Source: Carpediemonas membranifera BICM | Lineage: Eukaryota > Protista > Fornicata | Direction: 5' to 3' | DNA length: 64,000 bases | NCBI GenBank assembly: GCA_019828565.1 | Contig: JAHDYR010000067.1 | Coordinates: 340,244 to 404,243, forward strand | In this document: positions 1 to 64,000 of the stretch, piece by piece | Position numbering within the stretch: position 1 is the first letter of the stretch | How the letters are laid out: every line of letters begins with the position of its first letter | The notes under the pieces: generated by a model | The model's database searches: none | What the model was told of the DNA's origin: nothing | Seen by the model: the letters and a program-made list of their open reading frames with translations, nothing else | Translations under genes and position numbers: made by a program

Positions 1-83
1 TGCTGCACTTCAAGCGGCTGACGGGCGACACGTGGGTGTACAAGAACGTGTGCCAGAACCTCGCGGGGATGATGAGGCTGTAG
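1..83 (+). CDS. 3' end of a gene with a C-terminal KA1 domain (MARK/KIN1/MELK-type kinase), partial
   Basis: Frame from nt 3 reads LHFKRLTGDTWVYKNVCQNLAGMMRL*, resembling the KA1 terminus (xRxxGDxWxYK). Stop TAG at 81-83. Confidence 0.55.
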   Translation, partial: LHFKRLTGDTWVYKNVCQNLAGMMRL

Positions 84-466
84 TATTTGGTAAAAAATGA
101 ACAAACAACATGAACCCTACACAAATTCATGACAAATATCAACAGCAGACATTGGGGTTCACTACACATCCAAGCGCTACGAGGTCAACGGCATCGAGGA
201 GTGGTTAATCGTTTACTTTGGCTGCATGTGGGAGCATATCCTCGACACGACACCGCTCAAACGTGTGGATGGCCTGCATGGTTTTTCTGGAATGGTTGAG
301 GTTGAGAGGTGACAAGCTCCGGTTCCAGCGGTCATAGAAAATGGCTAAAAATGGGAGTGCTGTGCTCGACGCTTCGTTCTAGAGCCTGCCTGCTGCCCTG
401 AGAGGGTCATTCCGTCCCATGGTTGGTTTCGCAGTTTTGCCCCAAAAACCTTCGAGAAAGAACCCA

Positions 467-1154
467 ATGGCAACAGATTATGCGCGCCATTGGTATACAA
501 TGGCAGAAGTTGCTACACATAACACTCCAAGCGATTGCTATGTCACTATTTTTGGGAAAGTGCTGAATTTGACGACCCTTTTGTCCGAAAACCAGACAGC
601 AGACGTCAAGCTCCTCATTGAAAACGCTGGAAGTGACATTTCGCACTGGTTTGACCAGTTTTCAGGCACAGTTTGTATCTCCAATCTCCCTAACACAGCT
701 GAAGACGTACGTGGACCCCGCGTCCAACATTCGGACGTACCACCTTCCCATGGGGCCGCTGCTCCATGCCCCGCCCCTCCGACCCGGTACAGACATAGAC
801 ATGTCGTTTGCAGCCACCGGCCCATGGTGGAGGAACAAGAAGTACGTCATCGGCGAGTTGTCCAAGAAGACCCGCAAGATCAAGCTTGTTAATACACTCA
901 CTGGCCACGAGCATGTGCTGGAGGTGCCCTCTGAGGAGTCTGTGGGCGAGTCGATGACTAGGTACCTGGCGTTCAACAAGCACGCATTCTCATACGCGGC
1001 CAAACACGCGGGGAAGTTGATTGACCTTCAGAAGACTCTTGAGGATAACGGGGTTGTGGACGATGCGGCGGAGCTCGAGGAGCTGGGCATGAACCCCGAC
1101 GAGTATCTGCCCTGCATCCACCTGTACTGGATCGACGATCTGTCTGTAGCTTAA
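467..1154 (+). CDS. CYB5D1: Cytochrome b5 domain-containing protein 1 (flagellar radial-spoke associated); one intron at 671-698
   Basis: EVATHN..DCYVTIFGKVLNLT..AGSDISHWFD joins LKTYVDP..PWW..IGELSKKTRKIKLVNTLT..LEVPSEE..TLEDNGV..DDLS after removing a 28-nt GTTTGT..CTAACACAG intron. Confidence 0.85.
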
Positions 1155-1405
1155 ACTTTTACCGTAAATACTCGCCGAAGCTGTGTTTATTTGATCGCGT
1201 TCGAGTGATGGTGTCGGGTTGGGCTGTCATTGGACGCTTCACTCGACACTGCGACTCAGGTCGGGTTATGGCGAACAGCTGGCTCGCTGAGGGCTTCAGG
1301 TGGTGTATATGTGGCTAGAGCCGCTCTGCTGTCATTCTGTGCTGCAGAATCACTCATGACGTCACCAAACGTCAGCACGGCTAATCTGCGTGTTACCCGC
1401 AAGGC

Positions 1406-3922
1406 ATGGCTTATATCCGCAATCACGCGGGTCTATTTGTTATTATCGCATGCATCACTCTTTGTGCGTGCACTACGATCCATAGTATTGACATCGGGGA
1501 CCATTCTTTCAGGATTGGCTATGTTAAGGGCCGCGAGCTCGATATCGTCCTTAACGAGCAGTCAAAGCGTAGCACACGAAGCGTGGTCTCAATGAAGAAC
1601 GGAATCCTCTCAGTTGGCGACGTTGTAGCCTACAACCGCTTCCCGACGAGCGGGATGATTGATTTCGTTGCCGACGCCGTGGATCCCACCGGCCACAGTC
1701 CAGAGGTCTCGGTGGCCGGCCTCGGAGAGCTCACCAAGGTCCACTTCCTCGCGGCCCTGATGTCGAAGGCCTCAGACATCGCCCAGGACCAGGAAGGCAT
1801 GCCGTCTTGCCTCATCGCACCGGCCACCGCCACACCAGCTCAGCGAGGCGCTCTCACTGCTATTGCTGAGACAGCAGGCGTCACTGTCACCGGTGTTATC
1901 TCCGAGCCGCTCGCTGTGGCCGTAGCATACGCCATGAAGCGGGAGTTCCTCAAACCCGAGCATGTCACCGTGTTCACCGTGGGCCACAGCCACACCGCAC
2001 TCGCACTGGCCACCATTGTCGACCATGCATCGGCCCAAAACATCTCGGTCTCACACGCCGCGAGCATTCCTCTCGGTGGGCGTGACATCAATCAATTGAT
2101 TGCTGAATACATGTCTGAGGCTGCGGAGAAGCAGGGCATCGACACCTCTGTACCCAGGGTGGCCGCCCGGATCCAGGCTGAGGCGGCCTCCGCCAAGGAG
2201 AAGCTGACACTTATGTCGACGGTGACAATTGTGGTTGAAGCCATCAACGGCGAGGATGATCTGATCATCACACTTACTCGTGACCAACTTGTCACAATGA
2301 TGCAGCCGATGGTCGAGTCCATCACTGACTTTGTCACAACCTGGGCAGAGTCTGCGGTCGGCAAGAAAGCCGGTGTCAAGGCCGTCGCGGTCATCCCAGT
2401 AGGCGGGTCGGCCAGAGTGCCCGCGATCGCTGACTCGGTGACTGTGGCCCTTGAAAAGGTCTTTGCCTCGCGTAAGGTCAAGTGGTCGGGCCAGCTCGAC
2501 CGTTTTGTCAACGCTGAGGAGGCTGCAGCCATCGGCGGGGCTTTCTACTGCGCCTCCATCTCGCCGCTCGTTGTTGCCCGCAAGATCTACGCCAGCGACA
2601 TCTTCTCCTCCGGCCTCGACTTGACTTCATCCAACTCGACTCTAACTCTGGCCGCCGAGTCAGACCCGGCCGGCCAGAAGTTCTCTGCCGTCCTCCCGGA
2701 CACGGACTTCACACTTACCAACGTGCACGGCTCCACGCCCTGCCATGCGACGATCGACCAGAGCTCTCTCGAGAGACAGATCACCGCCTATGCGACACGC
2801 CAGTCGGTGAACGCCACCGAGGTCAATGTGACCACCACAGCCACGGTCAGCGGCCGCACGGCCCCGGACGGGGGTGTTACTGACCTCGACGTCTCCGTGG
2901 AGGCCAAGCTCACGCTCTCGGAGGAAGCCAAGGCGAACGCCACAGCTGTGTGGCGCATGGCTGCGGACGTCATCAGGGACATGAACGCGCAGGCTAAGGT
3001 CGAGTGGGACGCCGTGGAGCACGGGGAGAATGAAACCATGCCCGCACCGGCCAAGGTCCCCGCAAAGCCGTCGTTCCCGCTGAGACGCCACAAGATTCCG
3101 GCAACTGTCGCGTGTACCGGGCGTTGTGGTCCGACTTGGCCCGAGACACAGCTTGTTTCCGGCATTTCTGAGTTTTTGACGACTTTCCGGCAAGTAGGTG
3201 AGGCGCGAGAGAAACTCGACGCCGTTGCCAACGCGCTTGAAAACGCGGTGTATGCCGACAAGGATGAGATCTCAACCACCTTGTGCCCGACCGAGCTCGC
3301 CGTGTTCGAGGCCGCCCACGAGGCCGCTTCGGACGGCGTTGAGGCGCTCCTTGCCCTCCCGAAGTGCCCCGTCGACGGAATCCTCCAGTGCCTTCGGGAG
3401 CGGACCGAGGGCCAGCAGATGCTCCTGGACCAGCTAAACGCCGCCGCCGAGCCTGGTCGGAGTCGTAGGGCATCGCAGGCAAAGGTTGCCAAACGCGCAG
3501 TTTTTGCTCAGAATGATGTCCAGACGATCAATGAGACGACGACTACGATGATGGCAGATCTCGAGGCACACGAGGCCGAGTGCCACAACGACGGCAAGAA
3601 GGGCCTGCTCGCCAAGATCCGTAAGGGTACTCCATGCGACAGTGTCGGCCGGCAGCGGCGGATATACGACGAGATTGCTTCTGCGGTTCTTACGATCCAG
3701 ACTGAGATTGCCGACATCGAGGCCCAGGTGCACACGCCATCCGACATGTGTGGGAGTGACGACGTAGAGAAGCTCATGGGCATGGTCGAGAAGAGCATCA
3801 AGAAGGCGAGAAACAACATGAAGAGCTTGGAGAAGCTCGTTGACAGCTTCGCTGACGTGGCAGAGGAGGCAGAGAAGGAGCCTGTGAAGGAGGTCGAGGA
3901 TATGACGACGGATGAGCTATAA
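1406..3922 (+). CDS. ER Hsp70-superfamily chaperone, Grp170/HYOU1/Lhs1-like (divergent)
   Basis: Signal peptide; SIDIG, IVLNEQSKRST, ISEPLAVAVAYA, LGGRDIN, VGGSARVPAI, VNAEEAAAIGG and NALENAVY motifs; C-terminal TDEL retention signal. Confidence 0.8.
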   Translation: MAYIRNHAGLFVIIACITLCACTTIHSIDIGDHSFRIGYVKGRELDIVLNEQSKRSTRSVVSMKNGILSVGDVVAYNRFPTSGMIDFVADAVDPTGHSPEVSVAGLGELTKVHFLAALMSKASDIAQDQEGMPSCLIAPATATPAQRGALTAIAETAGVTVTGVISEPLAVAVAYAMKREFLKPEHVTVFTVGHSHTALALATIVDHASAQNISVSHAASIPLGGRDINQLIAEYMSEAAEKQGIDTSVPRVAARIQAEAASAKEKLTLMSTVTIVVEAINGEDDLIITLTRDQLVTMMQPMVESITDFVTTWAESAVGKKAGVKAVAVIPVGGSARVPAIADSVTVALEKVFASRKVKWSGQLDRFVNAEEAAAIGGAFYCASISPLVVARKIYASDIFSSGLDLTSSNSTLTLAAESDPAGQKFSAVLPDTDFTLTNVHGSTPCHATIDQSSLERQITAYATRQSVNATEVNVTTTATVSGRTAPDGGVTDLDVSVEAKLTLSEEAKANATAVWRMAADVIRDMNAQAKVEWDAVEHGENETMPAPAKVPAKPSFPLRRHKIPATVACTGRCGPTWPETQLVSGISEFLTTFRQVGEAREKLDAVANALENAVYADKDEISTTLCPTELAVFEAAHEAASDGVEALLALPKCPVDGILQCLRERTEGQQMLLDQLNAAAEPGRSRRASQAKVAKRAVFAQNDVQTINETTTTMMADLEAHEAECHNDGKKGLLAKIRKGTPCDSVGRQRRIYDEIASAVLTIQTEIADIEAQVHTPSDMCGSDDVEKLMGMVEKSIKKARNNMKSLEKLVDSFADVAEEAEKEPVKEVEDMTTDEL

Positions 3923-4405
3923 ATGATGCAGACGGGGATAGAACATGGCATGGAGAGGTAAGGAGAGAGATCGACAGTGGCTCTACTGGGATCGTGACTC
4001 ACGGTGACATGCTTTGCAGCTGGCGTCGGCGGGCGGGGAGTCTACAGCCAGTAGGGTAAGCACCGAACCGAGCGCTGGGAGCGATATATGCAGCGCCAGT
4101 TCCACACCAGCAGACATCACCAGGCCGACAGCAGGGTGCGACCCTCGAGTCATCGACATGAAAGTAGCGCAAGAAACAAAATGTTTGACAGTGTCTTCGC
4201 AGTGGGCGTTAGGCCTTCCTTTCCACTCAAGCCTTCCCTATTCTTTTCCAGTCTCGGGGTTGAGCTGGGAGGCGTGCAGACAATGATTGTAGAAGATTGT
4301 CTGTTACGGTAACAGATATTGGCTAGTGCTCACTGGAGCCATCCTATCAGCAGCATTAATGCGCTCAGATTATGGCGCTACATGATTTATATAACTGTGG
4401 GACAC

Positions 4406-5392
4406 TCACTGGCATCTCTTCAGACCCTGCCGCTGGGCCAGCCCCCGCACTTCTTTCAAAAACACACTATTCGCCCTCATGCAAAGCCTCCTAGGTCCAG
4501 GAGCAGCTATTATATTAAACTGCAGTAAATCAACAGCCCGGGCAAGAGACATCGGCAGGGTTGACCCCCCTGCCGTGGGCGGGGCCACCTGCATGGGCGC
4601 AGGCCGGGCCTCGACCCCCACTGCCCGGTCCCGGAGCACTTTTCGCTCGCGCTGGGTCAGGCCTGGGAAAGCTGTCCTGAGTTTTGTAATGAAAGCATCA
4701 AATGACCTCTCCTTGGTGACGCCGACGGGGTCGGTCTGCATGCGGTGCTCTAGCTCAGAAAGCTCGGCCAGGAGCTTAGTAGCGACCATTCCAGAGAGCA
4801 TAGAATCATCCCTTTCCTTCGTTCTCACGTATGCCACGAAATCGAGTATGTCTCGTGGTAATGAAGCCCTGAGCTCCTCCACGGCATACCCAGGCAGGAG
4901 GGAGCGGTATGCAGCTACAGTCTCTATCAGCTCGGCCTGTGTATCCAAGACCTGCTGCCGTATAGCGGCCGATATGAGGTAGATCTCGCTGCCCTCCATG
5001 TTGTACCGCATGGCGTTGTCTGGGACGAGGAGCGCGTCAGAGATAAACTGCTCAACGGTGCTGTAGTGGTGGGCATCCACCTTATCAGCCATTGTCCCGA
5101 AGTCCATGGGGCGCTTGATGACTTGGAAGTACGCTGGCGCAATTTCTTCGGTGATCGGGCTCGAGAAGAGGCCGTACTGATCAGTCTCACGGAGACGGTC
5201 GAGTACGTTGTGAAAAGCTGCGTGGAGAGCTTCGATAGCCTCAGCTTCATTCGTGGGAACAGCTGGTGCATCCTCTTGCGCCTCCTCTTTCAATTTTGGT
5301 GTATCGGGCGCCTTTTGTTCCTCTTTCTCGGCTGCAGTGGGACTTGCATCCAACTTCATGTGTCCATCAGCCTGGCGTTTGATTGTTATCAT
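4406..5392 (-). CDS. Bromodomain-containing protein (BRD7/9-like)
   Basis: LFSSPITEEIAPAYFQVIKRPMDFGTM..Y..F..D..L...NAMRYN..S.IY bromodomain signature. Confidence 0.8.
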   Translation of the reverse strand: MITIKRQADGHMKLDASPTAAEKEEQKAPDTPKLKEEAQEDAPAVPTNEAEAIEALHAAFHNVLDRLRETDQYGLFSSPITEEIAPAYFQVIKRPMDFGTMADKVDAHHYSTVEQFISDALLVPDNAMRYNMEGSEIYLISAAIRQQVLDTQAELIETVAAYRSLLPGYAVEELRASLPRDILDFVAYVRTKERDDSMLSGMVATKLLAELSELEHRMQTDPVGVTKERSFDAFITKLRTAFPGLTQRERKVLRDRAVGVEARPAPMQVAPPTAGGSTLPMSLARAVDLLQFNIIAAPGPRRLCMRANSVFLKEVRGLAQRQGLKRCQ

Positions 5393-5479
5393 CTGCTCCT
5401 CCCGCCCAGCGTCATAAACTGCACGTCGCCGTACCCTCCAGGACGCCGCAAGAGCGGTGAAACATCTTTATAAAACCGT

Positions 5480-6150
5480 CTAATCCTGCTTGAGCTCAAA
5501 CGTCGTCTCCTCGGGCGCCTGACCCCGCCGCAACACGTGGATCTTCACGAAGTCACCTGTGTGGATGTCCCTCTCACCCGCACTCGTGATGGCGTCCTTG
5601 ACAAGTCCGAGGGCTTCGTCGAACGGGATGGGTGTCTTGCGGCCCTTCATCTGGCTGTCGAGCAGAGGGAACATCAGGCTCGCCGCTGAGCCGGCGCATG
5701 AGCACTTGTACTCCTGGAAGTTCCCTACAGCGTCGTATTCGAAGATTCCCGTTGTGCCGTCAGGTTTGATGCCACCAACAATGTTGAACGTGTAGTAGGG
5801 GAAGAATCGCCGGCCGTAGAGGGTGTTGCCGAGGTACTGGGAGAACGCGCTGAGGCTGATGTCCGCGCCGGTGTCCTGCTTGAACTGCTTCGAGTGCAGA
5901 AGAAGGTTCTTCTGGAGCGTGAATATGTCGGCTTGCATGCCAGCTGAGGCAATGAATATGTTGTCAGTGCTGTGTAATGGTGTTATACGTGAATAACATA
6001 CATCTTTGCTACCTTAGAGACGTTCCTTGAGGCAATGCAGTACGAATTCTGTGTGAGGCGCGTATCGCCAGCAATTATGACGAAATCTTCGCCAGCAACA
6101 GCTATTACGGTGCCACCGTTATCAGTGTATGGTTCAAACTGCGAGGACAT
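5480..6150 (-). CDS. PSMB1: 20S proteasome beta subunit (beta6/PSMB1/Pre7 type); one intron at 5970-6001
   Basis: FEPYTDNGGTVIAVAGEDF..DTRL joins ITDNIFIASAGMQAD..LYGRRFFPYY..YDAVG..ERDIHTGD after removing a 32-nt GTATGT..TTACACAG intron. Confidence 0.9.
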
Positions 6151-6410
6151 GCTTCCTGCTCTGTATTCAATGATGCTGCAAAATGACATCTCATCAGTTG
6201 ATCGGCGGAGTCGGCACAGTCGACCGATCAACGCGGGGCAAAGTCACTGGTGAGTCAGTCCACAACGTTAGGACGGTTTTCTCCATTTCAGCCAGCGGAG
6301 TCTGCCCCTGACCAGACGCCTTCTCTCTCCGACTGTGGTTCGACCCTGCACGGCCACCTTTTCGTCCGGAATCGCCCAGTTTACGAGTATAATATCATGT
6401 AACAGCACCG

Positions 6411-7283
6411 TCACTCCGCCCCCGGGTTGGCGTGCTGCACCTTGGGCAGGTCCAGCATAACCTGCACCGTGCTGGGCCGCCCCTCCCTCGTGTTCGGACG
6501 GAGGCGGGTTGACCCTCCAGGCACACGCCTCGGAGGCGACCTGGGACCCGGCCTGACCACTACTTGCCCCACACGCTGAATTGTCATCACGTCTGCAAGG
6601 TCGTTGCCTTCAAGATAGGCTCTCAGTGCGGCCAACGCAGTTCGTCCGAGGGCTGCAGCCTGCGGTGCTGTGTGGATCTTCCTAGCCGTGGAGGGCTGCA
6701 TGGTTCCCGCGGTCGAGGGTCTTGACAGGCTTGTGGCCACAGGAACTGGGCCGCCCCGCGGTGTTGTCAGGGGCGACCCGACCACGCTCCCCTCGAACTG
6801 CCGGCCCGTCTTACCAGTACTAGGGCGCTCGATCGCATCAGCTACACGCATGTGCGGGGGCAAATGCTTCCTCTTCCGCCGCCGGGGGGGGGAGGGCGGC
6901 GGCGACTCGGGCACGTCGCCGTTACCGATGCAGCGGCAGTCCGTTGAGGTGTAGCTCCAGGCAGTGCTGAACGACATGGAGGAGACCCCGTCGACTTCGC
7001 TCACGTAGTAGTGCTGAAGGCCAGTTCTGTTGTGAAGGACGAGGCGGCTGAGCTGGTCGGCAACAGCGCGGGCCTTGTCGATGTTCTTCTCGGGCATCGT
7101 CGCCTTGAAGGTGGTGAAGTTCGGTGGCTTGTGCGCTACAGCTGCACTGTTCCGAAGCATGGTAGAAGCGAGGCTCGAAGACGTTTCGTTGCCACGCACT
7201 TCCTGCTCAAGGGCCATTGCCGACATATTCACCATAGTATCTGCCATTCGTTCTAATGCCGCCAGCTCCGGATCATGCTTCAT
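6411..7283 (-). CDS. Hypothetical Pro/Arg/Ser-rich protein
   Basis: 290-aa ATG ORF filling the intergenic space; no family recognised. Confidence 0.5.
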   Translation of the reverse strand: MKHDPELAALERMADTMVNMSAMALEQEVRGNETSSSLASTMLRNSAAVAHKPPNFTTFKATMPEKNIDKARAVADQLSRLVLHNRTGLQHYYVSEVDGVSSMSFSTAWSYTSTDCRCIGNGDVPESPPPSPPRRRKRKHLPPHMRVADAIERPSTGKTGRQFEGSVVGSPLTTPRGGPVPVATSLSRPSTAGTMQPSTARKIHTAPQAAALGRTALAALRAYLEGNDLADVMTIQRVGQVVVRPGPRSPPRRVPGGSTRLRPNTREGRPSTVQVMLDLPKVQHANPGAE

Positions 7284-7599
7284 CTCCTTCGAAGCAGGGG
7301 GCGGTCTGGCGTTTTGTTCGGTGCAGATTATGTCACAGCGATTGTAGCGTTTAGAGGTGTTTACTGGGGTTTAGACTCAACAATTGTGTGCTTGGGGGAT
7401 GTGTGATATCACTGCTTGGTCACGCTACGTCTTTTACACTGATTGTGCGGGTCAACCTCACCGGGCGGCACAGCGGGATTTTGAGGAAAACGAAAGGGCG
7501 GACTCAACGGCACATGCACGTAAGCTCCCTATGTCCTTCGAACGGGCTTGATGTTTGCGTGATCATACCGAATCTGGACTCAGCGATCAGGAGACGAGA

Positions 7600-8301
7600 A
7601 TGAACAAAACAAAGGTTCGTCTCTGCAGTTACGCAACGGCATACGACACCTTTGAGGAGACGTTCTTCCTTGGTGCTCCAATTCTCCTCCGCTATGCCAA
7701 GGATAATCTGATTGAGCACCAAAGCAAGCTTCCCAACGTAATATCGATCGTTGAGCGACTTTCTCCCTCATTAGTTACAGCTCAGAACGAGTTCATGCGC
7801 TGCGTCACCACGCTTCATGGCGCCATCCTCTCGTGCATGGACGAATTACTAGTCGCCGTCACAACCTTGAATATCGACGCCCCACCGTCCCCTTCAGCCA
7901 CGAAAGCCGCCACTACCGGAGTAGTACGCCTCCCACGGAGTATAGAGCAAAACGTGCGTGTCGTGGAGTCGACACTCTCCCGTATTGCACTCGCCCTCAT
8001 CCGGCTCTACTGGGCATGCGCTGACACAGTCTACGCGGGCGCAGCGATAGTTCAGACGCACAAGACCCGCGGCTCGTGGATCTCCTCCATCCACGTCAAC
8101 CGGGCGGTGGTAGACCCGGTCTTGCTGGTTACTAGACTCGCACTGGACCTCGCCGAGTCATGCAAGGAGTTCCTCGTCGCTATAGCGAAGAAGGACGGGC
8201 ATAAGGTGCTCCACAGAGTGAGGGTGGCCGTGTTCAAGCAGCATAAGGCCGCCATCCACCAGGTCGAGAGCAGCCTCAGAGCCATGGAGGGGGAGGTCTG
8301 A
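7600..8301 (+). CDS. Hypothetical helical protein
   Basis: Open frame from the ATG at 7600 with helical-looking composition; no family recognised. Confidence 0.5.
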   Translation: MNKTKVRLCSYATAYDTFEETFFLGAPILLRYAKDNLIEHQSKLPNVISIVERLSPSLVTAQNEFMRCVTTLHGAILSCMDELLVAVTTLNIDAPPSPSATKAATTGVVRLPRSIEQNVRVVESTLSRIALALIRLYWACADTVYAGAAIVQTHKTRGSWISSIHVNRAVVDPVLLVTRLALDLAESCKEFLVAIAKKDGHKVLHRVRVAVFKQHKAAIHQVESSLRAMEGEV

Positions 8302-8479
8302 GCGTAGGCGGATATGTATTAGGCAGTAAGTGGTAAATTCGCTAGGTTTAACGTGCATCCCAGCCTCTATTCTTCAACATGCGTCCCTTTTGAGCTCGGA
8401 GACAATTGTGGTTTTGCCAGATTTGCGCACACAGCTATCGCTTGTTAAGCTCTTTTCCCATCCCGATAGTAACTAACTA

Positions 8480-9475
8480 ATGGCAAAGAAGACAGTACAC
8501 GAGCTCCCTAGCGAAGAGATAAGCCCGTGCCTCATCGAGACGGTATCATACATCAAGCGCCGTGCTCTCGACGTTGAAGGCATCTTCCGCATCCCCGGTC
8601 CTGGCAGTGAAGTTCAGAAGCTCTACAAGCAATACCAGAACGGTAAGCGCCCCGACCTGGAAAAGATTAAGGACGCCGCCACAGTGTGCTCTCTCCTGAA
8701 GCTGTATCTCCGCGAGCTCCCTGAACCCATTACTACTTTCGAGCTCTACGACTGCTTCAAGGCCATCTACGAGATCAACAAGGACGAAACCATGCGCGTG
8801 AATACTCTTCACAACATCATCACGGAGATCCTCCCGCCACGGCAATCCAAGGAGTTCAGCCTCATTCTTGAGATGCTCCACGAGGTCTCCAACCACTCTG
8901 CGGCCAACAAGATGACTGCTGCCAACCTGGCCATTGTCTTTGGCCCCAACCTCCTCCGCTCCCCGTCACAGGACCCACAGACTCAGTTCGCCGACCTCAA
9001 CATGGCCACGGGCATCGTACGCTTCCTCATCGAGCACTGGCCGCAAGTGGTGGGCACACAGAAGCCCCCGCTCCCGTCCCTTCCACCGACTAGACGGACT
9101 AAGCCCCTGCCCGAAATCCCGGTCGAAGAACCGGAGGACGAGGCCGAGGACGAGGAGAAGAAGGAAGAGGAGCGCCAGGCCGTGCGTGCCCGTGCCAAGG
9201 ACCTCCTCCTGGCGCTGTACATCAACAAGCGGACAATCGACGACTACAGCGCCCTGGCGGAGCAGTTGGTGTACCAGAACGGCGATCACAGCGATATTAT
9301 AGCACACGAGGCCATGTATGCGGCTATTGAGGAGGCCAGCATCTTTGTAGGGAAGCTTGACCGGAAGCTGAAGAACATCGCCAAGACGGCCGGGCTGAAC
9401 CCCATTTTCATGAGCTTGAGGCCTGCGGAAGAAGGCTACGACGCTGGATCTCTCGAGGTTGAGCCAAACGTGTAA
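8480..9475 (+). CDS. RhoGAP domain protein
   Basis: EGIFRIPG arginine finger, LLKLYLRELPEP, NKMTAANLAIVFGPNLL. Confidence 0.92.
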   Translation: MAKKTVHELPSEEISPCLIETVSYIKRRALDVEGIFRIPGPGSEVQKLYKQYQNGKRPDLEKIKDAATVCSLLKLYLRELPEPITTFELYDCFKAIYEINKDETMRVNTLHNIITEILPPRQSKEFSLILEMLHEVSNHSAANKMTAANLAIVFGPNLLRSPSQDPQTQFADLNMATGIVRFLIEHWPQVVGTQKPPLPSLPPTRRTKPLPEIPVEEPEDEAEDEEKKEEERQAVRARAKDLLLALYINKRTIDDYSALAEQLVYQNGDHSDIIAHEAMYAAIEEASIFVGKLDRKLKNIAKTAGLNPIFMSLRPAEEGYDAGSLEVEPNV

Positions 9476-10123
9476 AGTTAACGAAGATTCCCTGAAAGTA
9501 AGTGTGAGATCTTTTGACATCAGAGGACTGGAAAGAGGTGGATTCGAAAGAAAAAGATGGGGCTCCCCGACAGTCTACTAGTGCCCCCGGTTCATGTATT
9601 TTACGTGGCTGAGCGACTGCTTGATTGTGCTTTGTCGGATCGGAGCGAGATCGATCTGCTGACGGCCCGACTGCAAATGGCGCAGGCAGAAGCCAACGGA
9701 ATACAAGGTTACATGGAGCATGACTTGGTAAGATGATGAAAGAGTTGTTAATATGACAAGATCTCTTGAATGAGAAAGAATGGAGGAAGCGTCGACAAGT
9801 TCTACTTTTTGTCGCATTTTCTGCCATACGGCTGATCCCTCTCTTGGTCAACGAGCTCTATTAGCCCATATTGTTATTCTACACCTGCTTATTGTATTTA
9901 TTTGCTCGTTCACTTCTTCAATACCGAGATCCAGACCAGCTTTTGGTATCGTATTTGTCAGCCGGCGGTCTAAAAAATTTGACCTCTGCTGGGCCGTTTG
10001 GAGCCGTAAGAAAGTCGACAGACACAACCAGAAGGGTCCTGGACCCCGCCAATAACCTTGATTCTCTCAAGCGATCTAACAAATCAGGTGCACGTTTACC
10101 CCAAGAATCCTCTTCAAGTCCTA

Positions 10124-12110
10124 ATGACGGAGCACGCCAGCGCGATTACTCCACGCTCGCATGCGACGGAACAAGCAAACATTCACGTTGACGCCATAAG
10201 ACCTCGTTCGTTGTCTCGTTTCTCTGCTCCCCGCACACCAAGAGCTCGTTCTGCTTCCAGAGCTTCTCGCGGTGAATCCCATATGTCCAACCTCATGTCT
10301 TATGCTTCAAAGTCCAGTTTTGCCGACGACAACAGCTTTATTGTCTATCGCTGGTGGAAGGCTTTGGAACAACTCGCTGTGTTCCAGCTCGTTTGTCTCC
10401 CTTCTCCGCCTCACACAGCACACAGAGTTCTACGCCATCCTCGTCGGCCTTCCCACCATCCTCTGGGTTGCCTTCCAGGCCCTGTCTCAGGCCAAGATTT
10501 TTGAGGAAGACTTCAACAAGTGGCATTGGTACAACATTCTCTTCTACACCATTGACAGCTCCATCATCAACTCCTACCTCCTCCCCTACTGCTTCTACCC
10601 AATCCTCCTGGCCTATTTCAGCAAGCGCGTGCTCAAGCTCGCCATCCCCTGGGCGGTTTTCGTCGTGATCATCGCCACGTGGTCAACACTCGCTTCCGCC
10701 CTCCTCCGCCGCTGGGTCCCCCTCGAAACCCTCCTCGTGCCCCTGTACCTGGGCGCCATTATCTACCTCTTCTTCCTGGCCTTCATGTCTTCCCGCCTAC
10801 ACCTACTCAAGTGGTGGAAGGTCATCTTCTGGTACTTCCCCTTCCTCTTCTCCCTCTTCCTCATCGATGTCGTCATCATTGGCGTGTACTTCCAGTATCC
10901 CCAGACGGATAACTCCTTTGAGGCCCAGTCGGTTCGTCTGCTGATTCGTGTCGTCGTCGTGCCCATCTTCACAGCCCTGTTTACGTTCACGGGCCGTGTT
11001 GTCGCCATCTACATGGACGACATCCCTAACAACCAGCGTCTCGCCACCACTGTTGCCATGGTCGCCTTCCGCTCCATGATTGGCCGCGTCCTCGTCGCCA
11101 ACGCCGGCTCATACACCTCCACGTTCACCATGCTGACCATCACCATGGTCACCGACACCGCAATGCGTCTCACCTCTCTATGGCGCGACTTTATCATGCT
11201 CCAGGCCCTTTACTTCATCTTTGTGTGGCCAGTGGAGAAGGTCAAGGGCGCCGTCCGGTCATCCCGCACGAGACACCATGCCACGATCTACCCCGCGTAC
11301 ACCCACCCCGCCGACGAGACCTCTGACGAGGAGTCAACCGCCGAGGAGGGCGAGACATTTACTACCACTGTCACCCGGGACCCCGACTCCCCCGAGATTG
11401 GCCAGGACCCGGACTCGCCGCCCCTCCCCGCCATGACGGTCACCGTCACCCACCCCGACTCCCCCGAGATCCACACGGCCAAGGCGGAGAACGCTGTCCG
11501 CCACCGCGAGTCGACGTACGAGGGGTCAACCAGCTCCGAGGAGTCGCCGGACGAGCTGCCCGCCGACGAGCCGTCACACGCACCCCGCCACGAGTCGGAC
11601 GCAGAGCTCGGCTTCCCCCTGCCGGGCCATGACGAGATTGAGATCGACAACGTTTCCAATGTCGCCTCTCAGCTGTCTTTCCAGCTCTCGGCGAACAGGG
11701 TCTACGAGTTCGAGCAGGATGAGATCGCGCACTCCAAGGAGGTTGATCTCTACCAGCTGTACACCGGCTTCATTACGAACGAGAGTATCATGGACTCCAG
11801 CTGCATCATCAGCGTCACGTTCATCACTTTTGGCTACAACCTTATCTTCGGCGGCGGAAACCAAAACGACCTCGTCCACGCCGCCATCGTATGCGCCATG
11901 CAGGTCATCTTTGCTGTGCTCACGGACGCCTTCACCATCCTCGTCTGGGCCCTCCCCCAGCTGGTTAAGGGCCGCAAGCCCGTGTTCCTGACTGTCTGGC
12001 ACTCCCGGGCCCACAACATCCTGGCACATCTGTTCCTGGCGAATGTATGCGCGGTGTTGTTCTTCACGTACCGGGTGTTCCTTGCTTTGAATGGGACGTG
12101 GCATAAGTAA
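10124..12110 (+). CDS. Multi-pass membrane protein with a large acidic/Pro-rich loop; one intron at 10391-10418 (start uncertain)
   Basis: Many hydrophobic segments. A 28-nt GTTTGT..CTCACACAG intron joins ..EQLAVFQL to HTEFYAIL.. in frame. Internal PDSPEI repeats. Confidence 0.65.
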
Positions 12111-12219
12111 GATGCTGATGAGATAAAGTTTACGGGTACTGTTGGACTCGGTGACAGATCCAGGAGTCGACGTCGGCATCGTTGTGGATTTCACGGTGGC
12201 GGTGAGAATGTCCACTGTT

Positions 12220-15200
12220 GATGGTAAAGGATTCGCGGAGATGCAATAACGAGTCACGGCAGCGACGTTACTCTGCCTTAGCCGCGCGGTAGACCCCGAT
12301 TCGTGCGATCGGATCTGATCGACGTGGAGTCGTTTGGAGGATCTTGCGAGGCGCGTTTCCATGAGGGTTGCAGTCATACTGGCGCTGCTAACAACGTGTC
12401 TATGTTACCTAACGCTGTTCAGTTCGCGCATGTATTCAGTTCAGGAGCAGGAAGCGGCAGAGACCAACCTTGGTGTGAGTTTGGCGTTTAGCGTCGATCG
12501 CATGGCGTTATGCTCGCTCCCGTACACAGTTCCGGACGGAAAGGCCTCTACCTACATGCCCGCGTACTGCACGGTCTTCAATCACGTCGGCGACTCCTGG
12601 CTTTCGTCTGAAAAGCTCGTGGTTCCCGCAGACCCGGACCAGCGGACCGACATCGCCCCACAGGTGGCCCTCGACAGTGATTACGTCGTCCTCTCCACTG
12701 ACAAGGTCCGTGTTTCCGACAGCAGCGACGAGTTCGGGTTCTGGGCCGAGTCTGCGTCCATTGACGGCTGCAAGTGGCACGAAAGCGCCATCCTCTCCGG
12801 CCAGCTCCTCCTGATCATGTGCCAGGACACGTGCATGCCCGTCCACGTCTACCGCATCGACGGGTCGACCTACCCCATCCCGACTCTTGAGGACTCGGGC
12901 GTGGTGCTGGGCAGCCACGCTCATGCGATGACGGTGGGGCAGAATAGCGACTTCGTCGGCATAGTGGAAGAGTCGGGAGCGAGCTGGCAGGTCAACGTCT
13001 ACAGTAACGTCCCTGGTACGACCTCGTTCGCCCTGAACGCCACGCTCAACGCCCCCGATCCTGCCTCAGAAAGGAGCATCAAGGCGATAGCGATGGCCAC
13101 CGACTTCGTTGTTGTTACTGATATGGCGGCCGACGGTTATGTCATCTACGTCGATGTCTACCACTTTGACCGCGCCACGTTCTCTTGGGACTTGATTATC
13201 TCCGAGATGGCCACCGTCCCCGGGCCAGATCTCCGCGATTTCGCCTACTCTGGCCTCAGCGTAGCCATTTCCCAAGGCTCTGACACCTTCGTCGCCCTGA
13301 CGGGCAACACGATCATGTTTGACTCAACCCCCACGTTGCTTACCCAGAGTTACCTACAAGCTGACCCACGCCGCCGAGGGCTGGCAGCTGGACTTTTTGT
13401 CGTACTCCGAAGCCACCGACAGCGTCCCCAAGAGCGTGGCGATTGCCCAGGACTCGATGGTCCAGGTCTACCAGTCGTACAGCGCAGTCCAGAGCGAGGC
13501 CGGCCTCGTCACGAAGATCTCCATGCTGAAGCTCGTTGGCGACGAGTTCGACGAGATCGGAGTCATCAGCGGCCAGCGTGCGTCCACAACGGGGACGTTT
13601 GCCCAGTCTTTCGGCGGTGGCAAGGCCCTGGTCGGGTCCCCGGCAGCGCCCAGAGGAGAGAGTTTGGCACAGTCTCCCTCGTCGCGGCTAGCAGTCTAGA
13701 CATGGACGGATACGCCCAACACATATGGCACGCGATATTCGACTCCGCAGACAGCGGCTTCCGGCAGGTCGACACCAAGCAACTTGTGCAGTCGATGGAG
13801 ACCACCGTCTCGGCGGAGTTTGGCACAACCATCTCTGTGAGCAATCGTTTGATGGTTGTCGGCGCCCCCGGAGCCGACTCGGGTGTCGGCGCCGTCTTTT
13901 TCTTCGAGGACTCAAGCTCTGACTCGACCTTTTATGAACCCTCCATGATCCACGGCGTCGACATCCAACGGAAGGTCGACCCCGAGAACGACACCGTGCG
14001 GCGATTCGGCAGCCATGTTCTGAAGCTAGACGTCGACGAGGACGGCAACGGCATCCTCGTGGTCGGGTCCGAGTCGAACGCGCTCTTCCTCTGGCCGCTG
14101 GGGCCCGAGGCGCAGGGCCTTTCCTTCTTGAACATCACCGCGCCCGACGGTGGCTACAACACAGGCTTCTTCTTCGGGACGGACGCGGACCTGCGCGACC
14201 ACACGCTCGTAGTAGGCACGGCGCACGCCATGTTCTATGTTTTCGCGTTCGACGACAGCTGGGGCGTCCTGGGCCATCGCAAGTATGTCCATGGCATCCC
14301 CGGGCCGCACAACTCGTTTGGGAGATTCGTCAGGTTCGTTGAGACGCGCAAAACTGCGGGGTACGGCATTGCCGTCTCCTACAACACATTCCTTGGCAAG
14401 GCGCACGACGGCAACTGCGGCTACGCGATGCTCTACCGCCCCAACGCGACGGACGCCTCGAGTTACATGCTGACTGACGTATACACGTATAATGGCAACT
14501 ACGACAACCACGAGTGCCGGCAGATCATATCAGCGTTGGACACGCAGGATGGGACGATCGTCGTGGCAGACGGCACCATTGGCTCCCCGGAGCAATTGGT
14601 CTTCTTTGCTGTGGACGACACCAGCGACGCTGATGGCCAACTCTGGGCGATGACGCTGGATTTGAGCGAATATCAGACGGTTGAGACAATCTCTTGGTCG
14701 GACCAGTTTGCGATTATCACGACTTCGAATCCCACCGAAGTCTACTGTTTATTCACGTCCGCCCAAATGTTCATCACTTTCCTAACATACGTTATTGTGA
14801 CGGTCCTTGCGATCTTCTGCTGCGGCTGCTGCGTCGTCATCGTTGTCCAGATGATTGGCCTCGCCTTCATCTCGTCCTGCGTCACCGGCTGCTTCTGTGT
14901 CCACGTCGTTGGCGTCACTGTCGCCGGGCTCATGCTGAGACAGCAGTACAAGCGGGTCAAGCGGGGCATCATCCGCCGCCGACTCCGCAAGCTGGCCAAG
15001 GCCGAGCTCACGAAGCTTGGGATCGACTCCAACAACAGGCTCTACTCCGCCATCTGGGACTTCTTCATCGTCCCCGAGGCCGTCACCGAGACGGAGGTCA
15101 TCGCCTCGGGCGGGTTCGGTTCTGTGTCGCGTGCTGTGTATCAGGATCGGGTGGTGTGCGTCAAGAAGCTGCACGAGGCCTTCCAGTCCGACGTGACGAG

Positions 15201-16484
15201 CATGAACGAGTTTGCCCGGGAGGCCAAGACCCTCGTCGAGCTGTCCCACCCCAACGTGCTCAAGTTCCTGGGCGCCACCGTGCGTCTGCCGGCCATCTAC
15301 ATCGTGACCGAGTTCTGCGCACTTGGCTCGCTCTCTGCCTACGTCGAGAAGAAGCGCAAGGCGGGCCGACTCACGCCGCTCGCCCTGCTCGACCTCGTCA
15401 TCGAGGCGGCCGACGGTCTCGCCTTCATCCACTCGAGAGGCATCGTACACCGCGACATCAAGCCCGACAACTTCTTCGTGGCGATTGAGGAGAAGGTGAG
15501 TCGCAACCGCATCCGCGTCAAGGTCGGCGATCTCGGTCTGGCCGTCAACAACACGACCAAGACGATGACCAACATCGGCACCATGGGCTTCGCCGCCCCC
15601 GAGCTTCTCCAGCGGGGCGAGTACGACCAGAAGGCGGACGTCTTCTCCTTCGCCATGACCATCTTCGCCCTCTTCTCCGAGGAGCTCCCCTTCGCCGACG
15701 AGAAGAGTTCTTTCGCCGCGATGAAGAAGATCAACGACGGATCCCGGCCCAAGCCGCGCAAGGCCCTCGCCCAGCTGCCCGAGCTCCAGGCGATCGTCGA
15801 GAAGATGTGGGCGCAAGACCCGGCGGACAGGCCGACCATGAAGGCCGCCATGGCTGAGCTGCGGGAGCTGAGGAAGGAGATGGGGAGCTCGTTCAGGGCT
15901 CGCGATAAGATGGCCTGCCAGTCGATTTAGGGATGAGGGAGGTAAAGTTTTGTAGCGGCAACGATTGGCAATGCCAAGACGAGGAAGCATGTGCGAGAGT
16001 TCGTCGCGCGGATGCCCCACTCGACCCAAGACGCGTCGACTCGATACCGACCGCGGGTCCATCGGCTCAACTGTGCTGAAGTCGTTAGCGCCAGGGAAGG
16101 ATTCCTGTGAACAATGGACGGCGCAGATTCTTCGCCAACAGACGTCAAAGCATTGCTTATTGCGGCGTTTCGACTTTCTATTGTCGAAACTTCATCTATA
16201 CCCGGGGACATACCATCTCTCATTCGCCACGCATACTCGAGGCAGTTTGGCGAGACTGTGCCTTCAGATCGCGATCTAGAGATCAGCTATTCTCCAATAC
16301 ACGCCGCAACGATCAGCGAGGTGCTCGCCGACATCCCCCCTCTCGCTCCAAGCGCGCAAGTGCTCCTCGACCGCGCCCGCTCCATCCTCACCGACGGCCC
16401 GCCACTGTCCATGAACGTCGAGCTTGAGGATGGCGAGGAGCTCCCGATCGCCCTGCACACCCTGCTCCAGGGCACGCTGTGGGC
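12220..16484. repeat. Left arm of a 4265-bp near-identical inverted duplication (partner 54341-58605)
   Basis: Reverse-complement identity runs from GATGGTAAAGGATTC (12220) to ..TGTGGGC (16484), with a few substitutions and two 1-nt homopolymer indels. Confidence 0.95.
12361..15930 (+). CDS. Receptor-like TKL-group protein kinase with FG-GAP-like ectodomain, copy 1; intron at 13317-13347; 1-nt deletion at 13638-13641 relative to copy 2
   Basis: Signal peptide; FGTTISVSNRLMVVGAPG..GAVFFF FG-GAP-like repeat; Cys-rich TM region; kinase motifs SGGFGSV, VCVKK, HRDIKPDN, DLG, GTMGFAAPE, DVFSF. Confidence 0.85.
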   Translation: MRVAVILALLTTCLCYLTLFSSRMYSVQEQEAAETNLGVSLAFSVDRMALCSLPYTVPDGKASTYMPAYCTVFNHVGDSWLSSEKLVVPADPDQRTDIAPQVALDSDYVVLSTDKVRVSDSSDEFGFWAESASIDGCKWHESAILSGQLLLIMCQDTCMPVHVYRIDGSTYPIPTLEDSGVVLGSHAHAMTVGQNSDFVGIVEESGASWQVNVYSNVPGTTSFALNATLNAPDPASERSIKAIAMATDFVVVTDMAADGYVIYVDVYHFDRATFSWDLIISEMATVPGPDLRDFAYSGLSVAISQGSDTFVALTGNTIMFDSTPTLLTQSYLQADPRRRGLAAGLFVVLRSHRQRPQERGDCPGLDGPGLPVVQRSPERGRPRHEDLHAEARWRRVRRDRSHQRPACVHNGDVCPVFRRWQGPGRVPGSAQRREFGTVSLVAASSLDMDGYAQHIWHAIFDSADSGFRQVDTKQLVQSMETTVSAEFGTTISVSNRLMVVGAPGADSGVGAVFFFEDSSSDSTFYEPSMIHGVDIQRKVDPENDTVRRFGSHVLKLDVDEDGNGILVVGSESNALFLWPLGPEAQGLSFLNITAPDGGYNTGFFFGTDADLRDHTLVVGTAHAMFYVFAFDDSWGVLGHRKYVHGIPGPHNSFGRFVRFVETRKTAGYGIAVSYNTFLGKAHDGNCGYAMLYRPNATDASSYMLTDVYTYNGNYDNHECRQIISALDTQDGTIVVADGTIGSPEQLVFFAVDDTSDADGQLWAMTLDLSEYQTVETISWSDQFAIITTSNPTEVYCLFTSAQMFITFLTYVIVTVLAIFCCGCCVVIVVQMIGLAFISSCVTGCFCVHVVGVTVAGLMLRQQYKRVKRGIIRRRLRKLAKAELTKLGIDSNNRLYSAIWDFFIVPEAVTETEVIASGGFGSVSRAVYQDRVVCVKKLHEAFQSDVTSMNEFAREAKTLVELSHPNVLKFLGATVRLPAIYIVTEFCALGSLSAYVEKKRKAGRLTPLALLDLVIEAADGLAFIHSRGIVHRDIKPDNFFVAIEEKVSRNRIRVKVGDLGLAVNNTTKTMTNIGTMGFAAPELLQRGEYDQKADVFSFAMTIFALFSEELPFADEKSSFAAMKKINDGSRPKPRKALAQLPELQAIVEKMWAQDPADRPTMKAAMAELRELRKEMGSSFRARDKMACQSI

Positions 16485-17586
16485 AGTATTCATAGAGGCG
16501 GGTGCCTCCCCCGTCGTTGAAGACGACACTGCAACGAATACACACCCCAAAGTCGAGCCTGACATATGCCTCTGGTTCCTCTGCAAGAAGTTCTTCTTCA
16601 CCAATCAAACCGCGTGCTTAGACGGGCAGGTCGAGACCTTCCCCGACGCCCCCAGCTACACGCAGTACAGCGGTCGCGCCTTTCTCCGACAATCATTCAA
16701 TGGTGTGTCATTCTTTCACAGGATTCGTATCCCGCCGATCGTCGAATATTTTTGCACGGATGGACTGGTCAGGATTTTATCAACCGCACACGGGATCTAC
16801 AGCCACGGCCACACCATCAGCGGCCGGTTGGGTGGTCTCGAATCCCTCCGCCCACGGAATCCGGCCCGAGTGGCTTTCTCTCAGTGCCCTGCCGTCATCC
16901 AGTGCGAAGCCCGACTCCCGCCGTGGAAGAAGCACCTGTTGGTCAAACAAGTGGTGTTTAGTGACAACCGGACATTTATATTGACTCGTGCCGGTATGTT
17001 AATGGCCGGTAATAACGGGAAATGGCATGACGGGGGGAATGTGCGAGATGTCGACTATTTCAGCCCAGTACCCTTGCCCGACGGGTTTGTGCCAGATCAT
17101 GCGTATTTTGATGACACGGGCCTGGCAATCGTGACGTCAGGGAGTAATCAAATGATTTCTGGACCGAATAGAGATGGCCAGCTTGGCCTGGGCCACTGTG
17201 ATCAGATGACTGGATTCGTCAAACTTCCATTTTTAGTTGATAGAGTCATATGCTGTCCCGATTTTAACATTTTTATCTCACTCGGCCAAGTTTTATTTGC
17301 GGGCAGAGTCTCTGAGCTGATCGCCCAGTCGGGCCTGCTACCTGGCCACTCAAAAAACGACCTCTGCCTCACACCCGCCCCGCTCACGTTCCCGGCCCCG
17401 CCAGCCATGATATGGTGTCGCCATGGTCGCCTCTACTGGGTGGAAGAAGGCGAGGCTGGCCCCACACACCTTCAGACAGCTGCAGGCGACTGGTTGGCGG
17501 TGGGTGTCGGGCCCGATGGAGCGGCTGTGGCCGTGGGACACGGGGCGGGTTCATGCGCCGAGTTCACCAGCGTTAGTGGGCCATGA
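16114..17586 (+). CDS. RCC1/BLIP-II-like repeat protein of a lineage-expanded family
   Basis: SGPNRDGQLGLGH RCC1-type motif; clear paralogy to 21918-23483 and 53122-54711 (WFLCKKFFF, GRxF, LPxWxK, PDGFVPDH). Confidence 0.7.
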   Translation: MDGADSSPTDVKALLIAAFRLSIVETSSIPGDIPSLIRHAYSRQFGETVPSDRDLEISYSPIHAATISEVLADIPPLAPSAQVLLDRARSILTDGPPLSMNVELEDGEELPIALHTLLQGTLWAVFIEAGASPVVEDDTATNTHPKVEPDICLWFLCKKFFFTNQTACLDGQVETFPDAPSYTQYSGRAFLRQSFNGVSFFHRIRIPPIVEYFCTDGLVRILSTAHGIYSHGHTISGRLGGLESLRPRNPARVAFSQCPAVIQCEARLPPWKKHLLVKQVVFSDNRTFILTRAGMLMAGNNGKWHDGGNVRDVDYFSPVPLPDGFVPDHAYFDDTGLAIVTSGSNQMISGPNRDGQLGLGHCDQMTGFVKLPFLVDRVICCPDFNIFISLGQVLFAGRVSELIAQSGLLPGHSKNDLCLTPAPLTFPAPPAMIWCRHGRLYWVEEGEAGPTHLQTAAGDWLAVGVGPDGAAVAVGHGAGSCAEFTSVSGP

Positions 17587-17997
17587 ATGACTCAGGTAAA
17601 TCGCTCATTCGGGAGATCGCAGGAGATCCACTCTGGCATGGGTGAACTCGGGCTGGGTTGGAGGGAATTCTCCGGATTCTTGGAGATTCCGTTCCAGATC
17701 GACCAGATTTTATACTCTGCCCGTACAGCCTCTTTATCAGCGGCCAATCCATCTGCGCGTTCGTCCATCCCTTCCCTAAGCCCGGCCTCCTACGAGGGTC
17801 ACGGGCCAACGGGTTCGTCACAGCATCGCCGCTGCAGTTCCTCCAGAGTCAGTGCAGTTTACCACGACACCTGCCGGCACCTGTGGGTTTCTCAGGGAAA
17901 GACAACCATGTCCTGGGACACTCGAGCTTCCATTCGAGACTTCGCAGGCCGAGTTGAACGAGTAAGACCTGGTCTACCTGCAGGACGTGGAGGGTGA
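17587..17997 (+). pseudogene. Frameshifted fragment of the C-terminal part of the RCC1-like family
   Basis: GELGLGWREFSGFLEIPFQIDQIL, then in another frame SLFISGQ..PGLLRG..TASPLQF, then back to VSAVYHD..LWVSQGKT. This is collinear with GRLGLGH..GFEELPF..SGLLP..ATPLQF..AVY..VWVTEGKT of 53122-54711. Confidence 0.7.
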
Positions 17998-18309
17998 GTG
18001 GGCAGCGGCCATGATGGACGATGGGGCCCCTGCGGATTCGACGTGAACCCTGTCGAGATTGTTGAATATGTGCGGGTATAAAGCAGTCTTTTATGTGTTG
18101 TTTGTGTGCTTGACAGTGTCGAGGGGGTAACGCTTGGGCGATCAGTCACTTCGCAGTTTATGTCACTATTTTCTCATGGTTCGACGAACAAAAAGAGAAT
18201 GGGAGCTTCTTGCGTATAGTTTTGGTTCAAGATTCCCGAATATCTCATTGAATACCGCATCGTGTTCTATTTGCGGCTGCGAACCTCACAATATTGTAAG
18301 AACGAGCAC

Positions 18310-18864
18310 ATGAGTCTTATAGACACACTAGATTTCTCTGTTGCGGGAACAACAGCCACGACGACACGCGGTATCACCGTGAACTGCTATCTCTCCAAAA
18401 CGAACTGCAAATACCTCGACAAGCCCTTTGACGTCGACATTCCAATGAACCACGCGACCAAGTCCAACAGATACCTTCTCAGGGTTGAAGGCCCCAACAC
18501 ACACGACATCAGTGGCCTCAAGTTCGAAATTCCCGCGGGCTTTACCTTCAGCGCGGCCGCGGTCCTGCCCTACGAGGGCCGCTTCCAGAGTTCCGCGGTG
18601 TTTAACACGGCTCTCCGCGCCGCATTGGTGCACGAGATATTGTCTAAGCTGGCGGATAAGAATCTGCGACACGGGCGGAAATTACTCGCTGCGGCGGACG
18701 ACACGATGCAGCAGATGCTTACGGAGGAAGGAAACATCCCCCAGCCGACTATAGACGATATAGTCGTGAAGGCTAACGGGAAAACATCGAAGGTGACCAA
18801 GTTCCGTCATTTCAAGGACTGGGCTGGGACCCTGCCTGTCGTGGGCCCTGCCCTGCCAGGTTGA
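18310..18864 (+). CDS. Hypothetical protein
   Basis: 184-aa ATG ORF with host-like codon usage; no family recognised. Confidence 0.55.
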   Translation: MSLIDTLDFSVAGTTATTTRGITVNCYLSKTNCKYLDKPFDVDIPMNHATKSNRYLLRVEGPNTHDISGLKFEIPAGFTFSAAAVLPYEGRFQSSAVFNTALRAALVHEILSKLADKNLRHGRKLLAAADDTMQQMLTEEGNIPQPTIDDIVVKANGKTSKVTKFRHFKDWAGTLPVVGPALPG

Positions 18865-19262
18865 AGTGACATGATAAACTTTTCACGCTCAATGAGGCCA
18901 GACAGTCTCTGGCAGCGGCACTGATAGCGTGGATCTGCGACAGCCTCCACCAGGTGCGGAGGGCGAACCACCGGAGACTGCTCCGGACAAGACAATCTAC
19001 TATATTCTCCTCCCTGGAGGGTCCCGTACTGGGGGACGCCAATCGGCCTCTCCTATGCGACGTCCTCCCGGAGGAGTGGCTGGTCTCGGCTGGCCGTTTG
19101 TAACATACCAAGGGATTAAATTACATAAATACGTAAATGTGGGTGACGGGGGATGGTGGGTTGGGTGTATTTGGTTCGGATGTGCGCAGCATGAGTTAGT
19201 TGTGTCGCGGCAGTTGTCGAGATCGTCTCATCAAGTCACGCGCAGTTTGTGTTTCTTCAGCG

Positions 19263-20136
19263 ATGTCACTCTTTGAAGTATACGCATTTTGCGCAAAGTG
19301 GGTATCGTTCGTTGTTGGATGGATTAGTTTCTTCCTGTGGTCGTTTTCGTTCTATCCACAGGTGATACTGAACTTCCGTCGCCGAGATGCCAAAGGACTT
19401 AACTTGCAATTTGTTCTGATCAACCTTATCGGCTTTAGCTGCTACAGCGTCTACAATGTATCACTCTTTTTCATTCCTCCAGTCCAAGATGCCTACCTCT
19501 CGAGCCATCCGTCCATCCATAGCCGCGGAGACATACCCGTTCATCTTTCAGACGTCATCTTCAGCGTACACGCAGCCATCATCACGGCAGTAACGCTGCT
19601 TCAGATGGTCATCTTCCCTACAGGGTCGCAGAAGGTGGACTGGTATTCTATTTCGTTTATTGCCATCTGTTTGTTCATGGTCCCAATCCCATCACACAGC
19701 AGTGCTGCTCATCGTAAGCCCAACCGCTCTGGCAATATTCAGGGTGATCCACCCGTTCTACATCATAGCATGCCTCGGCTACGTCAAGACGGTGTCTTCT
19801 CTCGTCAAATACATCCCACAGGCATTCATGAACTGGCGCAGGAAGAGTACGGTCGGTTGGTCGATCGGGAATATCCTTCTTGATATCTCTGGGTCAGGTT
19901 TCAATCTTTTCCAGACCGCTCTGGATGCAACTGTCACACATTTCGACATCCTCGCCAATGTACCCAAGCTGAGTCTTGCAGCTGTATCCGCAGGCTTTGA
20001 CGTTCTCTTCATCATCCAGCACTACGTCTTGTACCGCGACAGGGGCCGCGACAGGACAGCGGACATGGAGAAGCTCGAGGATGTGTCGTTCCAGCTCAAT
20101 GACGAGCTCCATATGCTCAGTAGCGCGGACCCGTGA
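19263..20136 (+). CDS. CTNS: Cystinosin/ERS1-like PQ-loop lysosomal transporter; one intron at 19669-19699
   Basis: WSFSFYPQVILNFRR and KYIPQAFMNWRRKSTVGWSIGNILLD PQ loops, joined by removing a 31-nt GTTTGT..ATCACACAG intron; FDVLFIIQHYVLY. Confidence 0.88.
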
Positions 20137-21055
20137 GGGGTGTAAAGGTACTTGTAGGCGTTTCCGGGCATGTATATGGGTATGTATATGGGTATGATGA
20201 CGGTAGATTGTCGGCTGGTCCGGCAAGGACATGGTTTGCTGGATGATTTGCAGGGAGGGAGATGACATGGGGACGACGTAGCGGGTTGTCTTGGCTGGAA
20301 GTGGTGTTATACAACGATCCTTTTTATTCCCTCACCCTTGTTAACCACCCGAGCAACAGGCTAACTGACCACATCTACATACACCGCAAGGAAGTATGTA
20401 GGCCGGCACGTCCGATAATTCAAGTCCACAGCCAGAGCGACACCACTGTGTCACCGGGAGACGACACATCAAACATCAAACATCAAACTCTGACTCGGGT
20501 CCACGGTCTGGGCGACCGCGGTGTCAGCGGGAGGGGGGATATTAGTAGGAGCGGTCACCGGCGCCTGCTGAGGCGTTGTAGACCCGGCAGTTGCCCTCAG
20601 CAAGGGCGACGGCAGCGGTGTTATACAAAACTGCGCGAATTGGAGTGTGCGCGCAATCATCAAAGCATAGCAATGGCTTGAGATCAGGTATTCTCGGTGC
20701 ATGCAACGGGTCTGCGCATGTAGTGGCATCATCACCGGCTTCCATGAACAGCATTGCTTTGTCCATGCCGAGAACTGATTCTACACTTTCGTATTCACGC
20801 ACGAGGAAACGAACTGGGGAATCACCGCCAAAAAACTACTGTCATGCTGTTTCAGCTACACATATTGTTCACGCATCCATCTGGGTCATTCATTTCTTCA
20901 ATCTGCGTTTCTGTCAACCCACATTTCTCTGCAACCTGGAGAGACTCGATCAAATTCAGCCACATGCACTCTCTAGGTCCTGCACCTGTCCTCTACACCC
21001 TCACTTCATCTTTTCGTGTCCGAGTGGTCTCTTTGAAAACTTGGCAAATTCTCCG

Positions 21056-21817
21056 ATGGCTGTGCTGACGAGGGGAGCTCAACAGAGAAAGAACAACGAG
21101 AATGCATCTAACAGCGCTATTACGTCATATTTCCAGGTAACAAAGGCGGCAACCCCGATTTTGAGGAAGCCCATCGCGAAACGCCCTTCAACTGTCCATA
21201 AGACCACGACTGTGAGCGTCAAGGGATGCACAAAGATCAAGATTAATCACTGGAGCGACGCTGCCTTGCAATTCCAGGAGAAGCTTGCCCGTTATGAGCC
21301 TGACGACGAATGTGATCTCCGCCGTGCTGGAAACGAGGAATGCACCAGCAGAAACTGCACAAACCCTGAATGCACTAACCGCAAGCTCCAGTGGCGCCAC
21401 TACTCGCCCTACGCCATCCAAGCAGCGGGCGACAAGGGCTGGGGCATGTATGCCGTCACCACGATTCCTAAGGGCGCGCTCGTCATCGAATACGTCGGGA
21501 TGGTCGTCACAGAGGAGGAGGCGAAGGTAAGACTGGCGAACAACACATCATGCCACGTCTATTGCCTGAGCATGGGATCGGGTACGGTCATTGACGCCGG
21601 GGAGAAGGGCAACGATGCAAGATTCATCAACCACTCGTGCGAGCCTAACTGCGAGACCCAGAAGTTGTTTGTAGGCACGAAACCGCGGGTGGGTATCTTT
21701 GCCAAGCGCGCTATCCCCAAAGGGGAAGAGATCTCGTTCGACTATCACTTCGAGGTGGACGAGGCCAACAAGGTGGTGTGCCAGTGCGGCGCTGCAACGT
21801 GCCGTGGCTTTGTGTGA
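21056..21817 (+). CDS. AWS-SET-postSET histone lysine methyltransferase (Set2/ASH1/NSD-like, minimal)
   Basis: Cys-rich AWS, KGWG, IEYVG, IDA..KGN.ARFINHSCEPNC, GEEISFDY, CQCGAATCRG. Confidence 0.88.
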   Translation: MAVLTRGAQQRKNNENASNSAITSYFQVTKAATPILRKPIAKRPSTVHKTTTVSVKGCTKIKINHWSDAALQFQEKLARYEPDDECDLRRAGNEECTSRNCTNPECTNRKLQWRHYSPYAIQAAGDKGWGMYAVTTIPKGALVIEYVGMVVTEEEAKVRLANNTSCHVYCLSMGSGTVIDAGEKGNDARFINHSCEPNCETQKLFVGTKPRVGIFAKRAIPKGEEISFDYHFEVDEANKVVCQCGAATCRGFV

Positions 21818-21917
21818 GGCTGGACAGCAACAGGGCATGCATTGGACGCTACCCTGGTAATAAATGGTCGACATCAGCGTGGCAGTGTTGCAGTGAATAA
21901 CATCATACTTTATCGGT

Positions 21918-23483
21918 CTAACACACGTCGACGGGAATCGTCTCCTCGAGCTCGTCGTCACGCACCTCGTCGCCCTCGCAGTCTGTAACATTATACATAT
22001 CCTTACTGCTGACTGCATATAAATCACCAGCGACGTCCTTGAAGTAGAATACGCCCTTGTTAGCAAACCCATCATCCAGGAACCCGAATCTCTTGGTCTC
22101 TACGGGCATAACGATCATTCCGAACTCCGTGCTGCATACAGTTTGACCGGATGAGACCCAAAGCACGTAATTACCACCAAAGAGCACGCGGGAGATGTGC
22201 CCAGGGAACTTGAGCGGCGTTGGCAGGACAAGCTCCATCTCCTTGCGGCCTGGAAGAAGGCCGGATCCGTGAATGTAGTTGAGGTTGGTACCGGCAAAAA
22301 TCACTTCGTTACCGCACAAAAAGGCGACGAATGATTTGATTCTAAAGGCGTCTGAGTAAAGAATCTCGTCCACGTGGAATGGCAGGTCAACGAAGCCTAT
22401 CGGACTGGGGTTGATCCCGAGCCAAGTGCGGCAGGGGGAGTCGTTCTTGATGACTTGGCGGTCACCCTCGGCAAAGATAGTGATGCCCTTGTCAGTTAAG
22501 ATGTGATCTGGGACAAAATCATCCGGCATGGGGACAGGCTGGAAACTGTGGGACTTTTTGCCGGAGAATCGGTGGCCCTCGGACCCGGCGATGATGACAC
22601 CCGCTGGTGTAAGAATGAAGGCGTTGTAGGTGTCCACGGAGACGGTGTTCACGAGCTTGTCCTTGTGCCAGCTGGGCAGGCTGGCTTCGTACTCGGCGAC
22701 CGTCTGGCAGTCGGAAAAGGTGAGGCGGGTCGGGCCGTTGACGTACTGCTCATCCATGCCCAGCTGGTTGAGCACGTTGTAGCCCCAGCCGTAGAGTCCA
22801 CGGCTCGTGACTGCAATGAAGTTTCGACCGTCCTTGGAGGCGACGGACTTGACAAAGGGCAGGTCAACCCGCGCGTACTTCTCCTCGTCGTCGGCAAAGC
22901 TTGGGGAGAACTGCCTGGCGAACAGGCGGCCCGCGTAGCAGCGCTGGAAGGCAACTGTGGCGGAAGGGTCATGCCATGTCTTGACGGTGCCCTCGCTCTC
23001 GGACGCAGCATGGGCTTGCTGCGCCTTCTTGCACATGAACCACATGGCCTTGTCGTTGTCAGTGTACCTGTTCTTGGCCTCGGTGTCTTCGAGGTCGGAG
23101 TCGGCACCAGAGGCCATGAAGATCGTCCAGAACACGCCGTCCGGGAGGTTATAGATGCGCAGAGGGCGCTTGGTAGTGTCAGGCTCGGCTGTAGTGAGGA
23201 CTGGGCCCTTGGTAAGGATGCCACAGACCCGTTTGATGAGGACTTGCGCGATGGGTTGCAGTCTTGGCATGTTCTCAAGCACTTCGAGCAGTGCCTCAAC
23301 AGTCTTGGAAGGAATGGCGGAATGATCAATCTCGCTGCTGATTATGGTGGTTTTGGAAGGAATTCGAGTTCTATACTGGCGCATGAAAGCTGCTGAAAGA
23401 AGGGCGGGAATGTCACCGCTGATTCGCTGGCAGCATGACAGTGATATGTAATAGGCAGTAATGAGCGATTGCCTTTCGTCCAT
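21918..23483 (-). CDS. RCC1/BLIP-II-like repeat protein of the same expanded family
   Basis: GLYGWGYNVLNQLG RCC1 motif; paralogous to 16114-17586 and 53122-54711. Confidence 0.72.
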   Translation of the reverse strand: MDERQSLITAYYISLSCCQRISGDIPALLSAAFMRQYRTRIPSKTTIISSEIDHSAIPSKTVEALLEVLENMPRLQPIAQVLIKRVCGILTKGPVLTTAEPDTTKRPLRIYNLPDGVFWTIFMASGADSDLEDTEAKNRYTDNDKAMWFMCKKAQQAHAASESEGTVKTWHDPSATVAFQRCYAGRLFARQFSPSFADDEEKYARVDLPFVKSVASKDGRNFIAVTSRGLYGWGYNVLNQLGMDEQYVNGPTRLTFSDCQTVAEYEASLPSWHKDKLVNTVSVDTYNAFILTPAGVIIAGSEGHRFSGKKSHSFQPVPMPDDFVPDHILTDKGITIFAEGDRQVIKNDSPCRTWLGINPSPIGFVDLPFHVDEILYSDAFRIKSFVAFLCGNEVIFAGTNLNYIHGSGLLPGRKEMELVLPTPLKFPGHISRVLFGGNYVLWVSSGQTVCSTEFGMIVMPVETKRFGFLDDGFANKGVFYFKDVAGDLYAVSSKDMYNVTDCEGDEVRDDELEETIPVDVC

Positions 23484-23761
23484 TTGCGAAATAATGGTTG
23501 AAGCTTGTCTGTCAAATATTGCCTCAAAGCAGCAGTTCCCAACTTTGCAGAAATTCGTCAGATCTCGGGTCAGCACGCGTCAGAGCCGTCCTTGCCACTA
23601 GCTGTGATCGTGTGACAATCTGTGCAAAGAGTGGAATCTAGCTGGGACGACCGATTTGACTTCAGGAGAGCGAGGTGTAGCACAGCGCATGTATCAGCAC
23701 TATATGCACTGCTGTAATCGCTTCCGTCTTCTGCTCTTGGCCTCGGAACAATCTTGCGATC

Positions 23762-23791
23762 TGTGCTGCGCAGGATTAGAATTGTTGAGTC
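23762..23791. repeat. 30-bp direct repeat, copy 1 (downstream of the Fanzor ORF)
   Basis: TGTGCTGCGCAGGATTAGAATTGTTGAGTC, identical to 25381-25410. Confidence 0.95.
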
Positions 23792-23910
23792 CAAAACACA
23801 CAGTGATCCAAGCAGCATCAGGATCGCAGTGTGGTTCATCATACTCTGTCAATCGTGCGCTGCATATCACGCGCGCTGCAGCGCGTGTTTGCTCAACTTA
23901 GCAAGTTAAT
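23792..23910 (-). ncRNA. Candidate Fanzor omegaRNA scaffold
   Basis: Three stacked hairpins (23895-23907, 23868-23887, 23797-23833) lie directly 3' of the RuvC ORF, where TnpB/Fanzor omegaRNAs are encoded. Function is inferred. Confidence 0.4.
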
Positions 23911-25047
23911 GATAGCGAGGAAGAGCACCTCTCTGGGAGTCGTAGTGGAAAGGAGATTGCTCTATCTGATCTGAAGTTGCATCGAAGGTGCACCAAAGGA
24001 TGTTCTCGCTGGCGCTCTAATCTCGGTGAGAGAGATTGAGAAGTATGACTCTCTGCTCGGGATGCCGACGTAGCCGTTCAACGCGCCATGGAGCTCCCTC
24101 GCACGCGGGATTCTGGCAGAGCATGGTGCGGTGTGTGTGCACCACACGTCGGAAGTGTGATTTGCAGTATGGGCACACGATGGAAGTGCGGAATTCCGAG
24201 ACTATCGTGACACTCACGACGACGTTGTGCCGGAGCATGATGCCAGGAAGAGCTCGAGCAAAGTGGCGGTACGGAGCACAGGAGGGAGTGCCGGCGGAAC
24301 AAAACAGTGCAGCCCCATACGCGACTTCGAGATGAATGGGCTCCGGGGGGCGCCCGCCGAGATCATCCAGGAGTTGACGTCCAGCCCGGGTGAAGTGCTT
24401 CAGGCGCAGACAATGATTGGCAAAAGTCGCACGGCGGAAACACTTTCTCGTCCCCTCGTTGATGATCTGAACGATATTCTCATGGACAAACCTAATCGAC
24501 TGTTTGAGAGCCTCTAGACTTGTCGTTTTGAACGATGCTGCGCTCATATTCACGCGGAAAGAGGGGGTGGCAGTGTAGCCACACTTAGCGAGTACGCCAG
24601 ATACACTCTGCCCGTCTGGTCGGCGGATCGTGTAGCCGCCTAGCGACCGAGCACCAGGGTCGAAGCCCATGAGAGCTTGAATGTCCGGGGCAGGAGTAGC
24701 CTCGGTGTCATCCTGACCGAGCCGAGCCCGCTTGTTGCTGCTACCCTTTTTGTACGTGGGCCGGACTCTCTTCCCTTGGCAATGCTGACGATCTGCGCGA
24801 GGACCTCCTGGTCGAACAGGTTGACCGTCCTCGGTGGGGTCAACGCGTGCGCAGATGCAGAGACGCACGCAAGCAGGCAAGTGAATGTGTGCTTAGCCTG
24901 CGTGAAAGAACGCATGCCGGGTTCAAGATTTCCTCGCCGCGGCGCGTTGTTATCGCCTCCACCGTTAATCTCGCCAATGGCCTTGTTAACGGAAGCCTTC
25001 GCCGTGTATATCTTGGAAGGCATTGGAGTATATTGAGCTGCCTGCAT
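23906..25047 (-). pseudogene. Fanzor (eukaryotic TnpB-like RNA-guided RuvC nuclease), Fanzor1-like, disrupted
   Basis: RuvC-I MGFDPG, VAYGAALF, RuvC-II VSEFRTS, zinc finger CPYC..CQNPAC, and RuvC-III HRD*SASENIL with an in-frame TAG at 24017-24019. The frame continues to TAA at 23906. The 5' part appears frameshifted or truncated, so the 5' boundary is approximate. Confidence 0.82.
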
Positions 25048-25380
25048 CGATCATTTCTTTTCGGGGTTCATCAGCTGGCAGCATCCCTCAAAACACAAGA
25101 AACCAGCATCATACAACACAAAGCGTCTTTACTACCAGCTACAACCGCTTTCGACCACTAGTGTCTCTCACAACAGACTAAGATGACGATGACGACGACA
25201 TGAGCTTCAGACGCCGGCAATGGACGACAGATGAGCGCGTAACAGACGAGCAAAGACGCGAAAGAAGACAGCAGCGTTCGACACAGACGATGGACGACGC
25301 ATCTTTTCGTGCAGACCGACGACTGAAAGCACGAAAGCCCGATGGTACAGACGAGGGCTGAAGTGGGTGAGTGGAGGTAG

Positions 25381-25410
25381 TGTGCTGCGCAGGATTAGAA
25401 TTGTTGAGTC
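25381..25410. repeat. 30-bp direct repeat, copy 2 (upstream of the Fanzor ORF)
   Basis: Identical to 23762-23791. Confidence 0.95.
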
Positions 25411-25722
25411 TAAAAACAAAGCTGCCGCATTCCTAGTTTCTGCTGGAGCGAGAACCAAGATCCCACCCAGAACCGTCGCTCTTACCATCGCCGACGCCCT
25501 CATGTCCGCTACCCTTCTGGTGTACGACAGGTGGGCCGTCAGACTGAACCTGTTCAGTCCTCTGGAGTTCATCCCAGGGGGGTCGACAGCTTAAGTCACC
25601 TTTACATGAATCCTCCACATAAACCTCTAAACGAACCCCCAGAAATCATCTCAAATACCACGATCAATGCCGTAACCTGCACCTACCAGACTTCTCATTC
25701 TCGGCCAGTACAAGCAGCCACA

Positions 25723-27546
25723 ATGAGTAGTACTATGGAAATACTTTCTAATATCCTATCTAACCCTGAGGCAACGCGTGAGTTCTGCTCCCGTGAGTGT
25801 CATCAGGATAACTTGTACTGCCAGGTGAAAACAGCGGCCTCCTTTTTCACCAGGGCTTCGGAAGAGCTTTCATGGAACGATCTGATTCCTATAATGCAAT
25901 CATCAGCCGAGAAGCTCACGAAGTTGTATGAAGGAAACGATGCCCCGGATGACACATGGTTTGGCCTCGTTCTCCTCACCCTCTGGCCCCGCAGCGTGGT
26001 CTTCGAGCCCTGGTACTCCGAAAGCCTGCTCAAGGCGTACTGCATGGCCGCTACGAACCAGATACACGCACATGGCCTCGAGGGCCTCATCCAGGCGTAT
26101 TCTGCGCTGTCTAATGAGCTTATGGCCAATCACCTCGCATCCCTGCATAATATAATCACCGTGCACTTGCTCAAGGAGAAGAAGATCCGGTCCGATCGCC
26201 TGATTGCGCTTTACACTGTGCTCAGGCCCATGCAGGCACTGTATCTCTCGAACGAACGGCGTGACGACCCTTTACCCTACGACGCTTGGCACAACAACGT
26301 AGTGAACGAACAGGTGAACCTGATCAACGACTACCAACACTACTTGGCCTTTACCAAGGGTCGCGGCGACGTCTTCTCCCTTGCCCGCTTCCCGTTCATC
26401 CTCAACGCGCACTCTAAGGTCAGCCTGATGCGGGCCGAGACGAAGACGCTGCAGTACTCGGTGCAGGAGCCCATCTCATTCCTCCCGCCCCGCCCATTTC
26501 ACATGCAGGTTCACAGGGACAGCCTGGTACATGACGCCATACGAAACGTGGCGAACGCCGGCCCTGATGCACTCAAGAGGAAGCTCAGAGTCTCTTTCAT
26601 TGGCGAGGAGGGCATTGACGAGGGCGGTGTGGCCAAGGAGTTCTTCCAGCTCATCGTGCGTCAACTCTTTGATGTTCAGTACGGCATGTTCACTATCGAC
26701 GAGGACACGAACACTTTCTTCTTCGCCCATAACACTCCTGCGTCCGTAGAGGAGTTTAAGCTCGTCGGCGTCCTCCTCGGGCTCTCTGTGTATAACGGGA
26801 TCATCCTCGACGTCCGGCTCCCCCACGTCGTTTACCGCATGCTCTTTGGCATGCCCGTACGACTCCAGGACCTGAGAGGCGCCATCCCGTCACTGTATAA
26901 CGGCCTCCGCCAGCTCCTCGAGATGCCCGAAGAGCTTGTTTCATCTCTCGCCCTCTCGTTTTGTGTCACGGAGTCCAATTTCGGTGAAACACGCACAGTT
27001 GACCTTATTCCTGACGGTGCGTCCATCCCGGTCACTGGAGCGAACCGTCACGAGTACGTTGAGGCATATCTCCAGTATTACCTCGTCTCTGCCGTGCAGT
27101 GGCAATTCGACGCCTTCGCCCAGGGATTCACGTCCGTCGCCATGTGCGAGGCGATTAAGCTGTTCCGCCCCGAGGAGCTCGAGCTCGCCGTCTGCGGCTC
27201 CCCCGTCCTCGACTTCCACGAGCTCGAGGCCGTGACCAAGTACGACGGGCCGTACTCAAAGAGACCGCAAGTGGTCGAGTGGCTGTGGGAGTTGGTCCAT
27301 AAGGAGATGACAGACGCTCAGCGTATCAAGTTCCTCTCGTTCGTGACCGGATCTGGTCGTGCACCGACGAACGGCCTGGGCCACCTGCCGTTCAAGGTCG
27401 TGAAGAACGGGGATGACGACAGGAGGCTGCCCACGGCGCACACGTGCTTCAATGTTCTGATGTTGCCCGAGTATTCCAGCCTGGAAATGCTGAGAAACCG
27501 TCTGTTTACGGCGATTGATAACGCTGAAGGGTTCGGTCTGAGATAG
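25723..27546 (+). CDS. HECT E3 ubiquitin ligase (UBE3A/HERC/Hul4-like)
   Basis: LRVSFIGEEGIDEGGVAKEFFQL, LFRPEELELAVCGS, FLSFVTGS, catalytic RLPTAHTCFNVLMLPEY, EGFGL. Confidence 0.95.
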   Translation: MSSTMEILSNILSNPEATREFCSRECHQDNLYCQVKTAASFFTRASEELSWNDLIPIMQSSAEKLTKLYEGNDAPDDTWFGLVLLTLWPRSVVFEPWYSESLLKAYCMAATNQIHAHGLEGLIQAYSALSNELMANHLASLHNIITVHLLKEKKIRSDRLIALYTVLRPMQALYLSNERRDDPLPYDAWHNNVVNEQVNLINDYQHYLAFTKGRGDVFSLARFPFILNAHSKVSLMRAETKTLQYSVQEPISFLPPRPFHMQVHRDSLVHDAIRNVANAGPDALKRKLRVSFIGEEGIDEGGVAKEFFQLIVRQLFDVQYGMFTIDEDTNTFFFAHNTPASVEEFKLVGVLLGLSVYNGIILDVRLPHVVYRMLFGMPVRLQDLRGAIPSLYNGLRQLLEMPEELVSSLALSFCVTESNFGETRTVDLIPDGASIPVTGANRHEYVEAYLQYYLVSAVQWQFDAFAQGFTSVAMCEAIKLFRPEELELAVCGSPVLDFHELEAVTKYDGPYSKRPQVVEWLWELVHKEMTDAQRIKFLSFVTGSGRAPTNGLGHLPFKVVKNGDDDRRLPTAHTCFNVLMLPEYSSLEMLRNRLFTAIDNAEGFGLR

Positions 27547-27667
27547 ACGTCATGGGGCATGTATTTCCGTTACTGGTTATGATAAATGGACTCGCGTCAT
27601 GTTTGGATGGGTGTTGGTGCTATTTATGTGAGGCTATGTATACCTGCAGCAACGAACAAACCGAGAA

Positions 27668-30600
27668 ATGAGGCTGCAGCTGTTCCTTGCTGCGTTTCTA
27701 ATTGCTGCAACAGTAGCAATTTCGTATGATGAATACGGTCACGGTCGTTTCACATACTACAGCACGGGTATTGCCACGGAATCCAACGATGCCATACTGA
27801 CTGGTTTCCCCTTCAAGCTAGAGTACTTTGGCCTAACCAGCGACTCCTCCGCGTCTCCCTACTGGGTCATTCCCAGCTCATGTGAGATGAGCAGCGGCTA
27901 TACGGCAACAGACAACCCTCTTGAGGTAACCTGTCCAGAACCAGGGGAGCAGCGCTTCACAGTCTATAAGAACGGCGACGACACCACCGCAGACAGCTGG
28001 TACATCAAGATTCTGGGCGATTACGCCAAGTACCACTGGGTCGTCGCCGACTCAACCCTCACTGGCCTTGCTGTGCCCCTCGGAACTGGGACGAGGACGC
28101 TGAACCTGTGGGTGGTGGACATGGAAACATGCGACGCTGACGAGCTGCTGGGTGAAGCTCTGGTGCCGAGTACTACATCGAAACGGTTGACCTCTGGCCT
28201 TCGTAACATCGGCCTGGTGCCCCAGATCGGGATTTCTACAGATTCAGTCATATCCATCACATCTGATGTCGTCTGGAACACCACCATCAATGCCTGGCAG
28301 CTGAACTACACTGCAGACTATCCCACACTGAGCATGGTCCGCGTCTCGTCCAACGGCGCCTCCTTCTTCGGCCACCACGTACGCACAGTCAGCCACATGC
28401 TCACGGCGACCGACCTGCCCAGAGAGCCGAGTGCTTTTACTGAGGACGTGACGGGGGTGATCGCGGGGTGGACGTCGGGCTGGCAGCTCAACCCGTGCGC
28501 AGTCAACCCAAGCGTGCAGATTGCTCGGCCGACGGGGACGTTTACCCGGTTCAGATTCACCCTAGTCAACTTCCGGGAGGCCAGCAAGCTGTATTACATT
28601 GAGCAGGGCGCTCTCGACGGCACCGCCGACACGACGGCGGTCAGTCTACTCGACATCATGCCCACAACGACCAGCATCCTAGCACTGACAGCATTGGGCT
28701 CGGTTTACTACACAGAGGGCAGCACATGGTCTGCCGCGACTGGTCTGACCTCGGCCGTCTCGTCCATCGTCGCCCCAGCCGCCTACGACCCCCTCCGCGA
28801 CGAGGACGACAATCTCTCCGCCCAGAACAAGGTCTACGCCGCATACAGTGCGACTGACGGCTTCTTCCTCTCGACCGACAACGGCGCCACCTGGTCCGCC
28901 CTGGCAGTCGACCTCGGGGCCTACACCACGGCGCTGTCGTACATAGTCTCATCCGTGGAGGCCAAGACCCTCAACATCCTGGCCTCTGACGGGGCGACGA
29001 TCCATACCTTCGTTCATACAGTCGACGCAGTCGGTGATGAGACCACAACTGACAATGGAGCGGTCGAAGATATTGACACGATCCACCCCTGGACCTCACC
29101 CTCGCCTTACATCATTGGTACCGGCACCTCAGTGAAGGTCTCCCCCAACGGCGGGGCGACGTGGCTCGACTCGGACTTCGACTCCCGGGACGCGGCGAGA
29201 CCCGCACCCAACCTCGACGCTGGCGAGAGCATCACCAAGGTCAGTCCACGCGGGTCCTTCGTCCTCCTCCAGTCCACCACTAACCGAGTATTCGTTGGTG
29301 TCTTTGGACACACCTCTGCCAACGAGATCTCAGCCGGCATTGCAGTTGACGGCACGGGGCTGATCTCCTCGGCCCCGTGGGGCCAGGCGGTCTACACCAT
29401 GCAGGCCCAGTTCGGCGGCGTCGGGTACCGGTCGCTGTCTGTCAATGAGCTCGTCAGCACTAAGATCCCGCTGTTCGTCGAGGCGACCGACAGTAATTCC
29501 CAGAACGAGCCTGACGTGTGTCCGGCTGATATCTTCAAGTGGGTGTATGGACCAGCACTGTATCTAGATATCGGAGATACGGCTACGGTTGCGCTGGAGG
29601 ATGCCAGCTCAATCCTGATGACACAATCGGTCGCAGGCTGGGCAGCTGTCGATATTTCCGGCAACACAGCCACTATCCGGCAAAATCCTAACACAATCAA
29701 TCTCACCAACCATGACAGCTGGCAGAAGTCGATGCACTCCGTATCATTGATATGGAGCCCGTATAGCGTTGGAACCGGATGTGCGGCTGCCACCATGACT
29801 GTAGAAGAGTCGACCCTGATCGCCTACACCTCCGAGTACCAGATTTACACCGCTACTGAGCTGCCACACGTGGTTACAACTGCGTCGCTCTCCTCGACAG
29901 CTGGGGCGATGCATCCAACTACACGGGTGCGGTTTGGCTGCCCGCCCAACCGGCATCTGCGTGTCAAGGAGGTTTCTTTCGACCCATCCGACTGTGCAAT
30001 TTTTGCCACGGGAGACCGTCACGACTTCTCTCAAGAGTTCAGCCTGTGGGAGTATCTGAGGCCTGGCCCCGCCGTCGCCTCGAGCTACGCGGCGGACGGG
30101 TTCGACTCGTACGACGTGGCAGCGTATGGCTGCCCGATCTCGGTCTACCAGGGTACGGATGGGTGGAAGCCGACGCTGCAGCTCTACGACGGCCCCACAT
30201 ATGTCAAGGACGTCGAGGCCGACTACGTTATTTACGAGCTCCGCGGCCGGACCGACTTTACGTACAACGCGACCGAGGGCGATGTAGGCTGCACTCACGG
30301 AGCGCAGACGTGGGGCTACATGACGGACGGCTGTGCCAAGGACCGATGGGAGTGCTGGACCAAGACCAACTACATCCCCTGCACCGAGGACACGGGCCGG
30401 TCGTACGGGTCGAGTGACATTTATGACGTCCTCAACAACGCCGGGGATAACGCCATTGTGTTCACTGCGGACGGGGCGGACGGCGTCTTCCTCTTCAGGG
30501 CCCGTGTCCTCGATCCAGAGTTCTCGTTCTGCGAGCTCACTGTTGACTTCGCTGTCGACACTTACGGGGCACCCATTAGCGTGCTGGTCACCTTCCTGGT

Positions 30601-30691
30601 GGTTCTGAGCGGCATCATTGCATCGGCGGTGTGGGTCTGCTGCTCCTACTCGTACTACAAGCGGCGGAAGTTCAAGCTCACCATCAAGTGA
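27668..30691 (+). CDS. CATSPERE: CatSper channel auxiliary subunit epsilon/delta-like type I membrane protein
   Basis: Signal peptide; LWVVD.E.CD.DELLG.A..PS..S..L; GCPPNRH; YGCPI; LYDG..YVKDVEADYVIYELRGRTDF..GC...AQTW; FRARVLDPEFSFCEL..FAVDTYG; C-terminal TM. These match CATSPERE blocks as I recall them. Confidence 0.75.
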   Translation: MRLQLFLAAFLIAATVAISYDEYGHGRFTYYSTGIATESNDAILTGFPFKLEYFGLTSDSSASPYWVIPSSCEMSSGYTATDNPLEVTCPEPGEQRFTVYKNGDDTTADSWYIKILGDYAKYHWVVADSTLTGLAVPLGTGTRTLNLWVVDMETCDADELLGEALVPSTTSKRLTSGLRNIGLVPQIGISTDSVISITSDVVWNTTINAWQLNYTADYPTLSMVRVSSNGASFFGHHVRTVSHMLTATDLPREPSAFTEDVTGVIAGWTSGWQLNPCAVNPSVQIARPTGTFTRFRFTLVNFREASKLYYIEQGALDGTADTTAVSLLDIMPTTTSILALTALGSVYYTEGSTWSAATGLTSAVSSIVAPAAYDPLRDEDDNLSAQNKVYAAYSATDGFFLSTDNGATWSALAVDLGAYTTALSYIVSSVEAKTLNILASDGATIHTFVHTVDAVGDETTTDNGAVEDIDTIHPWTSPSPYIIGTGTSVKVSPNGGATWLDSDFDSRDAARPAPNLDAGESITKVSPRGSFVLLQSTTNRVFVGVFGHTSANEISAGIAVDGTGLISSAPWGQAVYTMQAQFGGVGYRSLSVNELVSTKIPLFVEATDSNSQNEPDVCPADIFKWVYGPALYLDIGDTATVALEDASSILMTQSVAGWAAVDISGNTATIRQNPNTINLTNHDSWQKSMHSVSLIWSPYSVGTGCAAATMTVEESTLIAYTSEYQIYTATELPHVVTTASLSSTAGAMHPTTRVRFGCPPNRHLRVKEVSFDPSDCAIFATGDRHDFSQEFSLWEYLRPGPAVASSYAADGFDSYDVAAYGCPISVYQGTDGWKPTLQLYDGPTYVKDVEADYVIYELRGRTDFTYNATEGDVGCTHGAQTWGYMTDGCAKDRWECWTKTNYIPCTEDTGRSYGSSDIYDVLNNAGDNAIVFTADGADGVFLFRARVLDPEFSFCELTVDFAVDTYGAPISVLVTFLVVLSGIIASAVWVCCSYSYYKRRKFKLTIK

Positions 30692-31378
30692 TCGGATCGT
30701 CGTGGGTTGAGCGATATGCTGCTGTTTATGATGTAAATTTGCGTTTGCGACGCCTAGTTGGTTCGTTCTTATGGCTGAGCGTATTGTGCTCAAGAACTGA
30801 CGGTTAAGACATCGGGAGGAAAAGAAAAGGAAAGGCTGGGCGAGTGTTTATCTGCTCTTCAATCACATTGAGACTTATGAGGCTTGATGTTGGTTATTGA
30901 AGCTGTTCGGGACGCGTTCCTGTGAATATGCGGAGAACGCATGCAAATAGGAACACTATGGAACGACGTCCCGCATTATTGCATAATGGGAGAAGCTGAT
31001 ACACGCGGTGGGCCGAAGCACGCGTGTAACCGACTCTATGTTCATGCCTTTGTTGACTAGCTTTTTTTTCACCAAAAAAGTTTCCGCTGTTTTTTTTTCA
31101 GGCTCGCTCCAATCCGGCAACAGTAATGCGAGAATGACACGCATATTGGGCAGGATACGACATGGTTGGCAGTCTACCAGTTAGCAATGTAGTAGAGTGT
31201 GGGTTGGTGGGTACCTTTTGGCATAGGTGGTTAAGTGTCTGTCCGTAGAGCTAAAGTGATCACTCAACCCACACTCTACTACAGCAATAACACGTTTCCA
31301 ACCGGAGATTCCCTCCCTGTCACAGATCCCCAGAGTCGCCCTGGATTTGCCCAGAGTACAATACAGAGGCTTTATCCG

Positions 31379-32134
31379 CTAGAACCACGCCATGCCGCTA
31401 CCCTTGTCGTTCAACTTCTTATACGCTGGTATCACAACAAAGTTGACGAACGCAATGAGAGTGGGCGTCGCGATAATGATGGTTGCCACAACGAGAGTCA
31501 GACAAACACCGAAGCAAATGAGCAGCAGGATTGCAGCAAGGAGGATATTACGCTTAGCAAAGCTCTTCTTGAGCTGCTCGGCGGTCTTGCTGTATGTACG
31601 CGCCTCGACGGCCAGACCCAGGGCCTGCTCCTCGAGGTCGTTCAGGTTATCTCCACGTTGGAGCATCATGTTGATGTTATCGTGCATGCGGTCCTTGATT
31701 TGACCCGTCTCCTTCTGTAGGAGTGCGATCTTATCCACGTTTTCCAGCGTGTCATAAGTCGAAGACAGGCTGGAGAAGAGGTTCTTGCTGCGGCCAGAGA
31801 GCGAGCCAGAAGTAGCGCTGGACACGGATGACCCGAATCGGACAGAGAACTGGTCTTTGAGCTCTGCCAGGAGCTTGAATGACATGCGCTGGGGGTAGTC
31901 GGCGGCAGTGATGGCAATATACATAGCGGAGGCATCAGAGTCGTAGTTGATGGACGAACTGTCCTTCTTGAGGACTAGTTTGGGTTTCTTGTCGAGATCG
32001 ACGGAGCGAGCCATCTTTGAAACGAGATCCTCGTATTCGGACCGAGAACCGCGGTTTGCAAGATAGGTAGCGATAACAACACGATCATCGCGCCTGACAA
32101 CAGCAAAGAAGCGAACGTTACCCGACGAAGCCAT
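31379..32134 (-). CDS. Longin R-SNARE (VAMP7-like)
   Basis: Longin domain (YPQRMSFKLL); SNARE motif IKDRMHDNINMMLQRGDNLNDLEEQA with zero-layer R; C-terminal TM. Confidence 0.88.
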   Translation of the reverse strand: MASSGNVRFFAVVRRDDRVVIATYLANRGSRSEYEDLVSKMARSVDLDKKPKLVLKKDSSSINYDSDASAMYIAITAADYPQRMSFKLLAELKDQFSVRFGSSVSSATSGSLSGRSKNLFSSLSSTYDTLENVDKIALLQKETGQIKDRMHDNINMMLQRGDNLNDLEEQALGLAVEARTYSKTAEQLKKSFAKRNILLAAILLLICFGVCLTLVVATIIIATPTLIAFVNFVVIPAYKKLNDKGSGMAWF

Positions 32135-32415
32135 CTTGTCGGATTCCCAAGCAGCCAGTGGACCCAAAGCTGCGGAGATCGGCCTCGACTGGAGATAGAA
32201 TCTGCGATATATCGCTAGTTTGGGCCATTATCTGGAGGTTTACTCTTTGAACACTCTGTTCTTCGCTGTCGAATCCCCTGGCCATGCTGATGAGTGCACA
32301 TCTACAGGGCATTGTGACATGGACCGAGGAGTCCAGAGACGGCGGGGGTGCAGGCTCTCGGGTGGGGTTGGTGGTGGTGGCGCGTTGTGTTGGCAACGAC
32401 CCGTTTGTCCCACTC

Positions 32416-34192
32416 GACGCTGCTCCTGTCGCCCCGACGCAGGCCCGAGTGGTCGCCCAGCCCCAGATTAAAAGCAGCAGCTATCGCCGTCCTATGGTAC
32501 TATTTACTGAGTAGAGAAGGGGATCTTGCTGGCGTCGAGGACGGGGTAGGCGGCAAGGCTGGCGACACCGTACTGGTTGCCGGCGTTGCGCTTGATGCGG
32601 ATGTACCCGGAATCGCGCCACTTATAGCTCCACGAGTTCTGCACAAGCCAGTACTCCTCGCCGGTGATGCCGTCAACGCCGGCGCCGACAAGGGTCACGG
32701 CGTGGTCGAGCTGGTCGTCAGTGCACTTCTTGCTGGTGCTCTGGACGCGGTCGTTGGAGCCCTGGAAACCCTCGAGTCCGGCGCAGACGACGATGGAGAT
32801 GGGGCCGACGGTTTCGAGCGCGTGAAGAAGGGCGTCCTCGTCGTACTGAGGGACAATCTTCACGCCAGTGATGAGGCCGGCGGGGTAGACCTGGTCGGAG
32901 GGAACCTGGTCGATGCGGCACACGTGGTCGACCTCGCGGTAGGGGTACGCGGTGTCGGTGGGGATGGCGACGTTCTGCAGCCACTGGAGGGCGGCGGGGG
33001 TGTTGCCACCCTCGCAGCCGCGGCCGACCTCACCCTCGCCGCGGGCGTCGCCGCCGGGGGCGCAGTCCATGATGGCCTGGCGGGAAGGGAGGAGCTGATC
33101 GGGGAAGTTGGCGCCCTTGATCTTGCGGATCTGGCCGAAGATCGACGTCGCCGCGGCCTGGGTCCAGCAGCTGCCGCACATGCCCTGGTCGAGGATGTTG
33201 GGGGCGAAGCGGGTGGTGCCAGCCGTGTAGTCGATGGTCTTGCCGTTCGAGAAGGCGGCGTAGTCCTCGGGGGCGTTGTGGTAGGTCGCGCCGGCGGCGA
33301 GCAGCTCCTCGTGAGTGAACTGCATGTGGTTGCCGTTGATCGTGCGGCGGGCGCTGTTGGAGTTGGAGCGGCAGGAGCCGGGGGTGCTGAAGGCATGGGA
33401 TTCGACGCCAGTGCGGGCGTTGGCGTAGATGAACGTGTAGGAGGTCGACGCGCCCTTGGTCTCGCCACCGAGGATGGCGCCGCTTGATGCATCGACGTAG
33501 ATGCTCATGCCGATCTCGGCGGGGGACTTGAAGGTGTAGCGGGCGGCGGGCTTGCTGAGGAACATGTCGTCACCGACGAACTCGAACTCGTCGAGGCGGA
33601 GGAAGGGCAGGATGAAGAAGAGGTGGGTGTTGAGGGCATCGTCAGCGGTGACCTCCTCGCAGTACTTGGCCTTCTCGGTGCCGTGAGCAAAGGCGTGGTA
33701 GTAGTTGCCGTCGCCGGCGGGAACATAGATGGTCTCGCCGTTGTTGTAGTCGGCGGCGAGCTCAATGGAGCCAGAGGCGGCGCGGATGTTGAACGCGACG
33801 TCCCTGTGGGTGGTGGGGTCGTCGGTCTTGATGATAGTCGCCGAAAGACGGCAGTTGTAGCTCGAACACGGGTTCTGAGGCGTCACGCAGACGACAGCGG
33901 CAATGAGGAGCGCTGCAACGAAAAGTTTCATTGTTCACGTGCGGAATGGCATGAGACGGCTGCTGATCACTCTCAATCCGTGGTTATGAGATATGAGAAT
34001 GAGACGATTCTCAGGTCGCAGAGAATCGGGCCCAGATCTGGTGACGATTCACAACAGGGCTCCGCGAGAGACACATGGACCTGTTCTGGGACCGCTGTCG
34101 CCCGTCGAGTCGCGATCAGATGATTGACGCGGGCCGACTCTGGACAGGCGTGGAAGCCGACTGGCCGGACGCATCGCATGATCGCGTTCTTG
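32416..34192. repeat. Left arm of a 1.78-kb inverted duplication (partner 34903-36680)
   Basis: Reverse-complement identity including UTR/promoter sequence; 710-bp unique spacer between the arms. Confidence 0.95.
32504..33931 (-). CDS. Papain-family (C1A) cysteine protease with an extra N-terminal domain, copy 1
   Basis: Signal peptide; DQGMCGSCW catalytic Cys, GCEGG, LDHAV His, VQNSW Asn. Confidence 0.92.
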   Translation of the reverse strand: MKLFVAALLIAAVVCVTPQNPCSSYNCRLSATIIKTDDPTTHRDVAFNIRAASGSIELAADYNNGETIYVPAGDGNYYHAFAHGTEKAKYCEEVTADDALNTHLFFILPFLRLDEFEFVGDDMFLSKPAARYTFKSPAEIGMSIYVDASSGAILGGETKGASTSYTFIYANARTGVESHAFSTPGSCRSNSNSARRTINGNHMQFTHEELLAAGATYHNAPEDYAAFSNGKTIDYTAGTTRFAPNILDQGMCGSCWTQAAATSIFGQIRKIKGANFPDQLLPSRQAIMDCAPGGDARGEGEVGRGCEGGNTPAALQWLQNVAIPTDTAYPYREVDHVCRIDQVPSDQVYPAGLITGVKIVPQYDEDALLHALETVGPISIVVCAGLEGFQGSNDRVQSTSKKCTDDQLDHAVTLVGAGVDGITGEEYWLVQNSWSYKWRDSGYIRIKRNAGNQYGVASLAAYPVLDASKIPFSTQ

Positions 34193-34285
34193 CGTATATG
34201 AGCGTCAGCATGGATTGGTTGACGTTGCCACTGCTTCCACGTCTCTTTGCAGAAATGCTGGTCCTCTCTTCAGTCAGCTCAACGT

Positions 34286-34652
34286 TTACAAAGTAAATTC
34301 CATCTTCTGGAGCTGGACGCCGTTGATCTTAGCGATGTCCTTCTCGAAATTGTTGACGGCATTGGCCTCGCCCGTCATCTGGCAGAGGATGAGGCCGTGG
34401 GGGGCGCAGTAGCGCTCGTCCGTGTGGTGGAGACCGAGACGAGTGCCGATGGCGCAGCCATGCTCTGTGAGTGCCTTTTGGACATCAACTGCGTGCTGCT
34501 GGCGGCCGAACACCTGCAGGCCTGTGTGAAAACGACGAAGACCAGACAAAATTCACGGGGGGAATGGCTGGGGACATGCACAAACCATAAATGACGTTCT
34601 TCACAGAACCAGAAGAGTCAGTAACGAAGTTTCGGGCGAAAACGCTCAGCAT
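34286..34652 (-). CDS. Small ACT-like protein related to the bacterial iron-only hydrogenase system regulator (TM1266-like), with hydrogenosome/MRO presequence; intron at 34522-34585
   Basis: Splicing a 64-nt GTTTGT..TTCACACAG intron gives 100 aa: MLSVFARNF-VTDSSGSVKNVIYGLQVFGRQQHAVDVQKALTEHGCAIGTRLGLHHTDERYCAPHGLILCQMTGEANAVNNFEKDIAKINGVQLQKMEFTL. Confidence 0.72.
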
Positions 34653-34902
34653 ATTTGTTATGGATTATCGTGTCAAAGATGCGCGGTCAAAATTTCGACT
34701 CTGCGTAAACTGCGGAGTATGTCAGGCCATAACTGACGCACAGTATGTTTCCACAGCATGCTCAAACATGATGGGCCATCCGGAAGTGCATACTACGGTC
34801 GTGACTCAAGTCCGACTGGCCGACAGACGAGGATGACTAAATGCAGTCAACGAATCACGGACTACTCCCGCCAGCCCCTACCGTACCTACAGTACCAACA
34901 CA

Positions 34903-36680
34903 CAAGAACGCGATCATGCGATGCGTCCGGCCAGTCGGCTTCCACGCCTGTCCAGAGTCGGCCCGCGTCAATCATCTGATCGCGACTCGACGGGCGACAG
35001 CGGTCCCAGAACAGGTCCATGTGTCTCTCGCGGAGCCCTGTTGTGAATCGTCACCAGATCTGGGCCCGATTCTCTGCGACCTGAGAATCGTCTCATTCTC
35101 ATATCTCATAACCACGGATTGAGAGTGATCAGCAGCCGTCTCATGCCATTCCGCACGTGAACAATGAAACTTTTCGTTGCAGCGCTCCTCATTGCCGCTG
35201 TCGTCTGCGTGACGCCTCAGAACCCGTGTTCGAGCTACAACTGCCGTCTTTCGGCGACTATCATCAAGACCGACGACCCCACCACCCACAGGGACGTCGC
35301 GTTCAACATCCGCGCCGCCTCTGGCTCCATTGAGCTCGCCGCCGACTACAACAACGGCGAGACCATCTATGTTCCCGCCGGCGACGGCAACTACTACCAC
35401 GCCTTTGCTCACGGCACCGAGAAGGCCAAGTACTGCGAGGAGGTCACCGCTGACGATGCCCTCAACACCCACCTCTTCTTCATCCTGCCCTTCCTCCGCC
35501 TCGACGAGTTCGAGTTCGTCGGTGACGACATGTTCCTCAGCAAGCCCGCCGCCCGCTACACCTTCAAGTCCCCCGCCGAGATCGGCATGAGCATCTACGT
35601 CGATGCATCAAGCGGCGCCATCCTCGGTGGCGAGACCAAGGGCGCGTCGACCTCCTACACGTTCATCTACGCCAACGCCCGCACTGGCGTCGAATCCCAT
35701 GCCTTCAGCACCCCCGGCTCCTGCCGCTCCAACTCCAACAGCGCCCGCCGCACGATCAACGGCAACCACATGCAGTTCACTCACGAGGAGCTGCTCGCCG
35801 CCGGCGCGACCTACCACAACGCCCCCCGAGGACTACGCCGCCTTCTCGAACGGCAAGACCATCGACTACACGGCTGGCACCACCCGCTTCGCCCCCAACA
35901 TCCTCGACCAGGGCATGTGCGGCAGCTGCTGGACCCAGGCCGCGGCGACGTCGATCTTCGGCCAGATCCGCAAGATCAAGGGCGCCAACTTCCCCGATCA
36001 GCTCCTCCCTTCCCGCCAGGCCATCATGGACTGCGCCCCCGGCGGCGACGCCCGCGGCGAGGGTGAGGTCGGCCGCGGCTGCGAGGGTGGCAACACCCCC
36101 GCCGCCCTCCAGTGGCTGCAGAACGTCGCCATCCCCACCGACACCGCGTACCCCTACCGCGAGGTCGACCACGTGTGCCGCATCGACCAGGTTCCCTCCG
36201 ACCAGGTCTACCCCGCCGGCCTCATCACTGGCGTGAAGATTGTCCCTCAGTACGACGAGGACGCCCTTCTTCACGCGCTCGAAACCGTCGGCCCCATCTC
36301 CATCGTCGTCTGCGCCGGACTCGAGGGTTTCCAGGGCTCCAACGACCGCGTCCAGAGCACCAGCAAGAAGTGCACTGACGACCAGCTCGACCACGCCGTG
36401 ACCCTTGTCGGCGCCGGCGTTGACGGCATCACCGGCGAGGAGTACTGGCTTGTGCAGAACTCGTGGAGCTATAAGTGGCGCGATTCCGGGTACATCCGCA
36501 TCAAGCGCAACGCCGGCAACCAGTACGGTGTCGCCAGCCTTGCCGCCTACCCCGTCCTCGACGCCAGCAAGATCCCCTTCTCTACTCAGTAAATAGTACC
36601 ATAGGACGGCGATAGCTGCTGCTTTTAATCTGGGGCTGGGCGACCACTCGGGCCTGCGTCGGGGCGACAGGAGCAGCGTC
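34903..36680. repeat. Right arm of the 1.78-kb inverted duplication
   Basis: Matches the reverse complement of 32416-34192, with one extra C at 35822-35827. Confidence 0.95.
35164..36592 (+). CDS. Papain-family cysteine protease, copy 2, with a +1 frameshift in a C run (assembly error or pseudogenisation)
   Basis: Same protein as copy 1 except C6 instead of C5 at 35822-35827, which splits it over two ORFs. Confidence 0.8.
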
Positions 36681-36824
36681 ACACCGCGCACACAGCAACG
36701 CCGCAGAAGGTTCTTCTCGTCCTGTTCCGGTAGGTTGCATCACCCCAAATAGCATAAGATAACATGGCCTGGTGACAGCGCCAAGCAGCCATTCCAATGC
36801 AAGAAAGCGGATATACAGTCATAG

Positions 36825-37421
36825 CTACTTCGCGACCCCGACCTTCTTCTTCCTCAGCCCCGGCGTCTTTGTGCCCTTGGCTGCTGCTTTCTTCTTCTTA
36901 CCAGCCTTCTTCTTCTTCGCGGCGACAGCTTTAGGCTCAATGTCTCCACTTGGCTCAACTGCGGCAGCAGCCGCCACCGGTGTCCTCAGAGCCTCGGGCT
37001 CGAGCTCGCCAGCAGTCATGGGCTCAGGTCGGACAGGCTGGGGCTGGGGCTCGGCGTCCTCGCCGTCGCTGGGGATACCAGCAGTGTTGTACTCGTAGTC
37101 GTAAGAGTGATTCTCCTCAAATTCTGGCTGCGGCTCGTCGAACTGCTCCTGTGGACCTAGTGGGTGCGGGGCCGGGGTGGAAAAGTGGACGGTGTTAGTT
37201 GCATTCTGGTAGCTTGTCGGTGGAACCTGATATTGTGCACGAATAGTCTCTTCGTGATGGAAGCTATGTGTTCCGAAGGCAATTGTGCGGTGCATGTCGT
37301 CGCGCTGACGAGAGCGGCCTTGGAAGGATTCAATAATGGTTTCTGATGGCAAACATGACTTTTTCCGCATGGCAAAGTACTCTTCAGCGCTCCAGGTCGA
37401 GCGTGGTAGGAAATAGCTCAT
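36825..37421 (-). CDS. Hypothetical protein with a Lys/Ala-rich tail
   Basis: 198-aa ATG ORF; acidic middle and KKKKA tail. Confidence 0.55.
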   Translation of the reverse strand: MSYFLPRSTWSAEEYFAMRKKSCLPSETIIESFQGRSRQRDDMHRTIAFGTHSFHHEETIRAQYQVPPTSYQNATNTVHFSTPAPHPLGPQEQFDEPQPEFEENHSYDYEYNTAGIPSDGEDAEPQPQPVRPEPMTAGELEPEALRTPVAAAAAVEPSGDIEPKAVAAKKKKAGKKKKAAAKGTKTPGLRKKKVGVAK

Positions 37422-37515
37422 CTTCTTGTCGCTTGGCAGTTTACGAAATTTCTGCGAATTTTAGGCAATTTTAGGGAAATCAGCCTTCCTTCTACGATGT
37501 CATAAGTGCATCAGG

Positions 37516-39600
37516 CTATCTCACGCCCCTACTCTTCTTCTTACCCTCCATAATTACTGCTACAACAGTGGGCGTGATCTCGTTGACCTGAATTCTAATA
37601 AACTCTCGAGTCGCAGAGTTGAACTTCAAATAAACTGCCACTGCACCTACCTCCAACTCAGGTGGTCCATTCCCGTCAATGATGTCCCACACACCTTTGC
37701 TCCTGGCATACAGCGACTTGTACGTCCACTTGGTCTTACTGGTGAGCACGAGCACAAACTGCGCCGTCCCACCGTACGCCCGGCCGTCAAAGGCCTCAAG
37801 CACGCCCGTCCTAACACCCTCACTTGACCCGCCGACGAGCTGCTCAATGGCTCTCCGCACAATGGTGAACTTTGGATTCATCCTCACACCCTCCTTCCTC
37901 GTTGCTGTACGGGGCCTCGCATCCGATACTCGAGTGTTAACCTCTACAGGCTCTGGGAGCTGGGGCATGGTAGTCTGCCGGACAGTGCGCCGGGGCGTGG
38001 ATGACTTGGGCAGTCGTTGACTCCGGGCTGACTCGAGGTACTGGGTCAGACGGGCTGCAGACCCCTCAACCTCGTCGTTGACCGTCGGGACTGTGACATC
38101 TGGGACGTCGGACGAGGGCAGGGTCTTGGCATACGCGTAGCTGGAGTTCGACTTCGACTTTGACTCTGACTCGACTTCACTCCTTGCCGGAGTCAGCGTC
38201 GCCTCTATACTTTCATCTACACTCTCGACAGCTTCAGTCTGGGTCTGCGAAGCTGCCAGGTCGGGCATCGTATCCATTCGGGCTAAAACTGCACTGCCGG
38301 AGGCAAGTGCACTTTTAGGCCTCGGCGTTGTGTGCATGTGGCTGCTCCCGGACAATTCCCTTGGCGAGGGGGTCGCCTCGAGTACACTGACGCATGTATC
38401 ACTCGATTCATTCCCATCAATGTGCTCTGAAGTCGTCGAGCAGTACTGAATATCGTCTTGTCCAGAAAAAAATACGGATAGATCAGATTTCACTGATTCA
38501 GCAGCTCCTTTGTCTATCTCGTGTGGGGCGAGGACTGCTGGACGGTCAAACATTGATGCCGGCAAGTCAGCAGCGACAGATGAGTTCTGCCCAGTCACCG
38601 CACCCCAGCCCTTGTCATTCTTCCCGCTCGCCGCAGCTATCCTCTTTGCCTCTGCCAGCTCCTGACTCAACTCTGCGACTCTAGCCTCGAGTCGCTCGAT
38701 TGCAAGGTCTCTGGCCTCCAGCTCCGTGTTGAGATACGACACCATGCCCCAGTCCGTCTGCCGTCCGGGCGAAGTGACTGGTCCATCATGATCTGGGCGA
38801 TGGGCTGGACTGGGTGAGTGTGGCTCCGGCTGTGGGTCTGTCCACTGTGGGCCACAGTCAGAGGTGACAGGCTCAGAGCATAACGAAATCTTCGGCAACT
38901 GTGGCATGAATTCCGGGCAATCATTGGCCTCTGCAGTCCCCTCAAGCACCTCCGTCGTCCCCTCCGTCGTCCAGTCCCCGAACTCCAGGGGACTCACAGC
39001 CGTCTCAGCCTGGGCAGGGGCATGGCTGGGGTCAACAACTTCCCCCTGGCCGAGCCCGTTGGGTGTGTATTCACCTGTCGGCCCGAGTGCTTCGGTCGGG
39101 CGGGTGTCATCCGGTGCCCCAGCGCTGGCGGGTCTACCGGGGCCGCCAGAGTGCGGCGTGGGGCCAAGACCAGGGATTGTGGCTTGTATGTGCTGCAGGT
39201 CCGCTGCTAGCCATGCGTTCGTCGCTTCTAGGGCTGCAAGACGGCTATTGAGTGCGGCCATGTTGGGCTCTGAGTTCAACGCTGGATGAAACGGGGAATA
39301 CGGCTGCTGGGCTGAACTAGTTGTTGCAGTATTGTCAATCGTGTTCTCAGGAGTAATTTTGGCGGCTACTGGGCTTCCAGCAGCCAGTAGTTCCTTAATT
39401 CGCTTCCTTCTCGCCTTATCCTCAAGGCTCGACGTCAGTTGCCGTTCTCTCATCAGTTTCTCGACAATTCCCTGTCGCTTGTACTCATCTACTGCCCGGT
39501 ATGCTCGACTCGGGCTCATTGGCCGGTGTATATTCGTGATGTGCCATAATCTGCCGATACCCGCCGGGTGCTGGCACACGGCCGAGCTCAAAGAGTCCAT
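37516..39600 (-). CDS. CKK domain (CAMSAP/Patronin-type microtubule minus-end binding) protein; start uncertain
   Basis: Coiled coils and low complexity, then C-terminal IVRRAI..QFVLVL..YKSLY..GNGPPEL..YLKFNSATREF..I..TVVAVI, resembling the CKK domain. Confidence 0.7.
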   Translation of the reverse strand: MDSLSSAVCQHPAGIGRLWHITNIHRPMSPSRAYRAVDEYKRQGIVEKLMRERQLTSSLEDKARRKRIKELLAAGSPVAAKITPENTIDNTATTSSAQQPYSPFHPALNSEPNMAALNSRLAALEATNAWLAADLQHIQATIPGLGPTPHSGGPGRPASAGAPDDTRPTEALGPTGEYTPNGLGQGEVVDPSHAPAQAETAVSPLEFGDWTTEGTTEVLEGTAEANDCPEFMPQLPKISLCSEPVTSDCGPQWTDPQPEPHSPSPAHRPDHDGPVTSPGRQTDWGMVSYLNTELEARDLAIERLEARVAELSQELAEAKRIAAASGKNDKGWGAVTGQNSSVAADLPASMFDRPAVLAPHEIDKGAAESVKSDLSVFFSGQDDIQYCSTTSEHIDGNESSDTCVSVLEATPSPRELSGSSHMHTTPRPKSALASGSAVLARMDTMPDLAASQTQTEAVESVDESIEATLTPARSEVESESKSKSNSSYAYAKTLPSSDVPDVTVPTVNDEVEGSAARLTQYLESARSQRLPKSSTPRRTVRQTTMPQLPEPVEVNTRVSDARPRTATRKEGVRMNPKFTIVRRAIEQLVGGSSEGVRTGVLEAFDGRAYGGTAQFVLVLTSKTKWTYKSLYARSKGVWDIIDGNGPPELEVGAVAVYLKFNSATREFIRIQVNEITPTVVAVIMEGKKKSRGVR

Positions 39601-39729
39601 CAGGCGCTAGGTAACGGCTTTATCTGACTTGGCCGGGGTTGAGAGGTCAATGCTCACCGCTATGAGATGGGGAGGGCTGGGAGAGTCAAAGATCTGGCGA
39701 GAAGCGCTTTAAATAATAATAAAATGAAC

Positions 39730-40089
39730 CTATTGCTTCTTTCTCTGCATCCCACTATCAGTGGGCCTCTCGGCGCCCGCTGGGGGAAGGCTGAAGTAGC
39801 CAATGAGGGCGATTGCAAGAATGAGCCCTTGGATGTAGATGAAGGAAAGCACTGGGAAGCTGATAGTGAATAGTCGATCACTAATTCTGCCAGAAGTTTG
39901 CAGATAACGCGCTACAAGGTAGATAAACAAAGGGCCAACGACGAGAGAAAGCATGGCTATGATTGTGAAGGCAGTGATACTCCCGCCTCCAAAAAGAAGT
40001 TGGAATACCGTCATAGACTCTTCATTACTACTATTCCCACTCTCAGCGACAGGATTCTCCTCCTGGTTCTCGGTCGGACGCTTTGCCAT
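39730..40089 (-). CDS. Small two-TM protein, possibly a VMA21-like V-ATPase assembly factor
   Basis: 119 aa, two hydrophobic helices, C-terminal dilysine-like RKKQ. Family call is tentative. Confidence 0.45.
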   Translation of the reverse strand: MAKRPTENQEENPVAESGNSSNEESMTVFQLLFGGGSITAFTIIAMLSLVVGPLFIYLVARYLQTSGRISDRLFTISFPVLSFIYIQGLILAIALIGYFSLPPAGAERPTDSGMQRKKQ

Positions 40090-40276
40090 TTGAATTGTCA
40101 GATTTGACCATGATGAAATCAAATTTGGGTGAATCAGCATAGCCTGTAGCGTAGCGTAGTCCGTCCTACCTGCGCTCCTATCCCATTCACTGCAAAAATT
40201 GCGCCATTTTTGATTGGATCAATGGCAGGTCACTCCCACGATAAGCTGCGCGCAGCTACGCACAATAAGGCCGTCG

Positions 40277-42192
40277 ATGTCGCAAGAGTCATATGAACAG
40301 ATCGTCAGTATCATGATGGACACGCTAACATAGTTTTTCAATGAGATAGGCCTTGCACAGTACATTCAACAGGAGCTCGAGCTCAAACACTCGACTGTTG
40401 ATCTCCCCGTGAAGCTCATCCGTCCTGGTGGCCCCAGGTTCGTTCATTCTACAACCTCTCACTCAGATTGACCAAAGAAGGCGCCAAACGCCACCGCCTC
40501 CGCTGCTCGCTCCACGGCTGTTCCTTTAGCGGCTACTACGACGACAACCGCAAGGACGGCTCCATCCTCCTTCGTGTGATCCACCCCCACGACCACACGA
40601 ACGTCACAGTCCCCGCAGCCCCCAAGCGTCGCCGTATGAGTCGGGCGGCACACATGGTGACCGTCGACCAGGTCCGTAAGAGCGGTACTGACGACTCTAT
40701 ACACGAGACACGCCTTCCCAGCGACCAGATGAGGGCCGACATTTACCACACGCCGACTAGCCGCACCTTTAGGCACATTGTGAGCAAATACGTCAAGGAG
40801 GAGCCAGTCGTGACCACCACGAAGCGCTACATCCCCAGACTCGCCGCTGTGGCCGACGACACGCTCACTGGCCAGAAGATCCGCATCCCCGTGCTCGCTA
40901 GCATCCTCCACTCGGCCGAGGACCCGACGCTCTCCTTCCTCTGCAAGCGCATGCTCGAGGCGAAGAACCTGCTCGACCAGAGCCAGTGGAACGTAGAGGG
41001 CCTCTTCATCGCCCACTGCGACGGCAAGCTCTGGCTCCGGGGCAACAACACCACGGGTCAGACCGGCAGCGGCAGCACTGCTGTCTGGCAGGTGGCGTTC
41101 AACCGTCTTAGAATCCCCAGGGTCGAAGAGATCGGCCACATCGTCGTTTCGGCCGGCTCCGTCTTCGTGCAGACCATGCGTGGTGTCTACGCCTGGGGCA
41201 ACAACGCCCACGGCAAGCTCGGCGTGACCTCGACTGACCCGACGATCTACACCCCGAGGAAGGTCGACCTGCCCTCGCGGTGCGACGTCACCGTGCTCTC
41301 ATCCCAGCACAGCACCCTCTTCTCCGCCCCGGGCAACGGCATCTTCATTGCCGGTCTGGCCGCCCCCATCCAGCACCGGGACGACGTGCCCGTCTCCTTC
41401 ATCCGCCCGACGTACATCCCCGGAACCGGCCTGGCGTTCAAGATGTGGACGGACAGCGAGAGCACCGCCATTTTCCAGACCCCGCAAGCACTCATGGCGT
41501 ACGGCCACATCGACGGCGGCCGGCTCGGCATCAGCCCCGACACGACCGAGACGCACACCATGGGCACCATCAGCGTGGTCTCGGCGCCCATCCCAGTCCC
41601 GGACGGCATGACCGTCGAGACGGTGGTGATGACGCCCGACAACGTCTTCATCCTCACCGACCAGTGCCGGTGCCTCGTCAGCGGCACCAACAAGCACGGC
41701 CAGCTCGGCCTCCAGCATACACGCCCCATCAACACGCCTGAGCTCCTCCCCTTCAACGTCGAGAGCGTCGTGTCGTCCGAGGAGGCGTCGATCTTCATGT
41801 CGAGCGGCAAGACCATGGTCGTCGGCGATAACACCTACCACCAGCTCCCCATCACTGAGCAGCACACGGTCGTTCCCACTGAGGTCCTCCTCCCCTCGGG
41901 CGCCCCGTTCAGAGTGTTCCTCGCCAAGCGCGCCATGTTTTTGCACCGTAACGACGGCCGCTGGGTTGTCCGCGGTGATAACGCCCGGGGTAGGCTGGGG
42001 ATCCACACCAACGACCTCGTCGCCACAGAGTGGTGCGAGATCTCGATGTTTGCGGTGCACGAGATCCTGGCTGACGGCGACGATCACGTGTTTGTCACCA
42101 ACGACGGTCTCTACCGCATCGAGGGCAACATCATGATGCCTGTGACTGAGTCGACGTCGTTCGACATGATTCCCGCGATCCTGCAGGTGTAG
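40277..42192 (+). CDS. RCC1 repeat protein; introns at 40304-40333 and 40438-40466
   Basis: Repeated GNN..GQ/KLG motifs (RGNNTTGQTG, WGNNAHGKLG, SGTNKHGQLG, RGDNARGRLG). Introns of 30 and 29 nt link the ATG at 40277 (MSQESYEQI/FFNEIG..GGPR/LTK) to the long ORF. Confidence 0.78.
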
Positions 42193-42319
42193 TGGTGATT
42201 TATGATGGTAAATGAGAATATGTAACACGTGGATCTTGAGAGATCGGAATATGAGGTCTGCTTCCCACAAACTCAAAAATAAATATGTTTAATCCTCTAG
42301 CGAATGTAAATCTCGTAAA

Positions 42320-45300
42320 TCAATGGCCCACGTCCACCTCGAGCTCTATAATCCGCACATTCGCGATACTGTCAGCCGATAGCCCCAGATTCGTCAAGTC
42401 ACACTTCTTGGGACTAACGAGCAGAGCCTGAAGCCCAGCCGACGATATCGACTCGACGAGGTACTTGAGCACAGTCTGTCTGCTCGTCTCGTCGAGGAAA
42501 ACATCCCACTCGTCTACCGTGACGAAGGGCACCTCGACGCTCTTCCAGCCGGTAACGAATAGCGCGTCTGCAAGCAACGACTTCTGGCCGCCTGACAACT
42601 GCTTGGGCTCCAGGGCTTGGACGCCCGCTGACACACCAACGCTGATATCGATCCTGCCCTTGGTAGATTCAGTTGGATGGTGGATCTTGAGATTCGGCTG
42701 GAACGAGCAATTGGTCAGGACTTCGTTAAATCCGTGTACAAACACCCGACTCAGCGTCAGTCGGAGGTTGTCCATGCGTGTCCGATTTGAGTGGTTCTCC
42801 TGCTCGAGGTGCTCGTACCGGCGTCCAAACCGAGCCTGTTCAGCGCGATTGTGCTCGAGCATCGCGTGCTTGGCGTGCATCTCCTTCAAGACGAGCTCGT
42901 ACGGCCGCCCGTGTTCTGCGGTGATCTCGCTGATCCTGGCCTCGAGCTCGGCGATCTTCTTGGCAATATCCGGCGGCTGATCATCCCCTGGGTCCACCCC
43001 CATCGGCGTGTCAGGGTGGTCTCTCGCCGCCTTCGTGCACATCGCCTGGTACTTCCCCTGCTTGATGCCCACCGTCGCCTGTGCTGTGCCCACGTTCGAG
43101 TCGACCCTCGCCAACTCCTGCTGGACTGTGGCCAGTCGATTCTGGAGGCTCCGCTGGGTCCGGATCCACTGCTCTCTCTCGTCCCTGAACGCCCTTACTG
43201 TCTCCTCGACCTGGGCGACCGCTCCCTGGACTCTGGCACAGTCTGCCCTGCGCCGCTTCAACTCATCCTTGCACTCGGCGAGGCGCTCATCCAATAGTTT
43301 CAGCGCCCCTTTCGCGTCCACCAACGCATCCTCCGCCTCGTCATTCTTCCCAATGAGGACGGCAATCTCGTCCTGCAGAGCCTGACGCCGCTCACCCTTC
43401 TTGTACTGATCATACGCCTCCTTGGCAGCGGCGAGCTTCTCCTCCTCCTCCGCGAGTTGCTGCTTGAGCATGCTGTTTTCCGCGGCGAGTTCTGCCATGG
43501 TCGCCTGGGTGCTTTCGATGAAGCCGATCTGATCATGCATCTTGGCCTCAAGCTCCCTGAGTCGGTCTCTATCACGTGTGGCGGCATCCTTCGCCTCTTC
43601 CAGGTCCTTGGCGGACTTCTCGATCTGCTCCTGGGTGCGGAGATCGCCTGGGATGTCCGGGAACCCAACGTTGGCCAGCGGATTCCGAAGAATGCCGCCC
43701 GCCTCGATACGGTACGTCCCCCCTGGGAACGCGGCGATGGTTCTCTTCAGTACAGCGCGGCTTTCGTTCTTGTCCGTCTGAACTCTGCGGATGAAGTGCT
43801 TGGCGTGCTCCTCTGTCTCAAACAGCAGTGTCCGATCGGCCGCGACGAAGTCTATCAGGTAGCATGTGATGGCAGCGTCCTTGACCTCCAGGGCATCGAG
43901 TAGAGTCGCCTGGAATCCGACCACACCGTTGAGTGGCAGGTCGTCGGATCTACACGAGCTGGGGGGCTTGTTAGAGGGGTACGAGTTGAGTGAGATGCCC
44001 GCCTTCTGACGCATGAGCATGTTGTTGAGCGCGTTGAACACGGTGCGGTTGAAGCAGACCGCGTCGACTTTCGTCATCTGCAGGAGCTGACGAACCAGCT
44101 TACTCCTCGCAAAGGCTGGCTTGACTACCAGATACGCCGCTACTGGGGCGACTGGCTTGTACGGCCGGTCCTCGTCCTTCAGCCGGGGCACGATCTTCTC
44201 CCAGCACGCCTCGACGACCTTGAATCGGTTCACGATCTTCGGATCTGCCAGAAGCTGCAGCCTCTCGTTGATATCATTGAGATTTGACCCGCCCTTGTGC
44301 CGCACCTTCCTCAGCCGGGCCTGGGCCGCGTCTGCTGCTGCTAGGGACTTCTCGGCGACCTTCTTCTGCGCCAAAAAGTCCTCTCGCATACGCTCTCTCG
44401 CGGATTCCTGCTTGTCTAGGGCGTGCCGTGTGTTCTCGAGCTCCACGGCCTTCTGAGCGAGCAAGGAGTGTGTCTGGTCACGTTTCAATGAATCCGGTTG
44501 GGGCACCTCCTTGCTTGCGTCCTCCAGGTCGCGCTCCTTTCGCTTCAAATCCCGGCTGAGCGTGTTGATGGTGTGCTTGGCGGCCTCCTTCTTCGCCTGT
44601 GCGTCCATGATGTCCCTATGCGTCTCATCTATGACCCTTTCCTGGTCAAGCACCAATGACTCCGCGGCGCTGACCTGCTCGGCAGCTTCTCGACTCTCTT
44701 CGGCCAGTCTGGCCAGCTTCCTCTCAAACTTAGCGATGCTCGAGCTCGCCTTCTCCACGTCCGTCGCAGTTGTAGCCACGCGTTGTTCCAGATCTGCCTT
44801 GGCCGACGCCGCGTCAACTACAGCCCGCTGGGCCCTCTCGACTTCAGCCCGCTGGTCTCTGAGGCCAATAAACGTCAGCTGGGCGACGTGCCGCTTGATA
44901 CGGGCATGAAGTTCGTCCGACCCCTGCATTGAGTCAACCTCGTGCTGCAGGGCGACGTACTCCTCCTGCATTCGTTCGACTGAGCGGGTAAAGGTGTCTA
45001 GGCAGCCGACTGTGTTTCTCATGTTATCAGCAGTGGCCTCAATAGATCGGCGCACATGTTCGAGCCTCGTAGCCTGCAGGAAGAAGCTGTAGAGCGTGTA
45101 GGGGTCGATATTAGCAACGGTCTTCATCAAATTCTGGTTGATGAACTGAAGTTGGTTGCCGGGGTCGAGGTTAAGGTGCTCCCGTAGAGCCCGGACGGTC
45201 TTGGCTGACACCTTCGTCCCATTGAGAGAGAACGACGTGCTACACGTCCCAGAGGCGTTGAGGCGAAGGTCACGGTGCAGTACAAGTGTGTCACCGTATT

Positions 45301-46942
45301 GGCCGTGGCAGTAGGCGTTGTACCCCGTGTTGACGATGTGCATCGACACGTGCCCGCTCTTCTCACCGTCGGCACGGGCCTGGCGGTTGAAGAAACCTGC
45401 CAGACCCGCCGTGGAGGTTGACTTGTTTGAGTCGTCCGCGATCTGTGCCTCTGTCCCGCCCAGTGCGAATGAGATGCCGCGGCTGATGCTGGAGTTGTGG
45501 GTCACCAGCATGCTCTCGGTGACAATGAAACGGCAGGTCGGGCCCTCCATGGTGAAGCCGTAGTAGTCGTCCTCGGGCTGGGGGGTGACGGTGAAGCCGA
45601 CGGGGGTGGGGTTTTTGTCATCATGTGTGGCCATGTCGGTCTTGTGGACGCGGCAGGGGAGGGCGCCGTGGATCATAAAGCGGGCCGTGGCGTCAGCGCC
45701 GCTCACCTTGAGCGAGAGGCCGAGGGACCGTGCGATGAACTTGATGTCATCACTGAGCTGGCCCTGGGCGTGGGTGATGACGAAGGCGCCACCGTCGAGT
45801 CTGCCGCTGGTGTCGACGAACCCGGCCAGGAGGCTGAGCCGCTGCTGCACGGTGCCGACCTTGATGGCTGGGGGGACGTGCTTGGTGGAGCAGAGGTCGT
45901 TGGCCCGCAGCCATGTCAGGAAGGGGCTGTCGAGGCCGTCGGCCCCGAGGATGTTGTTGGTGTCAGCCTCGCCAGCCGGCACAAGGCGGCAGGCGACCGA
46001 CTTGACCGCCAGCGTGAACCCTTCGACGACGTCGGGATCGGTTGTGGTGAGTTGGGGGACGCCCTCGTGGCCCACGCTTCCAGCGCCGAGCCAAGCACCG
46101 AGGGTCCACTCGAACGAGGGGGTGTCAGTGACGTCCTCGACCACGGCCGGCGGGGCATACGCGGGGAGTGCTGACGTGTCGAACAGCTCGATGCGGGGGG
46201 CGTGGAACATGAAGGCCCGCTCGCGGAGGTTGGGGTGCATGCATTCGTCATCGAGGAAACGTCTGACTGGCATGTCGAGGATGGTGCCGTCGTACAGGAC
46301 GGAGCAGTTCTCGTGCACGGCGTCATGCTGCTCGAGGGTGGCCTTGAATGTCTCAGCGGCGTCAACGTCGGTGAAAGCCACAGATCTGGCTCTGACGGAA
46401 GTGACCTCGTTGGAATCGTCGCGACTGATGAAGACGAACTCTACACGATAGTCGCAGTCCCCTTTGGTCAAAGTGGGTCCAGCACCGCTCATCATGAATG
46501 ATATGACGTGGGACATGTTGCAGGTGAACGCCCCGACCTCCGTCTCGACCCGTGCCATCTCCTCCCGGCCCCGGGTGACCGTCAGGACGCGCTTAGGGGT
46601 CCCCTCGGCGCCCATGATCGTGTCTCCGGCCTGGATGTCCTCGGCGCACTGGAACTGACCGCTGGCCATGAGGACCTTGGTGCCGCGGGCCAGGCACTTG
46701 CCAGCACCGTTACCTCCGTGGAGAAGAGTGAGCTGAGATGATAGATCAAGCTCAAAGGTGCGGAATGTAATCCAGTTCTTGTACACAATCTTCTTAATGC
46801 GGCCGGCGCCTTCAACTGAGCTCGAAAGACGGGGCTGCTCCTCGGAATCGGAGTCTTCCTCCCGGGCTCTCTTCTGTGAAGGCTCATAGCCGTCTTCATC
46901 ATCGCTTTGATACCGCTGGGTCCTCTTTTTAAGTCGGACCAT
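42320..46942 (-). CDS. SMC6: Structural maintenance of chromosomes protein 6, intein-containing precursor (1540 aa; 1139 aa after splicing)
   Basis: Walker A GGNGAGK|SS is restored on intein removal; YSFFLQATRLE; long coiled coils and hinge; signature LSGGQKS; Walker B/D-loop PFVTVDEWDVFLD (SMC6-type DEFDVFMD, not SMC5-type DEINQGMD). Confidence 0.88.
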   Translation of the reverse strand: MVRLKKRTQRYQSDDEDGYEPSQKRAREEDSDSEEQPRLSSSVEGAGRIKKIVYKNWITFRTFELDLSSQLTLLHGGNGAGKCLARGTKVLMASGQFQCAEDIQAGDTIMGAEGTPKRVLTVTRGREEMARVETEVGAFTCNMSHVISFMMSGAGPTLTKGDCDYRVEFVFISRDDSNEVTSVRARSVAFTDVDAAETFKATLEQHDAVHENCSVLYDGTILDMPVRRFLDDECMHPNLRERAFMFHAPRIELFDTSALPAYAPPAVVEDVTDTPSFEWTLGAWLGAGSVGHEGVPQLTTTDPDVVEGFTLAVKSVACRLVPAGEADTNNILGADGLDSPFLTWLRANDLCSTKHVPPAIKVGTVQQRLSLLAGFVDTSGRLDGGAFVITHAQGQLSDDIKFIARSLGLSLKVSGADATARFMIHGALPCRVHKTDMATHDDKNPTPVGFTVTPQPEDDYYGFTMEGPTCRFIVTESMLVTHNSSISRGISFALGGTEAQIADDSNKSTSTAGLAGFFNRQARADGEKSGHVSMHIVNTGYNAYCHGQYGDTLVLHRDLRLNASGTCSTSFSLNGTKVSAKTVRALREHLNLDPGNQLQFINQNLMKTVANIDPYTLYSFFLQATRLEHVRRSIEATADNMRNTVGCLDTFTRSVERMQEEYVALQHEVDSMQGSDELHARIKRHVAQLTFIGLRDQRAEVERAQRAVVDAASAKADLEQRVATTATDVEKASSSIAKFERKLARLAEESREAAEQVSAAESLVLDQERVIDETHRDIMDAQAKKEAAKHTINTLSRDLKRKERDLEDASKEVPQPDSLKRDQTHSLLAQKAVELENTRHALDKQESARERMREDFLAQKKVAEKSLAAADAAQARLRKVRHKGGSNLNDINERLQLLADPKIVNRFKVVEACWEKIVPRLKDEDRPYKPVAPVAAYLVVKPAFARSKLVRQLLQMTKVDAVCFNRTVFNALNNMLMRQKAGISLNSYPSNKPPSSCRSDDLPLNGVVGFQATLLDALEVKDAAITCYLIDFVAADRTLLFETEEHAKHFIRRVQTDKNESRAVLKRTIAAFPGGTYRIEAGGILRNPLANVGFPDIPGDLRTQEQIEKSAKDLEEAKDAATRDRDRLRELEAKMHDQIGFIESTQATMAELAAENSMLKQQLAEEEEKLAAAKEAYDQYKKGERRQALQDEIAVLIGKNDEAEDALVDAKGALKLLDERLAECKDELKRRRADCARVQGAVAQVEETVRAFRDEREQWIRTQRSLQNRLATVQQELARVDSNVGTAQATVGIKQGKYQAMCTKAARDHPDTPMGVDPGDDQPPDIAKKIAELEARISEITAEHGRPYELVLKEMHAKHAMLEHNRAEQARFGRRYEHLEQENHSNRTRMDNLRLTLSRVFVHGFNEVLTNCSFQPNLKIHHPTESTKGRIDISVGVSAGVQALEPKQLSGGQKSLLADALFVTGWKSVEVPFVTVDEWDVFLDETSRQTVLKYLVESISSAGLQALLVSPKKCDLTNLGLSADSIANVRIIELEVDVGH
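45494..46696 (-). mobile_element. Intein (401 aa, VMA1-like Hint domain with degenerate LAGLIDADG homing endonuclease) in the SMC6 Walker A motif
   Basis: Block A CLARGTKVLMASG; block B FTCNMSH; block C LGAWLGAG; block D KHVP; block E LLAGFVDTSG; block H DIKFIARSLG; block F EDDYYGFTM; block G VTHN followed by Ser+1. Confidence 0.95.
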
Positions 46943-47083
46943 GGGCGGGACTCCAGTGCGCCGTCCTTAAAGTGCACTGTATGCGATGTCGGTGAATGTG
47001 GCCTGGCACGACTCGCTAGGCCCAATTGGCGCGCCCCAGCAAGCCTCCAACAGTCGACTTTGTTGAGTCGGCTTGAGGCATCA

Positions 47084-49210
47084 ATGAGCGCCAGCCACGT
47101 TATTGGTGCTACTGCCGGCCCAACAAGGTACCAATGCTGCATTAAGTGGGGCATTTGCAACTATGTGATATACGGAACTACTGCTGCTGTCGCTGTTTGG
47201 AATACTCAGGCCAATTCGATAATACTCGCGAACCACCACCGTGCGCCCGTTCGTCAAGTCGCATGGATGCACGACGAGGCTCAGCATCCTATATCCGAGT
47301 TTGTTTCTGGCGATATCGACGGAAACATCGTCTATTGGGCCCTTAACGAAGGAAAACCCTCGGTTATGGCCGAAATCAAGCTTGCCACGTCCTCTCCCCC
47401 GGCTCAAATGGTTGCAGGAACACACAGCGGCCACCGATTCATCGCCATAGTTCAGGTGAGTGGCGACCTGACCCTCCTCGTCCAGCCCCAGCCAGGTCTC
47501 GGGTTCGAGTCCCACGCGGTCACCCCGCCCAGCACCGCCCGGGCCATGTGCCTCGCTTCACTCAGCGGCAGGCTGCTAGTAGGGGACATGGCGGGCCGAG
47601 TTAGTGTCATTTCCCTCGACACTCTCACTGTCGAGCTGACATTCGGGTCCGTGTCAGCTTGGGTGGCCGACCTCGATGCTACAACCATCCTTTACTCGGC
47701 AGACGGAATCTCAGTCGTTGCTGCAGCTGTGGGCAACACCGTCCAGCTGTGGCAGCTGACCCGCACCACCGCCACTATCCTGCGGACATGCCAGGATGCT
47801 GGCGACATCATCACCTCGGTGGCGTTCAGCAAGTCCGCCGACCACCAATCTGACACACTCCTGGCGGCAGGGTGCGGAGATCGGTCCATATTTATGTACA
47901 CCATGGCCCCCGACCTGACTGCCACCCTCGACTCCAGGCTTGGCGCTTTCGGGGCGAGCACGTTCATCGGTGTCACTGGCGTCTGCTGTGACGCCAACGC
48001 GTGTGCAGGCCAGACGATGGACGGGGCGCTGCTCTTCTACACGAGAGGCAAGGCCGCCGAGTCCATCGAGGAGGAGGGCGAGAACTGGGTTGTCGCGGCA
48101 GCTCCATCGGGTCCAGCGGGGAAGGTGTCGGCCATTTGCCCGGTATCGCAGGACGCGGTACTTGTCGCGTCGCATGACAGAACGGTCCGAATCTTCCATC
48201 GAGGGGCGGTCGTATCTGAGATTGCTCGGCCACTGGTGCACGGTTATCCAGTTGCTGGCGCCACGTATATTTCGGGCCTTTTGCTCGTATGGGCGGGCGA
48301 GACGAGTGTCAGAATTCTCAGACCAACCGAGTCATTCAAAAGAACGGCGAATCTATTTAATATCGACTCAATCTCCGCAGGATACGGCATTGGCGCGGTA
48401 CAGCCCCCCATGCGTCTGCTGAACAAGCCCATGTTCGTAGGCGCCACGCCGTCGTTGTTTGAGCGAGCCCTTCTTGACGACCACCAAGTGACTGAAGTGT
48501 CAGAGTTCAGACCGGGCCTGATCGCCCAAATCGCGGTCGATTCTGATCCTATCCTCGGGATTCCCGCCGATGTATCACACGACGAGGCGCTTCGTCGGAC
48601 ACTGTGGGGGCAGCACGGCGAGGTCCCGACGCATGGCCCCGTGACCGTAGCCGCGGCATGTGTTGGCGATGATGGAGAGGTCATGCTCGCCATGGCCCCG
48701 GAAGCATCGCGGCCGTCTGACTGCGCTGTCGAGGTTGTGAGGCTGGCGTGCCATGGGGATTACATCAGACATGCGCCGTTGGCTACGATGGCCGTGGGCG
48801 AAGTCGTCAGTTCATTGGCGATGGAAGGTGGAACTATCGCTGTTGGGACGGGTACCCGACTCCTCATCTTCCGAAACGGGGCGGAGCAGGTCTTGGCGGT
48901 CGATTCGCCAGTCTCCGCTGTTGCCCTTGAGTCAGGTGCAGTTTATGCTGTATCCGGGCCGACGCTGGTCACCGTTTCCTCAGCGGACGCCGAGCCTGTT
49001 ACCCACTCTCTCGGCAGCAAAGGCGTCTCTCTCTCTGTCTCTGGCCGCACAATTGCTGTGGGGCGGGTCAACGGCACCGTCGCCGTTGCACGCGATGGCA
49101 AACAGACCGACCTTGTTGTGGGCGCCGGCTGTGTCGACCGGGTGGCGCTGTGCGGGGGCCTGCTTGTTTGCGGAGTCGGGTCAGCTGTGGTTTGGGTCGA
49201 GCTCGGATGA
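47084..49210 (+). CDS. ELP2: Elongator complex subunit 2-like WD40 protein (divergent)
   Basis: WD repeats plus ASHDRTVRIF, EIARPLVHGY, AGETSVRIL, GAVQPPMRLLNKP and LRRTLW, matching Elp2 blocks. Confidence 0.72.
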   Translation: MSASHVIGATAGPTRYQCCIKWGICNYVIYGTTAAVAVWNTQANSIILANHHRAPVRQVAWMHDEAQHPISEFVSGDIDGNIVYWALNEGKPSVMAEIKLATSSPPAQMVAGTHSGHRFIAIVQVSGDLTLLVQPQPGLGFESHAVTPPSTARAMCLASLSGRLLVGDMAGRVSVISLDTLTVELTFGSVSAWVADLDATTILYSADGISVVAAAVGNTVQLWQLTRTTATILRTCQDAGDIITSVAFSKSADHQSDTLLAAGCGDRSIFMYTMAPDLTATLDSRLGAFGASTFIGVTGVCCDANACAGQTMDGALLFYTRGKAAESIEEEGENWVVAAAPSGPAGKVSAICPVSQDAVLVASHDRTVRIFHRGAVVSEIARPLVHGYPVAGATYISGLLLVWAGETSVRILRPTESFKRTANLFNIDSISAGYGIGAVQPPMRLLNKPMFVGATPSLFERALLDDHQVTEVSEFRPGLIAQIAVDSDPILGIPADVSHDEALRRTLWGQHGEVPTHGPVTVAAACVGDDGEVMLAMAPEASRPSDCAVEVVRLACHGDYIRHAPLATMAVGEVVSSLAMEGGTIAVGTGTRLLIFRNGAEQVLAVDSPVSAVALESGAVYAVSGPTLVTVSSADAEPVTHSLGSKGVSLSVSGRTIAVGRVNGTVAVARDGKQTDLVVGAGCVDRVALCGGLLVCGVGSAVVWVELG

Positions 49211-49283
49211 GGCGTTCAGAGTGGTGAGAGATATGCTGTAAATGATACGGACGCATCAGACGGTTAGTAAGATGATTTATCCG

Positions 49284-51566
49284 TTAGTACCCGACGACGT
49301 AGGCAAGCAGGGCGCCCATGGTGAAGATTACGAGGCATGCAAACGGCCCCTCGATCGAGCCGCCGATCAGAAGGTCAAGCGGTTTCAAGAACGGCCGACC
49401 TCTGTTGGCGTCCTCCACGCTGAGCGAAGAGATGTTGGGGAAGGACGACACCGGCAGGAGGATGGCGTTGGAGTTGACAAAACTGCACAAAAGAACGGCC
49501 ATAGCGGGGTGGAAATCCTTAGAGATCTCGGCGACGAAGGGAAGCACGATGAGCGCGGCCACGGTGTGGGAGATGACGTTGCCGGCCACAAACATGAGCA
49601 ACCCCGCGAGAATGATGACTAGGAAGCCCGGCATCGAGTGGAGGGTGCTCTGGAAGGGGTCGATGAGGATGTGAAGAAGCTCGGTCTGCTTGATGGCCGC
49701 GCCGAGCACCGAGCCGCCAGCTAGGAGGGTGACGACGTCCCAGGGGAGGTTGACATAGTCCTGCTTGCTGACAAGGCCGAGCCCGAATAAGATAAAGATT
49801 GGCACGAGCGAGATGATGCCAACACGGCCGATGTACTCGCCTGTAAAGGAGGTCGACGCCCAGAGCGCCACTGCAATCACAAGCGCGGCTGCTGTGCCCA
49901 CTACACCTATGATCGACGGCTTGCCCTGCTTGCTGGCCTCATGGACGGCGGCCTCGTCCGTCGGGTCGACGTCTACCATCCGGGGGACGGAGGCCACGTC
50001 TGGGCGATAGAGTAGCATGACGTACGCGTATGAGAAGAGCACGAGGACGATGCTGACGGGCACGGAGACAAGCATGAACCCGACGAAGGTGATCTCTGTG
50101 CCGTAGCCGCTCGTGGCGAGGGCGTCGAGCGCTAGAGCAGACTGGGGCGACGCGATAGGCGTCCCCATGCCCCCAATGTTCGCGCTGAGGCACACGGCCA
50201 TGAGTATGGTTCGGCCGAACTTCGAGGACTCGGGGAGGAGTCGAATCGTGGGGAGAACGAGTGAGATGACCAACATGGGGGCGGCAACGCTGCTGAGCCA
50301 CATCGAGAGGAAGAACGTCAGCGACATGAGCACGAGGATGTAGAGCCAGGGCTTGCCGAGGGAGCAGCGGGCGATGAGACGGGAAATGGGGACATCGATG
50401 TGGTGGCGGCGCAGAGAGGCGTTGAGGGCGAACCCTATAATGACTAAAATGGTGTTATCGCTGACCATGGCCTGGTAGACGCTTGTTGACCCAGATTCAG
50501 CGTTGCTGTCGAATATTTGGAGCAGGACGGCTGTTACAAGAATGAGGATGCTTGTGGCGAACAGGGGAATGGCGCTTGTCGCCCAGAGGATGAGGGAGAG
50601 CACGAGGAGGGCCAGGGCACGCTGGGCGTCCTGCTGGTCGTCGTCGAACGGCAAGGGAAGGAACGGGATGACTCCAGCGACGATGAGGGCGATGGGCAGG
50701 ATGAGCAGGCCCTTCTTGGTCAACCCCACCTGCTCCGCGGGCAGTCTGGCCTGAGCACGGGCGAGGAATGCCTTGAGGCCCTCGTCGAAGGGGTTGTGCC
50801 TGTATGCATGGTGTTTCGCGACTTCTTCGAGGAAGAACGCGGCTACCTGCTCTGAGTCCTCTTCCTCCTCGCCCTCTGACTGCTCTGATGCGATGATAGA
50901 TGCATACAGTGCTGCTGTCTCGTTCAACAGCAGCGGCCCCTGCTCGTCGGTCGCGAACTCCTCAACCTCCAAGATCCTGTGATAAATGGCGTCGGCAGGC
51001 TCGATCGCGACCTCGTACTTCTCAAGCATAGGCGTGGTGACCAGCTTGTCGAACTTCTTGCATATTTTCCGGAACCCCTCCCTGTTCATGTGGCCGTACT
51101 CAATCAAATGATCTGTGTGACACGCAAAGATGAAGAGCTGCGTGCGGAACAGCTCGATCTCCATCTGACTCTCGTCGCCCTGCTTGATTGCCTTGGCATC
51201 CAGCGTGTATTGCTCGAGAGTGTGGTGCATTTCGGCGCAGATCCTTGCATACTCTTTCTTGACCTTCTCTCGCTCGACTTCTACACACCTGGTGAAGTGC
51301 GAGAGGGTGTCCAGCGCCAGTATCTCCACCGGCGGCTGTGTGGGGGCGGCAGGCACAGGGGTTCCGGGCACTGAGTTCGGCAGGGAGGCCGTGGCGAAAT
51401 CAAAGCTCTTGCTTGTGAAAGAACTGCTGCGGCTATGTCTTTTGTGGCCTAATGAAACCTCGATCTCGTGCATAGAGCGCTGGACGAGCTTCTTCAGCTT
51501 CTTGTAGTCAATGTAAGCGTATGAGTTCGATGAGGACGCTACTTGCAGCGACTTGGCGAACTTCAT
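49284..51566 (-). CDS. SPX-domain SLC13-type phosphate transporter (Pho87/90/91-like)
   Basis: MKFAKSL..YIDYKKLKK and N.EGFRKICKKFDK SPX motifs; ANIGGMGTPIASPQ, LPVSSFPN; many TMs. Confidence 0.92.
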   Translation of the reverse strand: MKFAKSLQVASSSNSYAYIDYKKLKKLVQRSMHEIEVSLGHKRHSRSSSFTSKSFDFATASLPNSVPGTPVPAAPTQPPVEILALDTLSHFTRCVEVEREKVKKEYARICAEMHHTLEQYTLDAKAIKQGDESQMEIELFRTQLFIFACHTDHLIEYGHMNREGFRKICKKFDKLVTTPMLEKYEVAIEPADAIYHRILEVEEFATDEQGPLLLNETAALYASIIASEQSEGEEEEDSEQVAAFFLEEVAKHHAYRHNPFDEGLKAFLARAQARLPAEQVGLTKKGLLILPIALIVAGVIPFLPLPFDDDQQDAQRALALLVLSLILWATSAIPLFATSILILVTAVLLQIFDSNAESGSTSVYQAMVSDNTILVIIGFALNASLRRHHIDVPISRLIARCSLGKPWLYILVLMSLTFFLSMWLSSVAAPMLVISLVLPTIRLLPESSKFGRTILMAVCLSANIGGMGTPIASPQSALALDALATSGYGTEITFVGFMLVSVPVSIVLVLFSYAYVMLLYRPDVASVPRMVDVDPTDEAAVHEASKQGKPSIIGVVGTAAALVIAVALWASTSFTGEYIGRVGIISLVPIFILFGLGLVSKQDYVNLPWDVVTLLAGGSVLGAAIKQTELLHILIDPFQSTLHSMPGFLVIILAGLLMFVAGNVISHTVAALIVLPFVAEISKDFHPAMAVLLCSFVNSNAILLPVSSFPNISSLSVEDANRGRPFLKPLDLLIGGSIEGPFACLVIFTMGALLAYVVGY

Positions 51567-51763
51567 GATGAATAGCGATGGATTGTTGCCGAAAGGTGCC
51601 GCTTCGTGGCTTTCGCCGATTCAAGACTCGCGATCAACTCGCTTCGGGGCAGTCGGTCTCGACCTGTCCCAAGATCGGCAATCACGAAATCGCGGGAAAC
51701 ACCTCAATTCAACCAACATACGCTTTAGTGACAGTAATATCATACACAGACCGCCAATGCCCA

Positions 51764-52870
51764 TCAGGCTCGGGCTCCGTCTCTGAGCATCTCCACGTGT
51801 GCCGCAAACATCGCGCACGCAGCCCGATCTCTAAACTTCACATTCAACTCAGCACCGTCTCTCACCACTGCGCTAATGCTCTCTACGACGTCAACGTCAA
51901 CTTCCCATGTGATCCTCGTTGAAGTCCGCTCAGTCCGCGCCACCTCTCGCGGACTCACGGTTATTACGGGCGACGGACTCCGCCCAGACCTCGCAGACCT
52001 GGCCTGGGGGATTTCCCCGGACTCGCCGCCGTCTGGCCCATTGTTACGGCGCCTGGGCGATGACACCGCGGCGGGACTCCGGTTGGCGACGGAGAGACGC
52101 TCGTCGTCGGGGTCGAGCACTATCGTGCTCTGCCGACGCCCATGTCTGGGTGAAACTAGGCTCGGGGGCACCGCGATCTGGGGGATCGCCGGCTCACTCG
52201 GGCGGCGGTTCAAAGCAGCCTCACGCCGCCTGAGCTCTGCTAGCTCTGCAGCCAGTCTCTCCTTGGCCAGCCGGGCCTGTCTGATGGCCGTCGTCTCGGC
52301 CGGGGGGTGGTCTGGGATGCTGAAGTCGATCTCAGACCCCTGCCGGGAGAGGGAGAGCTCGAGGGGCGGGATGCGGCTCGAAAGGGACTCTGGCTTGTTA
52401 CTATTGGGGGTTGCGGCCGTTCTGTCTGTGGTTCCAGGCAGTTTAGCGCTGGACATCTGTGGTTTGTCCGCAAGCTGGCGGGGCGACTGGGCTACACGGC
52501 GAGTGTTGGGTTGCACGGCCACTGCTGTGGCTATGGATGAGGTCTTACGGGGCTCGACTACTGAACTGCGGGTGAGAATGACGGGTGAGACGCTGGGTTC
52601 GCTCGACTCGGCGTGATTCTTCTTCTGCCACTCGGCAAGAAGCTGAGCGGTGGCAAACGGGGTTCGCACGCGTCCACGGTGGTCGGGGGTGGATGCACGC
52701 GAGGATCTGTTTGCTGAACGGGCTCGTATGCCCCCAGAAAAATTGGAGTCTTGAATTCTCTGAGTTAGCGTTGCAAGTGTCGGCGTTGATGGAACGTTTG
52801 TAGGTGTCTTTGGTGTAAAATCGTCATTCGATAGTGAACGTGCCCGAAGAGGACCGAATGCCCGAGACAT
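51764..52870 (-). CDS. Hypothetical Ser/Arg/Pro-rich protein with a short coiled coil
   Basis: Long ORF from the ATG at 52870; low complexity. Confidence 0.55.
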   Translation of the reverse strand: MSRAFGPLRARSLSNDDFTPKTPTNVPSTPTLATLTQRIQDSNFSGGIRARSANRSSRASTPDHRGRVRTPFATAQLLAEWQKKNHAESSEPSVSPVILTRSSVVEPRKTSSIATAVAVQPNTRRVAQSPRQLADKPQMSSAKLPGTTDRTAATPNSNKPESLSSRIPPLELSLSRQGSEIDFSIPDHPPAETTAIRQARLAKERLAAELAELRRREAALNRRPSEPAIPQIAVPPSLVSPRHGRRQSTIVLDPDDERLSVANRSPAAVSSPRRRNNGPDGGESGEIPQARSARSGRSPSPVITVSPREVARTERTSTRITWEVDVDVVESISAVVRDGAELNVKFRDRAACAMFAAHVEMLRDGARA

Positions 52871-53121
52871 TCCCGAAAATCGTTGTCGGAAGCATATACG
52901 TGAACGAATGTAGCTGCATAAATCGAGATGACTCGTCATCTCGGGCGCTCCGAGCCCCTGAAGCGACATACCCAAGAGCAAGGGTTGGACCTGCCGCGTG
53001 CAGCCACACCGTGTGACGACAAGGCCCAGGGTTTTTGCCTACCGCCAGACCAGGAGAGCCTCAAGGCCAGCGCTACAACACGACCACGCCATAATCCGAC
53101 TCCTTTACCGCTAAACCACGA

Positions 53122-54711
53122 TCACCCCTGCTTCCAAGGAGCGATATTCACCTCGGTAAAGCTGCGGACGAGTTTGGCTGAGGGGGGACCACACCCGACG
53201 GTCTCTGCCACGCCGCCCGACAGCTGAGCAACGCCGAAGAACCACTGGTCTGATGGGTGGCGGAAGCAGATGCCCGAGAACGCTGTCGCCTCAAACGGGA
53301 TTTCGAACGAAGAGTCTTCGCAGAATAAGGTCTTTCCTTCAGTGACCCAGACAATCCGGTAATCATCGCAGTAGACGGCCTTCGCCCCCTCTGGGAACTG
53401 GAGCGGTGTGGCTGAGGAGACCTTGTCGTGCGGGACTGCCCGAGGCAGCAGGCCCGACTGGGCGATCGAGTATGGAACCTTGCCTGCAAAAAGAAGCTGG
53501 TGGCCACTGAGGAAGACGTTGAAAGATAAATTCGAACCTATGAGCGCATCAACACTGAAGGGCAGCTCCTCAAAGCCCGTCATCCCATCCGAATGCCCGA
53601 GCCCAAGCCGGCCATTATCGTTGTCTCCGCTGATAATCTGTCGATCGCCCATGGAGAGAATGATCGTCCTTCCCTCATTAATGATGTGATCTGGGACAAA
53701 CCCGGCAGGCGTACTAATAGTGTTGAAAACGCCCTGGCTCTGCCCACGGCCGACGTAACGTCTTCCGCAGGCGCCCGCCATGACTGTGCCGGCTGGGGTG
53801 AGAACCATGACGATGCCGCTTCTAATAGAAACATCAGTCACCATCATGTGCTTCTCCCAGGAGGGCAGGCTGGCCTCGAGCTCGGCGACCTTGGGGCAGG
53901 CGGGGAAGGCGAGGCGGGTTGGGCCAAGCCAACGTTGGGGCGACCCCAGCTGGCTGTATTCATTCTGTCCCCAGCCCCACAAGCCCTTGGGCGTCCTGGC
54001 GATGTGGGTGGGCCCGTCGCTGTTGACCTCGAGGGCCCTTGGCATTCTGGCCCTGGTGAGGGTGGTGTGGTGCTTCGTGTCGAGCATGAAGAGACGGCCC
54101 ATGTATATACGGTGGAAATAGCTGCCGTAGCTATCATTATAGCGGTAAGAGTCACCGTCCTTCTCGGCGACATTCATCGTGAAGAAGAACTTGCGGCAGA
54201 TGAACCAGAGGCACTTGGCCTCGGGAGAAAGAGCATTGCTGATATGTTCATGCATCTCCTTCTTATGCGGACTCGCAGCCTTGGTCTCTTGCAGCAACAC
54301 GTCTGCCAGGTCTGGGTTGGCCCCGCCACCCATGAGACAGGCCCACACCGTGCCCTGGAGCAGGGTGTGCAGGGCGATCGGGAGCTCCTCGCAATCCTCA
54401 AGCTCGACGTTCATGGACAGTGGCGGGCCGTCGGTGAGGATGGAGCGGGCGCGGTCGAGGAGCACTTGCGCGCTTGGAGCGAGAGGGGGGATGTCGGCGA
54501 GCACCTCGCTGATCGTTGCGGCGTGTATTGGAGAATAGCTGATCTCTAGATCGCGATCTGAAGGCACAGTCTCGCCAAACTGCCTCGAGTATGCGTGGCG
54601 AATGAGAGATGGTATGTCCCCGGGTATAGATGAAGTTTCGACAATAGAAAGTCGAAACGCCGCAATAAGCAATGCTTTGACGTCTGTTGGCGAAGAATCT
54701 GCGCCGTCCAT
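53122..54711 (-). CDS. RCC1/BLIP-II-like repeat protein; N-terminal ~123 aa shared with 16114-17586
   Basis: GLWGWGQNEYSQLG and SGDNDNGRLGLGH motifs. Confidence 0.75.
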   Translation of the reverse strand: MDGADSSPTDVKALLIAAFRLSIVETSSIPGDIPSLIRHAYSRQFGETVPSDRDLEISYSPIHAATISEVLADIPPLAPSAQVLLDRARSILTDGPPLSMNVELEDCEELPIALHTLLQGTVWACLMGGGANPDLADVLLQETKAASPHKKEMHEHISNALSPEAKCLWFICRKFFFTMNVAEKDGDSYRYNDSYGSYFHRIYMGRLFMLDTKHHTTLTRARMPRALEVNSDGPTHIARTPKGLWGWGQNEYSQLGSPQRWLGPTRLAFPACPKVAELEASLPSWEKHMMVTDVSIRSGIVMVLTPAGTVMAGACGRRYVGRGQSQGVFNTISTPAGFVPDHIINEGRTIILSMGDRQIISGDNDNGRLGLGHSDGMTGFEELPFSVDALIGSNLSFNVFLSGHQLLFAGKVPYSIAQSGLLPRAVPHDKVSSATPLQFPEGAKAVYCDDYRIVWVTEGKTLFCEDSSFEIPFEATAFSGICFRHPSDQWFFGVAQLSGGVAETVGCGPPSAKLVRSFTEVNIAPWKQG

Positions 54712-57700
54712 TGTTCACAGGAATCCTTCCTGGCGCTAACGACTTCAGCACAGTTGAGCCGATGGACCCGCGGTCGGTATCGAGTCGACGCGTCTTGGGT
54801 CGAGTGGGGCATCCGCGCGACGAACTCTCGCACATGCTTCCTCGTCTTGGCATTGCCAATCGTTGCCGCTACAAAACTTTACCTCCCTCATCCCTAAATC
54901 GACTGGCAGGTCATCTTATCGCGAGCCCTGAACGAGCTCCCCATCTCCTTCCTCAGCTCCCGCAGCTCAGCCATGGCGGCCTTCATGGTCGGCCTGTCCG
55001 CCGGGTCTTGCGCCCACATCTTCTCGACGATCGCCTGGAGCTCGGGCAGCTGGGCGAGGGCCTTGCGCGGCTTGGGCCGGGATCCGTCGTTGATCTTCTT
55101 CATCGCGGCGAAAGAACTCTTCTCGTCGGCGAAGGGGAGCTCCTCGGAGAAGAGGGCGAAGATGGTCATGGCGAAGGAGAAGACGTCCGCCTTCTGGTCG
55201 TACTCGCCCCGCTGGAGAAGCTCGGGGGCGGCGAAGCCCATGGTGCCGATGTTGGTCATCGTCTTGGTCGTGTTGTTGACGGCCAGACCGAGATCGCCGA
55301 CCTTGACGCGGATGCGGTTGCGACTCACCTTCTCCTCAATCGCCACGAAGAAGTTGTCGGGCTTGATGTCGCGGTGTACGATGCCTCTCGAGTGGATGAA
55401 GGCGAGACCGTCGGCCGCCTCGATGACGAGGTCGAGCAGGGCGAGCGGCGTGAGTCGGCCCGCCTTGCGCTTCTTCTCGACGTAGGCAGAGAGCGAGCCA
55501 AGTGCGCAGAACTCGGTCACGATGTAGATGGCCGGCAGACGCACGGTGGCGCCCAGGAACTTGAGCACGTTGGGGTGGGACAGCTCGACGAGGGTCTTGG
55601 CCTCCCGGGCAAACTCGTTCATGCTCGTCACGTCGGACTGGAAGGCCTCGTGCAGCTTCTTGACGCACACCACCCGATCCTGATACACAGCACGCGACAC
55701 AGAACCGAACCCGCCCGAGGCGATGACCTCCGTCTCGGTGACGGCCTCGGGGACGATGAAGAAGTCCCAGATGGCGGAGTAGAGCCTGTTGTTGGAGTCG
55801 ATCCCAAGCTTCGTGAGCTCGGCCTTGGCCAGCTTGCGGAGTCGGCGGCGGATGATGCCCCGCTTGACCCGCTTGTACTGCTGTCTCAGCATGAGCCCGG
55901 CGACAGTGACGCCAACGACGTGGACACAGAAGCAGCCGGTGACGCAGGACGAGATGAAGGCGAGGCCAATCATCTGGACAACGATGACGACGCAGCAGCC
56001 GCAGCAGAAGATCGCAAGGACCGTCACAATAACGTATGTTAGGAAAGTCATGAACATTTGGGCGGACGTGAATAAACAGTAGACTTCGGTGGGATTCGAA
56101 GTCGTGATAATCGCAAACTGGTCCGACCAAGAGATTGTCTCAACCGTCTGATATTCGCTCAAATCCAGCGTCATCGCCCAGAGTTGGCCATCAGCGTCGC
56201 TGGTGTCGTCCACAGCAAAGAAGACCAATTGCTCCGGGGAGCCAATGGTGCCGTCTGCCACGACGATCGTCCCATCCTGCGTGTCCAACGCTGATATGAT
56301 CTGCCGGCACTCGTGGTTGTCGTAGTTGCCATTATACGTGTATACGTCAGTCAGCATGTAACTCGAGGCGTCCGTCGCGTTGGGGCGGTAGAGCATCGCG
56401 TAGCCGCAGTTGCCGTCGTGCGCCTTGCCAAGGAATGTGTTGTAGGAGACGGCAATGCCGTACCCCGCAGTTTTGCGCGTCTCAACGAACCTGACGAATC
56501 TCCCAAACGAGTTGTGCGGCCCGGGGATGCCATGGACATACTTGCGATGGCCCAGGACGCCCCAGCTGTCGTCGAACGCGAAAACATAGAACATGGCGTG
56601 CGCCGTGCCTACTACGAGCGTGTGGTCGCGCAGGTCCGCGTCCGTCCCGAAGAAGAAGCCTGTGTTGTAGCCACCGTCGGGCGCGGTGATGTTCAAGAAG
56701 GAAAGGCCCTGCGCCTCGGGCCCCAGCGGCCAGAGGAAGAGCGCGTTCGACTCGGACCCGACCACGAGGATGCCGTTGCCGTCCTCGTCGACGTCTAGCT
56801 TCAGAACATGGCTGCCGAATCGCCGCACGGTGTCGTTCTCGGGGTCGACCTTCCGTTGGATGTCGACGCCGTGGATCATGGAGGGTTCATAAAAGGTCGA
56901 GTCAGAGCTTGAGTCCTCGAAGAAAAAGACGGCGCCGACACCCGAGTCGGCTCCGGGGGCGCCGACAACCATCAAACGATTGCTCACAGAGATGGTTGTG
57001 CCAAACTCCGCCGAGACGGTGGTCTCCATCGACTGCACAAGTTGCTTGGTGTCGACCTGCCGGAAGCCGCTGTCTGCGGAGTCGAATATCGCGTGCCATA
57101 TGTGTTGGGCGTATCCGTCCATGTCTAGACTGCTAGCCGCGACGAGGGAGACTGTGCCAAACTCTCTCCTCTGGGCGCTGCCGGGGGACCCGACCAGGGC
57201 CTTGCCACCGCCGAAAGACTGGGCAAACGTCCCCGTTGTGGACGCACGCTGGCCGCTGATGACTCCGATCTCGTCGAACTCGTCGCCAACGAGCTTCAGC
57301 ATGGAGATCTTCGTGACGAGGCCGGCCTCGCTCTGGACTGCGCTGTACGACTGGTAGACCTGGACCATCGAGTCCTGGGCAATCGCCACGCTCTTGGGGA
57401 CGCTGTCGGTGGCTTCGGAGTACGACAAAAAGTCCAGCTGCCAGCCCTCGGCGGCGTGGGTCAGCTTGTAGGTAACTCTGGGTAAGCAACGTGGGGGTTG
57501 AGTCAAACATGATCGTGTTGCCCGTCAGGGCGACGAAGGTGTCAGAGCCTTGGGAAATGGCTACGCTGAGGCCAGAGTAGGCGAAATCGCGGAGATCTGG
57601 CCCGGGGACGGTGGCCATCTCGGAGATAATCAAGTCCCAAGAGAACGTGGCGCGGTCAAAGTGGTAGACATCGACGTAGATGACATAACCGTCGGCCGCC

Positions 57701-58605
57701 ATATCAGTAACAACAACGAAGTCGGTGGCCATCGCTATCGCCTTGATGCTCCTTTCTGAGGCAGGATCGGGGGCGTTGAGCGTGGCGTTCAGGGCGAACG
57801 AGGTCGTACCAGGGACGTTACTGTAGACGTTGACCTGCCAGCTCGCTCCCGACTCTTCCACTATGCCGACGAAGTCGCTATTCTGCCCCACCGTCATCGC
57901 ATGAGCGTGGCTGCCCAGCACCACGCCCGAGTCCTCAAGAGTCGGGATGGGGTAGGTCGACCCGTCGATGCGGTAGACGTGGACGGGCATGCACGTGTCC
58001 TGGCACATGATCAGGAGGAGCTGGCCGGAGAGGATGGCGCTTTCGTGCCACTTGCAGCCGTCAATGGACGCAGACTCGGCCCAGAACCCGAACTCGTCGC
58101 TGCTGTCGGAAACACGGACCTTGTCAGTGGAGAGGACGACGTAATCACTGTCGAGGGCCACCTGTGGGGCGATGTCGGTCCGCTGGTCCGGGTCTGCGGG
58201 AACCACGAGCTTTTCAGACGAAAGCCAGGAGTCGCCGACGTGATTGAAGACCGTGCAGTACGCGGGCATGTAGGTAGAGGCCTTTCCGTCCGGAACTGTG
58301 TACGGGAGCGAGCATAACGCCATGCGATCGACGCTAAACGCCAAACTCACACCAAGGTTGGTCTCTGCCGCTTCCTGCTCCTGAACTGAATAAATGCGCG
58401 AACTGAACAGCGTTAGGTAACATAGACACGTTGTTAGCAGCGCCAGTATGACTGCAACCCTCATGGAAACGCGCCTCGCAAGATCCTCCAAACGACTCCA
58501 CGTCGATCAGATCCGATCGCACGAATCGGGGTCTACCGCGCGGCTAAGGCAGAGTAACGTCGCTGCCGTGACTCGTTATTGCATCTCCGCGAATCCTTTA
58601 CCATC
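54341..58605. repeat. Right arm of the 4265-bp inverted duplication
   Basis: Reverse complement of 12220-16484. Confidence 0.95.
54894..58464 (-). CDS. Receptor-like TKL kinase, copy 2 (intact after splicing the intron at 57478-57508)
   Basis: Removing the 31-nt GTTTGA..CTTACCCAG intron joins ..LTGNTI to IVTYKLTHAAEG.., uniting the 452-aa and 870-aa ORFs. Confidence 0.87.
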
Positions 58606-58777
58606 TGCAGTGTTGGGTCAGTGGTGGTTGGGTGGTCGCAGTCGCTCGCAGCGTGTGCCGGATGACCTGGTGGCCCTACCCCGAGTCAAGTGACGACACA
58701 GTGATCTCGGCATCCAAATTCTGTGACTCTGACCAACACTGCTGCCAACACGTAGTGGTAAATATACCGTTTATACA

Positions 58778-59264
58778 CTAGCACATAAAGGCCTTGAATA
58801 TGTGATTCTTGATGTACCACCCATCCGGCTGCCCTGGTTGGTTAAAGTGCTGGAGCGTGAATACATCGTTAAACACTGAGGGCTGCCCCGTCTGGCCGTC
58901 CACAATCATCTGCCCTGAGACGAAAAGAAGCACCTGGTCGCCAAAGGTTGGCTGGAAGTCGAATACCATGGATTGGAAGTCATGCTGGATCTTGTGCGTC
59001 TGCAAGCGCTCTAAGAGGTTGCGGATGTCGTTAATGCCGCGGCATCTGTTGCGCTGGAAAGAGGCCACTGAGTCTTCTTGCTGTATAAATGGGTATTGCG
59101 GTTGTAACATACGTAGAACTGCAGCGTCTCGGTCGTACTCCTGTCGAATACTCTGTATAATCGGAAGAAGAGGGTACATGCTGATAATATGTAGAAATGA
59201 AGTCATATGTAAGAGAACTATGTCAATGGGGCTCACAAACTTGGCAGATTTGCCTCTGTTGCAT
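58778..59264 (-). CDS. NTF2: Nuclear transport factor 2 (NTF2/NXT1-like); three short introns (59205-59240, 59153-59181, 59081-59112); first exon tentative
   Basis: Spliced MQQRQICQ/DFISTYYQ/VFDRSTTETLQFY/QEDSVASFQ..G..I..DFQP..LLFVSGQM..F..VFTL..WYIKNHIF matches the NTF2 pattern. Confidence 0.78.
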
Positions 59265-59431
59265 CAGTACTTGTACTGAATGACGCGCGTTTCGACTTAA
59301 ACTCGACTCAAGAATAATCCACTCAGCCGACAGCCGACGACGGACTGAGATGCCCCAAGTGTTTCTATGGCGGCTTTGACATCATTTTCGGTGTTTGACT
59401 TCAAAACTGCACTGTGGAGCGAAAGCGCTGA

Positions 59432-60868
59432 ATGAGCGCAAAAGCGGGCTTCTTGAATGGCATAACTGTGACTGTTAGTGGTTTTTATGGGAGTGAGCTC
59501 ACAGAACTCAAGCAACAAATCACAAACAACGGTGGTTTGTTCAGCGAGACCCTCAATCATGAATGCTCCTTCCTTATTGCTCGAAAGGCGAATACGAGGA
59601 TGGTTATCGGCGCTTTAAGTGAATCAAATCGCATTGAAATACCCATTGTAACTCGGGAATGGGTCCAAGCATCCCAGGACGCCGGCTGCATCAAGCCAAC
59701 GGAGCCATTCACCATGCCCCTCCTCTACAACCTCCGCTTCTCCTCCTGCGGCGTCTCCATCAACGAGTACTGGAGTGTGTACCAGGCCTTGGTCAAGGCG
59801 GGTGCCATATTCTGCAGCGATCTCACCGATCGCACGGACTATCTTCTCGTGAGTGACCTGGAGAATGTCGACAATACGAGGAGCAAGGTGAGGGCTGCAC
59901 AGAGTAACACGCCCCCAATACCCCTGGTGGACGTTGACTGGGTGAAACGAGTGATCAAGGCAAAGAAAATACTACCAATCGCCAAGAAACTGAGCAAGCC
60001 AAAGACCATCGCGCATACTGCTCCAGCACGCGATACAGAAACCATGGCTGCCTCCTCTCTAGCCATGCGGATGATGAGGAAGAACGACATCACCACCGTC
60101 GGCACAGCCTGTCAGGCTGTGAAACGTAGGGCGGCCGTCATCGACTTCGACGGGCAAAGTGAGTCGTTCCAGATCAAGATGTCTGGCACCCCCGCGTCCA
60201 GGTCCAGGCTGGAGGAAAAGGACGTCGTTGTTTATATTTCAGGGGTGGATGACCGGTTCAAAACTGATTTTCTCGTAGATCTCGAAAGATTGCTCCAAGA
60301 TTTAGATGGGCAGATCTCTCAACTCTCTCTACCGCCTACACATGTTGTAGTTCCCCCGACGCCCATTATTAACACTGTCAAGGTCCTTGTCGGCCTGGCC
60401 ACCGGTGCTCACATTGTGACCTCCGACTGGGTCAAGGAGTGGGTCAGGTCCGGCGGTGACATGCCGGAGCCGGAGACGTACCTCCATCCGGATGTCCGGA
60501 GAGCTGTCCGGTATTGGCAGTGTTCGCTGGCACGACTCGCGTCGAGGTCAGCGACACCGCTATACTTGTTCAGCGGCCTCCGTGTGGCGCTCCTGTCCCA
60601 CAACAACCCGCGAGAGTCAGATATCAAGACCCTGCTCGAGCTCGGTGGGGCTCAGGTCGAAATCTTTGATTCAATCAAATCTGCAGGACCAGAGTTCACT
60701 GATATTCTCTCGATGCTGGACGAGCAGGCTTCGAGGCTCTCCAGCGCCGTACCCGTGCTGAAGTGGTCGGCGCTGGTTCCTTACCTCACCAAGCCCTGGA
60801 TGGTCACCGGCAGCGGGCGGATGAGCAACTTCGAGAGTCTGAGGAACGGCGAGGAGGACGGGGAGTGA
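59432..60868 (+). CDS. Multi-BRCT domain protein (TopBP1/Rad4- or PTIP-like)
   Basis: About four BRCT-like units: LNGITVTVSGF..GG..IPIVTREWV; LYNLRFSSCG..GA..PLVDVDWV; THVVV..IVTSDWV; LFSGLRV..GGAQV. Confidence 0.8.
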   Translation: MSAKAGFLNGITVTVSGFYGSELTELKQQITNNGGLFSETLNHECSFLIARKANTRMVIGALSESNRIEIPIVTREWVQASQDAGCIKPTEPFTMPLLYNLRFSSCGVSINEYWSVYQALVKAGAIFCSDLTDRTDYLLVSDLENVDNTRSKVRAAQSNTPPIPLVDVDWVKRVIKAKKILPIAKKLSKPKTIAHTAPARDTETMAASSLAMRMMRKNDITTVGTACQAVKRRAAVIDFDGQSESFQIKMSGTPASRSRLEEKDVVVYISGVDDRFKTDFLVDLERLLQDLDGQISQLSLPPTHVVVPPTPIINTVKVLVGLATGAHIVTSDWVKEWVRSGGDMPEPETYLHPDVRRAVRYWQCSLARLASRSATPLYLFSGLRVALLSHNNPRESDIKTLLELGGAQVEIFDSIKSAGPEFTDILSMLDEQASRLSSAVPVLKWSALVPYLTKPWMVTGSGRMSNFESLRNGEEDGE

Positions 60869-61116
60869 GCAGTGTCGTAGCAGCTAAAATTTAGGTTTTA
60901 TTTGATTCCTTGTTCTCTTCCTTGTTCGCGAAGATTCAAATGATTATTGGATTTGATAGATTTGGGTGAGGTTTTTGACTTTGAGCCTTTGAGAAGCGCA
61001 TGGGTTGGTTTGCTGGTCATTGTGCCAGAATCGAGTCGATTTCGACTCGGCGCTAATCTGCGATCTAACTCCAAGAAGCTGGGCACCAAATATAGTAATT
61101 TGCCCCACGCAGCGCG

Positions 61117-62214
61117 ATGACGTTTCGAGATGTCGTCTATTCTAGCTGTGAATTCATAACACAATACGCGCCCGTCCCCATGACGCCACTCTACGTTGTC
61201 TGCTGCATCTGCCTCATAATCTACTATCCGGCCTGGTTTCTTGCAGCAAAACCTGTCCGCCAGAAGACGTATTACCGTAGAATCAACCTAATTGTCGGAA
61301 TATTCTGCTTCGAGTGCTTTTTGACGACAGGACTTCTCCCAAGCTACATCATCGAGGCAATTGGCTACGTCATGTGCAAATTCAACATCTCCGCAGGCTG
61401 TAGCTTCGGTGAATCCATCCCTCTCACCGCGTACTTCGTCTTTGGCACCATCGGGATCTACATCATCCCGACTATCACGTTTTACCTCTTCATCGGCTAC
61501 TCCCTCACTACCAGTATCTTCCTCACAAGGGTCATGGCCGCAAAGTCACTTCAGACGGGCGCCGTGCTCTCTAGGAAGCGGTTCTTGGTCACCCCGCTTT
61601 GGGAGCACGCTGCGGTGTGGAGTACCACGATCCTGCTCACCCTAGTGCGGTTTGGATCAATTGTTCTCATGGCTGCGTTCATTGGAAGTACTTCTACAGT
61701 CGGCCGAGTCGCAGACATCGCCCAGATCGGCGAACCGCTCTCCCGGAACCTCTTCATCCTCGCCATTGTTGTCGTCCAATGGCTGATCTTTCTCTACGTC
61801 GTCTCTAGCCTATTCGCAGCCTCCAGGGGCAAGAGCAAGAAGCACACGAACTATTCCTTCCTCATCGCATCTTTCGTATTTCCATTTACCGTCTACGCGC
61901 TGCTCGTATTCGTAGCGCTTGGTATCAACTTCGCAGCTGCGGTTGCGGAGATTGTTGTGTCTATCCAGGAGGGTGGGGCCAGGTCCTTTGAGGATATTAG
62001 AATGGACAACCTCGCCGTTTACTTGTTATATGCCTCAACGCAGGGTATGTATATCATTTGCAAGGCAGTAATTGTACTTCAGATGAGCTTTATCACGCTC
62101 TCCCACGCCTTTCTCCTGGCCAAGTCCAGAGTCTCCGCGGTTAAGTGTGCCATGAAGGCTCGCACCACGTCGTACGAGATGAACCCCCTATCCAGGCCTG
62201 AGATCAAGTGGTGA
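61117..62214 (+). CDS. Multi-pass (about 7 TM) membrane protein
   Basis: 365-aa ORF with about seven hydrophobic segments; no family recognised. Confidence 0.65.
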   Translation: MTFRDVVYSSCEFITQYAPVPMTPLYVVCCICLIIYYPAWFLAAKPVRQKTYYRRINLIVGIFCFECFLTTGLLPSYIIEAIGYVMCKFNISAGCSFGESIPLTAYFVFGTIGIYIIPTITFYLFIGYSLTTSIFLTRVMAAKSLQTGAVLSRKRFLVTPLWEHAAVWSTTILLTLVRFGSIVLMAAFIGSTSTVGRVADIAQIGEPLSRNLFILAIVVVQWLIFLYVVSSLFAASRGKSKKHTNYSFLIASFVFPFTVYALLVFVALGINFAAAVAEIVVSIQEGGARSFEDIRMDNLAVYLLYASTQGMYIICKAVIVLQMSFITLSHAFLLAKSRVSAVKCAMKARTTSYEMNPLSRPEIKW

Positions 62215-62484
62215 GGCATTAGCGCTGGTCAGCTGACTGTAGTGCGTAGTAGATAAACACTAGTTGACGCCATAGCTCAGTAGACGCGGCCATCGTCCCG
62301 TGAGCGGAGTGTCACTGTGACATGTCTCACAGTCGCGGTGACCGGGGTCTGCTGGGATTTGATGGGGGTTGCTGTGGGTAGATTGTCGCTCTGTCACCCG
62401 AGAGTGGCTGGTGTATCCGCGAGATCGTCTCACAATTTGGAGATATCGTCGCGTCCATTTTTAGATGGAACTCAACCAGCGTGC

Positions 62485-64000
62485 ATGGTCGGACAGAACG
62501 AATTTCTAGCTATCATAGGGTTATCTTCTGTGGTTTCGTGCTTCTCAATGCTCCCTTTGTCATCATTTAGGTCCCACATGCCACTGTTCGGCGAAGACAG
62601 CGATGTTGACGTCAACGGTGTTCCAAGCGTGCTCTTTGTCGCCGTGGGTCTTCTTCTCGTACTTCTCACTCTATCGTGCTGCTTCTGTGCCGTCTCTTCT
62701 GTCGTGAGCTATGCTCTTCTCTTCCTTCTCATCAGATACAAGCGACTGAAGCGCAGGAACGCAGTCACGCCGCAAGAGCGGCGCTGGCTGGACGCTGCAC
62801 GAGCTGCGATCCTTCACAAGGACTGGTCAACTGACAACCGACAAGAATTCGTGGACGAGGTTGAGCACGTGAAGAAGCTCATTGACGCCGCCACCACTGC
62901 GAACAACACCGTGCTCAACTCGCACATCCCCAAGCTCCACAAGCTTCTAGAGATCCATCAGCAGACCATGGACCTCCTAAACGCCGTCCCCGAGGGCTGG
63001 AAGGTCGCCCTTGACCCGCAGGACGAACATGCCATCAACGCCCTCCACAACCTCAAGGCCCGCGGATTCGCCGACGCAGAGGTCCCCCGCGCTGCCATTG
63101 ACCAGCTCTGGGCCGACCGAGTGGCCGATCTCCTCGCCAGGGAGCTTTGCTGGTCTCTAAGCCGAAGGGGCGAGCTCACTCGGTTCATCCAATACGTCAG
63201 ACGCATGCTTGAGTTCGGAGAGAAGGTAGCTGAGTCCTATGCAGCTGCTAAGGGCAGGCTGGTCGTGCTTTACAACGAGCTGGCCGGGGTCCAGCAGATA
63301 CTGGCGTCTGTCCCTGCTGACATCGACACAGAGCTACAGCGGCTGGATGTGGCGATCGTTGAGGCACGGAAACGGTACAAGATCACTGAGATCTCCACGC
63401 CCGACGACGCTGATGCAGTCCAGGCATCCCGAGACAACTACCGCGCTTCGACCAGCCGCAAAGAGCGCCTCCTCATCTCCCTCGCCGAGCTCAAGGCGGC
63501 TGGGTTCGCCGACGCCCCTGTACTCCCACCCCTGGACGTGCGGTGCAGCAGCATGACCCTCGCCATGTTCGACGACATCCAGCCGATGAACCGGAGCAAC
63601 CACGGCGTCGAGAGCGCCACTTACGAGGGCCGGCCGGTGGTGCTGAAGTCGTACAGCAGTCTGAATGAGAAGGATCGGAGGAGCATGTACAACGAGCTCA
63701 AGACGCTGGATGCAGTCTCACACCCGAACGTCGCAAAGGCAATCTTCGCGTTCAGTGAGGATAAGCTCTTTTACATAGTGTACGACCACTATATGTACGG
63801 ATCCCTGCTTGACTGGAAGGACGCGATGCAGAAGGCTGGTACGCTGGTCGAGGCAGACGTCATCTTCAGCGCAAGGAAGATTATAGAGGCTGTTGCCGCG
63901 CTCCATGCACAATCTGTGATACATTGTGACATCAAGCCGGAGAATGTTTTTGTCACTGGGAACGGTTCGCCGATCTTGGGCGATTTTGACGTGTCAAAGT
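62485..64000 (+). CDS. Membrane-anchored protein kinase, 3'-partial (absent from the ORF track; start may be 62485, 62548 or 62578)
   Basis: Frame is open to the window end: Cys-containing TM segment, helical region, then VVLK, NEL, HPNV, YGSL, IHCDIKPENV, LGDFDVSK. Confidence 0.85.
   Translation, partial: MVGQNEFLAIIGLSSVVSCFSMLPLSSFRSHMPLFGEDSDVDVNGVPSVLFVAVGLLLVLLTLSCCFCAVSSVVSYALLFLLIRYKRLKRRNAVTPQERRWLDAARAAILHKDWSTDNRQEFVDEVEHVKKLIDAATTANNTVLNSHIPKLHKLLEIHQQTMDLLNAVPEGWKVALDPQDEHAINALHNLKARGFADAEVPRAAIDQLWADRVADLLARELCWSLSRRGELTRFIQYVRRMLEFGEKVAESYAAAKGRLVVLYNELAGVQQILASVPADIDTELQRLDVAIVEARKRYKITEISTPDDADAVQASRDNYRASTSRKERLLISLAELKAAGFADAPVLPPLDVRCSSMTLAMFDDIQPMNRSNHGVESATYEGRPVVLKSYSSLNEKDRRSMYNELKTLDAVSHPNVAKAIFAFSEDKLFYIVYDHYMYGSLLDWKDAMQKAGTLVEADVIFSARKIIEAVAALHAQSVIHCDIKPENVFVTGNGSPILGDFDVSK

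Follow-up and report, generated by a model that had tools for sequence, protein, structure and literature searches.

It has long been an open question how inteins come to occupy non-allelic sites new to them, and the arguments mostly draw on sequences that are 30% identical. A locus of the fornicate protist Carpediemonas membranifera puts this question in a concrete form. We analysed a 64,000-nt stretch of its genome (the window; positions 340,244 to 404,243 of contig JAHDYR010000067.1, in the long-read assembly GCA_019828565.1), in which the Walker A motif of an SMC6 gene is split by 1203 nt of in-frame sequence. We asked what this insert is, whether it is real, and how it reached SMC6.

The SMC6 gene and its intein

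Judged by its sequence, the host gene is SMC6. We searched its N- and C-exteins apart, as two queries. The N-extein had Smc6 as its best match, aligning to residues 79-115 of yeast Smc6 up to the Walker A lysine (Smc5 matched a thousandfold more weakly), and the C-extein aligned to yeast Smc6 145-1085 (1.7e-16), with strong matches to Smc6 chains only. The gene has the split ABC head, the coiled coils, and the SMC6-type signature and D-loop. Its features in the window, all on the minus strand, are as follows (a hyphen in GK-S marks the insertion point):

42320..46942 (-): SMC6 precursor open reading frame (P0006), intronless, 1540 aa
46697..46942 (-): N-extein, 82 aa, ending at the Walker A Gly-Lys (by alignment to yeast Smc6 79-115)
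45494..46696 (-): class 1 intein, PI-SceI-like, 401 aa, 1203 nt, SMC6 residues 83-483
46481..46696 (-): N-terminal Hint part, with Cys1 and block B Asn60 and His63 (approximate boundary)
46127..46480 (-): extension matching the DNA-recognition region of PI-SceI (approximate, by fold match)
45662..46126 (-): LAGLIDADG endonuclease domain, fold retained, catalytic residues gone (approximate)
46082..46084 (-): block C catalytic position, Ala205 (GCT); Asp in 72 of 84 family members
45806..45808 (-): catalytic position of block E, Ser297 (AGC); here too Asp predominates in the family (72 of 84)
45494..45610 (-): C-terminal Hint part, with block F and the terminal His400-Asn401
45491..45493 (-): Ser+1 (Ser484), Ser of Walker A and presumably the nucleophile in splicing
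42320..45493 (-): C-extein, comprising the remaining head, coiled coils, hinge and C-terminal head
42578..42598 (-): ABC signature motif LSGGQKS of SMC6
42491..42523 (-): SMC6-type Walker B and D-loop (DEWDVFLD)

Without the insert the protein would be of normal size, as an earlier note on this DNA had said (1540 - 401 = 1139 aa, compared to 1114 in yeast). The C. membranifera genome paper lists a single Smc6 and mentions inteins nowhere. The neighbours of SMC6 (window 42320-54711) are ordinary eukaryotic genes–RCC1-like, WD40 and an SPX-CitMHS transporter–and across the window we found no intein besides the one in SMC6. A search for SMC6 orthologues in fornicates returned three distant proteins, with no empty SMC6 allele among them.

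The insert begins at a Cys and closes with His-Asn ahead of Ser484, splitting Walker A after Gly-Lys (GK-S). A search of residues 83-483 against Hint and Hom_end profiles, which the earlier note had suggested as a check, matched Hom_end_hint (5.6e-20, across intein residues 1-400) and Hom_end (9.4e-05), and PI-SceI was the best match in a sequence search of the PDB (2.7e-13). AlphaFold gave a pLDDT of 31 from the single sequence; repeated with an 84-sequence alignment of the family, it gave a model with a pLDDT of 94. This model matches PI-SceI end to end over 377 residues (TM 0.75, Z 32), and both the model and Pfam place a two-motif LAGLIDADG fold in the intein. All 84 family sequences, without exception, have Cys1, the block B His63, His400 and Asn401. 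An in-frame insert in a conserved motif, with the splicing residues and the Hint fold of its class, confirms that the SMC6 insert is a class 1 intein; the claim of the earlier note that an intein lies in the SMC6 Walker A motif thus stands on the Hom_end_hint match, the PI-SceI fold match and the Smc6-matching exteins. The likeness to the yeast VMA1 intein that it had pointed out is real but distant, at 23% identity to a VMA intein. We infer that an intact SMC6 P-loop requires splicing: after translation, Cys1, the block B His, the terminal His-Asn and Ser+1 would excise the intein and restore Walker A.

Related inteins in the same genome and beyond

We searched 1.84 billion proteins with the SMC6 intein. 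The closest matches were full-length inteins of C. membranifera itself, in an RNF213-like ligase (85% amino acid identity) and a kinesin (78-79%), and the third-ranked match was an intein in a dynein from assembly PPCM01 (43%). All three are placed after the Walker A lysine. At the DNA level, the SMC6 intein is 90.2% identical to the RNF213-like copy and 86.6% identical to the kinesin copy (dS 0.20 and 0.24). The three C. membranifera hosts, which we call cluster 1, are unrelated, and their insertion sites have six contiguous flanking bases in common, with 17-18 of 30 bases alike around the site. No other SMC6 host occurs among the 239 inteins that we collected, the nearest relatives being those in the RNF213-like ligase, kinesin and dynein; the SMC6 intein does not behave as an allele-specific homing intein, whose nearest relatives would occupy this site in orthologous genes. 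Because the nearest copies reside in other genes of the same genome, the immediate donor appears to be intragenomic.

In our tree (44 rows, unrooted, with XRCC3 and other long branches left out, and with composition warnings), cluster 1 forms a clade with 100/99 support that is star-shaped, with a short terminal branch for SMC6. Synonymous differences within it are spread evenly along the element, ends included (p = 0.23-0.63). A test for mosaicism in cluster 1 gave p = 5e-5 on all sites, and this signal faded on synonymous sites (runs p = 0.04, max-chi p = 0.12), so we do not claim mosaicism; conversion in cluster 1 is weakly suggested. The RNF213-like (L003) and kinesin (L004) sites have 9 upstream and 8 downstream bases in common, and the RNF213-like site reads GK-TYT, as in a kinesin; this kinesin-like flank may reflect co-conversion from a kinesin donor. 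A preference for the codons GGC AAG before the insertion point (7 of 7 sites, p = 0.03) was set aside, the sites not being independent and 61% of Gly-Lys pairs using GGC AAG.

The same assembly contains a second group of closely related inteins, cluster 2, in SRP receptor alpha, SNF2 and two DEAD-box copies (P0035, P0053 and P0043/P0194; L172, L173 and L008). They are 91-97% identical to each other in amino acid sequence and about 33% identical to cluster 1. Gene conversion has occurred between the DEAD-box and SRP receptor alpha copies. Over their first 60 codons, a saturated 5' end, these two copies differ at 29 synonymous sites, and an identical run of 351 nt follows (max-chi p = 0.003; p = 0.0005); their dS is 0.53 at the Hint ends and 0.03 in the endonuclease. 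Further family members occur in XRCC3 and an AAA ATPase of this assembly.

More widely, 208 of the 239 inteins occupy a GK-T/S site, and their hosts fall into 52 clusters. The inteins of C. membranifera, PPCM01, Dysnectes and metagenomic protists, together with two that retain both catalytic Asp residues, are split from the phage, bacterial and giant-virus rows of the tree with 100/99 support. The two Asp-intact inteins are a virus-like pair, sister to the protist inteins, and the node that places them outside the protist rows has support of only 88/84. One of them (L169:4932-13967) lies in a 3011-aa protein, and its contig also encodes TBP-DnaJ, a histone and several RING proteins, with no capsid gene seen. 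TBP, histone and RING are listed among mirusvirus core functions (PMC12768974), and by its gene content the contig carrying this nearest endonuclease-intact relative appears mirusvirus-like. The arrival from a large DNA virus proposed by the earlier note is therefore plausible for the family further back; as the direct source of the SMC6 intein it does not hold, the nearest copies being 87-90% identical in nucleotide sequence and in the same genome. A direct scan of viral sequences with the SMC6 intein found nothing close, and alignment-based scans of viral, metagenome and prokaryote collections found distant relatives only, apart from PPCM01.

Several of these relatives are in other protists or protist-like sequences. 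In PPCM01 (L005, L101), related inteins occupy dynein heavy chain and eIF5B, both with the block C Asp kept. A kinesin of Dysnectes brevis (P0028) has a Walker A intein that is sister to cluster 2 and not to the C. membranifera kinesin intein. Eukaryote-like metagenome contigs (L006, L007, L170) have related inteins in kinesin (two), Lon and an ABC ATPase, and are possibly from another intein-rich protist.

Catalytic residues, selection and read evidence

Both LAGLIDADG catalytic Asp residues are missing in every C. membranifera copy examined. In the SMC6 intein, blocks C and E have no acidic catalytic residue; the corresponding residues are Thr and Asn in the RNF213-like intein and Ala and Asn in the kinesin intein. 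In PI-SceI, loss of either aspartate abolishes cleavage and leaves binding intact. The DNA-cutting part of the SMC6 intein thus looks dead, and a search for a live endonuclease among ten inteins of this genome found none. The earlier note had picked up neither this loss nor the sibling copies. In the order SMC6, RNF213-like, kinesin, the cluster 1 codons are GCT/ACT/GCT in block C and AGC/AAC/AAC in block E. Since each lies one step apart, a single shared loss before cluster 1 split is the simplest account. The catalytic positions of cluster 2 are also Ala and Asn. We estimated omega as 0.17 (0.07-0.39) for the Hint part and 0.58 (0.37-0.95) for the endonuclease, a contrast that fits a need for splicing but not for cutting. 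On these ratios, the splicing domain is under purifying selection.

The earlier note had proposed that the intein could give conditional control of SMC5/6. If it were a domesticated switch, conditional splicing would regulate the SMC5/6 ATPase. In favour of a switch, the intein interrupts the P-loop of SMC6, probably the sole SMC6 of this genome, it has 10 Cys residues, and some prokaryotic inteins are known to splice conditionally (PMC5784728). The same intein also occupies a kinesin and an E3 ligase in near-identical form, with no feature specific to SMC6, its terminal branch in SMC6 is short, and purifying selection on the Hint part is expected from required splicing alone. Conditional control is unsupported, and we regard a switch as improbable.

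The reads available to us (two runs, apparently of one data set and, we guess, probably RNA) bear on whether the insert might be a repeat misassembly, or might be removed from the RNA as an intron. Their contigs cover most of SMC6, starting just beyond the stop codon, and match the interior of the insert with 0 differences. None of the contigs listed spans a junction of the SMC6 intein; they stop at the intein ends because these ends are repeated elsewhere, and the support for the junctions therefore comes from the assembly and from the insert being exactly in frame. One loose contig end runs into the RNF213-like flank, which independently confirms that sibling's junction. At window 45605-45720, one contig per run omits 114 bases within the intein (with 30 letters on the short side), probably representing a shorter sibling intein. 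The broken short-read contigs and unspanned junctions are what an artefact would produce, but the insert lies in frame exactly at GK-S in a long-read assembly, has no GT-AG ends, and is represented by SMC6-specific interior sequence in the probable RNA runs, among whose contigs no joint skips it. Together with the Hint omega, this makes an artefact of either kind highly improbable.

Routes into SMC6 and known systems

The reading that we prefer is that the SMC6 insert is a selfish, splicing-competent class 1 intein, as its motifs, fold and selection suggest, and that it was copied whole after its nuclease had died. One nuclease-dead lineage would have been copied in a burst into the GK-S/T codons of SMC6, the RNF213-like ligase and kinesin, the donor of the SMC6 copy being another gene of the same genome. 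The break would most likely have been supplied in trans, by a live relative, by a free-standing or viral endonuclease, or by an ordinary replication break, and would have been repaired by host homologous or microhomology-led recombination using an intein-bearing P-loop gene as template. The family itself would have entered earlier, probably from a large DNA virus. C. membranifera is haploid and lacks NHEJ, and retains HR and a-EJ (PMC8516963), a combination that would favour ectopic templates. We put whole-element copying at about an even chance, preferring it over overwriting or active homing because the synonymous differences in cluster 1 are even and its tree is star-like; the second burst, in SRP receptor alpha, SNF2 and DEAD-box genes, also counts in its support.

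Concerted evolution is a rival account, in which SMC6 would have gained an intein long ago from an active endonuclease and ectopic conversion between resident inteins would later have overwritten it with the nuclease-dead sequence of a sibling. No nuclease would be needed for the overwriting, conversion is evident in cluster 2 between the DEAD-box and SRP receptor alpha copies, and cluster 1 has a patchy odd-one-out pattern. Against this, no old diverged end is kept in cluster 1, whose synonymous divergence is even, and the first entry into SMC6 would still require non-allelic homing; we consider this account unlikely, though a serious competitor. A promiscuous active endonuclease might instead have homed ectopically into each site, with each copy then dying independently. 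Such a course would follow the usual homing cycle, inteins of the family are found at GK sites of many hosts that are unrelated, and the block C change from Asp to Ala arose more than once across deeper lineages, but six parallel losses via the same intermediate codons would be needed within a dS of 0.2, and similarity between the target sites reaches only about 60%, so such homing seems to us rather improbable. With whole-element copying as the preferred reading, a more general proposal, which we hold tentatively and at slightly under even chances, is that non-autonomous inteins of Carpediemonas colonise non-homologous Walker A codons without a nuclease of their own, either through the recombination-based repair and replication of the host or with the help of a cutter acting in trans. 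They would also swap sequence between essential genes that are unrelated, and SMC6 would be a recent victim among these.

What this system mainly offers is evidence, from a second metamonad, that inteins with a dead nuclease have recently moved between unrelated genes and exchanged sequence with one another. One genome, that of a haploid protist that can be cultured, has copies 87-97% identical in seven genes, whose products belong to six unrelated types of NTPase, and this allows donors, tracts and timing to be read off directly. If non-autonomous colonisation is true, this genome would be a tractable model for the spread of inteins to new sites. A core repair complex would also depend on protein splicing, and this in an organism for which the absence of ORC and NHEJ has been reported, and inteins that splice from many GK-S/T contexts may serve protein engineering.

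SMC6 is probably a new intein host. Our literature search found no report of an intein in SMC6 or in Carpediemonas, the host table of the Anaeramoeba study (Dataset S1) lying outside this check; the main text of that study names no SMC host and no Carpediemonas (PMC10710043), and an SMC host is likewise absent from the main texts of two surveys, one by Green et al. and one by Novikova et al. As its main text describes, Anaeramoeba has 45-103 inteins in 55 gene families, with transfers between the P-loops of non-homologous proteins (Gallot-Lavallee et al. 2023, PMC10710043). This makes outdated the premise of the earlier note that nuclear intein hosts are few and mostly fungal, and means that P-loop hopping itself has already been described. 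Two things appear to be unreported: a second metamonad rich in inteins, which suggests that Anaeramoeba does not stand alone, and recent exchange between copies whose nuclease is dead; that main text gives no account of conversion between nuclease-dead copies.

Going by the same text, Anaeramoeba resembles C. membranifera in being an anaerobic metamonad with many nuclear inteins, with kinesin, dynein and SNF2 among the hosts, and with viral links. It is a separate lineage, its cluster 1, composed entirely of P-loop inteins, appears to be class 3 whereas the SMC6 intein is class 1, and it appears to be NHEJ-capable whereas Carpediemonas lacks NHEJ. The P-loop inteins of prokaryotes, phages and giant viruses (DnaB-b, RecA, SF2 helicases and Lon; PMC4760082) belong to the same wider family and occupy the same GK-T/S site, but they are 24-35% identical to the SMC6 intein and nearly all retain both Asp residues. 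A Rad50/SbcC-like ATPase (P0060) has two inteins, one in the ABC signature and one in Walker A. The latter is at the site homologous to that in SMC6, so this site in the superfamily is not unique to SMC6, but it is not close to the SMC6 intein (53 bits). The S. cerevisiae VMA1 intein (PI-SceI) shares with the SMC6 intein the class 1 termini, the succession of Hint, DNA-recognition extension and LAGLIDADG domains, and a P-loop site. Unlike PI-SceI, the SMC6 intein, which is about 21-23% identical to it, is sited after the Walker A lysine, lacks both catalytic Asp residues, and has near-copies at non-allelic sites.
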